Source: Entomortierella parvispora E1425 (lineage: Eukaryota > Fungi > Mortierellomycota). Taken from it: a stretch of DNA of 64,000 nucleotides. Under the pieces are notes generated by a model that saw nothing but the letters and a program-made list of their open reading frames with translations, did no database searches and was not told the DNA's origin. Numbering within the stretch: position 1 is the stretch's first letter; the number at the start of each line of letters is the position of its first letter. The translations under genes and the position numbers were made by a program. The stretch is taken from assembly GCA_020891255.1 (NCBI GenBank), contig BQFW01000006.1, positions 1,426,001 to 1,490,000 of the forward strand, given 5' to 3'. Positions 1-64,000 of the stretch are shown piece by piece.

Positions 1-1619
1 TTAAGAAATACAATGAGGGTTGTAAAACGATCTCCTGGTCAGTATGAACGGAAATAAATCAAAGATCGATCGTCCCACAAGTTGACACTTACATTGACGG
101 CTCCAGGAATGACGGCGTGGATGGCGTTGGCAACAGTCTCAGGAACAAGCAAAGCCGTCGTACCCGTGTCAATGGCAGCGGTCACTCCAGTAACAGAGAT
201 CGATGTGTTGCCCACTGTCAAACCACTCACTGGGATCTGGAAAGAAGAAGGACCAAAAGAGAGGCAGTGTTGGTTATGGATGCTCCAATTTTTCCCTTCT
301 CGAACATAAAAGTTCTCATAGACTTACAGTCCAAGGACGGTCTGAAACACAGTCGACATAGGTGATATTGCCCGAGTAACGAGAAGTGTCCACTCCTCCA
401 AAAGTGATTTCACCTCCTGGGGCCGTGTTTGTAGTAGCCGTCGAGGTTTCGAGCCAGATTCCAATCATGTTGTTGACCAACGCAGCTGAGCTCTGGAGCA
501 CGTTCAAAATGGGAACATCACCCTCAGCCGCATAGTACCAGAGTCCCATCAGACCATCCACATCCGCAGGGAACTGTGCATCGTTTTCGGTCACCAACCC
601 GGCAACGCCAGTGAACTTCAAGGATCCCAAGGTGAATGTTTCCTAAGATGATGAAAGAGACGCAAAGAAGCCGAAAATAAGAGGGATCAGTTTGTTGTCC
701 TGGTTTCAAGTCATTCTCGACTTGGAAAGAGAATATAGTTCTTACGGAGGCGTAGTTGCCAATGACGCCTTGCCCACTGACATAAGACGCATTGAATCCT
801 CCATTGCTAATCGGTTTGCACGTTCTATAGAAGAGGATGTGTCAGACTCTGTTGTCTCATACAACAGTGGATCCATTCCAGCAATTGATTTTCTTTTAGC
901 CTTACGATGACGCTGAGCAGTCAAAACGTGTAGAGTTATCACAACCTGAGCCTGTGCAGTTGCTGGAGGAAATCCAGGTGATTGGGCTGCCTGTATCGAT
1001 GGCCACGTTGAAGGACTGAGGAGGTGTGCCGAGTTGCAATGGAACCGCTGGGTAAGCACAAAAAAAAAAAAAAAAAAAGGGGGGGGGGATCAGTTACGTA
1101 TAACCAACAGTGTAGTAAGACTCTTTTTCCCCTCTTCCTCCAACGTACTGTAGATGACATCGTTTTCGATGTTAGTGAGCGGGCTCGAAGATGACACGCC
1201 ATCACGTTTCTGGAAGTATCGACGGGTCAATGAATTAGCGTTGAGGTGTTTCGGATTTCGCAAGGTCTTGATAGGGACACTACATTGACAGGTGTAACCA
1301 CAAAGGAGAAAAATATAAAGCTGTCAGTTGTATTATTACAACGGGCGGATCAATTTCCAGTGGTGTATATTTCATTATGATTCCAATTCTTCCTGAAGTT
1401 ATTCCTCGATTTTTTTTTTTTTTTTTTTTTGACTCAAAGGTCAGACTTCGCCCAACCGGATATTTTATCTTCCAGGGAGATTGGATTGTGTCCAACGGAG
1501 AGTTCACTGTAGCAGAATGCGATCTGACGTTACGTTGAGACAGTGTTCACGGCTGACACAGCCGTCATTACTGCTGCCGACAGAGCCAAAAGCAAGGGCG
1601 AAGAGTGAAGTATGTACAT
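1..1619 (-). CDS. Secreted pepsin-like aspartic protease (family A1), multi-exon; 3' end runs off the window
   Basis: ATG at 1619 gives a signal-peptide-like MYILHSSPLLLALSAAVMTAVSA. Pro-region ends ...RRYFQKRD. First catalytic motif in VPLQLGTPPQSFNVAIDTGSPITW (~960-1030). Segment DGLMGL...GGEITFGGVDTSRYSGNITY (316-630). Second catalytic motif AAIDTGTTALL (39-230). Confidence 0.9.
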
Positions 1620-2333
1620 GTTGAAGGGGGTGAGAGGGGGGAAAGGGGGTGGATTGAAAGTCGATGGTGTGCAGGATGTCCGTTCGTGTGGTCAGTGGGT
1701 TGTATGACGAAAAAGAGACTGGAGCAGGACGGTGTGTACGAGGGAGGAGGAAAGAGCGAAAGGAACACAGAAGGGGGGTCAACGCTTCTATTTGTATCAT
1801 TTCTGTTTTTTGACCAAAATTTCCGGAAGCAAAGTTACCAGCGTCCACGCGTTGTTGGTTTGCCAAGACGGGAGTTTTACTGGTGGATCATCCGGACGGA
1901 CTTGCACTCATTCGTCAGACGAGCGGCACAGCCGACTTGCGACATCATTGGAACAAATGATGTATACCCTGGTAGGGCAAGAGTAGCGTGCTATCTCGAC
2001 AGCATGACTGTCTGGGAACGGACGTGGGGGGAAAAGAACAGATAAGTACACACAGGACGATTCGATGAGCTCACATCAAAAATAAATTTCTTTTGACACA
2101 AACAACCGCGTGCCCGTTGCAATTGGACCCTGGTTTGTGTGCCCCCTGTGGACACTCATAAATGACTGGCTCCGACAGTTGTCCCGTTTGGACGATTCGC
2201 TGGGCTGTCGTGGCTTCGAGGTTTCAGAGCCATGGATTCATTCATTCGCTTCATTCGCTTCGAAGGGGCTGGATCGTTGTTCCACGCAGATCCGGATCAA
2301 CAATAAAGGGAGGGTATTTTTTTTATTAGGATG

Positions 2334-4460
2334 CTAGAATGGTGGCAGGGGCGGGGCAGAGGGAGTGCTCATACTGGAAGCAACCCCAGCAGTTCGGTAA
2401 GGGGGAGGGGGTGGCGAGAGCGAAGATCCTGAAGCTTCGCTCTGATCTGCGTAGTGACCCATAGAATGATCCTCCTTCTTTTCATAGCGAAAACCCGCCT
2501 CTTGATCGTGGTATCCTGAGGAGCTGCTCGACATCTGTGTTATCAGTCTTGAAGTCGATGATGGCGAACCGTGCAGGGAATGTGAAGAATAATCATCCAG
2601 CGCAAGGACCTCCAGGTTGTCAGATGCAGGGGCATGCGGTTGAACCATAGATTCAAAGCCGCCTGCTATAGAGGGTGGTGCAGGTCGCAGCTGCATTCTG
2701 ATCATCTCAATATGGGCCTGGTCTTGCTCTTCTTCAGAAGGGGCCGGTACCACATGTATACCTGCAAAAGGTGGATGGGTTGGCAGGTTGGGCGAAGGCT
2801 GAAGACCGATGACAGAGTCCGTGCGGTAGGGCTGAGGGTTGGCGGAGCTGACAGGATCATGTCGCTCAAAGATTTGTGTGATTCTTTCCGACTTTTGTCT
2901 ACGGCGAATTCTACACCAGAGGATAATAGCAACGACCACAATGGCAGAGATAACACTGCCAACGATACCCCCTGTTTTTTCTGTGGGCTGAGATGTACCA
3001 GTGGTTCCAGTGTCCATGGATGGGATGTCCAAGAAAAAGCTACCACTTTCAAACTGAACTCCAGCCGAATTGGCCTCGGCACCAAAGAGGTCATCGCCGA
3101 CAGAATAAACTACCACGGCGTTTCCTCCTGGAGCATCTGATAAGGATGCCACAGCTGCAAATGAGGTTATATTACCACTAGCTGTGACCAAGGGCGGTAG
3201 TGTAGAAGGCGCACTAAGAGTGGTCCCATTGAAAACAAGGAGTTCAGAAGAGGCTGTCACGCTGCTCGACTATGGCAGGATGCAACGTCGGGAAAATGTC
3301 AGCTTGGAGGTTGTCTTTGACTGAGCATCGACATAAAGGTTCCTGTTTGAGGAAGAAGAGATGCAACTTACAGAGCAAAGCATGAATGCGTTATTATTGG
3401 CGACGGCGGGATATATCCTTGTCAATTCGGTGGTCGTGCAGACACTGGGCATATTGCTCAGAGCGATTGTCGACGTTTGGGACACATTAACCGATTGCTG
3501 GAAATTTACAAGGGTCTGGACATCACGCGCCGTCTGACTGAAAGGTATGGTGGTCAGGTTGTTTCCAGCCCCAAGGACAAACAACGAGCGATTGTTGAGG
3601 AAAAAAGCCTTGGGACTTGATCCCACGTTTGGTGCCTGTTTGAGGTGAACAATCGGTAGTGAGCGTTGTGTGAGCTCTTCATGAGTGTGTGGCAGGACGG
3701 AGAAGCAGTTGCCCAAAAGCCCAAAAAAAACTTTTTTTAATTGATACACTGTCGATGAAGGTGATGATGACAACAAGCCGATCTGTGCATCTTTTACTTC
3801 GCCATTGACTTTTCCCGTTTTTCTTACCTCCCAGGTTTGAGTCGACTGAACTAGATTTCCACCTGCAGTCATCAACGCAAGAGTGATATTTCCGTTCACA
3901 GTCGAGCCAAGGGCGTGGACAAAGACTCCTGGAGCTATTGACAAAAGTGCCCCTACGCTGTTGATCTGATCATCCCAAAGATAGTTGGAGCCGTCCTGTC
4001 TGGAAGTAGAAACGAGTGACCAGGAGCCTCCGTTCCCCGAGGAACCGATAACATACTGAACGCCTTTTGGTACATTTGAGATTGTCACGTTCGATGGGTT
4101 GCCCGAGGTCTTCACCGCTGACCTTGAAGTCAACCACACAAAGTTGCCCGTAGAGTCGACCTGGCATGTACTCATTCCTTGTGTAAAGTCGCCTACAAGC
4201 AAGTCCAGGTCATTCACGAACGTAGAGTTGTCGCTGCTGCTGCTGTTGGTGGGTGGATATGTAGAAATGACGGTCCATGAGACAGTGCCCAAGGATGCAG
4301 GTCCCGATTGCGATTCTAGTAGGACAAGTTGCCGTGTGAAGGCTGACTGGGCTGGAAGACTGGTAAGACTTGGGTTGGAGGTCCCGTCTGAATCCAGTAG
4401 ACTGACGACAAAGAGGCGGTGGCCATCAGAGGCGGAGCAGGCTGGGGTGAAATAGACCAT
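2334..4460 (-). CDS. Single-pass membrane protein with Ser/Thr/Asn-rich ectodomain, one TM helix and a cytoplasmic PPxY tail; start uncertain
   Basis: ORFs 3270-4460 and 2334-3260 join in frame through a GTAAGT...CATAG intron (3371-3270). TM segment GGIVGSVISAIVVVAIILWC is followed by basic RIRRRQK. Tail contains PPPPPY. At least one further in-frame intron is likely near 3650-3830. Confidence 0.65.
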
Positions 4461-5099
4461 TCCTCGGGTGAATCAGGGCAGGAGATGGTTGAAGGGTGAA
4501 GAGGACACGACGGTGCGGAGGAGAGCGGGACAAGATGCAGAGGATGCAGAGGATGCAAGAGATGCAGCAGAGAGGGGATGGAGGAGGACAACCAAAAGAA
4601 CCGACGGAAGGAAGAAATAGAAAAGGAAGACTGAGGGAACAGAAAGGGAAAATCGACGGTCCATGCACCTTTTGCCACTCAACCCCCGCTTGTGCGACTT
4701 TCATTCTGTCTGTTGACTGCTGTCTGCCACCTGCTGGGCGTAAACCCGCACTCTTTGGGTTTCTGCTGTCTGTCGCTCCTTTCTTTTTCCCCTGGATCCG
4801 GCCCTTGTTCGCTGCCGAGAGCCCTGGGTGACCTTGGGCGCAATGGCCTGGACACGGAAGGGAACCAGGCCAACGAGTGTGCGGCCACCAGGCCTTGTAT
4901 CCCCGGATCTGTCTTTGGAGTGCCTCAATCGAGGAGAGGGGGCCTTTGCTATTGCAGAGCATCACCACGCACGTGACCGGCTGCAACTGCATGCTGGCCG
5001 CATCTGCTGTGAGCATCCATCCTTCCTCTGTCTTGTCCCTCGTGCCCATTATTGCTTGTCTCCCTCTATCTTCTCCGTACCCATTACACATTTGATACC

Positions 5100-6553
5100 A
5101 TGAAGAAAAAGGTATCCAGGTGCACTGCCTCAGGGACTTCTTTGCAGCTCCTTTTCGCTCAACATCATGCTGACAGACTCACCACGCTCTTTGCCAACCC
5201 TCGTCATTTAGGTGCTTTTGATGGGAAAGAGTGGGTCTGGAAAGACCTCGATGCGCTCTATCATCTTCTCCAACTATATTGCTCGTGACACACGTCGCCT
5301 CGGCGCTACCAGTACGACTTGCTTAATGCACTCGCTGTTCATGACAATGTCTAAAATGCTGCGAATCCACTTCGTGTTCAGGAATCTAACCGCCTGCTTC
5401 CATTTGTAGTTGATGTTGAACATTCTCACGTTCGATTCCTCGGTAACCTGGTTCTCAACTTGTGGGACTGCGGAGGGTAATGACATCGTGTTAAAATGCG
5501 AACTACTCAGAGGATATGGCCACGCGAAACCCCAACAAGAGTCTAACATGCAACTCCTCTTTGTAGACAAGAGGCATTCATGGAAAACTACTTTGCTTCG
5601 CAAAGAGATCATATCTTCAAGAACGTCGAGGTCTTGATTTATGTTTTCGATGTTGAGAGCCGGGATGTTGAAAAGGACATGCACTATTACCAGTCCTGTC
5701 TAGAGGCGATCATGACCAACTCCAAGGACGCAAAGATCTTTTGCCTTATCCACAAGATGGATCTCGTGCAAGAGGATCAGAGGGACAAGATTTATAACGA
5801 ACGCGTGCAAGAGCTGCAAACGAGGTCATTGCCGTTGCAAGTCATTCCTTTCCGAACATCCATTTGGGATGAGACGCTGTATAAGGTAATCCCAGGCTTT
5901 GTCACCTATGAAGGCCCACCGGGCTCCAAATGATGCGAAAAGATGCTGAGTCCTTTTGCGTAACTTTTAGGCTTGGTCATCCATCGTCTATTCACTTATC
6001 CCCAATGTGCAACTTCTGGAGAGTCATTTGGACAACTTTTGCAAGATTTGCGAGGCGGACGAGATTGTGCTGTTTGAGAGAATGACGTTCCTGGTTATTG
6101 CACATTCGACGCGGGTGGACAATGGAGATGTGCATCGATTTGAGAAAATTAGTAATATTATCAAGCAGTTCAAGCTCTCGTGCTCGTAAGTATTAGCGCC
6201 ACGCGGACCTTGTCGACTTGCTTGAATACATTATTCAGCCCATATCTCTGTCTCATCTATAGGCGCACACAGGGAAGTTTTCAGAGCATGGAGGTACGAC
6301 ACTCCAATTTTGCTGGATTTATTGACTACTTGACTGGAAACACCTATGTAATGGTCATTATGTCAGACCCTACCATTCGTAAGTGACGCGATGTTTGTGG
6401 CCATAGGAGCTGTAGCAGTACCTAAATTGTTTCCCTTCACGTTTACTGACACTCTGTTTACCGTCACCATTAGAATCCGCCGCCACTCTCATGAACATCA
6501 GCATCGCAAGGAAACACTTTGAGAAACTGGAGGGTGCACAGTTTTCAAAGTAA
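5100..6553 (+). CDS. GTR1: Rag-family GTPase Gtr1/RagA (TORC1 amino-acid signalling), 7 exons
   Basis: MKKK|[79 protein letters not shown], ending ...[15 protein letters not shown]. Canonical GT-AG introns. Confidence 0.97.
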
Positions 6554-6911
6554 TTGAATAATCCCTAACCTGCGGGCAGTTTCGCTTGACGCTGCACACG
6601 CTAGCTACTTTTACCCCACCCAGCCCGCAACTACTCTATAAAAAAACGTTATTAACGAGTCCAGCCCATGATCCTAATACTGATGACAGGTTACAATACG
6701 GGATATGGTTTGTGGTCGTCAAGAAAAGGATGCTTTCAGCCCCCCTCTCCTCAAGGAGACCTAATATAGGCGTCACAAGAATCACGTGTAAAAATACGGT
6801 GACGCATTAAATATGCAAAATGTGCTGGTTGTTCCTCTCCCGCATGTTTATCGGTTCCGATTTGAACATTGAACATCCATCATCCTCTTTCACCACATCA
6901 GTATCATCACC

Positions 6912-7738
6912 ATGGGAGCTTCATACACCGTCTTTGGCCGCGCCATCCCCACCTACCAGGTATCCTTTTGATGCTCTGCTTCGTCTTCTTTTCTTCTCTC
7001 CCGCCTCTTCCGACTCTTCACTTCTGCCTTGCCCTCGCTTCGCAGTCGACCCTCACCCGCTCTAGGATCTAATCAGCCCAGAGGAAGCTGATTCATTTAC
7101 CCCGGATCAACCCCATCCAACTCTGCTCAATCTCGCCATCATCGACAAACCCCTCGACATACCAGCTGCCTCATGGACTGACTCCTTCCTTTGATGGTCG
7201 TATCCCGAATCGACCCTGTGCTTTTGTTCCAGGGCTAGAACGGGAGAGATGATTGATTGTCCTGGCACCAACTCGAAAAGAAAAAAGCATCTACACACAA
7301 CAGCTTGTCTCGAGATGGACACAGGGTGTATTCGTGAAACATGGAACAGACATGGATCTGTGTGGCGTTTTTAAGGATCTCTGGATCGCAGACGCCATCT
7401 GTGAACGGAGCGTGTCAGGATTATCACCCATCCTTTTCATCAATTGTTCGCGATGAACTTCCATTATCTCAGGACACCGCACTTTACTCTTCTTCCTACC
7501 TCCCTTGTTGTTATGATATATCCAGTTTATTGACCGGCCGATCATCACTCTTTTCCATTTGTAATCTTTCTAGTTGGCTCTTGCCACCTATGCCGCCGTT
7601 GCTGCCCCCGTCGTCCTCATGAAGGCTGGCAAGAAGGAGGCCCCCGTCAACGTCATCCAGGCTGCTTCCCAGGATGAGGAGGCTTTCATCCGCGAGTTCA
7701 TCAAGGCCGCCGAGGAGGAGTCCCCCAAGAACGTTTAA
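6912..7738 (+). CDS. ATP19: Mitochondrial ATP synthase subunit k; exons 6912-6959 and 7574-7738, 70 aa
   Basis: Spliced product MGASYTVFGRAIPTYQ|LALATYAAVAAPVVLMKAGKKEAPVNVIQAASQDEEAFIREFIKAAEEESPKNV matches the Atp19 pattern (MG.xY...G+.IP..QLA; DEE.FI.xF+K). Not in the ORF track because it is spliced. Confidence 0.88.
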
Positions 7739-8013
7739 GTAACGTCTCTGTCTCTTCCTTTGCACCGTTGTATTTGCCTCTCCCTTCTCTTTCCCACTTA
7801 TCCCCAAAAAACATGTTCATTCCCAACAAGTCATTCGAACAGAATAAAATATAACTGGCATTGGTCTGGACCTACGACTTCTTTGTCCTGGTCACGGCAG
7901 ACTTTTGCTGATAGAAAATAGGCAGTTCTGGAAAAGAGTAAATGTCGATATAATGTGAGAAACGATGATTTTATTATCTTTGTGAGGGGGGTAAAGCGGG
8001 ATAGGTCTTTGGT

Positions 8014-9953
8014 TTATTCTTGCATGGTGGCATCGGCAGTGGAAGCAGCAGGGGCAGGCTCTGGGATCTTGCGCGAGTTCTTGTTGGTCCTTCTCTTCTT
8101 TGTAGGGGCCGCATCGGGATCGTTGGCTCTCCGGGCAGCTTCCTTCTCCTCGCGTGCCTTCTTCAAGTCGCGCCAATCCGTAGTGCGCTTTCTCAACTCC
8201 TCGGTCGAGTAGAGATCGGGCAAGGAATCAACAGTCTTGGATCCAAAAGTGTTGGCGTATTTTGCAAGATCCTCCTGAAGGTTGTATTCCTCGTCGTAAA
8301 CGGAAAGGAGACCGGTGGTGCCCTCCTCAATGACGGATGAAACCCACAGCTTTCCAGATCTGTCATAATCGGCGGCGAGAGCATGGCCCTGAACCTCCAG
8401 AATCTTGAACACCTCAACCTTGGCAGTAGCGGGATCCCATTGGAGAATCAACACCTTGGACTCCCTACAAAAAGATTTCAAAAAAGAAAAAGAGAAAAAT
8501 TTGGTCCGATCTGTTAACTCCAGTTTCTTCGATGTCCCCATTGTTTTGAAGTTGGAAGCAGACATAGACTCTTACTTCTCAATGACAACAGCGATGTGGT
8601 TCTTGCTCTCGCTAATGGCCAAAGAATAGACAGTCAACTCGTCCTCCTCTGATTCGGAATCCAAGGGAGACAATCCCAAAGCCTCACGGACGTTAAACGT
8701 CTGAACCTCCTTGCCCTTCAAAAACTCCCAGACGCGAACGGTGGCATCTCCAGCTCCAGAGATCAAGTATTGGTTCGAAGCGCCGGGCAACACTCTGACC
8801 TCGGTGACGAAACCGGTGTGACCCAAGCAGTAAGTCTCAATGTTGTGACCCTTGGGGAACTGGCTGACACGGATATGTTCGTCGCGATCTGCTGTGATGA
8901 TGTATTTGTTGTCCTTGGTCAATTCCTAAAAAAAAATTGGATGAAATGTCCAAGAAATGTTTTGGTAAGGCCCCCAGTGTCCATATCTTTCATCCTTTCT
9001 CCAGTGAATCCACATGTTGAGCGCTCTTACAAGATCGGTAGCCATGGAGACGTGTCCCAAAATGGGCTGCTCACCCTCATCCTCATCCTCGCCTTCGCCT
9101 TCACCCTCGCCTTCGCCATCGGTCTTTTCCGTGGTCTTCTCGGCCTTGACAGGCTCAACAACATCGGGGATATCGCGCTCCATGCTATACAGCGAGAAAG
9201 TCACCGAGTCCCAGGAGTTAGAAAATCGATGAAAGGTTTTTATACACTCCAGAATTGTGAAGTAGAAAGCACTTACTTGTAGATATCTCCAAACTTGTCA
9301 GCGGTCACGACATGAGATCCATCGTTGGTGAACTGAAGAGCATTGGAGCGACGAACAAGGGTTCTGTTGGGAGGTAGATAATAAAAAAGTTTTCGTCCTG
9401 CTGATCAGTAATCCGAGTGCCAATGCGTTTTCCGTCTGTTCCGAATGCCTAATAAACACAAGCTCCAAAAAGCGTTCATCGGTGATAAGATGCGTCCTTT
9501 CTCATCCATACCTCGTTCCAAGGCACTTCCATGATTCAGTGTTCCAGATCTTCATGACCTTGTCATCAGCGGCAGTGGCCAAGAACGCTCCGTCGTTGCT
9601 AATGGCAATCTGCTGAACGCGAGCCTTGTTCTGCTTCTCGACATCGGGAGTGTTGGTCAAGGGCTGGACCTGGAGACCACCGGCCTCGCGTTCCTCCAGA
9701 TCGGCTGTGCTGGAAACAATAACTCCAGTCCTATGCAAATGAGTAGTGGAGGGTTATGTGGAGAAACTCGGTCAGAAATATATTGGATAGATGGTGGTGG
9801 AGGCGCGGGTTCGTGGAGGTGCTCAGTGAAAAGAAAAAACAGGCTGCTTTTTTTTTACTTGGTGTCAACGACCTGGATGTGCTCGCCATAGGCAAGAATG
9901 ACCTGGTCCTTGGTGGGGTGGTGGAGAATATGACTGAATGGCAACACTGGCAT
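8014..9953 (-). CDS. TRM82: tRNA (guanine-N7)-methyltransferase non-catalytic WD40 subunit Trm82/WDR4, multi-exon
   Basis: Start MPVLPFSHILHHP. WD repeats AISNDGAFLATAADDKVMKIW and KYIITADRDEHIRVSQFPKGHNIETYCLGHTGFVT, the latter a Trm82 hallmark. Confidence 0.93.
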
Positions 9954-10825
9954 GATGGCAGAGAAACTGATGTGGGTTGAACAGAAAGAACGAATGAAGC
10001 GAATGAATGCGAGGCAGCAAGCCCACACTTTTTTTTTCTTTTTTGTTGCAAACCCAAGTAAACAGACGAGGCAGTCACAAAGCTGAAAGGAATTATTATA
10101 TACTGACTTTTTATTCTAAGAAACCTGAAGGTTCGACTGCCACAATCACGCCCGGCCTAACCTTGCCGCGGACTCGGGGTCTGGCGGTACAACTTTTTTC
10201 ATGGCCCGCGCCTCATCGACCGTCCCTTGGGAAAGAGCAAGGTAGGCACCAAAGAGTTCTTTGGACTGTGGAGAGGAGATAGAAGGCGAGAATGAGATTG
10301 ATCATAGAGATACCCATCCACTTCCGAGCCATCGCGCTGAGAATAAGGATGAACGCGCGCAAGACGTGACGAGGGAAGAGTAGAGCAGAGAGGAGAGGAG
10401 AAGAGAAGAGAAGGAAAGAAAAGAGAGTGAGTGATGAAGAACAAGAGAACAAGAACGAAAAAGTCGAGAAGGAGCGAAGAGGCGCGTCCAGATATGAACA
10501 TTAACACAAGGGATGCAGTCCATCGCATCAGGTGCGCGTGCGCCCCAAAGGGGAGAAAACATCGCAACGCCATCCTTTGTTTCCTTTGCTTCCTTCGTTC
10601 CTTTGTTCTGCTCCTCTGTTCCTTCAGCCCGTTCTTCCATTCTTTATTCTTTCGTCTTTTTGCGTCCTTTGTTCTCTTCGTTCTTTGGACCCTTCATCCT
10701 TTACCTCCTTTCCCTGCTCTTGTCCTCTCTTCTCTCGCTCCTCCTGCCGTCCGTCGTCGAAACAGCCGGGAACACCACGCCTTTCCGTGCCTCGGACCCA
10801 ACCCCCAAGACCCACCTGCCGAGCA

Positions 10826-13363
10826 ATGGCGTCTTCGCAGAGGGACCATACTGATGCCCCACGACACGGTCTCTCGGACAATGAGCACGACCACAGCCAC
10901 CATCAAGAGCAGGACCTCGCCAATGAATGGACAGACAGGACTCCTTCGTACAGCGACATTCACCAGCCCAGCAATGGAACTGCGGCCATTGTCCCTGTTG
11001 CCATGCCTGTTGCAGCGCTGCACCGAGGCCTGCTTCCGTCCGCCGCAGGACAGGGTCGGCCTGCGCAGACGCTTACTCAGACAAGACAACCCCGCCTCTT
11101 GCCCCTGCCAACGCCTGTTTCGACACCATCCGGGCTCAGCGCAAGGTTGGAGCTTGAAACAGACACGGTCGAGATATACGATCGCTCCAACGACGGTTTC
11201 CAATATTCCCTCAAAGGCACCATCGAGCTGGAGTGGAGTGGTCAGACAGAGCTAATCCTCAAAGATGCGCGGATGGACTTCATGGGATATGCGGTAGGAT
11301 GAACCTCTTTTTTTTTCTTTTGGCCCGGACCAAACTGGTTTTGGACATCTCTGGGGGGTTGGGGTCACCCACTCTCCGTCCCACATGTGCCTTCCGTTGA
11401 CTGGCACACTCGCTCATTATCGTGAACTTGTACATGCTTCTTGGATAGGATACTGCACTGCTGCGCTATGAAGCAGGAGCAACAGAAACACCGGTGCACC
11501 ATACTCACGACTTTATCGCCACCCCACTTGTCCTGTCCAGTCCAGTGCTGCGACCCTCATCAGAACCTTCTGGATCGCATGATGCACCACCACCACCACT
11601 ACCGGCACGGACACATCACCATAAGTCTCTTCCGATCGATCTGACCCTGCCTGGAAATCTGCCAGAGAGTATACATCTGGCCATTGGAAAGATACGATAT
11701 GAGCTACAAGTAACTTTGGAACTATCCTATGCGTCAGGAACACGCCATGCAATGACGGAGCCAGTGTTGCTAAGAAGACCCATCTTGATCCATCGCATCG
11801 TCTATCCCTCGGCGCAGCTCCAACCTCGAGTGGCTCTGGGACTGGACAGTGGTGGAGTCGAGATTCAGGTCAAAGTACCGAGACTATTGCATTGTGAGAA
11901 CACTCTGTTGGCAGTCGAACTTCATGCAAAGCCCAGGACACGGAATGTGAGACTGCGGAGAGCAAAGGTCGTGTTTGAACAGATCGAAACGGATCGGTAA
12001 GGACAGCCTATGCAAGTCCATATCTTTACAGAAACTCAGAGACCCTAATCGCGATTTTGCATTTCCTTTGGCATTTCCCTTTTCTGTTGGCAGGTACCAA
12101 CGTACATCTTCTCTGGTCGTGGTGCCCAAAGCTGTTGTTCCTTTGACTGCCAATGATTCAACTCTTCTTCGTCTTCCAACAGCCGGCACATCCGATCTTT
12201 CAACTTCACCGCCACCTCCACCTCATTCGCCGACGTTGATCCTGCCCGGCTCACCAGCATTTCCTCATGTGACAGGACCCCCTCCGGCACCACGACTGTT
12301 GACTCGAGCTATTGCACAGCCACTGGAAGTAACTTTTGAGGAACCAACCATGGAGATGCAATCCCAGAACATGCACCTGCAGCTGGTTCTCTCTCCAGAT
12401 CTCTGCGTGGACGTTCAGAGCAATTGGGTTCAGATCAGCCACTCGCTCCGAGTTGAAATTGAGTACACAACCGAGGAAGAGGCATATACAAATGCACCAC
12501 CAATTTCACAGCCACCTCCGCCACAGCTACCACCGCAGCTCCCTGCTAGACCTTCGAACGCCTCGGTGCCCAACAGATCAGATGAGGATTTGCAAGAATC
12601 TGAGAGCAAGGAAGAAGAGACTCTGTCTCTAGAGGAGCAAGAGGAGGAAACTGGAACTGCTGGAATTTGGGATCAAGAGGGTGATCCAATAGAGCAAGAA
12701 GAGGACACTGTCGATTCCAATGGCCATCAGGATCACATCAGAACAGCAATGACGCCTCGCGAAACGGAACATGGCAATTTGCATCATGAACTCCTGGATG
12801 AAAAACGGGCATTAATGGCGTTAGAGGAAGAGTTGCTCCAGGCTGGTCACTCGGATTCGCCCACATTGATGCTGTTGGACCAAACTGCGCTGGAACCAGA
12901 TAGAAAAGAGGGACAAGGAGAGATGGGCGGAGAAAGCAATGACGATCCACCTAGTATTGGAGAGGACAGCACTCGGGCGAGATCAGGGTCCACGTCCCAA
13001 CAGTCACATCCAGGAGCCAACCTGTTGAAATCGACAAAATCGCGCACGGCCCATCCTTCGGGTGCATCGTCGTCTGCCTCGGCCATATATTCGGTTGCGA
13101 CGGAGGAAATTCCTATTCGGGTTGTACGAGTGGTTGCGACGGCGCTTGTGGACGCATCCACTATTGCACAGGCAGCTGGCGAGACAGAGGCAGGACTTCC
13201 GACGTACGAAAGCGTGATTGAAGCCACGGGTCTGCCCGCATACGCAGAGGAAAAGCTGGAAGATGATCATGAAGACGCTGAGGTCAGCGGCGCAGCTACC
13301 GGAGTTCTGGGCGGTGCGGCCAGGCGTCTGGAGGGCGACGATGCCGAATTGCAACGGAGATAG
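10826..13363 (+). CDS. Alpha-arrestin-like ubiquitin-ligase adaptor, multi-exon
   Basis: Arrestin-fold strands (YSLKGTIELEW; FTLTLPGNLPESIHLAIGKIRYELQVTL-like; ISHSLRVEIEY). C-terminal PY-type motifs LPTYE and LPAY. Long Pro-rich and acidic insertions. Confidence 0.75.
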
Positions 13364-13535
13364 AATGCTTTCACCATATAAAAAGGCAATCTTCTCCATT
13401 GAACGTACTCTGTTGCCTCTGCACTGCTCCAACTATTTGCTTCTGGAGAGCAGTCAATCTTGGGACAACATGTCCCTTTGTATATCTGAGTGACCAAAGC
13501 GACCAAGTATATTATTAAAGAGGAGTATAGCTATT

Positions 13536-16500
13536 CTAAATCTTTTTGGCACCAAGGCTCGACTGGGTCTTCTTCTCCTTGGCCTCTGCCATGCGAAGGC
13601 GGCGTTCCTCCCGTTTACGGGCCATTTCGGCCACCTTTTCTTCTTTGCGGACAAATCCACTGCCGGCAGGGCTGGTGGTTGCTGGTGTTGCAGAAGCGGT
13701 CGAGGCCGTGGAGACGGTCGAGGGTGAGCGTCCGAGATTGGAGGAGAGGGGGCGACTGCCTGCCGGACGACTGGAGGTGGCTGGGTTGGGGACGTTCAAG
13801 GCCTTGAAGAGATCGTCTTCTGCACCCCATGCATCTAAAAAAAAAAAAAAAAAAAAAAAAAAATGGAAAGAAATGAGAAATTGATATTCGTGGTTCACTT
13901 GATAAGAGTCTTGGTGCTCTGTAAACTTACCAGCACCGCCATCATCCATGGCTCCAAACCCGAGACGTGCAGACTTGGCGCCTCCTCCCAAAGACATGGA
14001 AGAGCTTGCGTTGGTGGAGGGTTTCAAAGGTGCCTGGGTAGGCTTCATGGTGGCAAAGGTTGGCATGGGCGAAGGAGTCGATGGCTCCATTGGCTCAAAT
14101 CCTTGGTCTGCAAACAAATCGTCATCTTCGTTACCCCAGCCTGAACCTGTCGCCGCCGAGGCATCCTCCTCGTCGGCTTCTACAGCTGCCAAGGCAGATG
14201 CGTATCGGTTGACCGAGAATCCATTGGCGCCTCTGCTGTTGGAGTTCTCGGTGGCGATGTGAAGTCCGCCAGCGTTGGAGAGGGACATGCCATTGCTGGT
14301 GGTGTTCGAGGTCGAGGGCACGGGTGTGTTGGCAGGTGAGGGGCTACCGTTGGTGGGTGAGTTTCCAATGTTCTGAGGCTGCATTTCGCCCGTGACCAAC
14401 TTCTTGGTGATGGAAGATACGGCCCAACCTGCCCACGTTTCTGAAGAGGCAGCTGAGGGTGTCGAAGGTGTTGAGCTTCTGCTGGGGCTCTCGCGCCCTG
14501 TATCCACAATGGCCGAATCAGGCTGTCATTTTCATTTTCAAATAAAGAGTGTTAGAGGCGGGCGTCCTGACTGAAAGGAGAAACAAAATCAGGGAGCTTG
14601 GGATCTCACCATGCTCTCGACCAATATTTGGATACGCTTCGTGAAAGTCTCCAGTGACTTCAAGGCTTGAACACGAACGATTCTGAAGGCATAAAAACAA
14701 TAGTTAGTCATGAACGTCCTGGCGAGTCGTCTATAGATCCGTTTCCTCGCTTACTTTTCGGTATCAACCAAGGTCAGAGATATGCAGGGTATAATTCGGG
14801 TGGCAATATCTCCTCGTTCGTACGACTCATAGGTTGCTAAAAGAGAAAATGTCATTCAGAAAGGTTGATGAGTACGCCAGGATCACTTTAACCTGAAATG
14901 CAACCATGATATCAGAAAACTTACCATTCAATGCCATCAAACTTGCCACACGGGCATGAGCGAAAGGATCGCGCAAACTCCTTGTGAAAGCAGGGACTAG
15001 AATCTTGGCTTTGGTCTAGAGAGTGAAGGAATTCAAAACCATATAGACGTCAGGATACATCTTTGAGACCCCATTTTAAAAAAAAAAGGTCGCCCATATG
15101 CAACTTACGCTGTCGTTCAGGTACTTTGTGATCTTTCCGAGACAGATAACAGTGTTGGTACGAATTCCTGGCTCCTCATCTGTTTGCAACTTGCCGAGGT
15201 ATCGCAACAAATCATAGTTGATCGTCTTGTCTGACAACTTGCCGATCACAAGTAGCACCGACTTGACGGTCCACTCACGGATAATAGGCGCGGTATCTGT
15301 AAATCCCAAGGCCATGCTGGGGAAAATCTTTTCGTTGATAACCTTCTTGTTGATCCTGTCAATAAAGCCTCCAAGGTTCTCAAGCAAACTCAGGCGGATG
15401 GTTCTGTCGGTCGAAGCAAACATCTTGACCAACACGTTGCTGATCAATGCCTCGTACTCTTGCTCTTCCAAATCGGCACCGATCTTGACAATAGGTGCCA
15501 ACACTTTTGCACCTCCTGATCCATATTCAAGCGCATGCACCAACTCGGGCAAGACCTTGTACTTGCAAAACTCTTTTGGGAACCGATCGATTTGCATGTC
15601 CAGCTTTCGCAAAAAAGTGTCTCGCTGAAGAGGCTCCTTCACCGAAAAATTCTCCAAGAAGAGAACCACCTGGATCAAATCGTTTTGGAAAAATCCCTTT
15701 GCCTGAAGTCCCTTGTCCAAAAAGTCGCCTACACTGGGTCGTGTCTTTGGATCAGGTCGGATCAAGTTCTTATAAAAGGGTGCCATCTCTGCAGGAATGT
15801 TTCCAGGAACAGCCAGTTGTTCAGGGGATGTAAAAGTGCCGTTGTAGACTTCGTAGATCAAACAAGCATAGTGCCAGGTATCTGTTGACCACAGCTCATA
15901 TCTAAGTGAGATAGAGACAACAGTCCATTAGATATCTTTCTAGAAGCCCCAGAGCAGGACTCTATTGTCTTGGTAGTTTGTGGACATCATTCTTACTCTT
16001 TGACGACATTCCATGACTTTTTTCTGACTTCTGGTGGTGCATATCGGTTCGACTCGGGGATTAATCCAGCAAAGGTCTAAGAGGTAGATGATATAGGTCA
16101 GAATGTGCACAGTTACATTTCTAGCTGCTCACTACATGTTTCCATTGCCTTACCAGGATTGCAGGTTGGTCTTCCTTGAGAGACGAGAGCGCTTCAAATC
16201 CTCCGACCTTCCATTCTCCTGACTTAGTGATGAAAATGGACGAAGTACGAATGTTTCCGTGAATGAACGAGGCATCGACAGTCAGGAATTTGAGGACATT
16301 CTATCAGCAAAGAGGCAATAAAATATTTGGTAGGTGAGTTTCGTAGTAGTCTCCAGGTCCTCTATCCTGAGCATCGGCGTGTCATTCTACCTACAGCGAC
16401 TTTGTGAAGACCCCAGCGGATCAAATTGGGGTCCAGGTTGGATCGAAGGTGGTCTTGCAGCGGTGTTACAGCATCGGTCACAATGTAGATGTAGGTCTCC

Positions 16501-17012
16501 GTCTAGTGCATTCATGATCAGTGAGTATAGAGTGCATCAGTATCCTACTGGACCTCAAGAGGGCAAATGTCACTTTGCCATTAGCCTCGAACGAAACTGA
16601 CATACCTCCACGCCATCAATGTACTTGATTAGGTCTGGGTGTCGAATGGTCCTGAACTTTTTGAAAGCATTCCTAGCCAAGGGCAACTTGTCCCGTTGAC
16701 GGACACAATCAAAGCAAAGGATTGACACGGGCGAGTTGTCCTCCTGAAGCGAGAAAGACGACAGGAGGTGAGAAAGTCGGTTTGATTAGCATTAATGGAT
16801 CCTCCTTCCAGGCTTGATGAATAATGGCATTCATCCGTGGCGACAAACAGCACGGCTCTCCTCCTTACTCGCTTGATGCCTTTGTGAAGTGCCCAGATGG
16901 AGGAGTCAAAAGAATCGACTCTTTCGCCGATGGTGTAAGGGAAGGCGGGGATCTCCTTCCCGAGCACGACTTTGGACAGGGTCGACTTGACAAAGTCTGA
17001 AAAGTAGGCCAT
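13536..17012 (-). CDS. CEX1: SCY1-like pseudokinase Cex1/SCYL1 (kinase-like domain, HEAT repeats, disordered tail), multi-exon
   Basis: Start MAYFSDFVKSTLSKVVLGKEIPAFPYTIGE. HEAT region KYKVLPELVHALEYG...GFTDTAPIIREWTVKS...DEEPGIRTNTVICLGK. Tail WAGWAVSSITKK...MARKREERR...LGAKKI. Confidence 0.93.
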
Positions 17013-17169
17013 GAAGGATGTGTCGATGAAAGAATGTCGTGAGAGGGGATGATGCAGCAAAGGAAAGATGATAAAAAAAGGAAAGGTCGTCTGAACGAGC
17101 GGAGCCTTCTTTCGTCTTTCATTGAAAATCTTATTTTTTTAGCCCTGACCGCACTTGGAGCCATAGAAA

Positions 17170-20100
17170 TCACACACGTAGAATTGAGCCTGACTCGACG
17201 ACGCACGATCCACCGTCTGCCCCTTGCCCCTCGCCTTTCGTGCGTAGATGCAGCATCTTGGAGATCGCTTCCTGCTGGGCACCCTGCAGAGCCGCAATGA
17301 GCTCTCTCTGGCTCAGGTTCTTGGCGGATCGCTGTATGTGCACGACAATTTGCGCGATCTATGAATGGTGCAATGTCAGCATGTCTTTGTTCGGAACAGC
17401 TGGCAGATGCAAATCAACTGAGGCTCGTTCCTCCTACCTGTGCCAGAGCTCGACGGCGGGCTATCACCTTGTCGCTTTCCGACTCTCGTCTAGCTTCCTC
17501 CTGCAATCGCGTGAGACTGTTCGAGATCTCTTCGGCTCGTTGAGTGATATCTCCTGGAAGTCCCATTGTCTTGGCGAGAGACAGTCCTGAGGGTAGAAAA
17601 GCTTGTCAAGAATAGACCCTGCATGATCATGTCGTGTCTGCCAAATTTATCAGTATTACCATAGTGCTCCTCTTTGGCCGATCCATCGGAGAGGCGGTAC
17701 TTGTAGACGATGTCTGGTCTGTCAGGTGCAGTCTGAAATGCAGGGTAAGAACAGTGCACGTCATTTCTTTCTTTGCCATGCCTGCCATGTTTACCTCTGT
17801 TTCAAGATGCAGGTTGACGACATTGTGATAGGCAGGCAGAGTTGTCGTGAGTTCCTGAAAATGGGTTGCAAAAAATACCAACGCTCGGGTGCGAATCAGC
17901 TCTTCACAAACTGCGAAAGCAATGCCAAGGCCGTCATGAGTCGATGTGCCTATCAAAGTAGGCGATCAGCATTCCCGTGGTCACCCAGTCGCCATAGCAA
18001 AGAAGCAGCATTGTATAGACCTACCTCTTCCCAGCTCATCCATGACTACCAAACTTCTCTCTGTGGTATTCTGGAGAATGTACGCAGCCTCTTTCATCTC
18101 CACCATGAATGTCGACGCGTTTAGTTCGATGCTGTCATCATTGCAGATTCTGCTGAACAACTACATGTGATTAAATGTAAAAGTTAGGAAGCTGGAACAT
18201 AGAAGACAGAAATACGCTTCGTGTCGCGTAATTAACAGCACGTCAAACCTGATCGAAGATCCGAAATGATGCATATTCTGCAGGGACACTAAGTTCAAAG
18301 AAATGGTATGCGTTAAATGAGGCAGGACGAGAGAATTGCAGATCAACGCGTTCTGGAGTCCTCACAATGTGCCGATCTGAGCCATGATGCTTAGGAGCGC
18401 GACTTGCCGCAAATAGGTCGACTTTCCACTCATGTTTGGCCCCGTAATGATCTGAAAGGTGCTAGCAGCGTCAGCATACGTATCATTGGGGACAAAGGCT
18501 GCAGAGTAGAGTCTCTCGACGATCGGATGACGACCTTGCTTTATAACGAGCGTGTCTCCGAAGTCTGGACGAACATAGTCGGCCACCGTACACTGATGGG
18601 CAAAGGACAGGAGCATATCCAGCATTGCAATGGCTTCGGACGCCTTGTAAAGCGCACCAATCTCGGAACGGATCTCACTCGACAGGTCACCTACAATCTT
18701 GTCCGACATCAAATACACCTCTGTCAAGGAATCGTTGATCTTTGCATTCTTCTTGACCAGCTCCAGAGTGGTGAATGTCAATGTCTTGCCCTTCTTGACC
18801 ATATTGATGAATACCAGTGGAAGTTCGCCTCCATCCAGCTGATCCGCAGTTGTCGAGAGGTAGTATCCCATTGTCAGATTGAATTGAATCTTGAGACCGA
18901 TCCCGAACTCCTCGACGTACTGGTTGACAACTTCAAAGATGTCGTTAATAGTTTCCTTGAAGGTCTGTCTGGCAACATCGAGCAACCCATTGCGACCAGA
19001 CTTTACGGCAAAACATCGCTGGTTCCGGAGCCCAACAGCAGTCTTCTCCAAGACAATGTTATGTTCGATGACTTCGTCGATAATGTTGGAAAACTTTAAA
19101 AGTCGAGGATCCGTCAAGAGTCTGTGAACTGTAACAAGCAGTCTGTTCTGGCACGCACCAAGAGGTTGGACCACGCTCACGATGGTTTTGAGTGTATGTT
19201 TGAGGCTGATGATGTGATTGATGGCTTGTTCCGAGTGTTTGACTGTTGGTTTTGTTGGAACCTGGATGAAAACCGAGATAAGATGATCAATGTCCTGGAA
19301 GGGCTTTAACGCTGTCTTCAGTGCATAGAATATCTCCTCGGATCGAGATAGCTCCTGGACACAGTCAAGGCGGGTGTTGATAGTCCTTTCATCCGTGAGT
19401 GGCTGTAGTATGTTGGATCGAAGTAGACGTGTTCCCATTGGAGTCAGTGTTTCATTTAGGATACCAAGCAAGGTTTCCTTGTCATTTTGGCTGACCAAGT
19501 TCTGCGTGAGCTCCAAGTTTCTTGCCGTTGAACAATCGATCACCATGCTCCCTTGACAGATTTGGTACTTGAACTTGACAGAGTGGTTGCTGAAGACTGC
19601 ATTCCGAGATTCTTCGATATATCGCATCACGGCAGCCGTTGCCGAGAGGCAAAAGTATTTTGTTGGAATACCAAGCAACAGCGACGCGGACCCTTCTTTG
19701 ATGATGTATTTCCTGATGTAGTCCAGTCCTATGAAAACACCTTCCAAGGTCAGCTTTGAAAGCGAGAACACATTGGTGGCAAAATTTCATTTCAATCGCG
19801 AGTCAGCTAATATGCAACCTGCCTGCGCCATCATTGAAATATCGTCGCGAGATAGGAGTGATGGTGCTTGTGGGAAGATTCTCTTTGATGATCTTGACCA
19901 GCTTTGAATTGGTTGGCTCCACAGCTGTAGTCGGGACTAGGATCTATTGGTGACAACGTGTCAGATTGACGAGTCCCTTTTTTATCCTGTCAAAGGAATA
20001 CCAACATACACATGCCTCAGATGGCTCGTAAAGGTTCAACTTTTGAAGGGTTCTGACATATGTCTGCGAGTCTGCAATCTGCGCCGGGTTTAAAAATGGT

Positions 20101-20594
20101 GCCATCAACTCAAGATCAGTGAATAGGACGATTTTGCTGCCGTATCTTTCGGGTAGAGTTACAAGGGTGCTTGTTACCTGGCACAAGATAACCTCGCTTG
20201 TTTTGAGGTTGCAAAAACACATTCCAACCTCTGCACCGGTGCCTCGACCTTCGACCAAGGCGACAACGAAGTTTTGTGCGTCTTTTCCTACAGTGGACTT
20301 TGAGGAAGTCGGACCTGTTGTCCGAGATCCGCGTGTGTTTGAACGTGTGGAGGTATGTGATCGATTGTCATGCTTGCTGCAAGGGTAGCTGTTGGTAGCA
20401 TTGCTAGCCATAGTTCTTGAGTTGGATCTTCCAGAGACGACAGAGGCTGAACCTATGGAGCGGGCGGATGCGACCGAGGATGAAGCGGGGGTTGCGGGGG
20501 TCGAGGCTCTTGTGGCGCTGTGGCCCGAGTGGGAGAGGAAGGGCGACTGCAGGGTCCTCTTGGGACGCAGCGGCGTAGAGGGCATGGCTGACAT
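17170..20594 (-). CDS. MSH4: Meiotic MutS homolog Msh4, multi-exon
   Basis: [17 protein letters not shown]; [20 protein letters not shown] (Msh4-typical); Walker [17 protein letters not shown]; [16 protein letters not shown]; FFATHF. Last exon ends ...SILRV* (TGA at 17170-17172). Confidence 0.95.
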
Positions 20595-21257
20595 GGAGCG
20601 GCGCTCGATGGTGGCGCAACAGAAGAGTCAGAGAGGACGCGATGTTCAAGGGACAGACCGTTGACAACTTGGAGGAGAAGGAAGAATGGGCGCAAGCCAC
20701 AGCAGCAGACAGGGTACAGAATGGGGCAAACATCTCCCAGGTAAGCCAAGGTGGGCGCAATCATGCCCATAGCAAAGAATAGCACCATCACATCCCAGTA
20801 AACAAACTAGACAAGAAGGCTATTTTTATCACACTCTCTCAGGGCACGACTCTAGCAGTGTATGTAGTGCAGTGTCAGAAGCGTCTCCTTCTCGCACTCA
20901 TTGAGCTCCGGCCGTCACCTTTGGAGCCGACTCTCGATATCATCCCCTTCTCTTCTTTCATTTCATCGTTATATTCATTCATTCATTCATCCCTGGATTG
21001 TCCTTCCCCCCCCTCAATCCCCTTCCTCTCTCCTCCCCTCTCCTCTCTCATACACTCACGCCCTCTCACTGCCTTGTGCCATCGCACCAAGCAGCACACA
21101 CACATCTGCTTTTGGACATTCATCTCCCCTTTCCTCCCACAGCAACGTGTCCTGCTGGACAAGGCACAACAGTTTTGCAATCTTCGCCCTTCATCCACCT
21201 AATCCCATTCCTTGCAGACCACGTTACGACTCTTTTCACGACACCCCACTCATCAGC

Positions 21258-23242
21258 ATGATCTTCACCCAAAAGATCGCCCTCTTCCTGGGAGCAGCCA
21301 TCCTCGCAACCTGCTCTCTCTCCAGCTCTGCAGACGCCGCCGCCTGCAAGTACAACAATGGCCTTGCCTGTCCACAAGAGACCCCCTGTTGCAGCGCTGT
21401 AAGGACGACTGACCAGCCCCTCCATTTCCTGCCCCCTTTTCTCGTTTTCCTTTCCACTGCATTAATCCAACGCCATGGTTCGATGTGGCGCTGTGTTTGT
21501 TCCTGAACTTCACATCCAAGACATTTTATTAATACTTTCTCCGTCTCTTCTCATTCCGTCATTCTTAGCACGGTCACTGCGGAAACTCACCTTTGGCATG
21601 TGGCACTGGATGCGACGCCACGGCCAGTTTTGGAGGCGTTTGCCAGCGGTTCACCCCAGCTGCAGTTGGAGGCAAGCCAACGCCTGTGCCTTCGTTGCCC
21701 AAGGGCTCGTTCAAGGTCGTCGGTTTGACTGGTGTTGCTGCCCAGCATATTGCCTTGGTCACACCAACGAAAATGCTCATCATTGACAAGGCCGAGAACA
21801 ATCCTGCTAAATTGCCTAGCGGCAAGGCCGCACACACGGTCGAATACGATCTCACGACCAATGAATACAGAGTCATGGATGTCTCCACCAACACCTTTTG
21901 TTCTGGTGGCGGTTTCCTCCCCAACGGCACCTTGATCAGCGGAGGCGGCGCCGAGGCTCGTTTGACACACACTTTTGCGACTGGCAAGGGATTCCAGTCT
22001 TTGAGAATGTGGCAGCCTTGCGAAGACGGTACCTGCGAGTGGATCGAGAATTCAGAGGATCCGGAATGGCAGATGACGGGCAACCGTTGGTATGTCTCTA
22101 TCACCACCTTGCCCTCCGGCGATCTCTTTATCCTCGGAGGTAGTAACGAATCGCTGGCGATTAACCGGTTGGCAACCAACAACCCCACCTGGGAACTTTA
22201 CCCCAAGCCCAAGCCAGCTGTCGATTACCAGCCTGTTCTCATGCAGTTCATGATCGATGCTATGCCCAACAACTTGTACCCCAACGTCTACTCGCTTCCC
22301 AACGGCGACCTTTACATCTTTGCCAACACAAAGTCGGTCATCTACAATGTTGAGCGTCGCCAAGAGGTACGTCGCCTGCCTGATCTGCCCGGTGGTCCCC
22401 GCTCATACCCTCTTACTGGATCGCATGTCCTCCTTCCCTTGGACCCTGCCAAGAACTATGCCCACGAAATTTTGGTTTGCGGTGGATCCGAAGCCATGTC
22501 AACGCGTGCCAATGCGCTCCAGTCCTGTGGACGCATCAACCTAGCCGATGCCGATCCTCAGTGGGAAATGGACGAGATGCCCACGCCTCGCCTGATGTCG
22601 GACCCCGTTATCCTGGCCGATGGAAAGATCATGCTCTTGAACGGTGCTCAGATCGGCTATGCTGGATTCCTTCGTGCATCGAACCCCATTTACACGCCTG
22701 TGGTGTATGATCCTGCAGCTCCTTTGGGTCAGCGCTTCACAGAGTGGGTGCCTAGCAACATTGCTCGCATGTACCACTCTGTGGCGACACTCTTGCCCGA
22801 TGGTACCGTCTTTGTTGCTGGTTCAAACCAGAACTCTGAGGTCCGTTACGAGAATGTTCCTTACCCTACTGAATACCGTGTCGAGTCCTTCACTCCCCCT
22901 TACCTCACAACCGACTTGGCTCGTCCCGAGATTGTGTCCGAGATCCCAGAGTTGGCGACCTATGACCAAAAGATTGAGGTTGTGATCGATGTCAAGGACA
23001 CAGATCGTTACACGCCCGAGATTACCTTCATGCTGGGTCACCGTGGCTTTGTTACCCACAGCACCCACATGAGCCAGCGTATGACCAAGCTCGTTGCCAC
23101 CGCCGGAAAGACCGATGGCACCCAGCTCACGTACACTGTCGCCATGCCCCCCAACGCTAACTTGATGCCCCCTGGCCCCCATTATATCCACGTCTTGAAC
23201 AACGGCGTCCCATCCATTGCCAAGCATTTCATCCTCAACTAA
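21258..23242 (+). CDS. Secreted copper radical oxidase (glyoxal-oxidase-like, CAZy AA5_1) with N-terminal hevein/CBM18-like module; exons 21258-21398 and 21569-23242
   Basis: Signal peptide MIFTQKIALFLGAAILATCSLSSSADA, then Cys-rich CPQETPCCSA|HGHCGNSPLACGTGC. Cys-Tyr cofactor motifs NTFCSGG and NRWYVS; Cu ligands in RMYHS and FVTHS. Confidence 0.92.
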
Positions 23243-23834
23243 ATTATGTTATCTTTACCTTAAAGAAAGAACTTTTCCATAGAAAAAAAACCCCCATTAT
23301 TAAAAAAAGTAGACAGCGTGCCGCTTTAATACTGGAAGACTCGAGAGGATGCGTCCATCACCCGTTGAATTTGTTCCGCAATGCCCATTGGTATCTGTCA
23401 TCAGGCATCATGTATCCAAGATTATTTTTTTAACCTTTTTTTTTATTACTGGGGGGGAATTTACATGGTGTTTCGTGGATGTCTTTCTTCCAACTGAAAT
23501 AATAAAGAACGGAGGGTGCGAGGAGGAGAGGAGAGGGTCGAGATCAAAGAAGTGGAGATGCAAGAAAATAAAGAAAAATAAAAAATAAAAAAAAGAGGTG
23601 TAGGAACCAAAGGAGGGAGTGTTTCCAATGGAATCCTGGTCAAAAAAAACTGAAGACTTCCCCGAGAAGCTGTGTTGAAATCCAAAGTGTCCTTTTTCAA
23701 AAAACTGAGATCCATAGGTGATGGTTCCTTGCTACTGTTGGTGTTGCTCTTTTTTTCCGCTCTTCTTTCCTTCTCAAGACTCCAGTTGATTTTCTGTTCT
23801 CTCTTTCTCCGTCCGACTGAGCGACGACTGTTGT

Positions 23835-25103
23835 TCAAGACTCCCAAGAGGTCTCTACGATCTCGCGCACACGGCGAGTGTACTCCTTTCGGTTTTCACG
23901 GTACAAGTTTGCAGCCTCAGCATTGGCGGGTGAATTTGGGTTGGGATCGTGCAACAGAGATTGGATCGAGGTCAAAATCGCCGCCACATCGTACGTGGGC
24001 GACCATCGGTTCTGCAAGATATCCAGACACAGCTCTCCGTTCGCATACACGTTCGGGTGGAACATCTTGGACACAAACTTGACCGTTGGCGGCTTGTTAG
24101 GGTACGTCTCGTCAAACTGGAGCAACAACTTGAAAGTACCGTCCTCAAAGGGAGTATCACCTAATTGAATGAAGGAAAAAAAATGCATAAAAAAAGAGGG
24201 TGCGTGCATAAGCCTGGTTAGTTGTATTCTCTGACCCTTGGGTTGTAACATGTAACAACGCATGCACCTGCTGAGCAAAGATCTGTTTCTGTGTGTTCTG
24301 CTAGAGTGGGCTGGTGCTCAAAACCCCTTCGCCCTCCCCCCACCCCTTCTTCTGCTCCAAGAGCACAGCCCCACAACAACCAGAGCCGTTTTTTCTTCTT
24401 CCTTTTGAAAGGGGGTCAGTGGAAGCCCCGTCGTAATCTCACAACGCAAAACTGCAAAATATCGTGTGAGCGAAGTAAAGGCCCATCTGCGCGCTTGCGT
24501 AGTCGACTCCTCAATACTCACCCACCGACCGTACTCCAAAAAAATAAAAGGGGATGTGGGCCTCATGTCCTCTCCATGTCTCCATGTTGCAGTACGCTGG
24601 TCCAAGGAGGGAAAAAAACGATCAACTGTCACTCGACTGCGCCTGTGCGACCAGTCAGTAAAGACATGCGTCGAGTTGACACCGAGGGAGAGAGGTGTTT
24701 GGCAGTAAAATAAAGCCCATGAATCTCCACAGGGAAGAAATGTTCCTTGGTCCATGCCCCATGAATGCACAAACACGTAACGCTATAACGCTGTGTTTCG
24801 CCTGAAAACCTTTTTTTGTCCCGCCATATAAAAAAAAGTGGTGATCCCGCATGTTGATGGTCGACGGCAGAAAAGCATGACGTTCGACGGGGACGAGGTG
24901 GTCTTAATCTTCAAGGAAATCAAAGACTCTACTCAAGAAGTGGAGACCGAGATAAAAGTCCAGTGGTCCTTACCTGGTCCAAAGATAACGGCATTCCAAA
25001 GCATGATGTTGTCGGAGCAAGGAGCTCCAGAGATGCCACCTGGGGGATCACTCTGGAGGCGCTTAAAGTCCTTCATCAGACGGCGACGGGAAGGGGTTGA
25101 CAT
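23835..25103 (-). CDS. RAD6: Ubiquitin-conjugating enzyme E2 Rad6/Ubc2; exons 25103-24974 and 24160-23835
   Basis: [21 protein letters not shown]...WNAVIFGP|[12 protein letters not shown]...[26 protein letters not shown]. Intron 24161-24973 is 813 nt. Confidence 0.98.
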
Positions 25104-25413
25104 TGTGGGTAGTTTGTTAAAGGCGAGTCTGGAAAGAGAGCAACGGGGAGGGTATTTACAAAGGGAAGGGGAGGAAGGGATGAGGAGAAGGGATTGCTGG
25201 AGAAGGAAAAAGAGGGTAAGTTGAAGAAGAAGTAAAAGGAACAAACGCACGAATCCCATGCAGAAAAAAAAAAAAAAAAAAAAAAAGGCCTGCGAAAAGC
25301 CACCTGACAGGAACTCGTCTAAATTTTATTTTCTACTGGATTTGTTTTTGGATCTGGATCGAAGAAGGCTGTCCCTGTTTCTTTGGTCGCCTGCTCAGTG
25401 CGCAGCTATTGGT

Positions 25414-27241
25414 CTAGTAGTAAAGGTGGAGCACACCAAAGCCGAGATTGATCGTGAGGCCGGCAATGATGCCTATACAGGTGGGATAGAGACACACAAA
25501 TGTGGATTCCAGTTGATTAGAGAGCTGAGAACCCTAGTTTCAAAGTCAAGATGGGTACCATGAATAGTTCTTACCCATCTGCTGCCGGCGAGAAAATGTT
25601 GCCTCCTTGAACCAGAACAGAGCGACCAGGCCCATGAAAAAGCCGAGCATCAGGCCCCAAACCATCTCTCCATAGCTGCCTTCGACTAGTGTGTAAAAGG
25701 GGAGGGCATACATGATAAGGTATGATTAGTATGTTCAAAAAGTTCGCGGACACTGTCAAGAAGTCCATTTGTTTTCTTTCTTACGTCCTTCTGGTAGAGT
25801 CTCGGCTCCATGTTGATCAATCCATTCCTCTTCGATTCTTCGAGCCCTTGCAGTCGCATCTTCGTCGTCTGCAGCAATACCATTCTCGCCCACACTGGCA
25901 GCTGCTGTCCCGCGACTCGCATGGAACTGTCGCCGAATCGATCGAATTTCGTCTTCACTGAATCCAGCCTCTCTTAACCGATCAAAGCCAGTCGCTTGTG
26001 GTGCCATCACTGGTGAAAGCTCTTCGTGCCCATCGGCGGCCTCGGCTTCATCCTCTCCATCTTCTACTTCGGCGATCGCATCAGATCCACCCATGTCCGT
26101 GCCCCTATTACCTTGACCTGCTCCACGGCGAGGTAAAGTTAAGGAAGAGGAGGCCGCTGTCCCTGAGCCAGTAGTAGATGTGGGTATAGTTGACGAAGGG
26201 CGTCGCAAAGATCGAGATCCTGATGTTCTCCTGTTGTTATTGTCGCCTGTCGAGGAAGTAGGGGCAGCGACTGCCTTCCCCTTCTTTACAGCGCTCGGCG
26301 GTTGTGATGGGGCAATGTCCGAGAGAGAGCACAAAAAGTAGATAGGCCCAGTTTGGACGGGTATTTTCACAGTCGACACTCGACCAGAGGTGGGATTAGA
26401 GGTATTAAAATCGTCGGGCATGTTGATGACAACATGGTCCACGGAGGCGCTGCCATGTGTCGTATTCCCTCCCGTGGTTGATGCTGCTATAGTTGAATTC
26501 TCGGCCGAAGACGTGTGTGTCGGTAGGATGGCTCCCAGCGAAGTATGTGTGCGGATGGTAGGTGGGGCTGATTTCTCGCCGCTTGCCCTTGAAGAGATTC
26601 CTGCCAAAATGTTGTGGGCCGCGGCCTCCACGGCCTCGACTGATGATGATATCCTAGAGTGGTGTGTTTGTGGGATCTCGACCTGAGCAAAAAGCGACTT
26701 TGGTAACGAATCGATCAACGTCTTGTTGTCAAGTAATATCTTGCCAGAGTGAATTAATCGTAGATATTTCTCCCCAATGGATGGCCGTGCTTCTTTTATC
26801 TAGTTCAGTAACATGAGAGGAATGTGGTCAGCGAGCCTGCAAACGAGGTCAAGACAACGTTCAAGATACCATGCAAAAAACTACCTTCTCTTTCATTTGA
26901 GCGATGGTGTGTGTCCGTGGTACGCGCAAGCTGAGGTCCTGGCCCTCTCCAAACCTCACATTGATTTCTAGGTCATTGTCCTCGGCAACCTCGTCTTTGG
27001 GGATCTGTTCCGACCCACTATGATTGGCCTGTTTTTCAGGGGAATCCTCCTCTTCTCCTATCCGAGAGTATCCATGCCCTGCGCTTTGTCCGGTTATATT
27101 AGCCAACGTGGCCACCGCACTAGAGGTGACTCGCTGCACTGACGTCCTTGCCTGTTCTAATGGTTGAGATGGCGACAAGGAGGGCGAATGTGTAGAGTCA
27201 TCATCGCTGCCGCTCGAGTCGTTTACTCGGTCGTAGCTCAT
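25414..27241 (-). CDS. DSC3: DSC E3 ligase complex subunit Dsc3-like (UBL domain, DUF2407-type region, C-terminal TMs), multi-exon
   Basis: UBL-like EINVRFGEGQDLSLRV; GFDRLREAGFSEDEIRSIRRQF...EEEWID; C-terminal EMVWGLMLGFFMGLVALFWFKE...QQMG|IIAGLTINLGFGVLHLYY*. Confidence 0.85.
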
Positions 27242-27464
27242 TTCGCCAATTTGTTTCCTTCAGTCCTTGCGCCGCAGAGTCCTTGAGTCCTGGTTGTGGT
27301 GGTTGCGAAATGAAAGAGTGCAGGGAAGGAATGGAGAGACAGTCGACCACACAACGTGGCGACAAAATAATTTCATTTCTTTTTTTTTTGCTGGAATAAA
27401 TTTTGTCGGGGACGCGGAAAGAAAGCCATTCTTTCCATTGTTCCATCTTTCACTCTTGCATGCC

Positions 27465-28856
27465 ATGGATCCCGGTCACCATAGTCACCATTACCATCAT
27501 CACAGTCACTCATCTGCTGCAGCTGGATCTGAATCAGCCTTGCATGGTGCTTCATCCGCGCCATTAGCCTCATCAACTTCTGCATCCTTCAGCAACCAAC
27601 AAGACTCCACAGCGCACCGACGCACAAAACCTCTAGCGCCACCAACTCCACCAGCGGCTCCTGTACACTATCCACATTCCCATACCAACCCCAACCTCAC
27701 AGGCAGATCCAGTTTTATGCAATGGGATGACTCTGACTTTCCAAGTCCTATCGAAAGCACGGGGTAAAAATGAGCAATGCCGAAGACCCTATTGCACTTT
27801 AAGGAAATATGGTTTAAAAATTTTTATTCATGACATTGCGATTTTTTTTTTTTAAGGATGAAAAGAACGGCGTCGTACAGCAGTTTCCTTTCCAAAAAGT
27901 CTGGCCCCCTCTACAAGCCGACACTTCAACATGCAAGGGCATTAAGTGGACAAACACAGTATGTTATTTAGGGGCATTGGTCATTTGATCCGCACACCGC
28001 GTCTCTTGCTTCGTTTGCTGATACCCAAAGGGTTTTTCTAGACCACCGGACCTTTACTCGACACCTGCAGATGATTCTCCACCAACAACTCTTACAAAAA
28101 CGCCAACATACGAGTACTACGGATTCGTACTTTATCTAGTATCGGGGATCACCTATGGTAAACCCTATTCTTGGCTTGGACCGAGGATTCTTGGTTGTCA
28201 ACCATACACAAAAGACTAACCTTACTCTATCTAGTCATGTACTTGGGCTGGGCTTATTTGCCAAAGGAGATTCTGGATTCTATGGGAATTACCTATTATC
28301 CCAGCAAGTAAGGACCTGGTACTTCTCTTCATTATTTAGAACTCGTATCCAGGTAGCGCTCTAACATCGAGAATCGTCATTTTGTTTCATAGATATTGGT
28401 CATTAGCCCTCCCCATCTGGCTCTTTGTCCTTGTCATCTATCTTTACGTGGCCTTTTTTGCCATTAACTTGTACAACACTGAACCTTTCGATTCATTTCA
28501 GACAATCACAGGTAAATATATGATAATCCGTTGGTATCGTCTTTGGGGCCCTGAGTACTTTGAATTCTTATCCTCTTCATCTTTTTTTTTTGTCCACTCA
28601 CTTGTTCTTAGACGAGCATGCCAATCCTTTCCAGACTATGAACTCGGCCTCCTCATTGACAGATGATTTTGTGCCGGATCTGATGGATATACCCATTGGT
28701 ATGGTCAATGCCTGCCTGTACCAACATATTGAAGGCATCTCAGATGAGGAAGAGGATCCTAGAGATGATGATATGATGGAAGACGACGAATACTATGATG
28801 ATTCCTACTTTGATGACGGGAATGTGAGCGACTGGGATGACCAACTCGACATGTAA
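27465..28856 (+). CDS. GPI19: GPI-GlcNAc transferase subunit PIG-P/Gpi19 with His/Ser-rich N-terminal extension, multi-exon
   Basis: YEYYGFVLYLVS...YLGWAYLPKEILDSMGITYYPSK|YWSLALPIWL...T|DEHA...PDLMDIPIGMVNACLY is the PIG-P family signature. Confidence 0.92.
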
Positions 28857-28961
28857 AATAGCCGATTAATAATAGTCATCGTATAAAAGAGATGATTGCA
28901 CCTTGCAAAAGTGGTGTTTGGGAGTAGGATTATATTTCAATATGTAAAAGGTTGGGAGGAT

Positions 28962-30449
28962 CTACTTGAGGTTGAAACTAGTCCTGGTCAAACGCTTCGT
29001 TTTTGTGGCCTGTTTGGACTCTGCGTCCTTGAGTTTAGCAGCCCGTCCGACCAAAGAAGCAATCATTTCGTTGTACCGTTCCGAGTCCATGAGCATTTGT
29101 TCGCGTTGGTCCAGCCAGTACGTGAGTTCTTCTGAAGCCTGCCGGGTCAATTCTGAGAGCTGGGCAATAATGTCCTTCATCTCATCGCCAGAGTAACCAC
29201 CCAAGTTCTCGGGTGTAAACTGACAAAAAGCCAACGTCGCCTCCAGGTTCAATGGCTTGCGTTCCTTCACAGCTTCCGAGCCAACAATCATTGGTGATGA
29301 CACTTTGGAGTTTGGGCTCATAGATGAATTGGGTATAGAGGAGGATGTAGAAGTGATCTAAGAGTCATCAGGAGGAAAAGAGAGGGGCAAATATTAGTCA
29401 AAATGGAAGATCCCATAAAACCAATGGCCAGCAATATCCTTTTGCAAGCATTTACGTGTTCCTTGACGATGGCCAGTCCTAGGGACGCATAGTATTGTCG
29501 TCTCAGTTCCGAATTCTTCCATTGGAATTGAGGAGCAGAAGACATGTCCATCTTATTGCTGTTCCGTCCCTGGAAAGATTGTTCCGAGAGTGCCGTCCAT
29601 AAAGCCTGTTTCGAGAGCTCGGTCGAAATATCTAGGTCCTCAATATCTTCATTTAACATCTCGGGCGAGTCCATGTCCGAATCTATCGGGAAGAGTGCCT
29701 CCAGTTTCTCAAGGACATAATTCTCGACTTGACGTGAATTGACTGCAGTAAAGTCAGGAGCCGTCTAACGTGATAAAAGGTAGAGTCAAAGAAAATTACG
29801 AGTTAACGATGGCGGTGGATCTACGCAGTCTGTTTTAGCTTCTTCAATATCCTCTTTCTCTTACCTCAACAGAAACTTCCTCGATCACTGGTGAGGGTTC
29901 TGCGGGTACAGGATCGGAGGCAGCAAAGGGGTCGTCGCCCGTTGCCGTCGTCGTGTCTTCAAAGTCACCAAAGTCCCCAGACTCTTGAAAGCCATCTCCG
30001 TCGGCAAAGTCATTAAAGTCACCAAAATCGTCATCGTCCCCTCCTGCTCCGGCTGCCTGAACTTCTCCAAAATCGCCAAAGCCATCATCGTCGTCATCCT
30101 CATTTCCACCATTTGCAGTCGTGGTTGCTCCAAAGGCATCCTCGCCCGCTGATCCAAAGTCACCAAACTCATCCACGTCGTTTTCAGGGACGGTGGTCGT
30201 GCCAAAGTCACCAAAGTCGTCGTTCTCCTCCAGTGGAATCGACGAGGCTTCTGGTTTTATGCTATGATTTGGCTGCTCATCACTTTCGACTGTGGATTTC
30301 TCTGATGTATTGGGTTCCGGTGAAGGAGAAGAAGGCGTGGAGGAGGGACTTTCGAGTTTTGGAGGAGTGGTTGATTCAGGGCTGTGTTCATCAGTAAGCG
30401 TCCTGTCGTCCTGGACCTCCTGTGCCTCGTGGTCGTGCGTGTCTGACAT
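28962..30449 (-). CDS. Laa2/aftiphilin-like AP-1 accessory protein (acidic DFGDF repeats plus helical C-terminus), multi-exon
   Basis: Start MSDTHDHE. About seven [DE]FGDF-like motifs. FQWKNSELRRQYYASLG. C-terminal helix LTYWLDQREQMLMDSERYNEMIASLVGRAAKLK resembles fungal Laa2/DUF5102 proteins as recalled, not searched. Confidence 0.6.
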
Positions 30450-30721
30450 ATTCTGGTGGTTCGATGGTGTACGTGCGCTGTTGTCCAGATAGGAGGGAGT
30501 AGGTGCGCAGAAAGGAAGAGGGATGCAGATGGAAGGATGTGGTCGACAAGGAATGAGAACAAAACGTGGTTGGCGTGTGTCCATGCTGAGTAGAGAGATG
30601 AGGGCGAAAAAATAGTCACGTGCAAATCGATCGGTAAATCCTTTTTTTTTCTGACCTCTGCATGTAAATCGTCTCTCTTGCTTGCCGCCTTCCGTACAAC
30701 CGACGCAGGACCTCAACATCA

Positions 30722-31764
30722 ATGGACGGGAGCCAGGACCGCGCAGACCTCAGTCTGTATTCACGACTGTCAGAGGACATTCACAAGACTGCAGGGATCG
30801 AAGACAATGTACCGTGGGATCAGCTCTTTTTTTTTTTTCTCCATGGAACAACAAACTTTGCCATCCTTAGCTGCCTCTCTGACCGCTGGTCTTGTATCAC
30901 GTTTCCATGGATATTCCATTTCCTTTACTAGGCCCGATCTAATCTTGGAGATGCTGCAAAGCGTCAGCAAGCTCAGTCCTTTGTCCCCAAGTATGTGGGT
31001 GATGCCGTAGTCGAAGGATACGACGGTGGCAGTGTCTATGGGTCCAAAGTCAAAAACAAGGTCTTCTCACTCGACAATCCGCCCAAAGAGTCTTCTGCAG
31101 AGACAAAGGAAAAACAGAAAAAGCGTAAACGAAACAACAAATCAAAGGCACTGACTGCCAAGGAGAAACGAACCCTGGGCGTCTACGACATTCCAGTGAA
31201 CGCCCGAAAGTACACGCTCTTTCAACCTTTGCATGACCTCTGGAAGGGTTACATCGACGAACTTTATGGATCTTCGTCGCCTACAAACTTTTCACAAAAA
31301 CTTTTGAAGGCTGACTTTCATGGGGCCATCATTACAGGTATAGAGAACTTGTTGGAGAGGATGATACCATTTTGAAAGAATAACCTACCAGAAGGAGGAA
31401 AAAAAAAGGCAAACTAACAATTATTCCCCATCTTATAGTGATCCGGTCGAAATGCCCTACCTATGTGGGAGTAAGTGGAATCGTTGCTCAGGAAACAGAG
31501 AATGTTTTCAAGATCATCACTGTGAACGATGCACTTCGAGGTAAGGCAAACAAAATGGATGAAAAGAGAGATCAGGTACTTGAAATTGAGTTTACTAACT
31601 GGACGCGACTTTGTTGTTTGACTCTAGTGGTACCAAAGGTGAACAGCGTATTCACAGTTCATATCCGCAACTCGATCTTTACTATCCATGGAAACCAATT
31701 CCGCTACAGAGCATCTATGAGAAGCACAAAGAAATTCAAGTCAAGGCCGACCATTGATCTGTGA
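30722..31764 (+). CDS. POP4: RNase P/MRP protein subunit Pop4/Rpp29, multi-exon
   Basis: FQPLHDLWKGYIDEL; KLLKADFHGAIIT|VIRSKCPTYVGVSGIVAQETENVFKIIT; VVPKVNSVF; HGNQFRYRASMRSTKKFK. Confidence 0.93.
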
Positions 31765-32040
31765 TGGCATAGCTCTTGGCTCCTTTCTTTTATTCACAGA
31801 AAACACACCCGCCTCATTGTACTATATCCCATTCTTCTAACATCATTTTCATTAAAAGGCGACTCTCCATTCATACAAGAAATTTTCCACCTGTTTGTTC
31901 AAGTATTAGTAAATTTTAGTGATATATGGGATGCAAGAGATAGATGTTTTTTTGTTCTGCTTTGATCTTTTTGCTATTGTACAAGGTCTTGGAAAGATTC
32001 AAGAGTGAAAAGGGGGATACTCGCAGAACAGTGCCGTCTA

Positions 32041-34164
32041 TTAAGCTGGCACGACGGACGTTGTATAGTCCCGTCTTCGGATATAACTGTGAACAATAGA
32101 AATAAAGCTATGGTAAGTGAATTGGTCGAAAGAAAGGAGAACAAAAAGCATAACATTCGCCTGATGGTCTGAAATTGATCTTGTAACATTACCTCCGTGT
32201 AGGTGGTCGGCAAAGAACAGCCGCACAATTGGCAAAGATGCTACCTTGATCGAACGGGTTGTCCACCCGAACTGGCCTCATCATGGATGCACTCAGCTAT
32301 ATACATGTGAATAAAGATATTAGAAAATCTCAAAGAAATAAACCCTCCTTCCGAGGAATAGGTATATTTTTCCAGCATCCGGCATGGACAATGCTTCCTC
32401 ATTACCTGCTCGTGTGTCGTCCTGTTCTTAGTAGCCAACCAAAAGTGATATGTCGCAAGTGCGCCAACGGCCAATCCCATGATAAACGAAAACACCATCA
32501 CCAATCCCGCGACAGGTGCCTTCCCAAGTGCATCCTTCTGAAAAGAGGCCACGCCTCCTGGTCCAAGAGCATCTTTCTTGTCATGGTAGAGCAAGAGCAG
32601 GTGTGTGAGGCACAGCGCTGATGTATAAAGAGCGTAGATAGAGGCCGTTGTGACAAAGATCAAAAAATAACGATAGTTGCGACGCCCAATACAGTTGTTG
32701 AGCCACACACAGTGATGGTCTTCATCCTCTACAGAAACCAGAAAAAAAAAGGAGACGGGGTTAGCTAAGGAATGAACCAACTCTATCTTCATTCATCCCC
32801 CAAACCAGTCAATCAGTCTGCGGCATTGTCACTTTACCGACACAGTTGTCACATTGTCGGCAATGGCTGCACCGAGGAGGACGATAAATTTTGCAAGTGT
32901 CGCAGTATTTCAGCCGAAGAGTGTATATGCCAACTTGAATCTCTTTGACGCGAGGGAGACCACGGGGTGGGTAGAATGACGCTGAACCATTTTCCAATTC
33001 CAGGGGTGGGTCAAGGGGCGGGTCGCTGTCAATGCCACGCGGTATTACGCCTGGGTCCGTCCATGAAGTTTTCAGCATGGATGAAAATGTCACAATGAAC
33101 AAATAGGCCTGTAGAATAGGCGCAGCTGGACTGAGTCTGTGCCACAAGTATGGAGATCTAACGGGCCAGCGGGAAAAGTAGGAGTGGTAAGTATTATGTC
33201 CACCGGGACTCCAATTGCGCCCGTTTTCATAACAGGCCACCTACGAAAATCCGTGAAAGAGCCCAGTAGGAACACAGAGTAGCATGATGGCCAACAAGAA
33301 AGCTGGAAAGTCACGGCTAGTCATGATTCGTCCTCCGCAGAAAAAGATGTTTCTACCGGGGAAGATCTTGTAGTTCCGAATAGGTTTTTGTTGATGCAAG
33401 TATCCATCTTCATGGTCAGTGGCATGGCCGGTGACGCCGCTATCAGCACCTGGGTGGTGCATGTCCTGACTGTGGTTGGGTCCAGTCATTGGGATATCAT
33501 CACCCATGCCCACAGGGATACCGGCGCTTAAACTTCTTACAGCTTTGTTGGAGCGAGGCGACATGGACTCGGGTTCCCGAACTGGACTAAAATGTGCAGC
33601 GGTGGCCGAGGATATTGTCGAAGGCGGTGGCACAGGCGGTTCAGACATGAGCATCTGCTCAAAGCTCATCCCACTGTCCTCTTGCGATGACGGTTGGGCA
33701 AAGAATGATTGGAAGGAGGTAAACTGTCCAGGCCCAGAGTCGTGGATATCAGCCGGATGAGCTGGCGCCAACACAGCTCTGGACCGGTAGTCAACTGGAA
33801 GTCCTGCACCTGACCGAGGACTGATTTTGGGCGATGATTGTTGTTGCTCTTGCTGTTGTTGCTGTTTTGGCAGTTGTTGTTTTTGCAGTTGCAGATTCGT
33901 GGTGTCACAATCGAGGCCGCCGACGATATGGTGGGGTGGGCGGTGGACGGGACCCGTGGGGTCATCCGCATGGTCGGTACAGTCGGGGATAGTAGAGTGA
34001 ACCTCAGAGGGAGGTGCGACGGTGGAGGCGCCAGGAGAAGAGGGTGGTGAGAGCCGTTGAGGCCGGTCTAGGTCCATCATGTCCGGGTCTTTCTCCTTAT
34101 CCATGTGGCTCTGGTGCAGTTCCTGGCCCTGACCCCGACTGTGGGGCCAGTCGGCATTATCCAT
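32041..34164 (-). CDS. ERF2: DHHC palmitoyltransferase Erf2/ZDHHC9-like, multi-exon
   Basis: RNYKIFPGRNIFFCGGRIMTSRD; WTDPGVIPR; LKYCDTCKIYRPPRCSHCRQCDNCV|EDEDHHCVWLNNCIGRRNYRYF; NRTTHEQ; NPFDQGSIFANCAAVLCRP. Confidence 0.92.
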
Positions 34165-34800
34165 GGGGGAACAGGAGCAAGAGGAGGAGGAGAAGGAGGA
34201 AGGAGGAGGAGGAAAGAGGAGGTCGTTTTGCTTTTCTTATATGAATCTGAGACCAATAATGGAGGCGCGTCTGGCGGGGTGTGATGGACAGGGAATGATG
34301 AAGGGAATGATGAAAGGGGGAAGAGAGGAGAGGGACAGGAGAGGCTGTGGAGTGGGAGTGGAGTGGGAGTGGATGAGAATGAAATGAAGAGAAAAGAAAA
34401 TAATGAGAGCGAAGAGGGATGAATGGAAGAAGGGAAAGAGGACAAAGCGCGGATGCAGCAGATCAGCTTTTCTTTCTTTCTTTTCATTCTTCGTTGAGGT
34501 TGTCTTGGATGGGGTCGAGGGAGCGCATTCTTCCTTGACTCCTGATCACCCTTCACTTCTCACTCTCACACTCATTCTCCTTTCGATGGTGATCCGATCC
34601 CATTCCTCCATCCTTATGCAATGCAATCCCTAGGTATGTGTCCCTGCTGCGAATAGCAACCCAAAAAAAAAAAAAAAAAAAAAAAAAAGAAGTTTAAACC
34701 CATATCACGTGATCACCCGTCGCATGCATTTGTCCCTTCCTCCATCATCTTTGTCTTTCCCCTTCAGACTCTCCATTCCCTGTACATCATCATCATCGTC

Positions 34801-36296
34801 ATGAAGGCTTTCTTCCCCCGCCGCATCGTCGCATGCGCTGCTGCGCTCATTGCTCTCGTCAGGTACACAACAGGCTCTACAGGACCACAATCCGGGACAA
34901 CCGCGGATCCAGGGGGAAAGGAGGGTCAAGACCGCCCCATCCTTTCCCTTCATCTTGACACGGAGAAGCACACCTGCATCATTGCTCTGCAGGAGAAAAA
35001 CTCACCAGAAAAAAAAACATATTATCTTGCTCTCTATTTCAGTCTCGCTGCCCCCTCAGTCTCTGCCATCCCCGTTGCTGGCTTTGTTGTCGGTCATGGT
35101 GAAAGTGCTCACCCAAGAGGTAAAATAGGACGCGCGTGCCTGGAGCGATTCGATCCAAACCATGGATCCTTCCCTTATTGCTCAAAGAGATGTACTGACT
35201 CGGGAAATCTAATTATGAATAGATATTTCTCCCAGGACGCGTGTTGTTCTCAGCGGTGGCCAGTACTCGACCATGATCACCAAGGATGGACGCTTTATTT
35301 TGTAAGAGCCGATCGCTGCATCTCCGTTGGATGATTTTTGGCCGAAATTTCCTCTCCTTCTAAAACCCACTTGTTTTGGCATTGAATAGCCCCGATGTTG
35401 CTGAGGGAACATATGCACTTGAAGTCCAGAGCCCACAATACATCTACCCCAACGTAACGTGAAGACATCTCGAAATGGAACTTGGAAACAATACAGCAAC
35501 TCCCTTGACGCGGAATGGTCCTAACGTCCATCTACAATTATCCACGGATTTCGCCTCTTCATATTTCTCGGCAAATAGATGAGACTTGTTGTGAGCGACC
35601 AGCAAGCAAAGGCGTATATTGTCAGCATTGGTGCTGATTGGTCCAACAACGACAATGCCATTACATTCCCCATCACCTTGGTTCCTCGCGCTCCCGCCAT
35701 GTACTTTATCGTGAGTGTCCGCCAGCATGGATCTACTTTACTTTGATTATCTTGTCCAACGTGAAACAAGTCATTGTGGAGGTGTTGGTCTTTATCTCTG
35801 ACAGCATGTTCTCTGCTCTATTTGATTTGATATATAGCCCCGCGAAGGATTCCAGATCAAGCACCTCTTCGCCAACCCTATGATGCTCATGATGGGCTTC
35901 AGTGTTATCATGGTAAAAAGAAGACATCAACTCGGGCGAATCTCTGAAGGCTGGATTTTGTCCCTCATTCATGGTTACCACTAACACGACTGTTGAATAC
36001 CTCCACTTGTGAAATAGCTGTTCGTCATGCCCAAGTTGATGGCAAACATGGGTAGGTCTTCTGGACCATGTTCACTTTTCTTCTCCAACCATACCTTTGA
36101 GCCTAACATAGTTATTTTTGAACAACCCCTGCCTTTTTTAGATCCCGAGGCTATGCAAGAGATGCAAGGAATGCAAGAGGCAGCACAGATGCCCGCCTTC
36201 GAGATGCCCGATATCTCTGCATCGTTGGCCAAATTCTCAACTGGAGGCAGCAGCAGTGCACAGCCCGCAGCAGGATCGGCAAAGAAGAGGCATTAG
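34801..36296 (+). CDS. EMC7: ER membrane protein complex subunit 7, multi-exon
   Basis: Signal peptide; ITKDGRFIF|PDVAEGTYALEVQSPQYIYP; PREGFQIKHLFANPMMLMMG; FVMPKLMANM|DPEAMQEM. Confidence 0.88.
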
Positions 36297-36612
36297 GAAT
36301 TGACAGAAGGAACCCTATAGACTTTTCCTCAAGGAAGGATCGTTGCTTCCACGGGTTGGACGCTTCGTTGATAATGAATAAAAACAACCGAAATCAACAG
36401 AAAAACGACCAAACACAGGAGTCTGGATACCATTTCAGCATTTTTTTTATTTTATAATTTTAAGCCTTGAGAGGCAAGTGCCTACAATGGGCCCACAACA
36501 GCTTTTTGTTTCCTTACACCCCACCCTCTCCACGCGATTGAATCAAATGCTCTTCAATCCTTGATGCTTTCAATAAGCACTAGCCGCTCTACCCTGAAGC
36601 AGGGTAGTCTGT

Positions 36613-36942
36613 TCACGTCCGATGAGGTCGGACCAGGCGAGTGGTGACATCGGGTGGCTGAACCTCAAAGCTCTTGCCCTGGAGAGCATGTCGTTCATCA
36701 CGGCACTTAAAGACTTTGGTCGGCTCCATCACAGCCCCAAGGGCTCTTCGCAAACCACGATCCATGTAACCAAGGCCCACCTGGTAACTGGCATTCATCC
36801 ATCCGAATCCTTCCCGGGGGACAAACTTGAAGTCTATGCCCACATTTCCGTACTCGACTTGGACTCGGTGCGTCATGTTGACAATATCAAACTTTTCTGG
36901 CACCACTCCGTTAAAGTCGACAAATGATTTTGTAATCCTATT

Positions 36943-36973
<31 letters not shown>

Positions 36974-39731
36974 TAGAGTGAGTATAGGGGTCCAGAGAGA
37001 TGCGACAATGAGGTTTGGGCATTCTATTTGCCCAACGTCGCATAGTCACTTACGTATAGAGCCATCGGTAGCAGGTCCGCTTGGCTTCTTCCATAAATCC
37101 ATATTTCTCAAAGCCGATCCATGATATGATCTGATGCGGTGCCCAGCCGAAAGGATAGTCCCACTGCCGGTTAGGGCGCGCCAGCGTGATAAATCCTCTG
37201 GATCTCTCTGTACCCGAGACCAAACCTCCCATGACCTCAAACAGTGGCAGCGCTTTTGACCTAAGGTGTGTTATAATGAAATTTAGTTCCTCGTCAGTAT
37301 CTGTCGAAAGCAACAATGGATATGAGCTTCCTTTCTATCAACTTACATCATCTTCTCAGCCTTATCGCGGTCTGCGCATCCTGCCCACATGGTATAGAAG
37401 GTGGTCACACTCTCATAAGTGCCCATGGCCTTCAAACGCGTGTCATAGTCAAAATACATGGACCTCTCCTCGTTCCAGCAGTAACGATCGATCCTTTCCT
37501 GTCGAATCCGCGCTCTCTCGAACCACTCTTCCGAGGTGTGGAGGACCGTTTCCGGTCGACTCTTCCCTGCCTTCTCTAAAGTCAAACTCTCGTAACTCTC
37601 AAAGAAGGGGGTTTCAAACGAATCTCCGAAAATTGTCTGGATCGTTTCTGCAATGTCAATCTCGTACTTGTAGAGCAAGGCATTCAAATCCACAGTCGCA
37701 ATATCGGCACAGCAATTGTCGAGGCGATAAGTAGTGTCGTGGCCAGACTCGCGAACGGCACGATCATGTTTGAAATATGTATCCAGAGCTGGTTCCGAAA
37801 TTTTCCCTTCGTTGTAAAGCCGACTATACTCTGTGATTGACAGGCCTTTGGCGTCTGAGAAGGGCTTGATAACATGATCGAAATGCGTCGCCTCGGTTTC
37901 TGGGGGCATACCAATGCCTTCACTATAAAATCGAGACAGACCACATTCGGGATCCAGACGAGGTTCTGACATCCATACGGTAGAGTACTCCTTGATCGCC
38001 GCTGTCAAGACAGTTGCCAACCACTGGTTGTTCTCGGCCTCAAGACTGAAAGGCAAGCGATCATAGACTTTGAGCATCATGTCGGTCAAAAATGGAGGCT
38101 GCGTCCTCGTAAGGTAGTAACTGCGGTTGGCGTTGAGGATCTTGCCATAGTGCTGGATCTCGTATACAAAGTTATCGACCATTCCCTTGGCCAGCTCGAG
38201 ACGGCCATCCACCAGCAGACCCAATGATTCAAAGTAGGAGTCCCAACCGTACATTTCGTTGAAGCGACCTCCAGGCACGACAAACGGGACTCCCTTTAGA
38301 GTCTCGCGCTCCTCTTCGTCCACATGTTTGGTCATCGCCAAAGCCAAGATGCCTGGTTTCTCGTTGATCGACTGGACATACTTGGGTGTGATATCCTTAG
38401 GTAATTGCTGCACATCCAAACGGAGATGAGGCTTACTTACGCTCACAGCCTTGTAGTACTCTAGTACTTCGAGCTCATCGTAAGGAACGTAAATCCTAGG
38501 TGCTGTGTTCTTGGATCGGTTCTTAGGGTCGTTTGAGATGGTTTCCAGCCCTTCAGCATCTATGCGACGCGTCAGACCATCCCAAAAATGATGTCGAATC
38601 ATGCGCGAAAGACGATCAACAGGATTCTCGTTCAAACGAGCCTCATCCAAAACCACGTACTTTCGCCCATAGTCCTGAGCCAGGGAAAGTTCCTGTAGGA
38701 GGTTGCTGAGCATGTAGGTACCACGAATGTCGTACTTGTTGAACCCAGCAGAGTCGGCTGTTCCGAGGGTGATCACCTTGGGTCCAATGTCATTGACCGT
38801 AATCTGAAAGTCGCCATCTGTGTCTTCTTGCTCTAGGATGAGTCTTTGTGTTTCGTCTACGTCAATCAGAAACCGTCGTGGTTTGATAGCCTTGTCATCT
38901 ACGCGACAGGAGCCGGTGCGGAGATCAAACAAGAATCAATTTTCCGCTAAGCAAGATCTAGACCATTGACACGATTTCGTGCACGACGTCAGGTCACCAT
39001 TCCGCATCTTCGATCTTTACCGTGGGAGCCTCTCCTCTGTCTCCGGTACTTTGTAGTCCCGGAATCAGCCTGTGCATTGTTGTCGCCTGCGCCTGAGGTT
39101 GAGGTTTTGCTGGACTATGGGTGCCAAATGCAGAAACAAACAAATCGTCAACAGGGGATTCTTTTTTTTCTTGATAGGACCGCATGAATGATTGGATGAT
39201 AATGCAGAGAGAGATAGGGTCACTGCCAGGGAGTGGTTCCATCACAGTTTGTTGCACCGAATCGCTGCAACAAAGCACAAGAGGATAGGCAAACACACGC
39301 CCAACAAAGATAAGCCGTTGATGATTCATTCGTCCTTCTCTTTCAAGGGGGTAGTGGCGAGCGAACATCCACCCTCCATTCGATCCATACACACAGCCCT
39401 ATTTCGTTCTCTCTCCTTCCCTCGCCCAAAAGTCCTGTTCAAGGGAGGCCTGATTATACACGGTCCTTTTTTGGTTCCTGCCTTTGAAAGTCAGACAAGG
39501 CTCGATCGCCATCCGGGATTCAGAGCTTTACTGATACGCACGTTACACGAGAAAAAAGTACGGAAAAGGACCCTGAACCTCAGTCGTTCCGTAACAAAAA
39601 AAAAGAAGAGATCAACTTACACTTCCAAGGGTCCTGTGACGCGAGACATAGTTGGCATTGGCGTAGTACTCGTTTGCGGGCACGACAGTGGCCGAGGGAG
39701 GGTAGGCCATCTGTGGTGGGGAGTCGACCAT
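36613..39731 (-). CDS. NTH1: Neutral (regulated) trehalase, GH37, multi-exon
   Basis: Start MVDSPPQMAYPP...RHRTLGS; PKA site RRGSHD; Ca-binding EDTDGDFQITVND; PGGRFNEMYGWDSYF; RTQPPFLTDM; AVRESGHDTTYR; QWDYPFGWAPHQI; EGFGWMNASY. Confidence 0.97.
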
Positions 39732-40700
39732 CTTGATTCTAGGTGGTCTTTCAGTGATGTTCATCGCTGTCTGATCTTTGCGCAGAGTGGCAACGGTATC
39801 AGTTCAAGGGAAAGAAAGAAAGAAAGAGAGAGAGAGAGCGAGGGCAAGCAGAGGATCAGAAGTGTAATGTCGTTTTTCAATTGAATGTGCTATGATGCAG
39901 AGGAGCAGGAAAATGAGGAAATGAAAAGTGAATGGACTGGAGCAACGAATGAATGAATGACAAAGAAAAAAAGAAGAGAAGAGAGAGAGGCGGCATGTCT
40001 CCCCCGTCTTTCAGCCCAGCGCAGGGCAGGTGCCACTTGGCCAAATGCGACCAAGGTCCGTTATCGTTGTTTCGTTGTTTCTCGCTCGTTTGACCAGGCT
40101 GCGCTGTCTCGTGCCGTGGTCGGCCTTTTTTCGTCGTTTTTCTTCCCTTCTTCTCTTCTCTTCATTCCCAGGAAGATCCAAGTGATATCAATGGCGTTCC
40201 TGCCATTGTCTTTGTCCCCACACAAAAATATCTTTCGTTATTACAATTAGGCATGAAAAATGAACCACAGCTCAGACAAGCGGATCAACATCAAAAAAGA
40301 ACGAGGAACGCCATGCTTGCTAATTGTTTGCCATCTAACTAGAAACCCCAAGCTCCGCCGATAGTTCTCTCGCTACATATATCCACGTAGACACTAACCC
40401 GAGAATCGTCATCATGATGGTACTTGACAAAAAATGATCCTGGTCCAGTCTTCCTTCCCGTGTCTGCAGGAGTGGATTCGCACTAGCCAAATGCGGACGC
40501 GCGGAAGTTATACGCGTCGTTTCTTCTTTCCTCTCTTTCTGTTCCGTCTGTGACAAGGACCCCCGGGCCCTTGGTGGATCCAAAAGACGGTAGTGCTTAT
40601 CCATCTCTTTTGAAAACTTCACTCGTAAAAAGCAAAAGAAGGAAAGTTTATTATTGATACAAGGTGCGAGGTGGTTCTCTTCTTTTCATTATCATCTTCT

Positions 40701-43393
<2,693 letters not shown>

Positions 43394-44857
43394 TGTTGGG
43401 GACCCAGGCTGGATGAGATGTCTCCGTATCTTGTTCAAGGGTGGGGATTGCTGTTCGGACCAACTTTTTTTTTGTTCTTTTTTTTTGTTTGTCAAGTCCC
43501 TGAAGAACTATTGTCTGAAAACGAAAGGGGAGGTTCGTTGCACTAAACCAGAAGAGGTGAAAAAAAAAAAAAGACGGGATGGGTTCAAAGAGGGGGGCGC
43601 TAGCCAGAAGACTCAGAAGGGGGGGAAAATGAACAATAGTGAGCTATGTGGAAGGGTATTTGTACACTAAACAGGACCGAGTGTAAGGTATGGTGAAGGG
43701 AAAGAAAAGAGGATCAGATCGGAATGAGGGGAAGAATGGAGACTTGGTTGAATGGCGACCTGCTGCAAACTGGAATGTCGTCCAGAAAGTTACGAGGGGA
43801 GAAAGAAGGGGTTGTCTATGCAAGAATAGAAATACAGGGACAGGACTAGGACTGGGCTACGGCCGCGGCTTTGAAAAAAGGTGTCAAGGGCAATGGTAAG
43901 GCGGTGCACATGCAGATGCAGAGATGAAGAGATGATGAATGAAAAAGAGATGTGGATGGGAAGTCGAGGAGGAGGGGGTGAGTTCAGCCGCTGTTCACTT
44001 CCATAAGCCAAGCCAGAGGGGTGTTCAGCATCCATCCACGCGCTTTCCGCGGCCAAGAGGTCCAGGTCCAATTACACCTGAACACCGGGAATTCCCTGCT
44101 CCGCTGGGCTGCATAGGGCCACAACGGTCTGCACGCACTAGCTTGGTGAGCAATTGGGGGAGGGGGGGGGGGACCTTTTTTTTCTTTCAGCAGCAGGCTG
44201 GAATGCGGATCCTCCTGTGGGGATACCTCAGCAACAGAACGCACAAAAGAACAATGACAGGAAAAAAAATGAGAGCAATTGTTTTTATTTTTTTTCATTT
44301 TTCAGCTCAGTCCTATTCCCCTTTGGAGGTTCTGTGCCTGTCACTGGTGCACACAAACTCAAGCAAGAGAGAAAGATATCAACAAAATTCACTTGAGAGC
44401 GTCCCTCAACTGGAAAAACATAATGCACACGCAAGCGGGCGAACATTGCGGGAGCAATTGTCGGCTTATGAGTGAACATTGGAGCGATGGATGGCACGTC
44501 CCGAGTCACGACAGGAAAGGGCCAGACACAGAAAGTGAGGGAGAAGGTAAGAGACAGAGAGTGGTGTGAGAGAGAGGACGAACGGGAGAACATTCGAGTC
44601 GACAGCATTAGGGTTGGCGATCGCAGTGAGATCTGGCTTGGGGGGATATCTCCGACCCAAAAGGAAAAAAGAAACACGCGCGGGTGTGGCATGGGAAACG
44701 CTCTGTCAATTATAGAGGGTCCGTCTTGGGTCACGTGGTATATATGTATTTGCACAATGCAACTGTGCCTCCACTCAGTTGGTGGCAATAACAACCGTTC
44801 CTGCAGCAATAATTCATTATTCATTCCTCTGCGCATTCATTCCTCCTTCCACACAAC

Positions 44858-46865
44858 ATGTCTTGCTCAGTCGACGAACCTACTATGACCACGGCCGAGA
44901 AGAGGGGTATGATCTGTATTCGGGATCCGTTTGCTAGGAGCCAGTACATTGAGAAGTGATTTACTAATCTGCTTTACTCCTGAACATAATAGCCAAGGAC
45001 AGAGCTGTCCATGCTGGGTTCTGTTGCAAATGCAAGACTGAGAAATCAACCATCACTATTCGCTATGCCGAGTACTGCGAGTATGTCCATTCTCTTTGTT
45101 TTATATTGTGCATTAGGATGCAGCTCTTGCAATGGAGAAGGCTTGATCCTTCAAGAATCAGTCCTTGCACTCAATCTAACCTTTCGCTCTTTCCGTAGTC
45201 CTTGCTTCGTATTCTCTCTTGATTCAAAGTTCAGGACAGCGCTTCGGAATGCTCGACCACACAGAGTTGTAAACCCTGAGAATCTGATGCTTGCGTTTTC
45301 AGGAGGATCTTGTTCAAGGTAAACAGGCGTACACTGTCACGGACTTTTTCTCCGAGGTAGAGACACTTGTCTGTATTAACTAACATTACATAATTTGATC
45401 CTAATAGGTCCCTGATCCACCTGTTCAATGTCTTTCACTCTCTGCCTCCAGAGGTTGTCTCTAACAAGATGCACCCAAAGGTCTACAATGAAATCCATGT
45501 CTGCCATATTGACGAATCTTCACTTCAGGAGCAGGATCAGGAAGGATTGGCGGAACTTTCAACAATGGGCAAGGCCAGGGAAATCGCAGAGAGCTACAAC
45601 TACAGGTTCCATGGAGTCCACATTGAAGATATCTATGACCCAGAGTGGTCAGACTCAAAGTGCTTTAGTGCTGTGGCCACTTTGGTGACCTCTCTTCCAA
45701 AGGATCAGCTTGCCATTTCAGGTCAGGCTCCCGATCTGTTGTCACATCTCGCTCCTCTCCCAGCAGTTTCAAGGCAGGACAGGATCACGAAGCTCAAGGC
45801 ACTTTTGGCAGCGTGCACAACCTTGACTTGCAAGGAGACGATATTGAGCCATTTCCGATCTAGTCTGTTGTTCCAGCTGACAAAGAGGGCAAATTGCGAC
45901 GTCCTTGTCCTTGGCGACTCGGCTACCAAGGTTGCCATTCAGATCATTGGACTGACCGCCATTGGTCGTGGATTCTCACTGCCACTTGAGACGACCGCAA
46001 TCTCAAATTGGGTCCCTAATTGCAAAGTACTTCGACCTTTGAAGGACAGTCTTCTCAAGGAGCTGGATATTTACTGCAGACTACAGAATCTACAGACCAT
46101 CGAGGGACACTCTGCAGATCTTGCCTATACTGTTCAATCTAAGGCTGAAGTCAAGAGTATTTCCAGGCTGACAGAAGAGTTTATTACAGGATTGGACAAG
46201 GACTTCCCATCCACTGCGGCCACCGTGTGCAGAACGGCAGCCAAACTGACGGCGCCTGAAGTTTTGTACCAGGACAGATGCCCACTCTGCCACGGGTATG
46301 AGATCGATTGGATTATTTCTGTTTGAAATGGTGATATGAATGGTGTGAAGACTGATGTGTTGTTCCTCCTCATTCTAGGCCTGTACAAAAGGGAGTTAAA
46401 GAGTGGAAAAACCGTATTACAGTGATGACACCCCCTAATGCTACCGTCGAGCCTGCAAAGCCTGCAGGACAAGCCGATGATGGCTGCTGCTCGTCGAACG
46501 ACAATAGTGCGACTTGCTGTAGCAGTGGGCCAAGCAATGGTCCTTCAGCCTGCAGCTCTACCCGTCAAAAAGTGGATGATGGTGATGCGCTCCCCTTTTC
46601 GTCCATGTTGTGTTATGGATGCCTCACCAACTTGCGCGATCTGGATTTGAAGTCGATGGGAAATCTCTCTGGCGCAGAGGAAAGGTCGTTTGAGCTGCCT
46701 CCCCTGGTGGCAGAGGGCATTGCTGACCGTCTTGGATACAAGACCGTAGAAGAGGCTCTGGCGCAGTCAACAAAGGCGGACCCCAGGGAGAGCCTGCGAG
46801 CGCAGATCCAGGAGTTTTTGATTGATGATGACAGTGATGGCGACGAGGAAGATGGCCAGCCATAG
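44858..46865 (+). CDS. NCS2: Cytoplasmic tRNA 2-thiolation protein 2 (Ncs2/CTU2), multi-exon
   Basis: CCKCKTEKSTITIRYAEYC..CF; MLAFSGGSCSR; LVLGDSATKVAIQIIGLTAIGRGFSLP; LRPLKDSLLKEL; KSISRLTEEFITGLDKDFPSTAATVCRTAAKL; CPLC; LCYGC; QIQEFLI. Confidence 0.93.
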
Positions 46866-47279
46866 ATGTTAAGAAGGGCAGTAAAGAAAAGTAAAAAAAA
46901 AAAAAAGAAAAAGAAAAGGATACGATACCATGCGTTTGCATATGACAAATAAAGCGCACCGACCGACAGCGCCAGGACAGGGGCACCCCGGGCCCAATCA
47001 TTGAGCGCTCTTTTCTTCCCTTGTCCCTTTTTCTCATCCATCCATTCATCCATCCATTCATCCATCACTCCACCCCTTGTTCCCTTGTTCCCTTGTTACA
47101 TCCCCTCCGGCTCATCCTTGTCCTCTTCTGCTCCTCTCCATTCCCTCCATTCCCTCCATTCGCTCCATTCCCTCCATTCCCTCCCTCTCTCTCTTTCCCC
47201 CTCCTTCATCCCCTCCTTCTATTCTCAAATCATACTCGCTGCATCCTGCCTCTCTTCTTCCTTCATCCCCCCGTTCAGC

Positions 47280-49208
47280 ATGGAGTCTTCCGGCGAGGCC
47301 TTTGATTCGCTTTGTCGTTCAGTCTTCCTGTCCAACAACAACAATGAGGACTTGCCTTCTGATGAAGAGACGGCTCTGAGTCTCTTGTCCCAGGCCAGGG
47401 TCTATGAGCTTCCTTCGACCTTTGTTCCTCCTGTAGGAGCCCCAGCGGTGGGCAAGGACCGGCGCTGCTATCGGATCCACCTAGACAGTCTCCAAGACCG
47501 TCCCTTGGTACAGCGGGCTGTCCATGGGATCCTGGTCAAGGGCATCAGTCCGGGCGCACTGTGGGAGCTTCCCTTTGATAGGAACCTGACCGGTTACAGC
47601 ACCCAGTCGAGGTCCGAGGTCGTGGAGGCACCTTTGCAGACAAACGTGGTCCTTGATATGGAGGGACTAGAATCATCCACAGAGCATGCAGCCGCCACCA
47701 CTGATGCCTCGGATGATCATTCACAGCAACAACACCAGAAAGTATCAGGGGAAACGATCATGCTGCTGATACCTACGCCCGAGTGGTTGCGCTTGACGGG
47801 CAGGATTCGCTACTGGCGAGCAGAGTCGCACCGCATAAAGTCGGCAGAGCGAGAAGCAAAGTTGGATTCATGGCTGGAAGAGCGCTGGAAAGGCAACCCG
47901 CTTTCCTCGTCCGTTCTTTCGTCACCACCCATGTCCTCTGGATCGCTGCTGGCCTCTGAGATCCCACCAAAGTCCCTGCCATCATCTCCTGTCTCGTCTG
48001 CTTCTTCTTCACCGGCCTCCTCCCCTCGCTCGTCGACGGTGCCGCAAGGAGGACTGGCACCTCTTTCACTGACCAGACCCTCCCTCTACAAACAACCTTT
48101 CCAGGAACAGCAGCTTGAGTCTCTTGTCGACTTTATGGTCCGCTATGGCGATGAACCCTCTGCAGCATCACTACTGAAGGGCCTGTTAGACCTGTGTAGA
48201 CGACAAGTGACAGAAACAACAGTATATGCTTGGACCATCGACAGAGCCAACTTGACGGAACAAAAGCCAGAAGTTTCCGAGGCATTCTTAAACTTGATGG
48301 CCAGACTAGGCTTTGAGTATGTCAACTCTGTGGAGGAACAACAGGCGCATCTCTTGCAATTACAGCAGTTACAACAGCGGGAGCAGGAACAGGAGCCATC
48401 CAGCAATGGCCTACTCTCGTCACCGTCACCGTCCTCGACCTCTGCTGTGCCTCTCCCACCGTTGCAGACATCAACGTCATTTCTATCCGTCGCTTCGGAT
48501 GCAACAGCTGTGGACCCCACCAAGGCTCTCACCAGCAGTGAAGGCAATAGCAGCCATCTCAGCAAACGCTCAACAGAGATAAAGTGGACCCTGGGCTCCA
48601 AGGTGGACGACCGAAGACTCGAATACTGGATTCATAATGTCCAGCAGCCAACTCTTCCTGTGCTCCAGATGGATGGAGGATCGATTTTACCCCTGAATTT
48701 TGCGGCGGCTGGAACTAGCAGTCACAGCGAAGGCGATCTTACTCTTCCAACGATTTCCAGCCCAAAGAAGAAGTCTGCATCGTCCTTGGATTCTGAGGAG
48801 CCATCATTATCACAACACAAGACTCAGCCTCAGAGCGACAAGAAGCCCAATCCTATTCCAGTACAGGTCCGAAAGCGATTCCTGCAAGATAAACACACTA
48901 TACCCGCAGGATCCATTCAGGCTTTGACACAATTCAATGGTACGACAGTGGTGGTTCGAGACCGGGCATTTGTAGCTTTAACAAGTGCATACCGTCTAAG
49001 TGGAGCGGAGCAAGGATCCGGAGGAATGTTTGTAGACAAAGTCAAGAACGATGTCAAATACTTGGCTCGGTGGGCGAGTACCTGTGGAGGACGCTTGGAC
49101 TGGATCTGGACTTGGCTCTTCAGTTCCTTCCAGCGCTCCCGACGATCTGGTAGCAGTGACGGTCAAGATGCCCACAGGCGGCCAAGATTGAACGACGAGA
49201 ACGTGTAA
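47280..49208 (+). CDS. Hypothetical protein, intronless, 642 aa, no domain recognised
   Basis: Long uninterrupted ORF from ATG 47280 (MESSGEAFDSL...) after a pyrimidine-rich leader. Globular-looking blocks alternate with Ser/Pro/Gln-rich linkers. Confidence 0.75.
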   Translation: MESSGEAFDSLCRSVFLSNNNNEDLPSDEETALSLLSQARVYELPSTFVPPVGAPAVGKDRRCYRIHLDSLQDRPLVQRAVHGILVKGISPGALWELPFDRNLTGYSTQSRSEVVEAPLQTNVVLDMEGLESSTEHAAATTDASDDHSQQQHQKVSGETIMLLIPTPEWLRLTGRIRYWRAESHRIKSAEREAKLDSWLEERWKGNPLSSSVLSSPPMSSGSLLASEIPPKSLPSSPVSSASSSPASSPRSSTVPQGGLAPLSLTRPSLYKQPFQEQQLESLVDFMVRYGDEPSAASLLKGLLDLCRRQVTETTVYAWTIDRANLTEQKPEVSEAFLNLMARLGFEYVNSVEEQQAHLLQLQQLQQREQEQEPSSNGLLSSPSPSSTSAVPLPPLQTSTSFLSVASDATAVDPTKALTSSEGNSSHLSKRSTEIKWTLGSKVDDRRLEYWIHNVQQPTLPVLQMDGGSILPLNFAAAGTSSHSEGDLTLPTISSPKKKSASSLDSEEPSLSQHKTQPQSDKKPNPIPVQVRKRFLQDKHTIPAGSIQALTQFNGTTVVVRDRAFVALTSAYRLSGAEQGSGGMFVDKVKNDVKYLARWASTCGGRLDWIWTWLFSSFQRSRRSGSSDGQDAHRRPRLNDENV

Positions 49209-50191
49209 TCTCTTGAGTGTTGGGAGACTGTACAATTTTACTTTAGATATGGAGAGCAGCACTTACTGCGTCCAATATATACCTTGTTCTATCATCTGCA
49301 GCATATTACGATGTATTGTCGAAGGAAATGCAGAGCGGGCAAGGATGACACGCCTCCAGGTCCATTTCTATCCACCCTCACTGCAGCCGTTTTGCCTTGA
49401 ACGGTCGACGGCCACATACAGTGCGGTGAAATGGACGTGATGCCTCTATGTAGAAGCGACAAAAAGGAAAGCCAAGCCAAAATGACCATCACCCTCAGTC
49501 ATCACCCTCCCTTCCTTCCTTCTCGCGAACGTTTCGATTACTCATGATGAGTTCCCTTTGTTTTTGCTCCTTCATAAATTTGTCATCCACCAACACCTTC
49601 CCCCCCGAGAAATGTGGCTGGACCTCGATCATTTTCGATCACTCAATTGAGTTTTTGACGCTGCACAATACAAAAAACAACAACAACAACATCAAGGGAG
49701 TTTTGCCACGTTTTTTTTTTTATCTTTCAAACGCTGCGGCTCCACCCTTCTGTGGAGGCATTTATTGAACGGGTAATTATAAATCTACAGAGAGAGCCTT
49801 TGTTCTATCTCCCCCTTCCTTCTTCTCAATCCGTGCTCTCCCTGAGGAGTATCAAAAGCCGAGAAAGAACAAAAGAGGACGAATTAAAATAAAGGAAGGA
49901 AGGAAGGAAGGAAAAGAGTCGACAGATTTCGCTGTGCTCTTTGGAGAGAGTTGCGCACGCCGTCGGCTCTGTTGTTTGTTGTTTTGTTTTTAGAATAGTA
50001 TGGCAAGCAATAATAGAGTACATTGGGCTGAGAAAGAGAAAGAAAGAAAGAAAGAGAGAGCAGGAAAGGAAGGAAACAACTGGTCTGGAGACTTAAATTT
50101 GCTGCAGGGAAGAAGGAGAGCAGGGGGAGGGGGGGAAGTCAGGGGAGTGAACTGAGCGGAGGAGGTGGCAAAAAAAAAAAAGCAGGGTGTG

Positions 50192-50440
50192 TTACTGCGG
50201 CGCGGCTACCATATCGCTGTCACTGTCGTTCCCGCTAAAGTCGCCTTCGTCTTCTTCTTCTTCGTCCTCATCAGGCTGCTCTGGTTCTTCTTCTGTGTAG
50301 CCTTGTCCTTCAGTGATATCATGTTCCAAGAACAAGAACGGGGGGACAGTCTCAGTGTTCTCGGTAAAGGAAGAGGTAGGTGAGCCCGTGGTGGGGGGAG
50401 ATTCGGGGTACTTGCTTGGAATGTTAGCCTTAGTGAGCAT
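50192..50440 (-). CDS. Small acidic protein A (82 aa), member of the candidate micro-protein cluster
   Basis: MLTKANIPSKYPESP...PPFLFLEHD...EEEPEQPDEDEEEEDEGD. ATG start, TATAAAA at 50749-50743, CA-rich leader. Confidence 0.6.
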   Translation of the reverse strand: MLTKANIPSKYPESPPTTGSPTSSFTENTETVPPFLFLEHDITEGQGYTEEEPEQPDEDEEEEDEGDFSGNDSDSDMVAAPQ

Positions 50441-50742
50441 TGCGTTTTTGTGTTGCGTGCAGCGTGTGTGTGTGCTTCTCTGTTTGGATTATTTGATTTT
50501 TTTGTGTCTGAGGTAAGGTCGCTGTATGGCAGGGGGGAAGGAGAGCTGAGGCGTTTGCGCTGCGTCTTTGTGATTGGAGGTGGAAATTGAAGGTTACAAG
50601 GAATGTGAGAGAAAGATGTGGAGATTATCGACGAATTGGGCAAGGTGGATGAGAGGGGGTTTTTTTTCGGGTTGCAGGGAAATGAAAAGAAATTGTGTAG
50701 CATGGAAGGAATTGAGGACGAAAACTGGCCAAAGGTGGATGC

Positions 50743-50749
50743 TTTTATA
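50743..50749 (-). promoter_or_regulatory. Putative TATA box for small ORF A
   Basis: GCTATAAAAG on the minus strand, ~300 nt upstream of ATG 50440. Confidence 0.45.
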
Positions 50750-53165
50750 GCTGCCTCATGAGCAAGACAGACAACGCAGGATGGAGGGGGGGGGGGGGGG
50801 TGACACTCAATTGCGATTGCCTTGCCAATCTCTCAATTGCCAAGAAAGAGAATCGACACGTCAAGGGTGAGTGAAGTTCACGTTGCTTCGCCTTTTTTTT
50901 GCTGTTGATTGAAATGAGACTGGGCCAGAGAATGTGGCACACGGTGGAGGTGGAGCCAAGGACATGGTAGACATGAGAGGAGAGAATGAGAGTCGAGAGA
51001 GCAAAGATAGACAAGACAGACCTTCACAATGACTAATATTAACGACAGCGGAAATGGGAGTCGGCTCATCCAGGGCCCGGGGTAAAAGAAGGTGGAGATG
51101 AAGGTGGGATAGACCAAAGGCCAAGAGTCACCACACATGCATGTGCTGGGTCACTGGTTAAAGAAAAAAAACGGTGGCAAGCCCAACCGCAAAAGGCCAT
51201 CGTTTTCCCCCCTTCACTTCTGCCGCTTCCATTGCTACCAACACTGCTACTTTGCTGATGTGCTGCACAAAGTCATCTCTCTCTCATGATCCAACTGCTG
51301 AGATGACTCTGCCAATTATTTTTTTTAGGTGGTGCGCAATTGCTCTCCGAGGAGGAAGGATGGGGGCGAGGGGAAAGAGAGAAGAGGGTGACTGACTCTC
51401 TGTTTGTGCTTTCAATTGAAAAGGATAAAATTGTTTGTTTTTGTGCTCTGTTTTGTTCCATCTCGCCCTCATTGCACAAGGGGCTAATCTTTTTTGAAAC
51501 GACGCGCGGTTTTTTTTCACAGGCAGGGTGCACAATGGCCACACAAGGAGACTTTTGGAGTCATCAACTCTCAAAACAACAGCCCTCTTTCCATGCGAGC
51601 AAGTGAAGGAGCTACAAAACAGAGTCAGTTCAGTCTGTTCCTTTGACTAAACAAGAAACCTTGAGACACAAAAGAGAAGGTAAAAAAACGCAACGCCTCC
51701 ACTTACCTGGGAAGCATGACGGCCGCAAGAGATTCCATTGGCAAGAAATATGGAAGAAGGAGTGCCCCCTCCCTCCTGATCGGATAATTATACAAGAAAG
51801 GAAGACGTAAAGGGCGAAAGGGTAGAAGAGAGCGAAGGGGAAGTCAGTGTCGGAGTTGAAAGAGTCGACAAATGTGATCTGGAGGGAGGGACCATGGTTG
51901 CACAAAAGCGCCACAAGGTTAATGCAGCAGGGTAACTCTGTTGTTTCTCTGCAGCGTGAGTAGACAGAGTGGTTGAAAAAGAACATGGATCAAATCAACC
52001 AAGGCAACGAATATGGACGCATTGAATAGGATCCCATCCCCATCCCTCCCTTCCCCTTCAACTTTGACTTTGCATTCTCCCTCTATCTCTAACCGTTTTT
52101 GGAAGACATCAAAAAATGGAAGAGATTGAAGATGATCCATTGGGGACCGCAGCTCCAGAGTTATCACTGTTTACTCTCTGTTATCTTGAGGTCTTGTGGA
52201 GCATGACTGGAGTATGACATCGGGACCCCCTTGCTATTGTGACAACAGCAACAACAGCAACATCGACAACACGCAAACTTATCAAAGGTGTTTGTTTGCA
52301 CTGTATCAGGTGCTGTCTGTGTCACAAGTGTCTCCGCCAATGATCAAAGAAGATGTTTGCCACCACCGGCGGTTGTTTCCGACCCTCCAAGGGGCAGTTT
52401 GTTGCATGGCAAAGTGGGAAGCAAAAGACGGGAGATGGAAAGGTGAACCAGGGTGGCATGTAGAAAGCCTTGATGAAAATTAAGAGCAATCAATTTCCGT
52501 GGCGCTCCACACATGCAGGGCTAGATGAGGCACAGAGTGGCGAAGCTGTCCTTGTCGCACGGTTTCTGCTCAATGTTTTTGTTACTTGAGATTTCTCGGG
52601 GTTGTAGTCCAGGGTCCGGATCATTTTCACATTGCTCATGTTGATGCAAAGGAAACAAGTGTCGGAGGAGGAAGGGCCATGGTATTTGCCCTTTCTAAAA
52701 AAAAATACGAGCCCAACGCGAGCCCTCTGTATGAAATACATTCTCTGCAGCGAAAAGGAAAATGGAAAAAAAATCAAGGGTACCTTGAAAAAGCGTCCTC
52801 TCGTATGACCATGGTCGCTGCGGTAAGTCAGGGCATCGCTCATGCAGCTGATAAGCGAGCAACCCCAGCCAACCTCTTTTCAATTACAGAGGGGTGGGTG
52901 GGGAAATTCTGGTCGTTTTTTTTTTTCTTTTTTTTTTGTGGAATTCCTGAGCAGTGGGTTTTGGATGTCAACCAAGCCGAGAATTGTGGTCTCCGATTGG
53001 AGGCATTCGTTTTTCTCTCATTGTTCCTTTCAATGAATCAGGTCGTATCATTTGGTGCTCTTGTACATGTAATGTCTGTGTTTGCCTTCCTTCACCTGCG
53101 GCAGCAAAAGATAGACTCTGCACGACGCTCAGGCATGCTTCACTGCTGACCTGTCTTGGCAGCAG

Positions 53166-53172
53166 TATAAAA
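53166..53172 (+). promoter_or_regulatory. Putative TATA box for small ORF B
   Basis: GTATAAAAC, ~240 nt upstream of ATG 53409, followed by a CA- and pyrimidine-rich leader. Confidence 0.5.
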
Positions 53173-53408
53173 CAGCCTGCTTTCCAAGGTCCTCTTGCTC
53201 CGTAACCTTTTCACTTTCTCCTAAGGCACACAACACACGCACTCACTCGCACATATACACACAAACCCCCAGCCTCCCCCCATCTTCCTTGTATTTATTC
53301 TACTTTTCAGTCGACCTCAAAATATCGGCTGCCCCTTCCCCCTTCCTCTCAATCAGCCAACTACATATCTCTGCTACATCCATATCCCTATCCCTACCCC
53401 TATCCACC

Positions 53409-53603
53409 ATGCACTGCTGCACAGGCGCCTCTCCGTCTCAGATGCCTTCACGCCGGTTCCCCAGTCAGACAGTTTCAAGCGACGATGATAACATTTTCCT
53501 AGAGGAGATCGAGCCTCAACAAGATGAGGTGGAGGAGGAGGAAGAGGAGGAGGAAGACGTCCAAGGCGAAGCAGAGGAAGACCGTACATCTGACAGCGAG
53601 TAA
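53409..53603 (+). CDS. Small acidic protein B (64 aa; 53 aa if the Met at 53442 is used)
   Basis: MHCCTGASPSQMPSRRFPSQTVSSDDDNIFLEEIEPQQDEVEEEEEEEEDVQGEAEEDRTSDSE. Start context CACCATG; upstream TATA box. Confidence 0.62.
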   Translation: MHCCTGASPSQMPSRRFPSQTVSSDDDNIFLEEIEPQQDEVEEEEEEEEDVQGEAEEDRTSDSE

Positions 53604-55580
53604 AAAATCTCAAATGGCGAAGCTCATGGAAAAGGGAGTAGCTCAGCCATTGTGGAACTCAGGACCAGCTCGGCTCGCTCTAAAAAGGTTAAACTGAATC
53701 AGCCTCAGATGTTCGTGCAACCAAAACAGTTGTGCACGAAAAAAAGGGAGGACAGCTCACAAGAGGAGCTTTTCAGCCTCCCATGTAACAATAACAAAGA
53801 TAACAGCAACAACAACAACAACAACAACACCCCTGTACAATGACTGTAGTTATAGAAAAATAAAAAGCACCTGTGAAATCATTTCGGGCCGCAATTGCTG
53901 TTGCAACATGCTTTTTGGCTTCGCCATATCTGTGGCTTCAAAAAGGCGCAGGGAGGCAAAGAGCTGTGCAGGGTGGGTGGTGTTTTCGTCTTATCTCACT
54001 TCAATCTATCGTGCATGACACCCGCCGCCGCGGATAGATAGAGAAGTGAGAAGGTTCCTCCTCTCGTCCATGGAGAGCCAGTAGTAGAGCGGAAGTGGAA
54101 GGCAGTAAAGCTTTGTCCTCGGCAACCCAACACGATACTACTTAGCCATTTGCTATCTTGGATGAAGGAAATAGACCAGGGGATCAGGGGTGAAATAGGA
54201 GAGAGAGTGGAGGCAAGGGGATAGCCTTCCATGGATACTTCCAACAAAGTTGCGAGAGGAAGAGCTCTGTTTTCGCGACGCCGAGAGCACGAATAGCCAC
54301 AGTTGAGGTTGTGGCTCAAAAAAAAAATGCCTCAAATTCGTCCGTTGGATGATCACAGAAGGCATTGAGAACATTCTGTCGACGTTGACAGAACCTACTA
54401 GATCTTCCGGCTCAATGACTTTACGCCCTCAACCTTCTTTTGGCCTTGATCACCCATTCTCTTTACTATTTTCCTTGTAATCTCCTCAATGGCCCTGATT
54501 GACTCTGCCATGCAGTACCCCACAGCCACTTTCGAACATTCGGGCCAACATTAGCGCTCTTTGCCCACCTCTGCTCTAATGATGAGGGCATGCGGGCCCT
54601 TTGTGAAGCTGTGGAACCCCCAAAACAAGCGCCATCTCCCGATCCAACGCGCCCTACTTCCAGGTAACACCAATTCGCCACCCCAGATCAAGCGAGGCAA
54701 AGGGCGGGGGCGGCCAAAGCAAAAAATTCATTAGTTGCACTTGCACACACCTCCGTAGATCAAAGGAGATAGATAATAGATCCCACGCTTGTAGAGGGGA
54801 GGGACGAAGAGCCAGAAGTCTACCCAGATCACTTTCTTGCTCCAACTTTGGTTGAAAATAGAACTAGGCAAAGTGGGATTAGCTTTGCCACGGTGCTTCT
54901 TGCAAAGTCGAAGCAGTACGAGTAAGAAAAATAGGCCAAAGAGTGAAAATAGAGTAAGTCGATGAGGGAGAGAGAGAGAGAGGGTGGGCGGGAGAGGAGG
55001 GGGGTCATCTGTCATTAGAATCAACGGGAAAGCTGGTCAATGATCTATCCTCGCGTACGATACCGTTTTTTCTCCCTCCTTTGCCATTTTTGGTCTTGAT
55101 CAAGCGCGCTCTGTTGCTGGAGATGTGAGGAACATTGGGTCGTTGTTATTCAACTAGCACATCCTTCCCACCCCACCCCCACACCATATTTTTATCCGTC
55201 AGTCGATCTGCAGCCTCGGAATTTAAAATATATCCTTCGGTGCAAGGCAAAGCTGTAAACATTCCAACGGCCTGACATCCTCTTATCCTTTCCCGCCACT
55301 TTTTTGTATGAGGAAAGTGGAAGAACAGAAGGCCGGCATATTTAATCGGTGAAGGCATTTTCTTGCTCAATCGACTCGTCGTCATAGAAGCACCCACTAT
55401 TTTCTCCCGCACATTTTGGTCGTGAACAATGTTCATCGACGTTATCACCCACTCAGATCACGATCGCGTTTGGGCTGTATAACTTTGCCGAAGACTTGGC
55501 AAGCTCCAAGCAAATTGTCGAAGTGAAGTTGATATAGTCCACAAGACTGACCCGAAGGACATCGGGAGCAAAAGAGATGG

Positions 55581-55588
55581 TATAAAAA
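55581..55588 (+). promoter_or_regulatory. Putative TATA box for small ORF C
   Basis: GGTATAAAAAC, 133 nt upstream of ATG 55714. Confidence 0.5.
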
Positions 55589-55713
55589 CTTAGGGCTTCT
55601 GTCTCTTTCTCCCTCCAACCCATCGACCTCAGCAATCATCTTCTTACTCATCTTCATCTCCATCTTCATCCTCATACTCTTCCAAGCATTCCCACCCCTG
55701 TTCACCAACAAAC

Positions 55714-55980
55714 ATGAGCTATCGCAGTCAACCTTCTCGGAACTTCCCTTCTGCTACAGATTCTGATCATGGAAAGTATGTTGAGCTCAATCAAGAAGAT
55801 ACTTCCGAACAGTCCGAAAATCACGGTCAAGGTGGTCAGGGCGGCGGCCAAGCAGGTCAGGGAGGTCAAGGAGGTCAGGGAGGTCAAGGCGGCCAAGGTG
55901 GTCAAGGCGGCCAAGGTGGTCACGGTGGTCAAGGCGGTCAAGGTGGTCAAGGCGGCCAGGGCGGCCAGGGCGGAAACTAA
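55714..55980 (+). CDS. Small protein C (88 aa) with a (GQG)n glycine/glutamine tail
   Basis: MSYRSQPSRNFPSATDSDHGKYVELNQEDTSEQSENH followed by about 16 GQG-type units. Start context CAAACATG. Repeat codons vary mainly at third positions. Confidence 0.72.
   Translation: MSYRSQPSRNFPSATDSDHGKYVELNQEDTSEQSENHGQGGQGGGQAGQGGQGGQGGQGGQGGQGGQGGHGGQGGQGGQGGQGGQGGN
55825..55974 (+). repeat. Degenerate 9-bp coding tandem repeat (ggN caR ggN)n
   Basis: Units such as ggtcaaggt, ggtcaggga and ggccaaggt are read directly from the sequence. Confidence 0.9.
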
Positions 55981-57339
55981 GACGACCAAGTGCATGGTCT
56001 CCCTCTTTCCGTCTCGAGTCTTGTCACACAAGATTTAAGGTGCTACGAATGGCTCCTCGATAGCTTGGAAAGAGATCATCAACTACTCGCAAGGGCCCTC
56101 TTCAAGAACAACGTGAACAAACAGAGGGACGCACAGCAACTGCGTTGGCACCATCGTTCTAGTCTTTCGTTTTCCACATCCATCGTATATAGTTTGTTCA
56201 TTAAAGGAATCAAAAACAAACAATTTCCTACGGCGAAGTAGAGGCAAAGTAGCGGATACAACTGCCAATCAAAAGGGGGAAATAATTTCAAAAGGAGATA
56301 CCAAAAGGGAAAGGAGATCTGTGGAAGAAAAAGTGAGAGTCAAAGACGTTTCTATCTAGGATACGTCCAACGACTTGCGAAGGGGGTGGCATGCCCCAGG
56401 AGTGTAATGGTATCTTTGCCCAGTCCCCAGAGGCACATCTTTGGCAAAGCGAGGCCAAAAGTAGATTATTCGAGGGACCAATTGACGTCGATGAGGGGGT
56501 ACCTGAACGGAAATGGACGTGGATGCAAGTAGGAAAAGTGAAAAGGTAGAAAGGACAGCATCTTTCTTTTTTGGCAGTCGACTGTCTCGAGGCGGATTTT
56601 TTTTTGTTTTTTGAGAGCACCTTCCCTTTTGACCAGCTGCATTGTGGTTTTGCAAGGACACAGAGGGCACCCGCAGGGCTCGGCCAATTAGGTCAGGAAA
56701 GACGGTCTACTCTCTCTCTCTCTCTTTCTCTTTTGGTCAAGTGCACGGGAAGGGTGACGGATGGAAAGTGAGGATTGTTCTAACGACTGTGGCTGAAAAA
56801 ATTGGAGTTGCGGCCTTCTTTGACTGCACCTAGACGCAACGGCCAGGTTCTCATCCTGGAATAGTTTGCCTCCAAATCAAGGGTCGACGGTTGAGCGATT
56901 ACATTTCACACCATCACCTATGCCATCCATAGAGAATAGTCCTTGTTCGTCATTTCATCCTGTCATCTGGCAGCGGCTAAGGAAGGAGACCTGTTGAGGT
57001 GCCATAGCTCCTCAGGTGAAGAAAAAAACTGTTTTTCGTCAAACCCGTGGGACATAACTGGGGAGTGGATCCTGCCTTTTCCTCGTCTCTACGCCTGCTA
57101 GTCGTAGGAAGTGCTCAAGGGAAAGACGGAAGAGAAAAAAAAAGAAGAATGGGAAAAAGAAGAATGAGGGAATTGCTTAAGCACGCACAGACAAAAAAAA
57201 AAAAGCACAGCCACTCACATACCCTTCTCTTTTCCAATTCTATAGAGAACGAGAAAAAGAACTCCATTCTCTCTACTCTTGCGATGCTCTAGGTCACTGA
57301 GCAGATGCAAGGCGGAGTAGCCCGTTGCTCGCTGTACAA

Positions 57340-57347
57340 TATAAAAA
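57340..57347 (+). promoter_or_regulatory. Putative TATA box for small ORF D
   Basis: AATATAAAAAC, 72 nt upstream of ATG 57412. Confidence 0.5.
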
Positions 57348-57411
57348 CCTTCTGTCAAGTACTACCTTTTTCTTCAAAATATCAACTCTTCTTCCTACGC
57401 CAATAATCTCC

Positions 57412-57588
57412 ATGCCATCTCAACAGCAACCAAGCCGCAAACTCCGTGTTGCGACCAACGCCACCGATGACGAGTCCTTATTCATGGTCGATACAGTCGA
57501 GGAGACCACCCCTCCATCCGCTGGTGCCCCTCCCCCACCAAACAACGATCAAGCTGCCCTGGACAACGATGTGCATGGCCCCCATTAA
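57412..57588 (+). CDS. Small acidic/Pro-rich protein D (58 aa)
   Basis: MPSQQQPSRKLRVATNATDDESLFMVDTVEETTPPSAGAPPPPNNDQAALDNDVHGPH. TATA box upstream; CA-rich 3' flank. Confidence 0.6.
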   Translation: MPSQQQPSRKLRVATNATDDESLFMVDTVEETTPPSAGAPPPPNNDQAALDNDVHGPH

Positions 57589-58981
57589 GCTTCTACTCTC
57601 TCGTGCAACAAGAAATCAATGGCCCCGCCTCCTCCCAAACGCAAGCAGCCCACAGACACACAGGCACACACAGACACAGACACACACAGACAGAGCGCTC
57701 AATCGCACATTTTCACCAATTGTAACCACACACCACCGCCACAGGACATACAGTGAGGCATAGCTCCTCCTTAAATATGTCCGCTTCGCCTCTACATCAT
57801 AGAGTGCCTTGACCCTTCACCTCGGGCACACCATCTAACACGACAGCTATCCTTCTCCTCTGCGACATACACAAAAAATAAACCCCTTCCCCAAAAAAAA
57901 TTAAAAAAAATCTCCGAGTGGGTAGAATGATGATCCACGGTTTCCTTGGCTAGTTTATCCGGGCTTGCACCCTTCCCACCATCCCTACTGTCATTCCTCT
58001 CTTCCCGTGAGCCTGAGACCATGAATAGGATGTTTAGTTATTTTCGTTGTGCCTCTCCCTCCCTTTTTTCATCTTCCAACTGTGCAGGAGAGAACGTTGA
58101 AAGAGGGAACGCGGGAGAGGATGTTCATGCTGTCCATTCTTTCAAAAGATTTTTGAATGGCGAACCGAAAAAAAACCAGCTCAATTGAATCAAGTCGGAC
58201 ACTTTAATTGCACGGACCACATGCAGAGAAGAGCCAAGAGGATACCTTCATAGAGTACATACACCAAAACAACAGTATCAGTATTCCTGATCTGGTCTTT
58301 GCGCTCTTCATGTAGTCATAGGCTGTGACAAAGGCTTTCTTTGCTCAGTTCGCACGCAGGGAGTAGGCGGCCAAGCAGGTGTAGTCACTTGGACTGAGAG
58401 ACAAAGAGGAGGTAGGTTGGCAACTTGGTGATGATCTGTCTGGGGCAGGTAGCAGGCAAGAGAACGAAAGAGGGCAGGGCTTGAGAGCGCAAGTTTTATT
58501 TGATACCAGACAAACTAAGGAAAAAAGTTGGCTTCACCTTCAACTCCCTGATCTTCACCCTGCAAACCAATGGGCACACTCGTCATAACTCTCCCTCTGC
58601 GCCCTTGGTCCTCTAGGGCTGCGTACGAACAGTCAATTGCTCACATTGATGAGCTACTGGCCTGAAATTGATCCTCGTCGCCTCTAGGGCATTGTCTCTA
58701 TGTGTGCATGATGGGTTGGGGATGAAGTCGCATGTGTTGTCTGCCAAGGTGTGATTGGGATCGTCCCTGCCGCCTATGAAACCTGGGTGTGAGACAACGG
58801 ACTCGAGCAGACGAAGTACTCGCTCGTTAAAGGCCCGAGATCTTGAGAGCCAGATCGATTTTGGTTCGAGATCGAGATCCTTGGACAGAGACAGGTGGCA
58901 CGAAAATGAACCGTGGGACAATTGAACGGGGGAGGGAAAACAAATCCCTCCATTGCAAAGTTTGGTGACACCTTGATCCCT

Positions 58982-59308
58982 TTAAGAATCTTCGGTACCA
59001 CTGACACTTTCGACTTGATTGTCATCCTCGGTCCCAATGGATTCTTTGACTTTGTAAACACCCTGGGCCTCGGGCTCTTCGTCCGAGGGAGCACCGTCTT
59101 GATCAATGCTGTCGGGGGCCAGCACGATAGGGGGTGGGGAATGCACCAATGGATGAAAATGCAACAGGTACATCGGCAAGGGAAGGTTGTGCGGAAGTGG
59201 GTGCGCCATGGGCTGGGGATCAAGCCCGGGATCATCGTCGATAATGGAGAGGAACTCGGGGTAGTCTGACTGAGGAGTTTGAATGCGAGAGGAGAATCTT
59301 CGGCTCAT
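58982..59308 (-). CDS. Small acidic/Pro-His-rich protein E (108 aa)
   Basis: MSRRFSSRIQTPQSDYPEFLSIIDDDPG...SDEEPEAQG...TEDDNQVESVSGTEDS. TATAAAAA at 59429-59422; (CAACG/CA)-rich leader. Confidence 0.58.
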   Translation of the reverse strand: MSRRFSSRIQTPQSDYPEFLSIIDDDPGLDPQPMAHPLPHNLPLPMYLLHFHPLVHSPPPIVLAPDSIDQDGAPSDEEPEAQGVYKVKESIGTEDDNQVESVSGTEDS

Positions 59309-59421
59309 TTGAGGATGCGGTTGCTGTGTTGTGCGTTGTGCGTTGTGCGTGTGTGTGGGATCGTGGGTGGTAGGGGTCTGGTGAAAAAAAAGGAAAGAGG
59401 GAAAGAAAAAAAAGGTCAACA

Positions 59422-59429
59422 TTTTTATA
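59422..59429 (-). promoter_or_regulatory. Putative TATA box for small ORF E
   Basis: AGTATAAAAATG on the minus strand, ~115 nt upstream of ATG 59308. Confidence 0.5.
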
Positions 59430-60405
59430 CTTTTTTTCAGTAGGGCCCAAGCACTGGTTTGTCACAGGCAATTGAGTGACAGCAGGTGGGTGGACACGAT
59501 AAGGAGATAACTTTTATTTTCCTGGCAAACACAGGTAAATTCATTAGAGCGCTTGTTTATGTCACTGGCACATCGTGGGACACCATTGAATTGACTCAAT
59601 TCAATAAACATACATGTGTGTTGGGCTGGCCTAGAAGGGGTGCCCCTTCCAAACACACGAACAAAAAATCTAGTTGAAGAGCTGCTTGTTTCAGGGATCT
59701 GAATCTGCGCAGCTTTTGGTAATCAACACGGTTGTCGTCCGCACCACTCCAGTGTGCTCTGTCTTCTCTTTGTCCGCAGAAAAAGGTCGAACAATGATCT
59801 AAATGAACGACGTGAACGGTCAACTGGGTGTTCGAGTAGCACAGAGTAGAGTTTACCAGCACTTTCTGCTTTGTATGACAATAGAAAAAAAAAGGGGCCA
59901 ACGACCAATGGCGAGGTTTTTTTTGTGGACACAGGAATTCCATGAGTCACGATTGGTAAACGACCTCTTTTTCGAAAAGTGCTCATTCCACTTGACGACG
60001 CAGCACGATGCAGCACCTCTGTCTGAAGCATTTATAAGGACACGATCGCTAGAAGGGCAGGAAACGGAGAGACAACAGTTGCTGATGGACTCCTTTACGA
60101 TCATATTTACAGTCAAAATGGTGTATATGGCCACCAAGACTATTAAAATGAACAGTTACAAACAGTTACAGAGAAGTCTTCGATGTCAGTTATGGGATCG
60201 GAGGGTGGGCGGAAGCGCGAATCGAGCGTCCAAGCAGCCACTTCGCTAATTATAGACACTTTGGATTCAATTGGCAAATTGCCACGGTGGCCAAACTTCC
60301 TCCACTTGTTCTCGGGTGAAAAGGCAATGATTATCCTGCAAATAGCTCGAGTGGATCTCATCGTCTTTTGAAGGGACAAGTACTGCCCTCTCTTTCTCCT
60401 CTCTT

Positions 60406-60437
<32 letters not shown>

Positions 60438-60622
60438 GGTCGGAGAGCTTTTCCAACTTCAAACTAGAATCGGCGGAGCACGTCAATTGAATGACAAACA
60501 ATGCAACGGCACCCATTTAGCTGGCCAGCTTACTGCAGCCTAGGGAAGCTTTGCCTATGCCTTATTTACATTGAGAAAGGCACTATCCAGGGTGTAGTTC
60601 TTCACTCCGAAGCAGACTGCTT

Positions 60623-61092
60623 CGATTCCGTTCATCAGGAGCACGGCCGACATTGCTGCCTTCAAAAATTTGTGCGGAAATGAAGAATGATGATCGATTT
60701 ACTTCTTTTGACTAACCTGCCTCTCTTTCATTGGTCCCTCCTTTCATCGCCCGTGATGCAAGTTCTCTTTGTCTCCTGTTCCCCCTGATCCCCGCAGGAG
60801 GTCATTTTAGAAAGGAACGTGGAAGGGGTCTGTCCGTTCCCGCTCTTCATTTAACATCCGAGACTAGAGGAGCGGGTAAAAAAAAAAATAACGAAGGCAA
60901 CTGTCGAGCATGTGACGTCATGGCGTTCGGGCCACTCGGAGAATAGAGCTATACCTTTGCGAGGTACCTGAACCAAAGCCCACGTTTTTTGAAGGATTAA
61001 TTAAATTCTTCGTCGTCTTTCTTGTGAAAGGGAAGTCTTTTCAATAAGGCAAGTATTGTTTCTTCAATTTCGAAAGTCAATTGCCACTAGCG
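60623..61092 (+). repeat. Diverged direct repeat, copy 1 (partner at 62805-63274)
   Basis: The 103-nt core at 60777-60879 differs at 5 positions from 62959-63061. The exact 15-mer caattgccactagcg recurs at 61078 and 63260. Both offsets are 2182 bp. Confidence 0.9.
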
Positions 61093-62464
61093 AAAAAAGA
61101 AAAAAAGAGCGAAGAAAGGTCCCTGAGGAAAGAGAATGCACAGGTGTCAGCAGAAACCAATGATTGTATTGGCCTGGGCCAAGAAATGAATTGAGCACCG
61201 CGAGAATTCCACCCAAAATGAGAAAAAATAGGGGCAAGAGAGGGAGGGGAGGGTACAGAGGGGAGAATGTGGGGTTGCAGAAAAGAAAAAGGCCAGGGCG
61301 CACCGAACAGAGCGAGCCGTTTGGTTCGTTTGTTTTTGTGCGCCTGTGCAAACAAAACAAAAAAAAAAAAAAAAAAAAAAGAGCTCAAGCTAAGCCCTCG
61401 TTCGACTTTGTCTTGAGAGCGGTCCCGTCGGCAAGAGCCACAACATGTCATACTGTCCATGGGATGCCATGTTCTAATGACGACTCAGCAACTGCTCGCA
61501 GACAAATGAATTCATTAATAACATTACGACTCTGTTTATTTCTCCGTATCTCTGTGTTGGTGGATACATGATTGACTGGAAACAAGAGTCCCTGGGTTGT
61601 TTTCCACAGCCGGATCAGAGTCCTGTTTTTTATTTTATAATCTATTGCTTCGCCATACCACACTCTCTACAGTAGAAATGAGGCCAGCCAACTCCCTCTT
61701 TGATCCCTCTGATGGATTATAGACTTATAGTAGTATTTTGTCGCTTGAATTCGACCTCGCCCAAGCATGGGCTGGGCACTCCTTGTGCGGAAGTAAATTC
61801 CATTCATCAGAAGCCCCTCTGAGGTTCGCTACTGTTGACGGCCTCAGAACAGGGAGCTTTTCACCAGGCACAAGGTCGTCTTCTGCTGGCTCTAGCGTCA
61901 TAGGAGGGAGTCCAGTGCCTCGGAAATCAACCTCAAGGTGGTGCCGCTTGCTCGTTGGCGCGCCCTGCACAGCTTTGTTCTTCCCACTAAGGAGAACAAG
62001 CTGACTGAAAGCAGGCCATAGATATACTTGCTCTTCTGTTGTTTCCTTTAAAATAAATCTTTGGTCATCAAAGAAAAAGTTTTAAGTGCTCACTCATTCA
62101 CTCATTCGTTCCCGCTTTTTCAAGAATATAGTGGCGCGTTGGATATTACAAGTCTTCTCGGGATCCGGTGGAGCCTCTGCAGCTCAACCGTCGAAACAGC
62201 AACCACTGTCATCAATAGGGTATCGCGGCTCCAACACGGCGTGGCCAGGGTGTTGGATCGAGGATACGCGGGGTTCAAAAATCGCAGAGTGCCCTCTGGG
62301 AATGGGATTCATTCTTGACTTTCATTCAACATTACCATTGAGAGGCTTCAACATAGTACTACTTCAACACTTTTCTCCAAGCAGCTTTGTTTTCAACAGA
62401 CCAACACCTACTGAGACTTTGTGGCACGCACCTAGAGGAACAACTCCCTGCAGGAACAACAACC

Positions 62465-62716
62465 ATGAGGAACACCACCTTTAGCCCATCACACACCTCG
62501 CAAAAAGTCCCTTCGACAACTGTCAGCAAGAAAGTAGTCCCACTCAAAATCAGGAACGAGCAACGCGTCCAACGTCCATTCATCCATCAGACCCTGAGGA
62601 ACAAGTGCTCGCGTTCCACTCCTACGAATCCAGGAACAGACACCGCAGGAATATCCGTTCTTCGTTTGCACGATGCCCTGCTCCTGGACAAGTCGAGAAC
62701 CATTGATGCCTGGTAA
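62465..62716 (+). CDS. Possible small basic ORF (83 aa) or first exon of an unknown gene
   Basis: ATG in CAACCATG context, MRNTTFSPSHTSQKVPST... It ends on a possible TG|GTAAC donor followed by a polypyrimidine tract and CAG. No homology recognised. Confidence 0.25.
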   Translation: MRNTTFSPSHTSQKVPSTTVSKKVVPLKIRNEQRVQRPFIHQTLRNKCSRSTPTNPGTDTAGISVLRLHDALLLDKSRTIDAW

Positions 62717-62804
62717 CAAGAGCGCTTGTTCACTCGCACACTCTCTGTCTTTCTTTTTTCTCTTTCCCTTTCTCTCTCCCTCTCTTATTCTCCATGGACG
62801 GCCT

Positions 62805-63274
62805 CGATTCTTCGTCAGGAATTCGTCGACATTGATGGCCTCAAAGATTCTTGTGTGCAAATGAGGAGTGACGATCGACTTTAATTCTTTTGACTAACCT
62901 GCCCCTCTGACATTCTTCCTTCCGTTCATCCCCCCGGTGCAACATTCTCGTTGTCTCATGTTCCCCCTGATCCCCGCAGGAGGACATTTTAGGAAAGAAC
63001 GTGGAAGGGGTCTGTCCGTTCCCGCCGTTCATTTAACATCCGAGACTAGAGGAGCGGGTAAGAAAAATAACTCAATTGAAGACAACTTTCGAGCGTGTGA
63101 CGCCACCGCGTTCGGGCCATGCGGAGGATAGAGCTATACCTTCATGAGGTACCTGAACCAACCGCCACACGTTCCTGAGTTACTGATCAGTCATTGTGTC
63201 CACTCTATCATCTTCGTAGTGAAAGCCCAGGCTTTCGGTCAGACAGCAATAATAGAATGCAATTGCCACTAGCG
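62805..63274 (+). repeat. Diverged direct repeat, copy 2
   Basis: Same alignment as copy 1; homology decays toward the flanks. Confidence 0.9.
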
Positions 63275-64000
63275 GCAATCAAAGAGCAAAGGTGCGAGGA
63301 CTTCAGCCAGAATGAAAAAAAAAAAAAAAAAGGCAATATTAAAGGGGAGGGGACGAGGGCGAGGGAGAGGGAGAGAAGGCAGGAAATGAATGGACTTCAA
63401 TTCTAATGAAAGGCGGTCAAGGCGCAGACAACAAAAAGTGTGTCCATTGGGCCCTTAACCAGGGTTGTGTGCCTGGCAAAAGACAGAAAAGAGAGATAAA
63501 AAAAAAAGAGAGCACAGAAATTAATTTTGAGAAAACTCCCGTCGATTCTTTCAATTTTGGGTGCAGGCCACGATATGCAAATACCCCTGAAACGCTTTCC
63601 TCTTTGGCGTTGGGCATCAATGGTTAATTCTTGGTTCTCCAACTACTCGGAAGCAAAAGGATCATTATAAATAACTTATCAACTTATCGACTCAATTTAT
63701 TTCTTCATATCTCCTGCCATTTCATAGCAATGGGGCAGTGGGGCAGTGGTGGTGGAGGTGTTGGGGGAGGAGAGATCTCTCCTCGGGGCTGTCTTGTGAG
63801 GCAAGATCAGAGCTGTTTCTATTATCTTATGAGTACTGAGTGTGAGTCGAAGAGTTTGGCTCATAAAAAGGCAAGCAGATATCCTTCGAGCGGCATTGGT
63901 CTTGGTGGAAGGTCGTGGTTTGTGGAGAAAGAGAGCACAGAAATGGAGGGCGTTGCTGATCGGTCACACACATCCTCTCCGTCCAGCGGAAAATAGGGTG

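Follow-up and report, generated by a model that had tools for sequence, protein, structure and literature searches.

Tiny multi-copy genes with a conserved N-terminus and a hypervariable remainder are known from the MSDIN-type RiPP precursors (amatoxin/phallotoxin). Small, hydrophilic and disordered proteins with TATA-type promoters are found among the hydrophilins and small stress proteins of the yeast Sip18/Stf2/Hsp12 class. Tiny unstructured proteins whose function lies in a few short motifs include PKI, PP1 inhibitor-2/Ypi1 and Sml1/Hug1/Dif1, and are the subject of the microProtein concept; Sml1, Hug1 and Dif1 are modular paralogues with common motifs. A further likeness is offered by prothymosin-alpha-like proteins of about 50-110 aa, Cys-free and with up to 45% Asp+Glu, in which a conserved N-terminal segment precedes an acidic run.

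Here we report a tandemly dispersed, lineage-restricted family of small, very acidic proteins, predicted to be disordered, which is encoded in the soil fungus Entomortierella parvispora (members A to F and H) and in Gryganskiella cystojenkinii (members G160 and G69). Unlike the MSDIN-type precursors, the family has no prolyl oligopeptidase or tailoring gene nearby, its proteins are longer (58-160 aa), and their acidic, disordered variable part has neither a conserved follower nor a short core bracketed by Pro. There is no sequence relation to the Sip18/Stf2/Hsp12 class, and what is conserved in the present family is a two-part motif at the N-terminus. The PKA pseudosubstrate RRxS/A, RVxF and the other motifs tested do not fit, in contrast to PKI, Ypi1 and similar inhibitors, and homology to a larger parent protein, as in microProteins, is absent. 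The likeness to prothymosin-alpha concerns A, B and G69; it does not extend to sequence similarity, the tails of most members are Pro/His- or Gly/Gln-rich, and the present family is fungal, lineage-restricted and tandem.

Family members and genomic context

The stretch of DNA that was analysed, referred to as the window, comprises 64,000 nt of contig BQFW01000006.1 of E. parvispora E1425 (GCA_020891255.1). An earlier note had described five intronless ORFs in it, and their coordinates, sizes and orientation (<- -> -> -> <-) were all reproduced. Member A (50192..50440, minus strand) encodes 82 aa with a pI of 4.05 and is a hypothetical protein in GenBank, its exact product being recorded in GCA_020891255.1. 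Members B (53409..53603, plus strand, 64 aa), C (55714..55980, plus strand, 88 aa) and D (57412..57588, plus strand, 58 aa) are without GenBank annotation, and E (58982..59308, minus strand, 108 aa) is again a hypothetical protein. Two more GenBank hypothetical proteins belonging to the family lie just past the window end, F at window-equivalent 64015-64416 (minus strand, 133 aa) and H at window-equivalent 66393-66617 (plus strand, 74 aa). E. parvispora has at least seven members (A-F and H) within about 16.5 kb, and G. cystojenkinii at least two, G160 (160 aa) and G69 (69 aa), in the syntenic gene-poor stretch. All four members outside the window are in the E. parvispora cluster or its syntenic counterpart, adjoining a conserved 642-aa gene. 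The cluster neighbours, followed as far as window-equivalent 78.6 kb, encode this 642-aa protein, a 461-aa protein, an ArsB/CitMHS-type transporter, an 1114-aa protein and a protein kinase; the genes beyond are spliced or truncated where the locus ends.

No intron was seen in any member; the RNA contigs over B and E show no splicing, and each annotated member consists of a single exon. The E. parvispora gene calls were made by AUGUSTUS with RNA-seq hints (PMC8759367), and this annotation called A, E, F and H and did not call B, C and D. The expectation that gene callers overlook ORFs of this size was borne out for B, C and D; since A and E are annotated genes, not all five had been missed.

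Sequence signature and composition

The conserved part of the proteins lies at the N-terminus, in a module about 30 residues long. Its first motif is basic-aromatic-proline, [RK][RKN]?[FY]P[SEG][ST], and its second, 8-25 residues later, is hydrophobic and then acidic, of the S-L-F-L-V-P-x-D-D type. A third, His-containing motif is present in five members (A, E, F, H and G69). Member A carries an N-terminal KYPES motif, the His-containing FLFLEHD motif and a poly-acidic tail, and B carries PSRRFPS at residues 13-19, IFLEE and a poly-Glu tail. PSRNFPS and a weak second motif are found in C, followed by a (GGQ)n tail encoded by a 9-nt tandem repeat (repeat D1). Member D combines PSRKL and SLFMVD with a Pro-rich tail, and E combines MSRRFSS and PEFLSIIDDD with a Pro/His-rich middle and an acidic end. 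The earlier alignment of the N-termini was right about the shared motif and needed correction in register, as the motif of B starts at residue 12-13, after MHCCTGASPSQ. The hydrophobic patch assigned to A, FLFLEHD, more likely corresponds to the third motif of E, F, H and G69 than to the second.

Beyond the module the tails are unrelated to one another, as had been proposed: they are poly-Glu/Asp, GGQ repeats or Pro/His-rich. The C-terminal NDVHGPH of D resembles NDAHPHH of the 160-aa Gryganskiella member. The nine proteins are 58-160 aa long and Cys-free, with a pI of 4.0-5.0 and 8-45% Asp+Glu. The absence of a signal peptide was confirmed, the longest hydrophobic run being at most 6 residues. 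No fold was predicted for the family: AlphaFold2 with the family alignment gave a pTM of 0.16 and no secondary structure, and in the ESM Atlas F is modelled with a pLDDT of 0.53 and a pTM of 0.10. On these models the proteins are predicted to be intrinsically disordered.

Such a composition invites the reading that the tails do the work, the proteins being protective or buffering polyanions, hydrophilin-like and induced by stress or development, which bind metals and other cations or histones and other basic proteins, while the N-terminal module only controls stability or localisation. The low pI, the Asp+Glu content, the poly-Glu/Asp runs of A, B and G69, the His-containing motifs of A, E, F, H and G69 and the TATA promoters of the members (see below) are consistent with it, TATA promoters being typical of inducible genes in yeast. 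Against it, the tails are not conserved and not all polyacidic, C having a GGQ repeat and D, E, F, H and G160 Pro/His-rich sequence. Selection can be seen on the module at the N-terminus and not on the tails, and we consider this reading unlikely. The narrower suggestion that the proteins are hydrophilins did not hold. The criteria reportedly set by Garay-Arroyo et al. 2000 are a Gly content of at least 6% and a mean hydrophilicity above 1 (GRAVY below -1); A and C alone among the nine combine the two, B and G69 being hydrophilic with 1-2% Gly and D, E, F, H and G160 having a GRAVY above -1.

The same layout of multi-copy small genes, a conserved N-terminus and a hypervariable segment recalls the MSDIN-type precursors, and the earlier note had offered RiPP-like precursors, in which the N-terminus is a leader for a tailoring enzyme and a variable core peptide follows. 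Among the called genes and Pfam hits within the cluster and next to it there was no tailoring gene, whether for a peptidase, a methyltransferase, a DUF3328/UstYa-type protein or any other. None of the nine members has a Kex2 KR site, a signal peptide or Cys, and the variable stretches are long, hydrophilic and acidic, all of which makes this origin very improbable.

Evidence for a protein-coding gene family

A matrix built from the five peptides of the earlier note was scored against 923 ORFs outside the window, and its top four matches were G160 (23.5), H (20.9), F (18.8) and G69 (14.9); the next best score was 11.8 and the shuffle maximum 10.9. The signature is above chance by comparison with unrelated and shuffled ORFs, and four independent members were recovered by it. 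With a two-block matrix, leave-one-out scoring of the nine members against about 1,790 other M-start ORFs placed each at rank 1, apart from D at rank 2. The original five-peptide alignment performed well for B and C (both first) and E (second), ranked D sixth and failed for A (116th). Member A reached rank 1 of 1791 only because its K[FY]PES-type relatives H and G69 were included, and its membership depends on these two.

Pairwise Smith-Waterman z values were 14.1 for E-F, 7.9 for H-G69 and 7.8 for B-C. E and F are paralogous, with 47% identity over 68 aa, a dN of 0.40 and a dS of 1.30 (dN/dS about 0.3). Between H and G69, 11 of 15 identical residues are differently encoded and synonymous sites are saturated; likewise, a Ser of the motif is encoded by AGT in B and by TCT in C. 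The comparison with strain X3 covered substitutions in B and found 6 synonymous and 6 non-synonymous changes; the motif cores are unchanged, and all 6 synonymous changes are in or beside motif residues. The codon log-likelihood ratio (LLR) per codon is 0.23-0.59 for the members (A 0.42, C 0.23, D 0.30), against 0.015 +/- 0.086 in small ORFs of the region outside the family; long ORFs range from -0.05 to 0.35. No DNA-level repeat links the members, so the similarity does not come from recent segmental duplication.

Three additional candidates (L003:8396-8656, L003:7695-7919 and window 56391-56549) had a z of at most 3.3 and were unconvincing. Derivation from the N-terminus of a nearby MgtE-like transporter (MSKLF...DDDDP) was likewise rejected, with a z of at most 2.1.

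The members are real protein-coding genes, as their protein-level conservation with synonymous turnover and their gene-like codons confirm; transcripts cover E and B only. It might still be held that they are chance ORFs in non-coding DNA, no more alike than random small ORFs, since they are short, of low complexity and without database homologues. The four members predicted by the matrix, the leave-one-out ranks, the synonymous turnover, the codon LLR, the TATA statistics and the transcript over E contradict this, and leave it a negligible probability.

Promoters and transcription

The claim of a TATAAAA box upstream of every ORF proved correct for A-E, each having exactly one, correctly oriented, 72-309 nt from the ATG. 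The boxes are at 50743..50749 for A (minus strand, 309 nt upstream of the ATG), 53166..53172 for B (plus strand, 243 nt upstream of the first ATG, with an ATG-free leader), 55581..55587 for C (plus strand, 133 nt upstream), 57340..57346 for D (plus strand, 72 nt upstream) and 59423..59429 for E (minus strand, 121 nt before the ATG; the 5' end of the transcript contig lies about 70 nt downstream of the box). TATAAAA occurs 15 times on both strands of the whole window, an expectation of about 0.036 per 310-nt upstream stretch, and therefore five of five by chance would have a probability of about 6e-8 by our own arithmetic. The leaders of A-E are G-poor (5-13% G) and ATG-free; A and E are the exceptions, each with a single ATG no more than 46 nt from the TATA box. 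In all seven E. parvispora members, F and H included, the gene has a TATA box to itself, and its G-poor leader contains no ATG or hardly any. Together with the members found by motif, the paralogy of E and F and the codon signs of purifying selection, the TATA box of each gene upholds the earlier view that these are old paralogs, each with a promoter of its own, in which two short motifs have been retained.

The RNA evidence for the cluster comes from run X2, which represents one growth condition. It comes from the sample that also yielded the genome; its RNA nature is judged from a patchy, RNA-seq-like depth and the published account, and the label 'DNA?' that it carries was a guess. An unspliced X2 contig of 879 nt and depth 91 covers E (58478..59356, minus strand), with a 5' leader of about 48 nt, the ORF and a 3' UTR of about 500 nt. 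B has a weak unspliced contig at about 53267-53610 (depth 4.4), D only a fragment of 87 nt at its 3' end (57564-57650, depth 4), and no X2 contig lies on the ORF of C. Because C is without a transcript and D has a fragment only, part of the copies may be silent or in decay. On this reading of a partly dead family, E and perhaps A, F, H and B would be functional and C and D silent or decaying duplicates, and the lack of B, C and D from the RNA-hinted annotation and the weakest second motif and repeat-made tail of C point the same way. In C and D, nevertheless, the ORF is intact, a TATA box and a leader free of ATG are still present and the codon usage is like that of genes, and silence cannot be shown by one growth condition. 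We regard this as possible, with the balance tilted against it.

Known linear motifs and a possible docking function

None of the linear-motif consensuses compared fits the whole family of nine members. The PKA/AGC-type site suggested earlier is not general, RRxS/T being present in one of nine members and RxxS/T in four, with no Ser/Thr at the site in G160. Resemblance to TOS, the TORC1 docking motif with the consensus F-[EDQS]-hydrophobic-[ED]-hydrophobic, was seen in none of the nine, and the AIM/LIR core for Atg8 docking (acidic then [WFY]xx[LIV]) occurs at the conserved site in two. The 14-3-3 mode II consensus is R-x-[FY]-x-pS-x-P, with Pro disfavoured at position -1; the full motif is in F only, and four of the nine match without the +2 Pro. 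The best of these consensuses was a SUMO-interaction-like pattern, [VIL][VILF]x[VIL] or its reverse (three or four hydrophobics) followed by acidic residues, which is loose and matches motif 2 in five of the nine.

For this previously undescribed, fast-evolving, lineage-restricted and tandemly dispersed family of small acidic disordered proteins we lean, by a small measure, towards a reading in which the N-terminal module serves for docking. The module would act as a bipartite short-linear-motif docking peptide and would tie all members to one shared cellular partner, and the variable tails and separate TATA promoters could provide condition-specific outputs. A bolder version, which we think improbable, sees in [RK][FY]P ... 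LFLVPxDD a novel motif for docking on a conserved cellular machine. The members would tune this machine as separately inducible decoys or adaptors, and one Mortierellaceae lineage would have invented this regulatory layer and multiplied it by tandem duplication. Should the docking reading hold, B, C, D and four 'hypothetical proteins' would become one family with a testable 30-residue module. They would also be a clean example of microprotein evolution, with the motif kept, the tails swapped and an own promoter for each copy, and could lead to a new peptide-protein interaction in early-diverging fungi, a group little studied at this level. If the module is partnerless, this is an ordinary case of lineage-specific orphan genes.

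Distribution

None of the nine members matched a Pfam family at E <= 1, and a phmmer-type search with E returned E alone. A six-member profile recovered its training members only, both in a word-index search of 5.8 billion proteins and in an exhaustive one of 1.84 billion representatives; as these two database-wide searches gave no further members, the breadth of the family rests on two genomes. JGI metagenome scans with the E/F and H/G69 alignments yielded no confirmed relatives. An ENA contig that stops within the 642-aa gene added no sequence downstream of it. In E. chlamydospora and Gamsiella, the 20 kb surrounding the 642-aa orthologue contain no member (best score at most 11.8), and in both a TIP49 gene adjoins the orthologue.

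Family membership and motif similarity

Members of one genuine gene family lie in the window, in the DNA just past its end and at a locus in Gryganskiella cystojenkinii. The family is lineage-restricted, its genes are tandemly dispersed, and the proteins are small, disordered and acidic. A two-block position matrix was built from the alignment of five peptides (A-E) in the earlier note, and every ORF starting with Met was scored. With these five peptides only, the best four of 923 ORFs outside the window scored 23.5, 20.9, 18.8 and 14.9, compared with 11.8 for the fifth-best ORF and a maximum of 10.9 across 20 shuffles. The four are small, acidic and at expected locations. F (133 aa, GJJ72140.1; window-equivalent 64015-64416 (-), L002:4893-5294(+)) and H (74 aa, GJJ72141.1; window-equivalent 66393-66617 (+), L002:2692-2916(-)) lie directly past the window end and are annotated as hypothetical proteins. 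G160 (160 aa, KAG0042852.1, annotated; L003:2922-3404 (-)) and G69 (69 aa, unannotated; L003:5857-6066 (-)) lie in a gene-poor stretch of ~9 kb in G. cystojenkinii; the orthologue (67% identity) of the neighbouring 642-aa gene borders this stretch directly on its upstream side. No further member was found beyond H in a scan to window-equivalent 76.6 kb.

In leave-one-out scoring of the five peptides and G160 among 1340 ORFs, B, C and G160 ranked 1, E ranked 2, D ranked 6 and A ranked 116; with all nine members, among 1791, eight ranked 1 and D ranked 2. The motif similarity thus exceeds that of background ORFs, and the proposal of a family of old paralogues is supported by the four outside members that the matrix finds. 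Smith-Waterman pairwise z-scores reach 14.1 for E-F (47% identity across 68 ungapped residues), 7.9 for H-G69 and 7.8 for B-C. The members are regarded as old duplicates because no DNA-level repeat connects them. Two further G. cystojenkinii candidates, L003:8396-8656(+) and L003:7695-7919(+), were weaker and fell below a convincing level, and a derivation of the members from the N-terminus of a nearby MgtE-like gene was rejected since the resemblance is not significant.

No Pfam matches were obtained for the members, database-wide protein searches and two metagenome scans returned no relatives other than the members themselves, and no publication about a family of this kind in Mortierella came to light in the literature. 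The family is new as a defined one, of a familiar general kind, namely lineage-specific small disordered proteins.

Gene organization, promoters and annotation

The five ORFs of the window are all present with the lengths and orientations first described: A at 50192-50440 (-), B at 53409-53603 (+), C at 55714-55980 (+), D at 57412-57588 (+) and E at 58982-59308 (-), where addition of 1,426,000 gives the coordinate in record BQFW01000006.1. Each has exactly one correctly oriented TATAAAA, 72-309 nt before the ATG, in agreement with the earlier note. The whole window contains 15 such heptamers on both strands, corresponding to ~0.036 expected per 310-nt upstream stretch and, by arithmetic from this window-wide frequency, to a chance of ~6e-8 of an occurrence at five of five ORFs. 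F has TATAAAA at -112 and H has TATATAA at -76. In Entomortierella parvispora, every gene of the family is served by a separate TATA promoter. The leaders of A-E between TATA box and start codon contain 5-13% G; those of B, C and D are free of ATG, and those of A and E hold one each, at most 46 nt from the TATA box and probably upstream of the transcription start. The AUGUSTUS gene calls in the genome paper used transcripts of one mycelium RNA-seq library (PMC8759367); RNA-seq data of the strain carry the accession DRA013164. The expectation that gene callers overlook such small ORFs holds for B, C and D, which are unannotated, but not for A and E, which carry EMPS locus tags as hypothetical proteins.

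Coding signal and protein-level constraint

Codon usage was scored as a log-likelihood trained on the long ORFs of the window. The members reach 0.23-0.59 per codon. The long ORFs themselves span -0.05 to 0.35, and 54 small non-member ORFs from the same region give 0.015 +/- 0.086, with 0.26 as their highest value. That the members are chance ORFs is effectively excluded.

The N-terminal module of the family is constrained at the protein level. E and F differ with a dN of 0.40 and a dS of 1.30 and use different codons at 12 of 32 identical residues; the H-G69 pair is saturated at synonymous sites and has different codons for 11 of its 15 identical residues. B and C encode one motif serine by AGT and TCT, respectively. 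Contigs of X3, a sequencing run of a second strain, are collinear with the B-to-E stretch save for several replaced or skipped segments, and are ~85-90% identical to it (a rough estimate from the listed differences). The 12 listed substitutions in B, a count without the indels there, comprise six synonymous (S14, R15, S19, D27, L31 and E33) and six non-synonymous changes, and leave the motif cores unaltered. Across window 53330-59329, X3 differs by 346 substitutions and 83 indels, and several segments, 56621-57244 among them, are replaced; this isolate bears the same species label and may be a distinct lineage.

Transcription

Run X2 was generated from the sample that also gave the assembly and comprises 24 Mb of contigs. 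We infer that it is the RNA-seq library (its automatic label reads only 'DNA?') because a TruSeq adapter is present at one loose end and its depth is patchy, 0-91 against a flat 72.5 in the DNA run. Its contigs were compared over one 6-kb stretch that covers B to E, with A lying outside. E is contained in one unspliced 879-nt contig of depth 91, from ~48 nt upstream of the ATG to ~500 nt past the stop, and the entire B ORF is covered by a contig at ~53267-53610 of depth 4.4. D is touched by a fragment of 87 nt at its 3' end only and no X2 contig covers C, and these two copies may be silent or decaying. Between C and D, a 219-nt contig (56486-56704, depth 6.4) contains no family member; it overlaps a 52-aa ORF at 56391-56549 (+) with a faint motif-2-like SRLFEGPIDVDE, and may represent either a non-coding transcript or a family copy that has decayed.

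Protein features and possible function

The members have 58-160 aa, a pI of 4.0-5.0 and no Cys, and their basic residues gather at the N-terminal motif. As stated in the earlier note, there is no signal peptide, and membrane segments are likewise absent, hydrophobic runs being of at most six residues. Motif 1 is [RK][RKN]?[FY]P[SEG][ST] (RRFPS, RNFPS, RKYPS, QKFPES, SKYPES, EKFPGS); in B it starts at residue 12-13 and not at the N-terminal position first assigned. Motif 2, of the S-L-F-L-V-P-x-D-D type, lies 8-25 Ser/Thr/Asp-rich residues later (IFLEEIE, SLFMVD, EFLSIIDDD, EFLVPYDD, SLFLVPLD, SLFLVPEND, SLFLTVIED). A third, His-containing hydrophobic motif is common to E, F, H, G69 and A; FLFLEHD, present in A and previously taken as its second motif, probably matches this third one instead. 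AlphaFold2 on the family alignment gave a pTM of 0.16 without secondary structure, and the ESM Atlas model of F (pLDDT 0.53, pTM 0.10) has no look-alikes above 0.6.

The family proposal of the earlier note stood and its specific functional hints did not. Linear-motif consensuses were scored at the conserved sites of the nine members. The suggested PKA/AGC-type site (RRxS/T in one, RxxS/T in four), TOS (none) and AIM/LIR docking (LIR core in two) are unsupported. SUMO-interaction-like sequences occur in five members, B56 LxxIxE in two, 14-3-3 mode II and calcineurin PxIxIT in one each, and RVxF, calcineurin LxVP, clathrin box and FFAT in none. Hydrophilin criteria, bearing on another of its options, single out two of nine.

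In the favoured reading, the N-terminal module would be a docking peptide in two parts that binds a single partner common to all members, with the output diversified by the differing tails and by the promoter of each gene. The tails are dissimilar among members (poly-Glu/Asp, a GGQ repeat encoded by a 9-nt tandem repeat, or Pro/His-rich), and may themselves be the working part, through polyanion or metal binding. A third reading, that the members are RiPP-like precursors with a conserved leader and a variable core, is unlikely because no tailoring enzyme gene lies within or adjoining the cluster.

Genomic neighbourhood

The cluster is flanked on one side by genes for a trehalase, an MgtE-like protein, CTU2 and the 642-aa unknown protein, and on the other by those for a 461-aa unknown protein, an ArsB/CitMHS-type transporter, a 1114-aa unknown protein and a protein kinase. 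The last encodes 733 aa and lies from window-equivalent 77527 onward (L009:1-1136). The 642-aa gene at 47280-49208 (+) is a single exon without a Pfam domain and has orthologues throughout Mortierellaceae; its protein is most similar to that of G. cystojenkinii (67% identity) versus 45% for Entomortierella chlamydospora, which is unexpected given that the species is assigned to Entomortierella. The intergenic DNA between E and F contains a two-copy direct repeat of ~290 nt (window 60698-60983 and 62880-63168), with 79-86% identity and a spacing of 2182 nt.
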